A program made the translations under genes and the position numbers. From Macrostomum lignano (taxonomy: Eukaryota): 64,000 bases of DNA. Below are positions 1 through 64,000 of the stretch, piece after piece; the first letter of the stretch is position 1, and every line of letters starts with the position of its first letter. Where the stretch lies: NCBI GenBank assembly GCA_002269645.1, contig NIVC01002497.1, forward strand, positions 1 to 64,000, read 5' to 3'. Under the pieces are notes generated by a model. It worked only from the letters and a program-made list of their open reading frames with translations. It had not been told where the DNA came from and did no database searches.

Positions 1-149
1 CTACATGTCCGAAAAAAATTGCCATTCGTTTGGCTATAATTCAAACTGCCACCTAATTTTTCTTTGTAATGCAGCTTAAAAAATTACGCAGGGTAATTTT
101 TTTACCTTCTTTACCTTCTCTACAGGCTTTTCTCTACAAGTTAGCCCCT

Positions 150-1155
150 CTCTCTGCCTACCCTTCACTTCCCGCTACCCTACCCTCTCCTTCCCGCTAC
201 CCTCTCCTTCCCGCTACCTTCTCCTTCCCGCTACCTCTCCTTCCCGCTACCCTCTCCTTCCACTACCCTCTCCTTCCCGTTACCCTCTCCTTCCCGCTAC
301 CCTCTCCTTCCCGCTACCTCTTCTTCCCGCTACCTTTTCCCCCCGCTGCTACCTCTCCTTTTCGCCACCCTCTCCTTCCCACTACCCTCTCCTTCCCGTT
401 ACCCTCTAGTTCCTTCCCGCTACCCTCTTTTCCCGCTACCCTCTCCTTTCCGCTACCCTCTCCTTCCTGCTACCCTCTCCTTTCGCTACCCTCTCCTTCC
501 TGCTACCTCTCCTTTCCGCTACCTCTCCTTCCTGCTACCTTTCCTTTCGCGTACCTTCCTTCCCGCTACCCTCTCCTTTTCGTTACCCTCCCTTCCCGCT
601 ACCTTTCCTTCTCGCTCCCTCTCCTTTTCGTTACCCTCTACTTCCGCTACCCTCCTCCTTCCTACTACCCTCTCCTTCCCGCTACCCTCTTCTTCCGCTA
701 CCCTCTCCTTCCCGCTACCCTCTCCTTTCCGCTACCCTCTCCTTCCCGCTACCTTTTCCTTCCGCTACCTCTCCTTTTCGTTACCCTCTACTTCCCGCTA
801 CCCTCTCCTTCCTACTACCCTCTCCTTCCCGCTACCCTCTTCTTCCCGCTACCCTCTCATTCCCGCTACCCTCTCCTTTCCGCTACCCTCTCCTTCCCGC
901 TACACTTTCCTTCCCGCTACCCTCTCCTTTTCGTTACCCTCTACTTCCCGCTACCCTCTCCTTCCTACTACCCTCTCCTTCCCGCTACCTCTTCTTCCCG
1001 CTACCCTCCCATTCCCGCTACCCTCTCCTTTCCGCTACCCTCTCCTTCCCGCTACCTTTTCCTTCCGCTACCCTCTCCTTTTCGTTACCCTCTACTTCCC
1101 GCTACTCTCTCCTACTCGCTACCTTCTAGCTCCTTCCCGCTACCTTCTCGTTCTC
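150..1155. repeat. Pyrimidine-rich degenerate tandem repeat (about 17-nt unit CCCGCTACCCTCTCCTT)
   Basis: The unit is visibly reiterated. The 69..1160 ORF is its low-complexity translation. Confidence 0.9.
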
Positions 1156-1387
1156 GCTGAAATTTCCTGCGAACTACAGTGCACTCCTTGAATTAAAAAT
1201 GGGCTAAGATAGCCGACCGTGATGCAAACCAACAACAGATATAACAAGCATTCAGATTCTACATAAAGTATATTCATTTTAACTGCACTGCACTGCACTT
1301 GGCTACACTTCAATAATATATCTTAAAATATGGCCAAAAAATCCAGCCCTCTTGTGACAGTTTCGCCTCTTCCATCTTCCCAGTTTT

Positions 1388-1485
1388 TCACACAATGGAC
1401 ATTGGTGAAAAGTAGGCAACGCTCCCACTAGATGAGGCAGATGCTGCTCCAGATGATGGCGCTAGCAGAGCAGCTGGGGCTGCGC

Positions 1486-1535
<50 letters not shown>

Positions 1536-2996
1536 ACGGGAGTATGGTGAAGCCGCCGCTGCCACTGCCTGCCGCTGTCTCTAGAGCCGGACGCCCAGAT
1601 CTCTGGGATCGCCTGATCGCAGCTGCAATCTTCATCCCAGTGCTGTGACTGGCGAGCGCCGCCGCCAAAAACGACAGCAACTTCGTCGCCCGTCGAGTCA
1701 ACTCGCTGATGTCGGGCCGTAGCGGACAGCAGAGGAGGCGGCGGCGGTGGCGGCAGCGGCGGCTGTGAAAACGATTCCCGCTGCCGATCCAGGTGCCTTC
1801 GACTTCGGCCGCTGCTTTCATCTCCTCGTGCAGCCAGAAGAAGCAACAGCCGCGCTGCCTGTGGCAGCATCGGCAGAGACGCAGTGGCAGCCGGCCGAAG
1901 TCGCCATCGAATATCAGCAGCGCCAGCGGCTCAACGGCCGCCCTGGAGAAGCCGAGAATGGTGAGAAACTTGTACAGCTCGACGGTGACACGGTACTGCG
2001 GGTCCATCAGGATCAGGGCGTACAGCGGATACCAGCAGATGAGATGCAGACACCACAGCCCGGCCAGCACCCTCTGCCGTTGTACTTCGCCGATGCCAGC
2101 TGTCCGAGGCGCCTGGCGAAGCTCTCAACCGGCTGATCGGGCGGCTGGCTGGCGTCGCCGGCGCGGGCCTTGTAGAAGGCCAGCTTGGCGCCGATGGTGC
2201 GTCCGATGGTTCGGGAACACGGCCAGATAGTAGGCGGCCGCCATCAGCGCCAGGGACACGATCAGCACCCACATTGTGTACACAACGTAGTTCTTCACCT
2301 GGCCGTACACGAACAGGCATTTCTCGCCGCTCCTGCTGCTACTGGACGAGCGGGCGCCGGCGCCGGCGCCAACCACGCCGCTGCCAGTTGAAGCTTCGAA
2401 ATTGGCACCGATGAGGGTCGGGCCGAGGTGCAGGATGGCGCTGCCAGTGTACACCAGCGACACGCCAAATAACACGCAGCAGACGGAGCCCTCCGGTTGG
2501 CGCCCCGACGCCTGCCGACTATCAAAGAAGTACACCTCGCAGCAGGCCATGGCGACCAGATTGAAGGCCGCCGTTGTCATCAGCACGATGTAGCTGGTGC
2601 CCAGCGAGTTGCAAGCGCTGCTGGACACGCCGCCGCCGTCAGAGACGAGGCCCCGGCCGCGAACGGCAGGCAGTAGGCGGACATCGCCAGTTGAGCAGCG
2701 CTGAGTGCCCTACGAACGCCGAGGAGAGTCGCCGGTGCGCGCCGGACCAGCAGGAGGCCATCAGCAGCGAGTTGGCGATGAGCCCCGACTCCGGCGATGG
2801 CGAACATGGCGGCCTGCTCGAAGGCCTCGTGCAGCGAGTCGTCCTCGCCGTGCTGCGTGCTCGTCCGGCCAGCCGGTGTCGCCTGGACCGGTCTGCATGA
2901 GCTGCCTTCGCGACCGGGTTGGCTGGGACTTGCACGGGCGTGAGGATCTGGAGGGCGTGGTGGATGGCTTTCGTTAGTGTCTAGTGATGCCTGCAT
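1388..2996 (-). pseudogene. Intronless class A (rhodopsin-like) orphan GPCR broken by about 6 small indels; either assembly errors in an intact gene or a pseudogene
   Basis: Stitching frames gives 7 TM segments: TM1 AIAGVGLIANSLLM, TM2 AFVGHSALLNLAMSAYCLPF, TM3 CNSLGTSYIVLMTTAAFNLVAMACCEVY, TM4 SVCCVLFGVSLVYTGSAILHLGP, TM5 YVVYTMWVLIVSLALMAAAYYLAVF, TM6 VLAGLWCLHLICWYPLY (CWxP), TM7 FLTILGFSRAAVEPLALL, then a Pro-rich tail ending AYFSPMSIV*. Frame shifts near 2785, 2690, 2652, 2214, 2079 and 1778. Start codon uncertain. Confidence 0.8.
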
Positions 2997-2999
2997 TTA

Positions 3000-3160
3000 T
3001 TTACCCCAGCTAATGCTGGCACCCATTTTACAGCTGGGTGAACTGAAGCAATGCAGAGTTAAGTGTCCTGCTCAAGAACACTAAAATCGTTCCGACTAGG
3101 TCGAGAATCGAACCCCCGATCTTTCAGTGGTGAGTCCGACGCTCTGACCACTAGGCTACA
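3000..3160 (-). mobile_element. tRNA-derived SINE, family B copy 1 (3' truncated, CORE-like central domain)
   Basis: The minus strand reads TAGCCTAGTGG (A box), GGTTCGATTCTC (B box), then GTGTTCTTGAGCAGGACACTTAACTC...CAGCTGTAAAATGGG, which resembles the CORE domain. A near-identical copy lies at about 59360-59515. Confidence 0.8.
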
Positions 3161-3539
3161 ACCCAGTGAAGAATAACTATATTTATAAATCAACAACTGA
3201 CAGAATGAAAGTACAAAGAGCTCAGACTATCAGTTCCCTTCTACATGCCCCGCGAGGGAGGTGTGCGGAGCACTCATTTTGCCAGAATTTTCTTCTACCA
3301 AAATCTATCCGAGGCTGAAAGGGTCAAGCGATTTCCCAGGAGAATTCCGTTCGGGAGATTTTTTTCACGCTGCCCTTAGGCAGTTGAATATTTTTTCGGT
3401 GCCAAAGGCACAACTTTCTGCCCCTGCGTTTCCACTGCACTGCCAATGTACGTGTCATCTTGTCTGTTTAACTCTGGAGTGGTCTTTTTACATCTGGCTA
3501 AAGTTGTTGAAATTATTGATTAGGGGACGAATAGGGGTA

Positions 3540-5265
3540 CCATGAGATGCTTAGTGGGGTCTGTCATGAGATGCTTGATGTTGTGTGTGTCATGAGATGC
3601 TTAATGGGGTGTGCCATGAGATGCTTGAAGTGGTGTGTGTCATGAGATGCTTAATGGGTGTGCCATGAGATGCTTGATGTGGTGTGTGTCATGAGATGCT
3701 TAATGGGTGTGCCATGAGATGCTTGATGTGGTGTGTGTCATGAGATGCTTAATGGGTGTGTCATGAGATGCTTAATGGGGTGTGTCATGAGATGCTTAAT
3801 GGGGTGTGCCATGAGATGCTTGATGTGGTGTGTGTGTCATGAGAAGCCTAATGGTGTGTGTCATGAGATGCCTAATGGGGTGTGCCATGAGATGCTTGAT
3901 GGGGTGTGCCATGAGATGCTTGATGTGGTGTGTGTCATGAGATGCTTAATGGGGTGTGCCATGAGATGCTTAATGGGTGTGCCATGAGATGCTTGATGGG
4001 GTGTGCCATGAGATGCTTAATGGGATGAGCCATGAGATGCTTAATGGGTATGCCATGAGATGTCTAATGGGGTGTGCTATGAGATGCTTAATGGGGTGTG
4101 CCATGAGATGCCATGAGATGCTTAATGGGTGTGTCATGAGATGCTTAATGGAGTGTGCCATGAGATGTTTGATGGGGTTCGTGCCATGAGATGCTTGATG
4201 GGGTATGCCATTAGATGCTTGATGGGGTGTGCCATGAGATACTTAATTGGGTGTGCCATGAGATGCTTAATGGGTTTTTGATGAGATGCTTTATAGGTGA
4301 GCCATGAGATGCTTTATGGAGTGTGTGTCATGAGATGCTTGATGGGGTGTGATATGAGATGTTTAATGGGGTGAGCCATGAGTTGTTTAATGGGTGTGCC
4401 ATGAGATGCCATGAGATGTTTAATGGGGTGTGCCATGAGATGTCTAATGGGGTGTGCCATGAGATGCTTAATGGGGTGTGCCATGAGATGCTTGATGGGG
4501 TGTGTACCATGAATGCTTGATGGGGTGCTATGAGATGCTTGATGGGGTGGTGCCATGAGATGCTTGATGGGTGTGTGCCATGAGATTCTTGATGGGGTGT
4601 GTACCATGAGATGCTTGATGGGTGTGCTATGAGATGCTTGATGGGGTGTGTGCCATGAGATGCTTGATGGGGTGTGCCATGAGATGCTTGATGGTGTGTG
4701 CCATGAGATGCTTGATGGGGTGTGCCATGAGATGCTTGATGGGGTGTGTGCCATGAGATGGCATGAGATGTCTAATGGGGTGTGCTATGAGATGCTTAAT
4801 GGGGTGTGCCATGAGATGCTTGATGGGGTGTGCCATGAGATGTCTAATGGGTGTGCCATGAGATGCTTGATGGGTGTGTGCCATGAGATGGCATGAGATG
4901 TCTAATGGGGTGTGCTATGAGATGCTTAATGGGGTGTGCTATGAGATGCTTAATGGGGTGTGCTATGAGATGCTTAATGGGGTGTGCTATGAGATGCTTG
5001 ATGGGGTGCCATGAGATGCTTAATGGGGTGTGCTATGAGATGCTTGATGGGGTGTGCTATGAGATGCTTAATGGGGTGTGCTATGAGATGCTTAATGGGG
5101 TGTGCTATGAATGCTTAATGGGGTGTGCTATGAGATGCTTAATGGGGTGTGCTATGAGATGCTTAATGGGTGTGCTATGAGATGCTTGATGGGGTGTGTG
5201 CCATGAGATGCTTGATGGGGTGTGTGCCATGAGATGCTTGATGGGGTGTGTACCATGAGATGTAT
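3540..5265. repeat. Minisatellite, about 24-nt unit CATGAGATGCTTAATGGGGTGTGC
   Basis: Roughly 70 variable tandem copies are visible. Confidence 0.95.
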
Positions 5266-5992
5266 AAAGAGCGTCATGAGATGCTGAGTAGTGGGAGTCC
5301 TGAGATGAAGGCGATCCGTCTTCCGGGATGCCAGAAGCCATCAACTCGGCGAATAATCCCGCCGCAACTCACCTCACTGCACCGAGAACAGCACCTTGCC
5401 TGAATCCTCAAATCCGCCTCCCATCCCCTCAGAATCTCCAGCGAATGGAGCAGCGATAGCCGCAGGGGGTTGTTGGGGCTGTTCGACCGGACATGAATAA
5501 TTCAGATAACGAAAGAATGAATGAGTTGCAAGCAGCAAAAAGTTAAATTTTCAGCCACACGGCTAAGAAGAGGATGGAAACGAGCCGCGTAAGGCTTGGC
5601 TCGGTCTATGGGCGATGAAGCGAGCACTTTCTCCCGATGAGGCGTTGTAGTTCTCGCAGCTTCCTATTGGAGCAACCGTCCAGCCTTCTAGTGTCAGATA
5701 TAGAGGCTTAGCGCTAATGCCTCAGCGGCCCGCAGGGAGACGCAAGAAGCAGGGCAGGCCCCCTGCAGCGCGTATTACTATATCTTCCCAGCTGCCAGAA
5801 CACCGAATCTCCGTACAAATCCAGCCCCAGAAAACATAGCAGCCTCTATAGTGTGAGAAAGTTAAAGACAAAACATACGAGTAGATATCGAATTTGTGCA
5901 CAGGGAAAGACCATTGAGGGTTGGATAAAATCGAGGGAGTGTGCCAGATGGCATGTACTGAAGACTGTCGCAAAGGCTGCGAATATAGAAGG

Positions 5993-7000
5993 CTCACCTG
6001 GAGCTCTTCTTGTCACCCCTGACTCACCTGTAGCTCTCCCTGTCACTGGATTACCTTACCTGGTAAGTATCCCTGGCACCCCTGTCTCACCTGGAGCTCT
6101 CCCTGTCACCGGATCACCTGCTAAGCATCCTGTCTCACCTGGAGCTCTCCCTGTCACCGGATCACCTGCTGAGCATTCCTGTCTCACCTGGAGCTCTCCC
6201 TGTCACCGGATCACCTGCTGAGCATTCCTGTCTCCCTAGAGCTCTCCCTGTCACCGGATCACCTGCTGAGCATCCCTGTCTCACCTGGAGCTCTCCCTGT
6301 CACCGGATCACCTGCTGAGCATTCCTGTCTCACCTGGAGCTCTCCCTGTCACCGGATCACCTGCTGAGCATTCCTGTCTCACCTGGAGCTCTCCCTGTCA
6401 CCGGATCACCTGCTGAGCATTCCTGTCTCACCTGGAGCTCTCCCTGTCACCGGATCACCTGCTGAGCATTCCTGTCTCACCTGGAGCTCTCCCTGTCACC
6501 GGATCACCTGCTGAGCATTCCTGTCTCACCTGGAGCTCTCCCTGTCACCGGATCACCTGCTGAGCATTCCTGTCTCCCTAGAGCTCTCCCTGTCACCGGA
6601 TCACCTGCTGAGCATCCCTGTCTCACCTGGAGCTCTCCCTGTCACCGGATCACCTGCTGAGCATTCCTGTCTCCCTGGAGCTCTCCCTGTCACCGGATCA
6701 CCTGCTGAGCATTCCTGTCTCACCTGGAGCTCTCCCTGTCACCGGATCACCTGCTGAGCATTCCTGTCTCACCTGGAGCTCTCCCTGTCACCGGATCACC
6801 TGCTGAGCATTCCTGTCTCACCTGGAGCTCTCCCTGTCACCGGATCACCTGCTGAGCATTCCTGTCTCACCTGGAGCTCTCCCTGTCACCGGATCACCTG
6901 CTGAGCATTCCTGTCTCACCTGGAGCTCTCCCTGTCACCGGATCACCTGCTGAGCATTCCTGTCTTACCTGGAGCTCTCCCTATAACCGGATCACACACT
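5993..7000. repeat. Minisatellite, 49-nt unit CTCACCTGGAGCTCTCCCTGTCACCGGATCACCTGCTGAGCATTCCTGT
   Basis: Homogeneous core from about 6081 to 7000, with degenerate copies at 5993-6080. Confidence 0.95.
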
Positions 7001-7649
7001 GAGCAATCCCTCTAAAAAATCCTGAACGGCATTGCCCCCTTAGGTACTTGGCACCCAATACTTTTTGGATAGTTAATTAGCCTTAGAGCTGGGCTTGCCA
7101 CTGTAGCAGAAGGCTAGCTAAGGCATATTTCCATCGTCCATTCGTCAGTTCCACCCTCCTCACACTCAACTCTGTCAAGGATGAAAACTGCAGTTAACCT
7201 GAGAGACTCGAAAGTCCAGACGGTTACATTTTTGGAGCTTTTAGGCACGTGAATTCGAAACACAATCTTAATGAGGCAAGTTAGCATTGAGATTGAGTGC
7301 TCTGTAGGTGGGGGGGGGAGTGTAGGTGGCGCGAATACTGCCAACGAATTCAGCCGCAGAATATGGAACTGCAAAACACACTGGGCCGCACATGCTAAAC
7401 TGCGCAATAGCCTGCCGATCGTGGGGTGGCGGCCGCCCGCCTTCTATTGGGCGTAATTCAAATAAGAGACCAGCCGGGCCAGATGCAAGGTGCCAGCATA
7501 GTGTAGATAAACAGTAGAAGTAAAGACGGAAACAATTCTACTCAAAATTTCATTTCAAAGCCATTGCGTCACCCGACTCCAACTCAATTCGCTCCTTCTG
7601 ACACAATAAAGACAGAGCTCACGAGCTGAGTACAGTGTGAGCAGTGCTC

Positions 7650-9166
7650 ATGGCCAGCCGCATTCTCAGCTTGTTTAACTGCGCCGGAGACAGCAGCACA
7701 GGAGACGGCAAGCGGCCCCTCCATCGGAAGAAGAAGAAGAAAAGAAGCGACAGAGCCGGAGGTAAAAGACCGGTGGGCAACCCGGACTCGCCGGAAGAGT
7801 CCTACAGATTTGCCGCGGCCGCAGTACCGCAGCTTGGCGACGCAGCGGACGGAGACGGCGGCGACGGCGACGGTCTCGGCTGGCGCACCTTCAACTACCT
7901 GTGCGACAAGGAGCAGAGCAGCGGCGGCTACAGCCTGGCCCAGGTGCACTTCGCCAGCCGCAGGCCGCTGCGGGCCCGTCGTCAGTTCGGCGCCGAGACC
8001 GAATTCTGGTGCTCCTTCGCTGGCAAGCAGCGGCAGCTCGAGGCCCGTCTGGTATGTCTGCGGCCGGACTGCGGACTCCGGAGCGGCCAGCAGCAGCCGA
8101 CCAGGTGTCCGACGTCAGTCATCGCCATCTCCCGATCGGGCGGCACCAAGCCCGCTGCCGCAACCTGGAATCCACGCATGGCCAGCTGCTCCTCCAGCTG
8201 GGCCGCCAGCTGTTCCACGCGCCGCTGCTAGCCAGGCCGCGCGAGGCCACCCGCCTGATGACCGACTGCGCTGCCTTCTGCATCGCCCAGCAGAGGCTGC
8301 TGTTTGCCGTCTCCTCCGACTTTAGCTTGCTGAAGTGCGCGCCGCTCCAGCGTCTGGCCATTGACGGAGCTTCAGCAGCTCGACAGCGGCTGATTTGGCG
8401 CCGCAGCTGGCGGCTGAAATCCCTCCTGCTGGCTGCCGGCTCAGCGGCAGAAACGGCGGCCGACGACGACTTTGACGACTTAAACGACGACGATGAACAA
8501 GACTCAGGAGGTTCCGACGACAACGACGGCGACGGCGACGAAGATGACGACGAAGAGGAAAACGGTGTCGCCGAGGGTCCGGCGGGTTGCCACACGCTGG
8601 CGCACTGGCAGGCCGGCCACAGACTTTTCCTGGCCTCCAGACGCCGCGTCTGGGCGGTGGACGTCTCCGACGCCGGCTTCGATGAGGAGGATGACGATGA
8701 TGATGAGGCGGAGACAGACGATGAGGCCGAGCAGCTGGACGGGACGCGCTGGGTTCCGCAACCGGCAGACGCCCGGTGCGCATTCAGCCTGCCTTCCAAG
8801 CCGGGCTCGAGCTTCCGCCGCGTCACCGACCTGGCCGTCGATCCGCGCGGCCTGCTGTTTGTCTGCGACGCCGGCGCCAACCGGGTGCTCGTCTTCGACG
8901 CCCGCAACGGCAGCCGCCTGGCCGAGCTGGGCGGGCGCGAGTTCCGACCGGACGTGCTGCTGATGAAGCACCTGCTGCCCGAGGAGGGCCCCGGCTCCGC
9001 CTACCGCCGGCCGGGCCGGCTGCGCAAGTCAAGCGGTGTCTGCGCCTATCAGCGCGACGCCGGCTGCGGCAGCCGCGCCTTCCTGCTGCTGGTCACCGGC
9101 GGCTTTGGCTGCGCCGGCCAGACGTTCGACGTGACGGGACTCCGGCCGGGATCGGCACAGTGCTGA
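7650..9166 (+). CDS. Intronless NHL-repeat (beta-propeller) protein with acidic tracts; one frameshift near 8100
   Basis: ATG at 7650 (ORF 7644..8231) joins ORF 7901..9166 near QQQP/DQVSDV. The NHL motif VTDLAVDPRGLLFVCDAGANRVLVFD is present. It also has an N-terminal KKKKKR basic patch and two D/E-rich tracts, with GC-rich codon usage like the other genes. Confidence 0.7.
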
Positions 9167-9319
9167 TCATCCTGATTGCAGTACATTCTGTACTTTTTTA
9201 TTGGTTTCAGCGTCTCAGTACTGTTTTTTGTAACCACATTCAATATGGGATTCATGCTAGCATTGAGGACAAGTTGGTCGCTTCCCAGCCTGACAGCCTC
9301 ATCAATCTGACAGGAACAG

Positions 9320-9690
9320 CTCTGATCTGACAGACACACTCACCAATCTGTCAGACACACTCACCAATCTGTCAGACACACTCACCAATCTGTCAGACAC
9401 CCTCACCAATCTGTCAGACACACTCACCAATCTGTCAGACACACTCACCAATCTGTCAGACACACTCACCAATCTGTCAGACACACTCACCAATCTGTCA
9501 GACACACTCACCAATCTGTCAGACACCCTCACCAATCTGTCAGACACCCTCACCAATCTGTCAGACACCCTCACCAATCTGTCAGACACACTCACCAATC
9601 TGTCAGACACCCTCACCAATCTGTCAGACACCCTCACCAATCTGTCAGACACACTCACCAATCTGTCAGACATGCTCACCAATCTGTCAT
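9320..9690. repeat. Minisatellite, 21-nt unit TCTGTCAGACACACTCACCAA
   Basis: About 17 tandem copies. Confidence 0.95.
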
Positions 9691-10544
9691 ATATCATGAG
9701 TTTCCTTATATCTTATACGAGTACCTGAATTGGAAAACTTTCTTTAAAGTGCACGATGTCCTAGGAAACTAAGTTTTTATAGAAAGAACATTCCATACTC
9801 ACCGGATAAGTATACGCTCGTAAGTACTAAAGAGAATCATCCAAGTTCAATTCTTTTATTAAATGTCTTACAACATTATTTAGCTTGAAAGCATCTTCAA
9901 TTCCCCCTAATACTTCTCTCTACTAATACTATATGAATTGTGTCGGCCGTTGCGCGCCGCATATCAATGCTAAGCCAAGGAGCCAAGGAAACTTTTTATT
10001 TGTTTCCAAAAGTGTCTGCGCTCAGTGCAGCTGGCTCACTTGCAGCCCTGGAGCTGGCGCCAGTCTGTGCACACGGCACCCCAGAGCCAGCTAGCCGTCC
10101 GACAGACGATCCGGGGAGATTGTTAAAATCGATCTCAGCGCGGGTAGAAGAGCTTCTTGTTCTCGAAATATAGAAATGGAATTAGCAAAAAGAATTGGCT
10201 ATTGCTGCTTTGGCTTCTAGGAGCAGAAGAAAATTCTCTATTAATCTTAACACACCTTGGCGCAGTGTGCGTACTGGGGGAGAGCCACAGTCACCTCGGT
10301 CGAGTGCTTGGGGAAAAAATAGACTGAGATTTATAAGACTTACAATTGGCGCTGCTGATATTTAGCTGCTTGAGGTAAAAGTCTGGCGTTATTAATCATT
10401 CATTCTTCCGAATCGAAAGCTGTGACATTGCTGAAACTGAATTCTGCTTTTCACAGATTCGAAGAAAAATAAAGGAAGGACCACATGCGGTCTGCGAAGC
10501 CTCTCTATCCGGCCATCGGGTCTTTTGAAACTTCACAATAGCAA

Positions 10545-10905
10545 TCCGGCCCGGTCAAGGTTTGTGTCTCTTCTCAGCTCTCTTCTCTCTCCTCTCTCCC
10601 TAATTCAGTCTTCTCTCCTCTCTTCTCTCCTTTCTCTCTCCTCTCTCCTTTCCCCTCTTCTCTCTTCTCTCCTCTCTCCTCTCCTCTCCTCTCCTCTCTC
10701 TCCTCTCTCCTCTCCCCTCTCCTCTCCCCTCCCCTTTACTCTCAGCTTCTCTCATTTAATCTCTCATCTCATCTATCTTCTCCTCTCCTCTCTCCTCTCC
10801 TCTCTCCTGTCTCTCCTTTCCTCTTTCATTTCTCTCCTTTAATCTCTCATCTCATCTTTCCTTCTCTCTCTCTCTCTCTCTCCTCTATTCCTTTCCTTTC
10901 CTCTC
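10545..10905. repeat. CT-rich low-complexity tract
   Basis: CTC/TCT runs. ORF 10525..10842 is a Leu/Ser artefact. Confidence 0.85.
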
Positions 10906-12013
10906 TCATCCGACCCGCAGCCATGAGCTGGATTCTTCACATCCGGCCCTTGAGGTAAAAACCGTTAATTTGTTTAAATTCGCAGTGGCAGCAAAGTTCG
11001 GCGGAGAGAGGCCTGGGGAAGGGGGGGGGCTATCGATCTCTGCTAGCGAACGAGCAACACTGGTCGCCGCCGCTTGCGTCAGAGCCCTGCATTTTTGCAC
11101 TTTGCCGCGGCTCCCCCACCCCCCCCCCCAGGCCCCAGCCAATACGGATCAATAAGCCGCCGCAGTGATACCCTCCGGGGCTTCAAAAAATTAACTTGAA
11201 ACGGGAAGAAGGGAATAAAAAGCTGCTGGGTATGGTCGGGCACTTGGCTACGCGCCTCATCATGGCTCGAATTTCAATTAACACCGAGAAGGAGAGAGAA
11301 GAGAGCAAGGAGAGCCCCATACAGTCCTAGTCCGAGCTGATGAGCTAGAAGAGGACAGATGAGGATGGCCGGAGGCTGTGACTGGAGATGATGCGATTCC
11401 CATCCCCTCCCCATCCGCATGGGACAGGCAGGGGGGGGCAGCCAAGAAGGGGGGCGACGGTCTGCTGCTTCTGCCGGCGACAACTGGCGGCCGCTTGTCA
11501 ACTCCAACTCGGCTGTCCCGTCCGCGATCCCCGATCCCAAGCAGCGGCAGCACCGCCTGACCCGAAACACATGCCTGTCCCCCACTTCGTCTGCCTTCGG
11601 GCGTTGAAAGTCGCTTTGTCGGACGGTGCACATGCTGGGCCACCCCAGTTCCGGGATCGGGAGGCGGGGAAGAGCGGGAAGAAGGCGAATGAAAACGAAT
11701 GAATTTATTTGCGGCGCAATCAGAGCCATGTGGAGCGGGGCCGGGTCGACGCGATGAAAGAGGCTGGGGACTATTGATGAAAGAAGAGGGAAGTCGCCGT
11801 TATAACAGATAGAGGCCCGGTCGGGGCCGAAATGAATGATTCCACACGCTTCGGTCGGTGGCCGCAGCTGCTGGAAGGTGGGACAGCGACGAAGCCTCTG
11901 CCTGCCGTCTAGTAGCGATGGAATTCCTGTCCCATGTCAACCGCTAATGCCCTGCCAGTTGGGAATGCATAGAGAGCACTTGCAGCACCTGACTGGGTGC
12001 GCTGAATTTATAA

Positions 12014-12458
<445 letters not shown>

Positions 12459-13082
12459 TTCCAGCTGGCAGCTAATGATGATGAGGCCACAGAAGGAACT
12501 CAGACTGACTCACCCCCGCTCCCTTCTCTCTCTCAATCGCAGCCTTCCAAATTAGTTCGCCCAGCTCCATCGCCCCTGATTACCCTATGCCGAGAAATAG
12601 AGTCCAAAAAGCGACTGCAAATTGCGGCAGAAATCTCCCCCCCCCCAGCTAAGACGGGCCGATTAGGCCAGGCGCACTCACCCCAGAGCTGGCTGTGTTG
12701 GGCAGGACAAATAGATGCGCCGGCTGGGCAGAGCTCTCTCTGCTACCAAAAAATATCATTGAAGCCCTGGCCGCTGGCTGCAGTGGCTATCTATATTGCT
12801 TGGCAGTCAAACTGCTTCTAGAGGCTAATAACGTCGGAGCTCGTCTCTGATTGGACAAATGCGTAGAGCGGATGATTGGCCATCAATTCCTAAGAGAAAA
12901 CTCATAATCATACTACTGTTAGTATATTTGCACACGACTTAGGTAGGTAAGTTCAAATATACGGCTGCTAAGTCAATTCTGCTAATTGCTATTAACTAAA
13001 TTATTAACTAAAAGCTTAGTGACGAAAATTGAGCCTCTTTAATATGATACCTCTACTCATGCTCATGCTGCTCAGTGTGTCT

Positions 13083-13355
13083 TAGCTAGAGTGCTCAGAC
13101 TGATTCAGTGTGACAAGATTGTGGGTTATAGTGCTCTAATTAGGAACTGAGTGAGTCCTGAGTCAGCTAGAGTGCTCAGACTGATTCAGTGTGACTAGAT
13201 TGTGGGTTATAGTGCTCTAATTAGGAACTGAGTGAGTCCTGAGTCAGCTAGAGTGCTCAGACTGATTCAGTGTGACTAGATTGTGGGTTACAGTGCTTTA
13301 ATCGGGAACTGAGCGAGTCCTGAGTCAGCTAGAGTGCTCAGATTAATGCAGTGTG
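13083..13355. repeat. 81-nt tandem repeat, about 3.4 copies
   Basis: CAGCTAGAGTGCTCAGA recurs at 13164, 13245 and 13326 (81-nt period). Confidence 0.9.
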
Positions 13356-13865
13356 GAAGATCAAACTAAGGTGTCCAAATTAGGAATCATACATGATCTA
13401 AAAGGAATCCGAAACGACTCAAAAGTCGATGATTGGTCATTTGTCATGGCTTTAAAAAGCTCATATTACGTCTTTAAAAAATTCAATTTAGTTGGGTGAA
13501 ACTTTTTTAATATAAAATTAAAAGTTTAAAAGTGAATAAAAAACATACATCGTTGATAATTGCCATGTACTGGGTAATATTTATTAAGTACTTAGTCTCG
13601 GTCGTACAGCAGCACCAATAGTTTGTTATAAGCATCATAAATATAAACATTGATATAAAATTCAAAACACAGGAAGCATCGATGGAAATATGGAAGTTCA
13701 AACCGAAGGAAGCACCAGTTTATCTCACATTATGCTCATAATTCGCTATCAACCTACTTTTTGCTTCAGTAGTAAGCAGTATAAGTAAGCTTTAATTTCT
13801 AAGTAGATGACGAGGCAATCATATCAGCATAGTTACTCGGGCTGTTTACCCACCCGAAAAAGCCC

Positions 13866-14744
13866 CTAAGCCGCTCCGGAGCAGATGACCTGATAGATGA
13901 GGCCGAACTCGCGCTCCTGCACAGCTGCCCGGCACTGGGCCACCACCTGAGCCCGGTAGCGGCCGGTGCGCAGCGCGGCGCCCTGCTGAATCACCAGGCC
14001 CACCTGTTTGAGCGCGCCAACCAGGGAGGCGTGCGCGTCGGCTCTGGCGCGGTGCGAGGCCACCAGGCCGCGGTTGACGCGCAGCAGGTCGGCGTAAGCC
14101 TGCCGCGTGTTGGCCATGTCGCCCAGCAGTCGGGAGTCCTCGGCCCGCACCGCCAAGCTGCGCACCAGGCCGGAGCTGTCCGCCTGATCGGCCGCCAAGC
14201 GCGCCTGTCCAGCCTCGAGCTGTCGGACGCGGCTGGCCAGGCCGTCCAGCTGCTCGGACAGGCCGGGGAAGCTGGCCTCGCTGGCCAGATCGTCCAGACC
14301 GAGGAAATCCGCCAACGATGCGACAACTTCGGCGGCCAATTCGAGCGAGTCAACGCCGACTGTGGCCATCGGCTCGGCGGCGGGTGAGCGAGTTTCGATG
14401 CTCAGCAGGCGGCCAGTGCGGACGCAGCGGAAGCGGAACGAGCCGCTCTCGGCCGCCGCGGTGGCCTTCGACGGCAGCAGGAAGCTGTTGTTGATCCACA
14501 TGGCCAGCCGCTGAGGCCGCTCGGCCAGGCGGAACCGGACCCAGCCGGCCGGGGCTTCGGCCGCACTCGCCGCCTCATCCGCGGTGCCCAGCCAGGCGAA
14601 TGTGGCGAAGCGGGGCAGCAGGCGGGAGGCCTCGAATACGTGGAACTGAGCCACGCTGCCGCGCTGTCCGACCAGGCATTTCAGGTGCAAATCCACCGCT
14701 GCGTTGCGGCTGGGCCGGATAACCAGGGCGAGCTGGCTGCTCAC
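13866..14744 (-). CDS. BBS2: BBS2 exon 4 (terminal)
   Basis: Acceptor CCGGCAG, reads VSSQLALVIRP...ICSGAA, stop TAG. Confidence 0.95.
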   Translation of the reverse strand: MSSQLALVIRPSRNAAVDLHLKCLVGQRGSVAQFHVFEASRLLPRFATFAWLGTADEAASAAEAPAGWVRFRLAERPQRLAMWINNSFLLPSKATAAAESGSFRFRCVRTGRLLSIETRSPAAEPMATVGVDSLELAAEVVASLADFLGLDDLASEASFPGLSEQLDGLASRVRQLEAGQARLAADQADSSGLVRSLAVRAEDSRLLGDMANTRQAYADLLRVNRGLVASHRARADAHASLVGALKQVGLVIQQGAALRTGRYRAQVVAQCRAAVQEREFGLIYQVICSGAA

Positions 14745-17700
14745 CTGCCGGTTTTAGGGGGCAAGCTGGATTAGACCGCACACAATATGCCTCATCCTCC
14801 TCACCTCGGATCTCCCTCACCCCGGATGTCCATCACCCCGGATGTCCCTCAACCCGGATCTCCATCACCCCGGATGTCCATCACCCCGGATGTCCCTCAA
14901 CCCGGATCTCCATCACCCCGGATCTCTACCACCCCGGATCTCCATCACCCCGGATTTGCTTCACCCGGATGTCCATCACCCCGGATCTCCATCACCCCGG
15001 ATTTCCTTCACCTCGGATGTCCATCACCCCGGATGCCCCTCACCCCGGATTTCCTTCACCCCGGATGTCCCTCACCCCGGATCTCCCTCACCCCGGATCT
15101 GCTTCATCCCAAGACAGCCGCTCAAACGCCTACCTGATTGGCGGGCGGGTGCGCCACAAGCGATTCGCCTTCTTCGAAGAGGCCCTCAGCAAAGACGGCC
15201 AGCGCCCTGACCACGGTTTCGTTGGAAGTCGAAACGCTCAGCACCACTGCGTCGGCTTCAACGCTGAGGCTGCTGCTGAGCTGCGTATTGGCTGGTATCA
15301 CCGACGCTTCGGCACCAGCTGTTCCCATGGCAACGCGCAGAGTGCCTTCGAAGTTGACACCCGAGCCAATCCTACGCATGCCGTCGCCGCCATCGCTGCC
15401 GTCGCCGCCTGCCCCTCCCCGCTTCTTCTGATCAGCGTAGTTGCGCAGCTCCAGGCCCAGGCTCTGCTTGTACTGCATCAGCGAGCGCATCGAGCCCGGC
15501 GCGTCTTCCCCCAGGGTGGCGCGAAGCAGCGACGCGGCCAGGTGCTGCGGCACCGCGTCGAATGCCCGCAAGTCGCCCTCAACGCCGACAATAGTGAGGA
15601 GAGGCGGTCGGCCGTCGCCGCGAAGATCGGCCACGGCCAATCCGGCCACGGGACTCGGACCCTGGTCCTGCGGTTCACAGAGGGCGTTTCCATTTTTCTA
15701 GGATAGCTAGTTATTCTATTCTATTACCTTGCTTACTTCGATCACGGAAGTTCATGCATAGACACAACCGGAAGTGCATGCATAGATACAAGCGGAAGTG
15801 CATGCATAGACACAACTGGAAGTGCATGAATAGACACAACCGGAAGTGCATGCATAGACACAACTGGAAGTGCATGCATAGACACAACTGGAAGTGCATG
15901 CATAGACACAACCGGAAGTGCATGCATAGACACAACCGGAAGTGCATGCATAGACACAACTGGAAGTGCATGCATAGACACAGCCGGAAGTGCATGCATA
16001 GACACAACTGGAAGTGCATGCATAGACACAACTGGAAGTGCATGCATAGACACAACTGGAAGTGCATGCATAGACACAACCGGAAGTGCATACATAGACA
16101 CAACCGGAAGTGCATGCATAGACACAACTGGAAGTGCATGCATAGACACAACTGGAAGTGCATGCATAGACACAACTGGAAGTGCATGCATAGACACAAC
16201 TGGAAGTGCATGCATAGACACAACTGGAAGTGCATGCATAGACACAACTGGAAGTGCATGCATAGACACTACCGGAAGTGCATGCATAGACACAACTGGA
16301 AGTGCATGCATAGACACAACCGGAAGTGCATGCATAGACACAACCGGAAGTGCATGCATAGACACAGCCGGAAGTGCATGCATAGACACAGCCGGAAGTG
16401 CATGCATAGACACAACCGGAAGCGTTTGCGGCAGCAAAACCGGAAATGAAAATGCCCAACGCTCACCCTGAACACAACTTCGCCAGTGGCCACCCGGCGG
16501 GCGTCGACTTTGCCGCCGCTCCAGCCCACCAGCAGTTCAACCTGGCCGTCGCTGTCCAAATCGAAGGCGGCCAACGCCACTGGCCGGTGTTTGGACTTGA
16601 TCCGCCACAGCCGCTTGGAGCGCTCGTACACCCCAACGGTGCCGTTGGCCAGGGCGTAGGCGAACCTGGGCGAGTCGGGCAGCGCCAGCAGAGCCACAGG
16701 CGAGTCGGTCTCAGTGAATTCGCGCGCGATCGCGTCGTCGCGAAACAGACGAAGCTCGAAATCTTCGCTGCCAACTAGCAGTAGTTCGCCGGCCTCGTCG
16801 CCGAGGAATTTTCCAGCAGTCATGGAGGTGACGCGGTCGCCAGTGACGCTCCAGTAGGCCTCGGCACCGCTGGAATCGAAGCCAAGCAGGGTGCAGTTGC
16901 CACCGGCGATGGCCACTCGGCGAGTTTTTCCCTGCTTCTGCTGCTGCTGTCTGCCGGGCTCGCCACCGCCGCTGCCGTCTCCCGATTGGCTGACGACTAC
17001 GGCGAAAGCGCCGTCAGGCACGGGACGGTTGAACAGGTCCGCATTCCTGTTGAACAGGAGAGGGGGGCAGTCAAGACAGTCAGCAAATACAGGTGAGACA
17101 GTCGGCAAATACAGGTGAGACAGTCGGCAAATACAGGTGAGACAGTCAGCAAATACAGGTGAGACAGTCAGCAAATACAGGTGAGACAGTCAGCAAATAC
17201 AGGTGAGACAGTCGGCAAATACAGGTGAGACAGTCAGCAAATACAGGTGAGACAGTCAGCAAATACAGGTGAGACAGTCAGCAAATACAGGTGAGACAGT
17301 CGGCAAATGCAGGTGAGACAGTCAGCAGATACAGGTGAGACAGTCAGCAAATACAGGTGAGACAGTCGGCAAATACAGTCAAGACAGTCGGCAAATACAG
17401 GTGAGACAGTCGGCAAATACAGGTGAGACAGTCAGCAAATTCAGGTTAGACAGTCGGCAAATACAGGTGAGACAGTCAGCAAATTCAGGTGAGACAGTCG
17501 GCAAATACAGGTGAGACAGTCAGCAAATACAGGTGAGACAGTCAGCAAATACAGGTGAGACAGTCAGCAGATACAGGTGAGACAGTCAGCAAATACAGGT
17601 GAGACAGTCAGCAAATACAGGTGAGACAGTCGGCAAATACAGGTGAGACAGTCAGCAAATACAGGTGAGACAGTCGGCAAATACAGTCAAGACAGTCGGC

Positions 17701-18411
17701 AAATACAGTCAAGACAGTCGGCAAATACAGTCAAGACAGTCGGCAAATACAGTTAAGACAGTCGGCAAATACAGTCAAGACAGTCAGCAAATACAGGTGA
17801 GACAGTCAGCAAATACAGGTGAGACAGTCAGCAAATACAGGTGAGACAGTCAGCAAATACAGGTGAGACAGTCAGCAAATACAGGTGAGACAGTCAGCAA
17901 ATACAGGTGAGACAGTCAGCAAATACAGGTGAGACGGTCAGCAGATACAGTCAAGACAGTAAAAAAGTACAAGTTTTTTTAATTTGAAAAAACTGCGAGC
18001 TAAAAACGATATTTTTACAGTGAACCAAACAGGTTTCAACGCTAACTTTATACTTAGAAGAGAAGAGTAATCAAGTTCTTTTTCCCAGCTTACTCACCTG
18101 TGCACGTCGTACACCAGCATGTCAGTTGCCGTGCCAATCACTAGAGCGTCACGTGACGCCGAATCGAGCAGCCGGCCGGCGCACATCGATAGCACCGGCT
18201 GCTCCATATTCAAAATCTGCACCGGCAGGCCGGTGTCTGTTTCCATGGCAACTGGGCCAGACTGCTGCTGCCCGGGACTGAGCAGCATCAGCTTGCCGGA
18301 GTTGGCGGCGCACACGAGAGTGTCGGAGCGGCCATCGAATCGGCCGACAGCCACCAGGCCGGGCAGCACTGGCTGGGGCAGGCGGCCCTGATAGGCTGGA
18401 ACCAGAGCCAT
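13866..18411 (-). CDS. BBS2: Bardet-Biedl syndrome 2 protein (BBSome subunit), 4 exons, 768 aa
   Basis: complement(join 18411-18098, 17046-16467, 15667-15134, 14744-13866) is 2307 nt, open, all GT-AG. It matches BBS2 motifs GGNCTLLGFD, WSVTGDRV, LLVGSEDFELRLF, YALANGTVGVY, WRIKSK, GWSGGKVDAR, VIPANTQL, VFAEGLF, VDLHLK and QFHVFE. Confidence 0.97.
14790..15110. repeat. 16-nt minisatellite (CATCACCCCGGATCTC) filling BBS2 intron 3
   Basis: About 20 variable copies between the splice sites. Confidence 0.92.
15134..15667 (-). CDS. BBS2: BBS2 exon 3
   Basis: Acceptor AACCGCAG, reads DQGPSPVAGLAVADLRGDG...HPPANQ, donor GTAGGC. Confidence 0.93.
15321..15334. promoter_or_regulatory. RFX X-box GTTCCCATGGCAAC inside BBS2 exon 3
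   Basis: Exact match to GTTNCCATGGNAAC, encoding VAMGT in a non-conserved insertion. Function is inferred. Confidence 0.6.
15748..16425. repeat. 24-nt minisatellite (GGAAGTGCATGCATAGACACAACT) filling BBS2 intron 2
   Basis: About 28 copies. Confidence 0.97.
16467..17046 (-). CDS. BBS2: BBS2 exon 2
   Basis: Acceptor TTCAACAG, reads NADLFNRPVPDG...EVVFR, donor GTGAGC. Confidence 0.95.
17068..17960. repeat. 22-nt minisatellite (ACAGGTGAGACAGTCAGCAAAT) filling BBS2 intron 1
   Basis: About 40 copies, ending about 20 nt from the 3' splice site. Confidence 0.97.
18098..18411 (-). CDS. BBS2: BBS2 exon 1
   Basis: ATG at 18411, donor AG|GTGAGT, phase 2. Confidence 0.93.
18239..18252. promoter_or_regulatory. 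RFX X-box GTTTCCATGGCAAC inside BBS2 exon 1
   Basis: Exact match to GTTNCCATGGNAAC, about 160 nt downstream of the ATG, encoding VAMET. BBS genes are established RFX targets. Confidence 0.65.
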
Positions 18412-19959
18412 GCTGCTGCTGCTGCTGCTAGCTCGGCCAATAGAGCATGCAAGTCATTTAGATGAAATGGAAGAGCATCTATTTTATTAGTATTAATATT
18501 ATTATTAGTTGTGTTGTTATTTTTGTTGCTAAAAAAATCAAAGCAACCTTCTTTTTACTTTAATAGAAAGTCAGTTAATAATTTAACACTGATTTAATGG
18601 CTTAAACTTTTAGATATAACTTTGCCAAATAAAAAATCTACATTTGCTTCTAGTTAAATAAACTATACCAAGAAAATGTTCCTTATGATAGAATAAATTC
18701 CTAGACATGCATTCCATAGATAGTACTAAACTTCTTGTAAAATTGTTAGAATTGTTTTTCCTTATTGGACTTTACTCGAAAGAAACAGTTAAATAAAATA
18801 AACGAATTTTATAGTTAATCAAATACAAATACAATATTGCTGCATTTAGGGTCATTTTAGCCTTTTTCATATACATGGTTACTAAATCACTGAGGGTGTT
18901 GTATGCATGATTTTATTGAATTAATTAGTGCTTCTAGACTTTCAAAAACAATGTCTTGCATAGGTTGGTCTATACCAGCATAATTAAATGATGAATCAAT
19001 ATAACTTTTTGTGATTCAGGCATTAATTTAATTAGATATAATGAAAATTTACCAAAAAATGAGAAATTTACAAACTCATCTGCCCTAAAAATACATTGCT
19101 TTTATCAAGTATTAGTTGTAATGTTGCAGCAAGCAGCAACAAAAGAAAATTTAATTTTATTTAATTTATTCTTATTTAATTTCTTATTTAATTTCTAATG
19201 GTTTCGAACATTTCTGGTTATTAAATAGCTGCTGGTTATACTAATTTGTGTTGGTTTTAGCAACATCGTTAACTTAAATAAATAAATAATTGGTATATAA
19301 AATAATAAACTAAAAAACCAGAAATAGAATTAATCTGTGAAAAACTGCTGCCATTCAAGGAGGCTGAAAGGGAATAATTTTTACGGAAAAGGAAATACAG
19401 CAATTGCGGTGAAGTATAGGGATGTTGTATGTTGGTAACCATGCAGATAAAACTTTAATTGTTGTTTTAGCGAAATTTACCAATGCAATCTAATGTTAGA
19501 CTATTTTGAGAACTTAAGACTCTTTAAAGTGTTCAACACGATAATTTAAAAAACAATTTTGACCAGTTGCCAGGTTTCCAAGTTAGCAAGTAGCTTCTTT
19601 AAATTATTTTGTCCCGTATCGGCCTATAAAAATGAACTGAATTTTTTCATTTGAATTTCAATACGACGCTGTTTAAATTTCAAGTATTTAAACAAAATCT
19701 AGAGCGTCCTTTTATTTACGGATAATTCATATCGCTAGTAATTCTCTTAACTTTTAGAAATTTTAGTAGCATATTAAACAAGGAAAGTCGATAACCACAT
19801 GAGTAGTAAATATATCTGTGCTGATTTACAGACTGTACATGTATTTGCATGGTTACTGGATGGATGGATTAATCAACGCGCGCTATTACGCGTATATGTA
19901 CATGTTAGAAGATAAACTTACTTATATATGTAGTCACAATACAGACTGTGAGAAGGGGT

Positions 19960-20319
19960 GGGGGCCGTAGCCCAGCGGTAGCGCAGCTGCTCTGGTGTGC
20001 CAGCGACCCAGGCTCGATTCCAAGTGCAGTCACATTAATTTGGGGCTGAATTGGAATCTCGGCTTGGCTCTGCTCGTGCAATTAACGGCCTTGAGAGCCA
20101 ACCTCTCAAGGCGCAGTGAAGTGTACATGCCTAACGATAATATAAAGTTAGGGCCGCTGTACACTCCTGTGTGAGTGTGTGCCTGCGTACGTATCCGCGC
20201 GCTTGTATGCCTGCTCAGGGGAGTCGGCGGAATGGGCAGTAATGCCTCTCGCCGGTTGTGTGCCCATGTCGCTTAAAGTGCGCCAGGGTGCACACAACCC
20301 CCTGCCTCTAAAAAAAAAA
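19960..20319 (+). mobile_element. Full-length tRNA-derived SINE (family A) with poly(A) tail and 12-bp TSD
   Basis: A box TAGCCCAGCGG (19968), B box GGCTCGATTCC (20011), terminal A run, and TSD GTGAGAAGGGGT at 19948-19959 and 20320-20331. Confidence 0.9.
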
Positions 20320-21029
20320 GTGAGAAGGGGTAGCACGAGTTAAGGTGCTGCTATTTACATGTAGGTCGTCCTTGTTGAATTGCATGGTGTGACGCGAGTA
20401 AAATACATGTACAGTGTCAGGGGAATAAAATCAAGCTAGGGACACATGTCGCTGTCAGTGCCAGTTTAGGAGGTACATTTAGGAAAGTGTATTATGCGAT
20501 GGACATGTACAGAACTCGATCAGAACGCACTTCAGGCATCATCCATCTCTGAACAGTGTCAAAATTAAAGGCTGTCTGAGCACCACGCACAGCAACGGCC
20601 GTAGTGTAAATATGCATGCGCCGAACGGAAGGATGAAGTGATGAGATAGCGCTTTGCTAGAAACTTGAGGCACCTCGCGCATACAGTTAATTTCCTCGCC
20701 TCCTCTACATGTACATACATGGACAAGCACTAAATATATGCTCCGAATCAGCCATGCGTCTCGAAGTTACAGCCCGATGACATTGACAAGGGCGTTTTAC
20801 AAGCACGAAATTTCACATCGTCGAAAGAGATGATGAGATACTTTTACAAGCTCGAAATTTCATAATTGCTCGAAACTTTATTTAGGTTGAAACTTTACAA
20901 TCTCGAACTTCATAAGCAAGAAAATTCACATCGTCGAAAGGTCTTGCAGGTCACTTTCATAAGCTCATTCTTCACCTATGTACGAGTAAGCAGGAGAGCT
21001 GTTTCGGCCATTTGCTTCGGCAACCATTG

Positions 21030-21334
21030 GCGGCCTGCTGCATTCTTTAAGATGACTATTACGCTGCGCCGCACACCGCGTGCAGCTGCTGAGGAGAATG
21101 CAGCTCGGCATTCGCACATTAAAAAGGCTGTCAAAAGCTTTCTCTCCAGACATGAGCCCCATCGAGCATGTCTGGGAGTTTGTAAAGCGAAGAGCTCAGC
21201 AGGATACCCCGCAGAATGCCGAACAGTTGCGACAGGCGGTTGCGCATCGCTGGCAGCAGCTGCCCCAAGAGTTCATCAACCGGCTGGTGATCAGCAGGAG
21301 GCCACGACAAATGAACTTTGGCATGCTTGCGTAG
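21030..21334 (+). mobile_element. Tc1/mariner transposase remnant (DDE C-terminal part)
   Basis: IL*DDYYAAPHTA (cf. QDNAPxHTA) is followed, after a frame change, by SPDMSPIEHVWEFVKRR...LRQAVAHRWQQLPQEFINRLV, the Tc1 SPDLNPIE block. No TIRs resolved. Confidence 0.85.
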
Positions 21335-21614
21335 TTCCTGAACTCGATGCTGAAGCTAGCATTAAATACATTGCTTCACTTTTGTGCCACGTAACAGCAT
21401 GAGTTAAGTTCTCAACTGTGCACCACCAGCAGTGACAACTGCCAGTTGAGGCATGCCTTGCTTCATTAAGAATTCGATAGTGCATCGTATTAGCTATGCG
21501 ATCAGTTTTTGGGACCGGAAAATTCGCGAGCGATAAACAAGCTTTTTAATGAATTTTTATGATATTTCACTGGCTCCTCAATGCAAAAAAGTTGAAGTGG
21601 TTTTTTGCTAGCAT

Positions 21615-21935
21615 ATGGCTCCTCAATGCACCTGGAAATCTGCACGACTCCTCAATGCACCTGCAAATCTGCATGGCTCCTCAATGCACCTGCAAATCTG
21701 CATGGCTCCTCAATGCACCTGCAAATCTGCATGGCTCCTCAATGCACCTGCAAATCTGCATGGCTCCTCAATGCACCTGCAAATCTGCATGGCTCCTCAA
21801 TGCACCTGCAAATCTGCATGGCTCCTCAATGCACCTGCAAATCTGCACGACTCCTCAATGCACCTGCAAATCTGCATGGCTTCTCAATGCACCTGCAAAT
21901 CTGCATGGCTCCTCAATGCACCTGCAAATCTGGCT
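21615..21935. repeat. 29-nt minisatellite (CTCCTCAATGCACCTGCAAATCTGCATGG)
   Basis: About 11 copies. Confidence 0.95.
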
Positions 21936-23951
21936 CATCAATTGATGAGCAAATCTAACTCAAAGCTCAATCCACCCTGAAAGCAAAGTCCTAATTTCTT
22001 AATTAATTCTTCTGCAAAGCTTAAACTATTGTATGAACGTTTTTATACCGTAGTTCTACCGGTATTTTATTTATATTTATAGCCAACGCTAATCATCGTT
22101 TGTTTAAAATGGTTTTTTGCACGCATGATATAACACCTTAAACAACTGCATTGGATCGTTGTTACATCACGCAGTTCCTTGACGCACTTGTGTCCATCGT
22201 ATTTAAATACACATGCGCACTAGCTTATTGTGCGCCCCAGCTCGTAGCCGAAAAAAATTCAAGAAAAAATGCTGCTCATTTTTCCTCACGCACTACTCAC
22301 AGCAAACCAGTAGACAAATCGGCATTTTGCTATCTGGCCGCCAGCCGACGCCAAAAACATTTCTCCGCCTCGGCATCCCGCACTCTGCCCTGCACGGCAG
22401 CCCCTCTACATGGATGGGACGCCCGACCGGCTCGAGCCCAGTTGCTGGGGTGACACACCCTGATCGCTGCTTTGCCTCATCCACGCCCAAAGCAGAAAAT
22501 GGGGAGGGGAAAGCAACGAGGAGAGGAGACGGAAGAGAGCTGGGGGAGGAGGGGAGAGGAGAGAAGGAAGAGGAACACGAGTGGGACGGGAGCGGAGGCC
22601 GGCGATACGAAGCGCCGATCCCGAGCATTGGGGCGACCTGCACTTTTGCGCATTGATCGCATTCCACGCCACCACCAACCCCCGCTCCGGCTGCTGCCCA
22701 CCTTCTCGCTCCCGCCACTCCACTCTCCCTCTCCCCTTACTCTCCTATCCTACCCCTCGCATTCTCTTCTATTGCCAAAGCAGTGCATCGCGCGGGTACA
22801 GATAGCGCAGTTATCCCTCACTATACTGCGCATTTGAATTTCTTTCCCTTCTTTTTTCTCCCTTCTATCTCCTGTCTCTCCTCAGCTTAGCCATCGTGCA
22901 GGGCTGCTGCCTACCAGCGAGAACACTGCATGCAACTATGTGAACATTTAGAGAGGCCTTTTTTATGGCACCCCCATCCTTAGATCGGCAATGATGATGA
23001 ACGAACAGGTTCCATGAATACGCTAGCTAGTTCGGTAGTGCAGTGGGTAAGCGCGGTGCAGCAGCATTACGAAGAAGTCCCTGTCCCCAATAACTAGCCA
23101 GACAGTTTCGTAATTGCCTAATATAGGTGTGAGAATATGCAGCACCCGAGACAGCAACTTGGAGCGCTGCCAAACAGTGTCATTGAGTACAGGGTTAGCA
23201 CTTTGAGCACCTGATAGCTAATTTTGTTAGCTCAATGGCAATATTATATAAATCCTACATGGGAGCAAAAACACGATGGACTATGGAAACTTATTTCTAA
23301 GCAAAGAAATGCTGCGTCTTGAATCGCGCCAGAAACGCCCCAGAACTATAAAATAAAACTAACTATATATAGTGTAAATTTACGCAGCAAAATTGACAAA
23401 ATTCAGCATTCACGCTATGGCAAGATTAACTGCAAAACAGGGCCGGCGGCCTGCCTCCGCCGCAGCTCCCATCATGTGTGCCAGAGCTAAAGCTGCATTG
23501 ATGGCTTGCTGCTGCACAGACATACATACAGACGCAACTGCGAACGGGTCTGATATACAAACTATTGCAATACTTCTATGCGTATATACAGGCATTATTG
23601 TTGGGCTGCTGGGCAGTTGCGCGCATATCTGCGCATTCCACCAGATAAAGAGGCTGTTTGGGGGGGGGGGGAGAGCACTTGGAAACCATGGCATGTATAG
23701 GAGGCATGGTACAGGTTTCTGCCTGCCACACAGCCTTGCCAAGTAGGAGAGGCATGCAGCTTCAGTGCAGATGGGAGAGGCAGATTAGACAAAGGAAAAA
23801 ACGGTAAAAAAGGGACTCAATGCAAACTGCTGCTCATCTGCTCGAGTCGGGCCACGCAAAACTGGGCTCCGCCTTTCTTATTTGTCTTCTTCCTTTGTTT
23901 TTTCTGCTTCAAGCCAACGAACGGGCCAGCAAGCAGTTTTGCGAATTCACT

Positions 23952-23994
<43 letters not shown>

Positions 23995-26900
23995 TTTTGG
24001 TGCGTGGAGCCGGGAGGCAAAGGGAGATGGGAGTGGCAGAGTGTTGTTGCATTTTGGGCGGAGAAATGAGACTTCTTCTTCAAGTCGCCACCCATCGAGA
24101 GCCACACCCAGCTCAAGGCGGGATCTGCGGGGACCCCTCCCACCCGCAGGCCGGCCCCACCATTGATGCAGGATTTTGCCGGGGATTGCTCAGAAAATCC
24201 CCCGCAAACCAAAGTGCTTCTGTTTTCCACGAATTCCTAATTTTTCACTTATCCGCGAGAGGCCAACAACGCCCAATTTTTTCTATTTTCTGAAAACTGC
24301 TTTACTGCCCCAACGTGACCTATTTTGCTCTCTTAAAGGTATAAAACAGAAGGATAATGAAGGCAGGATCAGGGCGGATGCAGAGTGAGAGAAAGATCAG
24401 CAGCACCCAGGGCCAAAGAGAGCAGCTGCCGAATGGTAAAGGAGGCATCAGAGAGAGAGAGGGGGGGAGGGGTTCTGAGGGTCCGGCAGAGACGGAGTAG
24501 CCTTTCCCTTGACTCCCCTTATCAAAGCTGTGCGAGCAAGCCGGCCCACACACACACACAGTGCACTGTACAGTCAGGCCATGTGCAGCAGCGCAATCGC
24601 CCAGGCCTTCACACTAAGACAGGGGGAGGGAGGGAGAGGGAAGGGGGTGGATGCCCTCAATGCTTTCTTGGCTGGCCTCAATACAGTGCGAGAAGAGGCA
24701 GCCCGGTCCGTACGGCGCAGGCGCAGGAAGGGAGCCGGGGGAGGAGGAGAACAGGAAAATCATTCATGGAATGCGCCTTCTCCTCTATCTTATTACTAGG
24801 CGCCAGCAAGGGGCAGAAATAGTGGGAAGTGGTGGCAGAGTAGCGGCCGAGGGCTAGTAGAAAAAAAAGAACTTTAACGGGCAAATGGGCGAAGAGTGGG
24901 AAGGAGAGTGTGAGAGGGAACGGAGGGAACGGAGGACAGAGCAAGGCTTCGTATCTTATTCCTTCTAGCCTAATCCGCTCCCTCTATCCTTGCCAGGCGG
25001 TGAGGTGGTGCAGCGGCGGAGTGAGTCGAAAGGGGGGGGGTGGCTGAGCAGCCCTGTAGAGCACCCGGGCCAGGCAGCAATTCCATTCACTACACTGAGG
25101 GCTTGCGGAAGGAGCAAGTATTGAGGCGGGGGAATTGTGGCAGCCAGGAAAGGCGAAAGAAGGAAGAGATGGACGGCAAGCCTGTACTCGGCAGATTCAG
25201 CTGTGCTATACAGGACCTATCTCAGCTCCTAACCCCCCCCCCCCCCGAATGTAATGCGCCGAGCAGCCTGTCGGGGGCTTGAGAAGGAAAATGAGGAGAA
25301 TGAAGGGCTGCCTTAGCTGGGCGTTGCACTAATGCGCCGAAAATCCGTCTCAGATTAAAGCAGGGAGATGGGAAGGAGAAAAATGAGAGGCAGGGCAGCG
25401 CTGGCTGATGAAGAGGAGAGAGAGCATGGAAGAGTAGACAGCGAGGGCAGAGAATGGGCGGAGGCGTACTGGGGCATCCCGGAGCAAGAGATGGGAATGA
25501 TACGAGGAGAAAAGAGAAAGGGCGGGGCGCGCACAGACGGAGGCGAAAGAAATAAGGCAGGTATTGGAGCTAATGCAGCAGCCCTGAGACGGACAGCAGC
25601 CTGCATGCCACTTATTCCTTTATCGTTTATCCAGGCTGCAATAGCCGGTATGTGAATTTTGGGGACAGGGATGAAAAGTGAAAGCAGACAAGGGGGGCAT
25701 TATGCCGCAACCAACCACACCCTGATCGGGTTTTTTCTAGTGCTAAATTTGGAAACAAACTCAATGCACGCACAGGGATGCCTATAACAGTTCAGAGACT
25801 TGTGAATAATGAAAATTAATCAAATAATTAAAACATTAGCCAACGACAAAATCGAAGTGAAACTTTGTCAAGCTTTTGTATTAGATTCTTGGTAACACGG
25901 CAAATAGATATCCATTTATTTAAGTTTGCTTTCAATTTTAATGCGTCAGTAAAACCCGATCGGTGCTGCGTGACAAAACTGATTAGCGCTTGCACGTTAT
26001 AGTTTAGTGCGTAGTAAAAGTATATATATGTATATATAAGGGCCAAGAGATAGACAATATAAGTATACCAGTACAATGATTTCAAGTATAAGACGGATGT
26101 ATAATATTAACTATTAAAGAGAGAACCAGTTCAAACGCAAATTCACACCCAAATATCTTATAATAAGCTTTCTAATCTGTTATCCTCTGGGTTACGTATT
26201 ATATAATAACTCAACTGTTATGCGTATATACACAAAACCACGGCTATTATTAATTTTGTATTCAATACAGTACAGAGCGATTAATCTTGAATAAAAAAAT
26301 GTCCAAAGTGGTTTGCCTGGCTTAACCGCGTACAAAAAAAACACAGATCGGGTTTATATTGCTAGCGACAATGCGGCATTAATTAATTAATTAAAATCAG
26401 CGCCTTAGCACTATCCGGAACACAGTTTGAAGCGTGCGACTATTAGCATTGTATAATCCAAGTAATAGCTTTAATAATAAGATTATTATAGAAATCCAGT
26501 TCCGCCTCCCAGTCCGGGGAGAGGCGCAACAAGTCGTAGTTAAGAATCGGAGAGAAAAAACACACGAATTTGCAAAAGAGATTTGAGACAGACGAGGGCA
26601 GTCGGCGGGCGGGCTGAATCGCAATAAAAAATGTAACTAGAAGAGAATTAAACAACACCGAAAATAGCCTCTGAATTTGCTTTCTGACTAGCGGAGACTG
26701 AAAGGAGTAACAAATGTTGGTTGGGATGAACGGGCGGTGGGCAGTTGGTGTCTGGGCACGAAAAAGGCTAAAAAGCGACTTAAATTTATTCGATATAAAT
26801 ATAGGAAAGCTAACAATAAGAATAGTAATGATAATAATAATATTGGCCTGTTAATATATCTGTCTACAAGGATTGTTAACAAATAACGGAGATGCTAAAT

Positions 26901-27788
26901 TTTCTTTTTAATTGAAACAAAGAACAGTAGTTTTCTATAACAAATACACAGGGAACACGTGTAACTGCGAATATGTAGTATTCTTACATATACACGGGGC
27001 CGTAGCGAGGGGGTTGTAATTTATAGGAAGCGGGATTGAAACAGTTAAAGGGAAAAGCAGACACACACAGACAGATTTACTGGATAGGGCTTATATCTAT
27101 CATTTCTACTTGAGTTTTTTTAGCTTAGGGGTAGCTAGCTACAAGGGAGGGTAGGGGAGAGAAGAGTAGGCTGCTGGGACCAGGCGGTGATGGAGCTGAG
27201 CAGCCGCGGGGATACATAATATTAAAATAGTAATTATAAACCGATAGTAGAAACGGTGCATGGCGGAGACTAGAGAGCTGATCATTATAAATAAATAAAT
27301 ATATATATGCATAACATGAATATAACTATAAAAACAATGCCGGAGACACAGGTGCTAAATAACACAGACAAGTTAATGGCTGAGGCCGGCCAATTACTTA
27401 TTAACGTGTAACAGTTGCTTGTGTAAAGACTAAAGAAGCCAAGCAAAGCAAACAAGTTGTCAAGGATAGATGGATATTAATTAGAAAAATTGAGTGTCTT
27501 TAAAAACTTCTAAGCTGACAGGGCACAGCGGCGGTACCAACCATACAGAATAGAAAATAAGAGTAGGGTAAAATAAAATATATTGACTTATTGCATAGAG
27601 TTGGCTGGCTTAAAACGCGGTTAGGTGTGCGCTGAACAAAGCTCGGACAATGAGACACACACACAAGTAAGCGATATTAGGCCCTAGCGTAGCATTGTTA
27701 GATTTCATACATTCGCAGCCACCCTGATTTACACTGGCCATGTGACCTACTTTTTGATAAAAAAATTCAACTTACCTGTGAAAAATTT

Positions 27789-27853
27789 GGGGTAAACGGC
27801 AGGAGTAACTATGACTGTATTATTAAAGCGAAATGCTTCGTCATATAATTAGT
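27789..27853 (+). pseudogene. Decayed 28S rRNA fragment (helix 69-71 region)
   Basis: GGGTAAACGGCAGGAGTAACTATGACTGTATTATTAAAGCGAAATGCTTCGTCATATAATTAGT aligns to the conserved LSU sequence GGGTAAACGGCGGGAGTAACTATGACTCTCTTAAGGTAGCCAAATGCCTCGTCATCTAATTAGT. No other rDNA lies around it. Confidence 0.85.
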
Positions 27854-28514
27854 ACTACCGTTTGTATTATTTTGGGATTTTTGTGATTTACCCCTGGTCT
27901 ACCACAATTTACAGGTCGGCCATGAACTGAGATAAACAATTATATTCTATATAAATTTCTACAACTGTACTGGTTATTGTGTCTGTCTGCCTGAGCATTG
28001 CAACAGCACAGACTTATGCAATAAGCTTGCGTCCAGAGCCGAATGGTGTTCAGACATCAACTATTCGGATTATAAAAGCGCAGTAAGAGCATCATTGAAT
28101 AATATTTATAATATTAGTTCGCTACAGATTCATATAGAAAATCATTTTCTTTTTTTTAAAAATTGCAAAACACACAGGAAAACCAACAGACTGTGTCAAA
28201 GGTGTTGCGCAACTGACACAGAAAATAACATACACACAGAAAGATAAGGTGACACTATTATATAATAGTAAGTAACGCGGGGTTCAGTACACGATTTTCG
28301 TTTAAAGTAATAATATAACAGAAGAGTATGGATGGTGGGTGGCAGAACACACAGAGGGCCAAGGCGAGGCCGTGAGTGTGAGAGTCAATTTAACTGGGCG
28401 AGAGAGACCATGGGATAAGAGAGAGAGAGACAGATGGGATATTTCAGGTCAATTTTCGCGCAAAACGCAGTCTCGGGGGCGCGGCGGCATCCGCTCCCCG
28501 CAGTGCGCCTGCGG

Positions 28515-41603
<13,089 letters not shown>

Positions 41604-42557
41604 AAACAGAAGATCAAATTTCTTTCAAAAAGTGGTACCCACCTTAGGGGTGCCTGACAAAGCTGCTGGTTGAGCTTTGAGGGTCAAAATGAAATATAAT
41701 TAAAGCTACTACTATGAATTAGTTGAAGTAAAAAAACAAATTAGCATATTGAAGAGCCATTTTTGCAACAAAATTCTAAACGTAGTTCATTCAATATTTC
41801 AACAAATAAAGTGCCTAATAAGATTAAAATTATGTCCAATGGACTCTGGACTCGAGAGCTCAAGTTGATATGCTACTACAGGTACAGTACTACAGTACAG
41901 TGCCTCTAAGCTATATTCACCACGTCACTCTACAACTTGGGAGCTGAGTAGATAATTATTCTTTGTTTCTTTGTCGCTTTAATCACAGCCAGCTGATTTC
42001 ATGTCTCAAGTAGTTATATAGAAATTTGCTGAAAAATTCCAGCCAATGATGAATTGCGTATGTTTATATTTTCAAAAAAGTGCTCTTATTTTTTCATCGC
42101 AAAAGAAGAGAAGCAAAGTCGTTAAAAACGCAACGCGTTAAAAAATGGTGTAAGTTTTTATTTTATGCTGCATAGCTTTCCCATCTATTGATAGTTAGGG
42201 CTTAAATTTCAGAATTTTTAAAGTTATTGACCAAAATTCTACATCTGCATTTTACATAACCGTAATTTGTTGCTCATACCTCATCTTTGTTGCAATTAAT
42301 TTCAAATCTCACTTTAAGCATTATGGTGAAAGGCAACATTAAAAAATCTTATTTCAATTAGTATTTCCTTACCACCTATTTAGCTTTGTCTCTAAGGTTA
42401 AAAATCTTGGCCCATGGCCTTGTGTTTATGACAAGGAATCCTATATTTGCATGTTGCGCTTTTGAGGAAGCGACATTTCCAATTTTGATTGCATTCGATA
42501 TGGACCATATACTGTATATCGATTGGGGAATTAATCTTGAAGGATTAGATGATATGC

Positions 42558-43770
42558 CTCAACGCCTTCCTTGACATCCCCCCGCTGGATATCTTTGTCC
42601 GCAAGGAATCTGCTAAGACTGATTTACACCGGCTTTCGTTTCCTGCCCACAGGGCCCATGGCTAAGCACAAGCTCCGCCTCACGCTGACTCTGCCTCAAA
42701 GACTTGGAGAGACGGCGCGGTGAGCTCCACGTCTTATCTGACGGCGCGTCTCGCACTAACAACCTCTCAGCGCTACAAGGTCACCATCCCTTCAAGTGAT
42801 GTTGCCACTGACCACTGGAATTTCCATGCAGGAGGCCCATTGTTACACGGACGGATCCATCAAAGACTGCTACGATCATCATCAATGGCCGCGTCACTGC
42901 CATGCATGCCCAGCACACTGGCAATCTCCACGGTCTTCCAGAACGAAGTCCTTGCTATCAGCTTCTACGCTGCAGAGCTGAATGCCAAATGGTACGAGTG
43001 GAGGGACTATATATAGTCATCGTCAGTCGCCGACTACGCCCGGCAGCTCAACCTCCTGGATAGCAATACTGTCAGGCTGAAGTAGATCCAGGACACGCAG
43101 GGTTCCCGGAGCGAGTTGGCAGACACCCTCGCCAAAAGGGGCGGCTCTGCATGGCTCCCTCCTACACCCAGAGCCCCTGGTCCCTGCCTATCTCTTCTAC
43201 CAGTCATCAATCTTAAGATGGATGACTGGGCTGATTCCCTTCACGGGACTGATGCGGGCGCCCAGAACTTCCGACAATCACGCGCTGCGGTTCCGTGCCC
43301 TCCTCGCAGGCTCAGAAACATCCTTCTGAACGAAACCGGAAGAATATTCGCGCCCTCGTCATGACCTATTTACCGGCCATGGCTACCTCGCCAGGCAGCT
43401 GTTTCCTCCGAGGCGACCTCAAGAGTGAACTTTGCCTCTTTTGCGAATACGACAATGAAGATGCTCAGCTCTTTGTCTGTCACTGCCCTTAATTCTTTAT
43501 CAGAGACCGGCGTCAGAGTCCATTGACGAGGTCTGCCAGCCCGACAGCATCCCACGACTCATCCAGTTTCTCAGGGCGACAAGACGAGCCACGTTCTTGA
43601 TTCCTACGAAAGATCACACTGTAGGACGGACCGGCGCGCGGACCACCCTGACCGGCCCCACGCCTCTGCTTGTTTGCGGGCTTTCAGGTGTTATCGGAAT
43701 GGGCGACCCTCGCCTCCCCACTGTGTCTACGGATCACCCTGCAGCTAAGTCAAGTACAAGTAAGTCAGCA
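42558..43770 (+). mobile_element. Degraded 5'-truncated non-LTR retrotransposon with RNase H and CCHC knuckle
   Basis: Fragments in several frames: LNAFLDIPPLDIFV, HCYTDGS, PGHAGFP, LADTLAKRG, and CLFCEYDNEDAQLFVCHCP. It ends in a (CAAGT)-like tail. Confidence 0.8.
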
Positions 43771-44172
43771 TTAAGATATGCATAAATTAAGCATGTGTAC
43801 ACGCTTAGTTTGGCGTGAAAATGTATTAGCTGCAATTTAAATAAAGGTACATGTTCAAAGTACATACGTATGTAACTTGTTAAACATGTATGTTTACATG
43901 TGAAGTACATCAATTAGAAATGATACTGCTATTAATCAAATGTACGCGTATTGAAATTAATTAAGCAATTAAAAAACGAAATCCAGCACAAATATTCACA
44001 CTAGAGAAATATTTAAACTTACTGTATAGAAAGGCTGCAAAAATATTTTAATTATTTACTGCGTTCTGGGTTCTGGAACTCTCAAATAATGTACGTGTAC
44101 TTTGTACATGAAAGTGATGAATTGTACATGGTAACTGTTTTTCAGAAATTGGCTCAAGATATTTGGCCTGCT

Positions 44173-59090
<14,918 letters not shown>

Positions 59091-59204
59091 TGACGGAGCT
59101 AGGGTTCTGAAATGGATGATACGTTCCTGGCTGATAACTCCGGGTGGGATGGAATATGAGCTTAAAGTGTGCCAAGGTGAAGTAAAGTGATGCAGAATTG
59201 CAAG

Positions 59205-59515
59205 AGTTTTTGTTTGCAAGAGATTACACAAGATTACACACCTGCCCCAATGGCCAGACCGACAGCTCAGCCGCAGCTATTGCGCAGCGCATGTGAAGGC
59301 TGCGTACGGCTGTTCAGTCCAAGGACTGGGGGGGGGGGTCCAAGGACACACACCCTCAGTTACCCCCGCTAATGCTGGCACCCATTTTACAGCTGGGTGA
59401 ACTGAAGCAATGCAGAGTTAAGTGTCTTGCTCAATAACACAAATTGTTCTGAGTGGGTCGGAGAATCGAACCCCAGACCTTTCAGTCGTGAGTCCGACGA
59501 TCTAGCCACTACTCT
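59205..59515 (-). mobile_element. tRNA-derived SINE, family B copy 2 (probably full length)
   Basis: 59360-59515 is near-identical to 3000-3160 (tRNA-like head with B box GGTTCGATTCTC plus CORE-like domain). It continues into a 3' part with a TGTAATCT repeated tail near 59220-59245. Confidence 0.75.
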
Positions 59516-60817
59516 AGATTAACGCTAAGATTGATACCGACCTACCTCACGAAAAGTGGAAACGAACGAAATTTCTGTTGTTTATGGTTGAAATGAAATT
59601 TTATTAACAGTAAAAGTAATGCATTGTTATTTTTAACGTTAAACGCTTACACTAAAGACCAGGACAAATGACGCAAGCCCAGTTGGGTGCCAAGAGGTAG
59701 CTGAGTTTCTCAATTAACCTCAATCTCTCAATATTGCTGTTCTATAACAGAGTCTAATATAATGTAGATGCCAAGTCTGATCGATTCTTCTGATTGGATG
59801 CCGATAAGAAGCGCAACCCTATGAAATTTTAGCGAGTGAATTAGACACTATAGCTGGACTACTATAATTGACAGCACAGCCTATTGCGCGCACTAGCAAG
59901 CTATAAGCTGCAGGGACCAACTAGAAGAAGGAGCGGTAACAGACAGCTGATTGAAACTTGATTAATTAGTGAACAATCCAATTGGGTTGTGTAGTTGTTA
60001 AAAAAAGATTAATGCCCAAGTTAGATTACTGCTTCAATCCCTCCAGTGTACAGGTAATAGCACAGGTATAAGTACAGATATAGTATACGTAGTACGAGGT
60101 ACCTGTACACTATAGGTACCTGTACACTGTTCTGACTAAAAAACTAGGCCTAATTCTAAGAAAACTTAGGTTACATGCAGTTTTATCCAGTTACATCAGC
60201 TCTAACTAATTCAAGTACCAAATATATGATCCTTGACTCAATTGATGTCCAAAGCTACCTCTATTTTAGAGGTTGGAATTAACTGCAGACGGAACAACAT
60301 TTTCCTGTTTGCCTCAATCTGATTAGCAGTTAGCTAGTCAGAGATTTGGATACTTAATTAGTGCTTGTAGTCAGTGGTGATGAATTAAAAATGCAGAAAA
60401 CATTTCCGTCAAGTAAATATTGTATAAGTAGTGCGCCTGCATCGCAAGCACAATTTAGCTGGATTTGACTTTGAATCCGATTCAACCCTCAGTCGCTGCG
60501 CTGCTAAGGGCCTGACAATGCAAGGAAGCAGGCGAAGAACTTAAATGGCTGCCCACGGCAGTATTGAAGACGCGGGAGAACTTGAAAAAAGATGTGCAGG
60601 CTTTGGAGTATTTATAGCTAAGCAGGTAGGAAAGAGGATCCGAGAGCCTTAATTGCACCAGGCCAGGCCCCCAAAACGCGGTATTAAAAGAGGAATTGCG
60701 GCACCGACCATCTTTGCCACATCCGGATGTGGAGTTGCGGGGGATTAAAAAGCTGTTTCTTGCTCTTAATGGCATGATTAATTTTTTTTCCAATGCATGG
60801 CACCTTTCATAAGAATA

Positions 60818-61033
60818 AATGTACGATCGTCAATAGGTGTACGATCGTCAATAGGTGTACGATCGTCAATAGGTGTACCATCGTCAATAGGTGTACGATC
60901 GTCAATAGGTGTACGATCGTCAATAGGTTTACGATCGTGAATAGGTAGGTGTACGATCGTCGATAGGTGTGCGATCGTCAATAGGTGTACGATCGTCAAT
61001 AGGTGTACGATCGTCAATAGGTGTACGATCGTC
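60818..61033. repeat. 18-nt minisatellite (GTGTACGATCGTCAATAG)
   Basis: About 12 copies, each containing the palindrome ACGATCGT. Confidence 0.95.
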
Positions 61034-62837
61034 AGGCTGCATGCATTATTAGTTTTGTAAACAACAAGTCTTTTTACTATAGCTTATGTTTCTTAAAATA
61101 TTGCAGCGAATTTTAGCCTTTCTCTCTGGTGCACACGTATAAATAAATGTACATATTGTCAGAAACTTGATTCTACCCGAAAACAAAATAGTGAACAATA
61201 TTCTACGAGTATATTTAGATGCACGATTACAATTTACACGATTACGATTTCATTAAAATCGATTATGTTTATATAAACGAACGATCATATGTACTCATAC
61301 CATACAGAAAACCTTTGGAAGGTTTCAATTGTCATGTAGGATGTAGTCCAAGTTTAGAATTTATTAGAAACGCCACAAATAATTTGCCGGTGGTTTTCAA
61401 GGTTAAGCCATTAACTTGTCAATAAAATAATCGAAAAACTTCCAAGCCTTGAAAACTTATACTGCAAGCTGTCTATAGATCTTTCTTAAACATCATGTAC
61501 AGTATAACGACACTTAGTCCCTGCCATGTGCGTGAAATATATAAATTTATGTTTTAAATGCATAAACACACATGTATTATACGCGTTTGTACATTTATGT
61601 GTATCTGCATGTGTACATGTGAATTTAATGAAAAAGTAGTACAGTTCAGATTGTCTGAGCCTCCAGCATATGATCCTACTACATGAGAATAAAAACTTGG
61701 AATAAGAAATGAGAAACTCAAAAGCAAAAGCAAATAAAAAAACTATATTTCCCATCTACTCTCGTCGTCGCGTTTCCTCGTACATGTATATTTCTTGTGA
61801 TGCATATTTTGATACTAATATGACCATTTCAGCATGCAACCATTGACTAGGCCGTTTATTATGGGATTGAGAAGTACTCTATAAATATTCGGGATTGTGG
61901 GCTACGGCAGTTGCAGATTTAATATGTGAGTGAATTCAGGCTTTCAACTAGCCTTTATGAGAAGGCAGCTTAAAGTCTGGTTTATTTTTTACCTTGTTAA
62001 GTAAAACACAGGAACAAGCTAATAAAATAAAGCAGAATATAAAAGTGTGAAATATTATTAAATAAGCATTTAAAAGTTTAAATATGTATTTTAAAGGTTG
62101 CTAATGCAATTTTCACGCCGATTATACGTAACTTTTAAATACGTTTTTTGCTCTTAGTTATCTTAACTTACTAACAACCGAGGTCAGGGACGGACAGTAT
62201 GCATGAGCATGTATCACAGCTGCTAAATCTGAAATCAATACCTTATCGCTCAAGTCACACGGTCTTTCTCAGTAATCAGTGTAGTCTCAAGTTTAGCTGA
62301 AGGTATTCTTGTAATACCGCTGGTTCAAAATTGCTGGATTATTAATACTTTTCTTGTTATTTTTAATTGTTAATTCTGCTACTCAGCTAATATTATTGGC
62401 ATTGCTAGACCTACTACATCCCTAGGCTAGATAATATACATAGCTTTTAACTTGTCTCGAACATATGGATAGATGTCTATAACATATATTGTCTAAAAAT
62501 ATGATTTGATTTTCAGATTACTTTTAGACCCTAAACCTATTTATAAATTTACACATTTCCTTATAAAAAATGAGGCATTTCATATTCTCAAAGTCGGTGT
62601 TTTTCAAATAAAAAATTGTATGCAACAGGGTCTGAGGCACCCCTGTACTATATTATATAAATTGGCCTGCATCCTGCAATGAAGTTTTTTGCATATAATA
62701 TATATAGTTTATGCATTCTTTAGCTATGATTATTATTCTGTTATTCTGGCCTGAGTGGTATAATGGCTTACTGGTATATGTATTGCATGTACTTCCAATC
62801 CTGGGTGTTACCAAGATTAGAAGGTCACAGCCTCCAG

Positions 62838-63417
62838 CAGGGGTGTAGGGGGGGCCTAGCCAGGAATTTCTTATAGGGGGGATGCAAGGATATGAATGAG
62901 TAAAGCTGCTGCTACTTGTACAGCTTGCTGGCCCAATGACAGTTCACAAGAAAAATCAAATATGTAGATGATAGGTAGCTATGAATGGCCAGTCAAGTTT
63001 CTAATTCAATGAAAATCGCACAATTTAGTGAAAAAATGGAAAAAATTCTTTCTACTGAATGCTTGAGTAAATGAAAATCATTTTTTACTTGCTGCCCTAG
63101 CATGCACTATGCTTTCCAATGTATCAATTTTGCTTTTCAACAATATTTTGCTTTCTAATCAATGTAGCACCAATATATTTTAGAGCTATAGAGCAATATG
63201 CAAAATAAAAACAATAAACTGGTAGTCTGACATAGTTAAGAGTTCACAATTACAATTACAACAGCCGCAGGCAATAACACGAATAACACTAACAGTACAG
63301 TAATCATATCAGTATCAGTATTGAATACAAACCTTAGAGATTTAGTAATTTCTTACACCTACCAACTAGGCCCATGGGGGGGATACATCCCCATATCCCC
63401 CCCTGCCTATGCCACTG
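62838..63417. mobile_element. hAT-type MITE with 8-bp TSD
   Basis: Ends CAGGGGTGTAG / CTATGCCACTG form an imperfect TIR with G-run subtermini. Perfect TSD GCCTCCAG at 62830-62837 and 63418-63425. Confidence 0.85.
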
Positions 63418-64000
63418 GCCTCCAGTTATTCTTTCATGTATCAATTTAGGATCTACTTCATAGTCTCTTACTACTTCCACTTTTTAGTAGTATATACTAT
63501 ATGTGTTCTCTGCCATTTCACTTTTCTTTTGCAAATGAATAACTTGGAAAACAATCTTCAATAACATTTACTTGGAACTCTTACTATTTGATATTGGCTT
63601 TCTTTCTTAAGGAACCACGATGCATGAAGTTGGTCTCTTCTCTGCCAAAAATGCTTCTATTTATACTAAAATTTATTGCTAGTTTAAACAAAAATTAGTT
63701 CATGTAAAATATTATGAGAAATATATGTATTATAACAAATGTGTTTTCCTAGATTTGGCACGCATTCAAAATGAGTTATATGATTATCAATTTTGTAAAA
63801 GAATTAGGAAGGGCCTTGCTCAATATGTGTTTGAATATTCTAGGACTAATTCAAAATGATCCCCATTAAAGTAAAACAAAAAAAGCAGTTTTTTCTAAAT
63901 ATTAACCTTTAAATAGATTTGTTTAAATATATAAAATATAATATTAACAAAATAATTACAAATTGATATTATAAAGCACCTCCTGTTACTAAACTGACTA

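What the first reader, a model, noticed from the sequence alone, without database searches (positions are those of the whole stretch)
15321..18252. Two perfect RFX X-boxes embedded in BBS2 coding exons (protein-coding regulatory sites)
Seen: GTTTCCATGGCAAC (18239-18252, exon 1) and GTTCCCATGGCAAC (15321-15334, exon 3) both match GTTNCCATGGNAAC exactly. Both are read in the same register (VAMET, VAMGT), and both lie in segments that do not resemble my recollection of vertebrate BBS2. I saw no X-box in the AT-rich DNA upstream of the ATG. Established: BBS genes are RFX targets through this motif. A 12-fixed-base motif is expected about 1e-4 times in 2.3 kb of random sequence, so two is unlikely by chance. 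Inference: this lineage places ciliary-gene RFX control inside the CDS, so flexible linkers have been shaped by a DNA motif.
Basis: partly seen in the sequence, partly recalled or inferred. Interest (0 to 1): 0.75.

Follow-up and report, generated by a model that had tools for sequence, protein, structure and literature searches.

The report
RFX X-boxes inside flatworm BBS2 exons
A cilia gene (BBS2) of the flatworm Macrostomum lignano carries two top-quality binding motifs for the cilia master regulator RFX inside its protein-coding exons, and its ancient sister gene carries a third at a different exonic spot, so these look like real regulatory sites written into codons, although no binding has been shown.

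Summary
GTTTCCATGGCAAC (18239-18252) and GTTCCCATGGCAAC (15321-15334) are the only X-box matches in the 64 kb window. They lie in exons 1 and 3 of a minus-strand, four-exon BBS2 gene of Macrostomum lignano and read V-A-M-E-T and V-A-M-G-T.

Evidence that they are not chance:
- Codon-order shuffles give one strict motif in 2 of 20,000 trials and never two.
- With the protein held fixed, both motifs survive synonymous permutation in only 11 of 20,000 trials.
- On a matrix of 30 validated C. elegans X-boxes they score 22.7 and 20.3 bits. The validated maximum is 21.8, and the next best site in the window scores 12.6.
- A second BBS2 paralogue (about 50% identical) has one exonic X-box, GTCTCCATGGCAAC, at a non-homologous position. 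It is identical to the validated C. elegans bbs-5 X-box.
- No comparable site occurs upstream or in introns.
- None of 118 other animals' BBS2 proteins carries a peptide that could encode the strict motif.

Most likely these are RFX sites kept by selection inside coding sequence. RFX binding, any effect on expression and a lineage-wide rule are all untested. Conservation in congeners and enrichment in other ciliary genes could not be checked here. I class this as a new variant of known kinds (X-box; exonic enhancer).

The parts
18239..18252 (.). X-box A1. Plus strand GTTTCCATGGCAAC; gene strand GTTGCCATGGAAAC, coding V-A-M-E-T (residues 54-58). In exon 1, nt 160-173 of the CDS.
   Evidence: Scores 22.7 bits on the matrix of 30 validated C. 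elegans X-boxes, higher than all 30. Present in all four gene copies.
15321..15334 (.). X-box A2. Plus strand GTTCCCATGGCAAC; gene strand GTTGCCATGGGAAC, coding V-A-M-G-T (residues 410-414). In exon 3, CDS nt 1228-1241, about 3.08 kb downstream of the ATG in genomic DNA.
   Evidence: Scores 20.3 bits, better than 26 of 30 validated X-boxes. Lies in the lineage-specific insertion of the linker between the coiled coil and the GAE domain.
18098..18411 (-). BBS2-A exon 1 (ATG at 18411-18409).
   Evidence: Splice donor CAG|GTGAGT. The annotated transcript 5' ends of the copies lie 21-33 nt upstream of the ATG.
16467..17046 (-). BBS2-A exon 2.
15134..15667 (-). BBS2-A exon 3.
13866..14744 (-). BBS2-A exon 4, ending with the stop codon.
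   Evidence: The full CDS is 2,307 nt, 768 aa, GC 67%, GC3 80%. Pfam finds BBS2_N, BBS2_Mid, BBS2_GAE, BBS2_pf and BBS2_hp. It aligns end to end with bovine BBS2 of the solved BBSome, 6vbu chain 2, E = 1e-149.
18146..18159 (.). Perfect 14-nt palindrome GCGTCACGTGACGC (E-box core GTCACGTGAC) in exon 1, 93 nt 3' of X-box A1 in the CDS. Possible companion site; post hoc observation.
   Evidence: It is the only perfect 14-nt palindrome in the CDS. The same 10-nt core occurs in exon 5 of paralogue B. Codon-shuffle probability of the core is about 5e-4 per CDS.

Best explanation
The two 14-mers are genuine high-affinity X-box motifs, the palindromic recognition site of RFX winged-helix transcription factors. 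They are embedded in coding exons 1 and 3 of Macrostomum lignano BBS2-A and maintained by selection at the DNA level as cis-regulatory sites.

Proposed mechanism (inferred): an RFX dimer binds the double-stranded exon DNA in ciliated cells or their precursors and activates BBS2 transcription. The exon 1 site would act as a promoter-proximal element just downstream of the transcript start. The exon 3 site, and the exon 5 site of paralogue B, would act as intragenic exonic enhancers. The same bases also encode V-[A/S]-M-x-T, the mildest of the three possible readings of the motif, and in BBS2-A they sit in structurally tolerant segments.

Shown here: motif presence, motif quality, non-randomness, dependence on codon choice, recurrence in the paralogue, and absence of a comparable site upstream or in introns.

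Inferred: RFX binding, activation, and that M. lignano RFX has the canonical specificity.
For: 1. Only two matches in 64 kb, none in 100 shuffles.
2. Codon-order shuffles of the CDS give one strict motif in 2 of 20,000 trials and two in none.
3. With the protein sequence fixed, permuting synonymous codons keeps both motifs in 11 of 20,000 trials. The motif needs GTT (20% of Val codons) and GGA (12% of Gly codons) in a gene with 80% GC3.
4. On a matrix of 30 experimentally validated C. elegans X-boxes (Table 1 of PMC3245922), A1 scores 22.7 bits and A2 20.3. The validated median is 18.4 and the maximum 21.8. The next best site in the window scores 12.6.
5. Independent replicate: the ancient paralogue BBS2-B (48-52% aa identity) has exactly one such site in each of its three copies. 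It is exonic, in the same codon register (V-S-M-A-T) and at a non-homologous position. Chance is 13 of 20,000 by codon shuffle and 2 of 100 for the whole 25.6 kb locus.
6. That site, GTCTCCATGGCAAC, is identical to the validated C. elegans bbs-5 X-box. Its reverse complement is the core of the oligonucleotide labelled MAP1A in the EMSA methods of an RFX1 study, where it is listed among the probes and cold competitors.
7. The B site replaces an Arg conserved in 11 of 12 aligned BBS2 proteins.
8. None of 118 other animals' BBS2 proteins contains a peptide that could encode the strict motif in any frame. Oyster, coral and abalone BBS2 loci (103 kb) have no site above 14.5 bits.
9. BBS genes are established RFX targets in nematodes.
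Against: - No binding, chromatin or expression data exist for these sites.
- The four A copies are 99-100% identical in exons, with 14 substitutions and none expected in 28 nt. No congener sequence was found. Cross-species nucleotide conservation is therefore untested.
- The A and B sites are not at homologous positions, so there is no deep conservation, only recurrence.
- The exon 3 (+3.1 kb) and B exon 5 (+3.7 kb) positions lie outside the window where validated human X-boxes occur (-2300 to +1400; PMC5838959) and far from the -60 to -767 range of validated nematode sites.
- A positive control failed. No clear promoter X-box was found at BBS2 in three other animals, so 'BBS2 always carries an X-box' is not a safe premise.
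- M. lignano RFX was not examined.
Confidence: 0.6

Rival explanations
1. Neutral coincidence. The motifs arose by chance in GC-rich coding sequence and have no function.
For: The finding was selected post hoc from a large scan. The sites are not at homologous positions in the two paralogues. No conservation data exist. Three other animals' BBS2 loci show no obvious X-box at all.
Against: Chance is about 1e-4 per CDS for one strict site and unobserved for two. With roughly 70,000 gene models in this genome (PMC5730564), fewer than 1e-3 genes with two sites would be expected genome-wide. That is my arithmetic, not a scan. The gene that has them belongs to a classic RFX target class. The paralogue, which was not part of the ascertainment, replicates at about 6.5e-4. 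Non-preferred codons are required.
Confidence: 0.08
2. The sequence is under selection for something other than RFX. One option is an internal in-frame AUG in a strong initiation context (GCCAUGG) that yields N-terminally truncated BBS2 isoforms. Other options are an RNA-level palindrome or a different DNA-binding factor.
For: All three sites place ATG in frame. They are the only CCATGG in either CDS and the only Met codons with that context. Met412 of A lies just before the GAE domain, a plausible domain boundary.
Against: An initiation context explains only about 7 of the 12 fixed bases. The flanking GTT...AAC arms, which make the sites score at the top of the validated X-box range, are unexplained. 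The B site has a weaker -3 base (T) and falls inside the platform domain. Met56 of A would truncate the first propeller blade. The shared register is also explained by amino-acid tolerance: the other two frames force x-[CFSY]-H-G-N or [FL]-P-W-x, some with stops.
Confidence: 0.1
3. RFX does bind, but the sites are not the main activators of BBS2. They could repress, as at human MAP1A exon 1, modulate elongation or splicing, drive an internal or antisense promoter, or serve a neighbouring gene.
For: Per the introduction and discussion of PMC3245922, human RFX1 and RFX3 repress MAP1A through two X-boxes in its first exon. In an RFX1 study, the oligonucleotide labelled MAP1A carries a 14-mer identical to the B site. 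Two of the three sites lie more than 3 kb from the gene start. Extra weak X-boxes fine-tune rather than drive expression in C. elegans (PMC3245922).
Against: No comparable X-box exists anywhere else in or around either paralogue to act as the main site. No clear gene lies in the 9 kb upstream of BBS2-A, only repeats and a mariner remnant. The neighbour of BBS2-B is GLE1, which is not a ciliary gene.
Confidence: 0.15

Closest known systems
DAF-19/RFX X-boxes of C. elegans bbs and IFT genes (validated set, Table 1 of PMC3245922)
   Same: The motif is the same. B's site is identical to the bbs-5 X-box. A2 differs by 1 nt from those of bbs-1 and bbs-8, and A1 by 1 nt from those of bbs-2, xbx-1 and xbx-6. 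The target class is the same (BBSome subunit genes). The architecture is the same: one strong half-site (GGCAAC) plus a weaker half with an AT spacer.
   Different: All 31 validated nematode sites lie 60-767 bp upstream of the ATG in non-coding DNA. Here all three sites are inside coding exons, two of them more than 3 kb into the gene, and no upstream site is found. Function is unproven here.
Human MAP1A first-exon X-boxes bound by RFX1/RFX3 (as cited in PMC3245922; oligonucleotide sequence in PMC2859551)
   Same: Two X-boxes sit inside an exon of the regulated gene. The 14-mer core of the MAP1A oligonucleotide, GTTGCCATGGAGAC, is identical to the BBS2-B site on its other strand.
   Different: MAP1A is not a ciliary gene, and its sites mediate repression in non-neuronal cells. 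I did not check whether that exon segment is translated.
Exonic enhancers (eExons) and dual-use codons ('duons') (PMC4745165, PMC3342275, bioRxiv 10.1101/2021.09.06.459186)
   Same: Transcription-factor recognition sequence overlaps codons. Codon choice is constrained by the DNA motif.
   Different: Those were defined by chromatin or reporter assays, mostly in vertebrates and plants. Here the case rests on sequence statistics alone. It concerns a single well-defined motif of a coherent regulon that was gained independently in two paralogues.
EF-C/RFX1 site of the hepatitis B virus enhancer I (my own knowledge, not checked here)
   Same: An RFX site lying within protein-coding sequence.
   Different: That is a compact viral genome in which all regulatory DNA overlaps ORFs, not a cellular gene with abundant non-coding DNA available.

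Membership tests
RFX X-box cis-element | Imperfect palindrome fitting GTNRCC-N(0-3)-RGYAAC, or the nematode consensus GTHNYYATRRNAAC | tested here: met
   All three sites (A1, A2, B) fit, and all share the 10-mer GTTGCCATGG.
RFX X-box cis-element | Score within the range of experimentally validated X-boxes | tested here: met
   The sites score 22.7, 20.3 and 21.8 bits. The validated range is 7.2-21.8 with median 18.4. Background maximum is 12.6 in the window and 14.5 in other animals' BBS2 loci.
RFX X-box cis-element | Promoter-proximal, non-coding position (upstream of the ATG in nematode and fly; -500 to +500 of the TSS in human) | tested here: not met
   All sites are inside coding exons. 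A1 is about +160 from the ATG, within the human 'robust' window. A2 (+3.1 kb) and B (+3.7 kb) are outside even the permissive window.
RFX X-box cis-element | Association with a ciliary gene | tested here: met
   BBS2 has the full domain architecture and matches BBSome subunit 6vbu_2.
RFX X-box cis-element | Bound by an RFX protein | not testable with these tools
   Indirect only. The 14-mer identical to the B site on its other strand is listed under the label MAP1A among the EMSA probes and competitors of an RFX1 study. That paper's binding result for this oligonucleotide was not read, and M. lignano RFX was not examined. An rfx3-like gene is reported in a tapeworm.
RFX X-box cis-element | Target expression depends on the motif or on RFX | not testable with these tools
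   No expression data. Transgenesis exists for this species (PMC5730564).
RFX X-box cis-element | Motif conserved in related species | tested here: inconclusive
   The four A copies and three B copies all keep their sites, but the A copies are 99-100% identical overall. Divergence among the B copies was not measured. No congener was found in the protein or metagenome collections. The paralogues carry sites at different positions.
Exonic enhancer / dual-use codons | TF motif overlapping codons, with codon choice biased towards the motif | tested here: met
   Synonymous permutation keeps both A motifs in 11 of 20,000 trials and the B motif in 378 of 20,000.
Exonic enhancer / dual-use codons | Enhancer activity or TF footprint on the exon | not testable with these tools
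   No chromatin or reporter data available here.
BBS2 protein family | N-terminal beta-propeller, middle region, GAE, platform and hairpin domains | tested here: met
   Pfam BBS2_N, BBS2_Mid, BBS2_GAE, BBS2_pf and BBS2_hp are all above the gathering score. Full-length alignment to bovine BBS2. Substitutions among the copies are mostly at third codon positions (11 of 14), consistent with purifying selection.

The most novel reading that the evidence does not exclude
In Macrostomum lignano, non-coding DNA is saturated with fast-turning-over minisatellites and transposons. The most novel reading is that cis-regulatory sites of the ciliary regulon are systematically sheltered inside coding exons. 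These would include RFX X-boxes and perhaps companion sites such as the GTCACGTGAC E-box seen in exons of both BBS2 paralogues. Under this reading the protein sequences of variable loops and linkers, and even a conserved Arg, have been rewritten to carry them.
Probability: 0.17. Interest if true: 0.8.

Novelty: new variant of a known kind. Interest (0 to 1): 0.58.

Why it matters
Classical X-box screens looked upstream of the gene start. The fly screen, for one, kept only matches upstream of the ATG (PMC2375033, PMC5838959). A ciliary gene whose only X-boxes are in coding exons would therefore be invisible to them.

If these sites work, they are a clean natural example of a defined transcription-factor code overriding codon usage, and at one site a conserved residue. 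It would have been gained independently in two paralogues. The species has working transgenesis, so the idea can be tested directly by synonymous recoding.

It would also caution that synonymous sites in ciliary genes are not necessarily neutral.

Tried and rejected
1. Nucleotide conservation among gene copies. L001, L003 and L004 keep both sites, but their exons are 99-100% identical, and the window is the same locus as L004, so the test has no power.
2. Congeners. No other Macrostomum BBS2 is among the 120 best protein hits. A metagenome scan found nothing.
3. Positive control. I expected a promoter X-box at BBS2 in oyster, coral and abalone. None was found by consensus, mismatch scan or matrix, only isolated half-sites. 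This may be because 5' UTR exons are not annotated. The result is inconclusive.
4. Enrichment in other M. lignano ciliary genes. I found no way to retrieve such genes with the tools available, because locus look-ups accept only proteins encoded in the window or returned by the homology search.
5. Neighbouring gene as the true target. The 9 kb upstream of BBS2-A holds no clear gene, only a mariner remnant. ORFs elsewhere in the window gave only an NHL-repeat hit. The extra part of the fused UniRef model P0123 looks non-genuine.
6. Shared flanks or a mobile-element origin. The three sites share nothing beyond the motif. The 156-bp foldback in B intron 4 has no other copy in the DNA held.
7. Weak upstream X-boxes. 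Only a GTTGCT-N11-AGCAAC half-site pair at 18525-18547, with non-canonical spacing and a best 14-mer score of 10.3 bits.
8. Literature. No paper on RFX or X-boxes in Macrostomum was found.
Full report
**Observation.** The pattern GTTNCCATGGNAAC occurs exactly twice in the 64 kb window, at 15321-15334 (GTTCCCATGGCAAC) and 18239-18252 (GTTTCCATGGCAAC). It occurs in none of 100 dinucleotide-preserving shuffles. The same two positions are the only matches to the looser nematode consensus GTHNYYATRRNAAC.

**Gene model.** Reading the minus strand gives a four-exon gene: 18411-18098, 17046-16467, 15667-15134 and 13866-14744. All junctions are GT-AG. The CDS is 2,307 nt and encodes 768 aa, with 67% GC and 80% GC3. 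Pfam finds the complete BBS2 architecture, and the protein aligns end to end with bovine BBS2 of the solved BBSome (6vbu chain 2, E = 1e-149). It is 100% identical to a Macrostomum lignano protein.

**Context.** All three introns are filled with minisatellites and the intergenic DNA is AT-rich. The published Mlig_3_7 assembly holds three copies of this gene, L001, L003 and L004. The window is the same locus as L004, with identical exons and intron lengths. All copies keep both sites. Their exons are 99-100% identical, with 14 substitutions, 11 of them at third codon positions. This shows purifying selection on the protein but gives no power to test conservation of a 14-mer.

**Chance and codon tests.**
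- Shuffling the order of the gene's own codons yields one strict motif in 2 of 20,000 trials and never two.
- Holding the protein fixed and permuting synonymous codons keeps both motifs in only 11 of 20,000 trials. The motif needs GTT (20% of Val codons) and GGA (12% of Gly codons) in a strongly GC3-biased gene.
- The motif is therefore not a by-product of the amino-acid sequence.
- A strict X-box can be read in three frames. This frame gives V-[ASPT]-M-[AEGV]-T. The others force x-[CFSY]-H-G-N or [FL]-P-W-x, some with stops. The shared register is what one expects if a DNA motif had to be fitted into a protein at least cost.
- In a 12-species alignment both A sites lie in segments that do not align. 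One is a hypervariable propeller loop. The other is a lineage-specific insertion in the linker before the GAE domain.

**Motif quality.** I built a log-odds matrix from the 30 fourteen-base sites among the 31 X-boxes listed as validated in C. elegans (PMC3245922, Table 1). Site A1 scores 22.7 bits, above all 30. Site A2 scores 20.3 bits, above 26 of 30. The next best position in the whole window scores 12.6, below the tenth percentile of validated sites at 15.9. No site above 15.9 bits exists elsewhere in any M. lignano DNA fetched. That DNA includes the upstream flank of the A copies (10 kb in L001 and L004, 5.9 kb in L003) and all introns.

**Independent replicate.** M. lignano has a second, ancient BBS2 paralogue (P0002, 48-52% identical, seven exons) present in three copies, L002, L005 and L006.
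- Each copy has exactly one X-box, GTCTCCATGGCAAC, scoring 21.8 bits. It lies in exon 5, about 3.7 kb from the ATG, and reads V-S-M-A-T in the same register.
- It is not homologous in position to either A site. It lies in the platform domain, where F-V-S-M-A-T-G replaces the usual F-x-S-L-R-G, including an Arg conserved in 11 of 12 sequences.
- The probability of such a site is 13 of 20,000 by codon shuffle and 2 of 100 for the whole 25.6 kb locus.
- The 14-mer is identical to the validated X-box of C. elegans bbs-5.
- Its reverse complement is the core of the oligonucleotide labelled MAP1A among the EMSA probes and competitors of an RFX1 study (PMC2859551).
- All three sites share the 10-mer GTTGCCATGG, that is, one perfect half-site plus a weaker one.

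**Negative controls.**
- None of 118 BBS2 proteins from other animals contains a peptide that could encode the strict motif in any frame.
- The BBS2 loci of an oyster, a coral and an abalone (103 kb) have no site above 14.5 bits.
- That last result cuts both ways. It shows the motif is not an inevitable feature of BBS2 sequence. It also means I could not demonstrate the expected promoter X-box in other animals, perhaps because their 5' exons are not annotated.

**Interpretation.** The simplest reading is that these are RFX sites kept by selection within coding DNA.
- The exon 1 site is about 190 bp from the annotated transcript 5' end, inside the -500 to +500 window where validated human X-boxes concentrate (PMC5838959). 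Mechanistically it is a promoter-proximal site that happens to overlap codons.
- The exon 3 site and the B exon 5 site lie outside even the permissive window and would have to act as intragenic enhancers.
- Precedents exist. The introduction and discussion of PMC3245922 state that human RFX1 and RFX3 repress MAP1A through two X-boxes in its first exon. RFX1-3 ChIP peaks include an exon class (PMC7498320). Exonic enhancers and dual-use codons are established.
[quoted passage not shown] The fly screen kept only matches upstream of the ATG (PMC2375033). Such screens would miss sites like these.

**What is not shown.** There is no evidence here for RFX binding, any effect on expression, conservation in other Macrostomum species, or a general rule for the lineage. 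I could not retrieve other M. lignano ciliary genes or congeners with the tools available.

**Rival explanations.**
- Pure chance is very unlikely given the numbers above.
- A different selected function, such as an in-frame AUG in a GCCAUGG context, explains only the centre of the motif and not the arms that give the high X-box score.
- RFX may bind with a role other than activating BBS2. This remains open.

**Side observation.** Each paralogue's CDS contains exactly one perfect 14-nt palindrome, and both are built on the same core, GTCACGTGAC. In A it is in exon 1, 93 nt from X-box A1. In B it is in exon 5, 326 nt from the B X-box. The two positions are again non-homologous. The core has a codon-shuffle probability of about 5e-4 per CDS. 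In the M. lignano DNA held, it occurs elsewhere only at the centre of a foldback element in one copy of B intron 4. This was seen post hoc. It fits the idea that these exons carry a small regulatory module.

**Verdict.** The finding is real and statistically robust. It is best described as a new variant of known kinds (X-box; exonic enhancer).

Noticed in passing
window 18146-18159; L002:13354-13367 (also L005 core at 13601, L006 core at 13473): Each BBS2 paralogue's CDS has exactly one perfect 14-nt palindrome, and both are built on the E-box core GTCACGTGAC: GCGTCACGTGACGC in A exon 1 and GAGTCACGTGACTC in B exon 5. The positions are non-homologous, and each lies in the same exon as an X-box. 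Codon-shuffle probability is about 5e-4 per CDS. This could be a second exonic factor site of bHLH-ZIP type.
   Followed up: partly
L002:12904-13059 (intron 4 of BBS2-B): A 156-bp foldback element with 63-nt arms that are 97% complementary interrupts a 16-nt minisatellite. Its centre is GTCACGTGAC. Each arm carries two CCAAT boxes and an X-box-like GTTTCTATTGGCAAC with a 3-nt spacer. Blast found no copy of it in L005 or L006, so it is probably mobile. No other copy exists in the DNA held.
   Followed up: partly
window 18525-18547: GTTGCT-N11-AGCAAC: two RFX-like half-sites in inverted orientation with a non-canonical 11-nt spacer, 114-136 nt upstream of the BBS2-A ATG in AT-rich DNA. It scores only 10.3 bits as a 14-mer. 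A similar GTTACC-N11-AGTAAC lies in a transposon-like element upstream of BBS2-B (L002, about 8797).
   Followed up: no
window 18435-18443: A CCAAT box (CTATTGGCC on the gene strand) lies 24-32 nt upstream of the ATG, at the annotated transcript 5' end. It resembles CTATTGGCTGAG in the foldback element of B intron 4.
   Followed up: no
window 15745-16422 (intron 2), 17074-17950 (intron 1), 14797-15110 (intron 3): All three BBS2-A introns are almost entirely minisatellites, with 24-, 22- and 16-nt units, and their lengths differ between gene copies. Nine units of the intron 2 array contain the 10-mer ACCGGAAGTG, which I recall (not checked here) as the canonical ETS consensus. The intron 1 unit contains CAGGTG.
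   Followed up: no
L002/L005/L006 versus window/L001/L003/L004: M. lignano carries two ancient BBS2 paralogues, about 50% identical, with 6 versus 3 introns. The first intron sits at different positions in the two paralogues; the others were not compared. Each paralogue is present in 3-4 near-identical copies. Paralogue A is the more divergent: it has extra Gly/Gln-rich insertions and no BBS2_CtH Pfam hit.
   Followed up: partly
L002: about 8747-9849: A 1.1-kb element with terminal inverted repeats (CAGTGTTGGGCA...) and many GTAAC/GTTAC repeats sits 140 bp upstream of the BBS2-B ATG. It looks like a non-autonomous DNA transposon.
   Followed up: no
window 21080-21334 (+): An ORF fragment resembling the C-terminus of a Tc1/mariner transposase (…IEHVWEFVKRR…), identified from memory and not searched. 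It lies in the otherwise gene-poor 9 kb upstream of BBS2-A.
   Followed up: no
window 46804-52274, 29861-32481, 44956-45986, 12010-12458: Very large tandem arrays: a 20-mer x 274 copies (5.5 kb), a 31-mer x 86 copies, (TATC)n of about 1 kb and (ATAG)n of 450 bp. Tandem repeats make up a large part of the window.
   Followed up: no
L009: about 31575-34115 (abalone BBS2 locus): About 40 tandem copies of a 69-bp unit each translate to residues 557-575 of abalone BBS2. This is an exon-derived satellite inside the gene.
   Followed up: no
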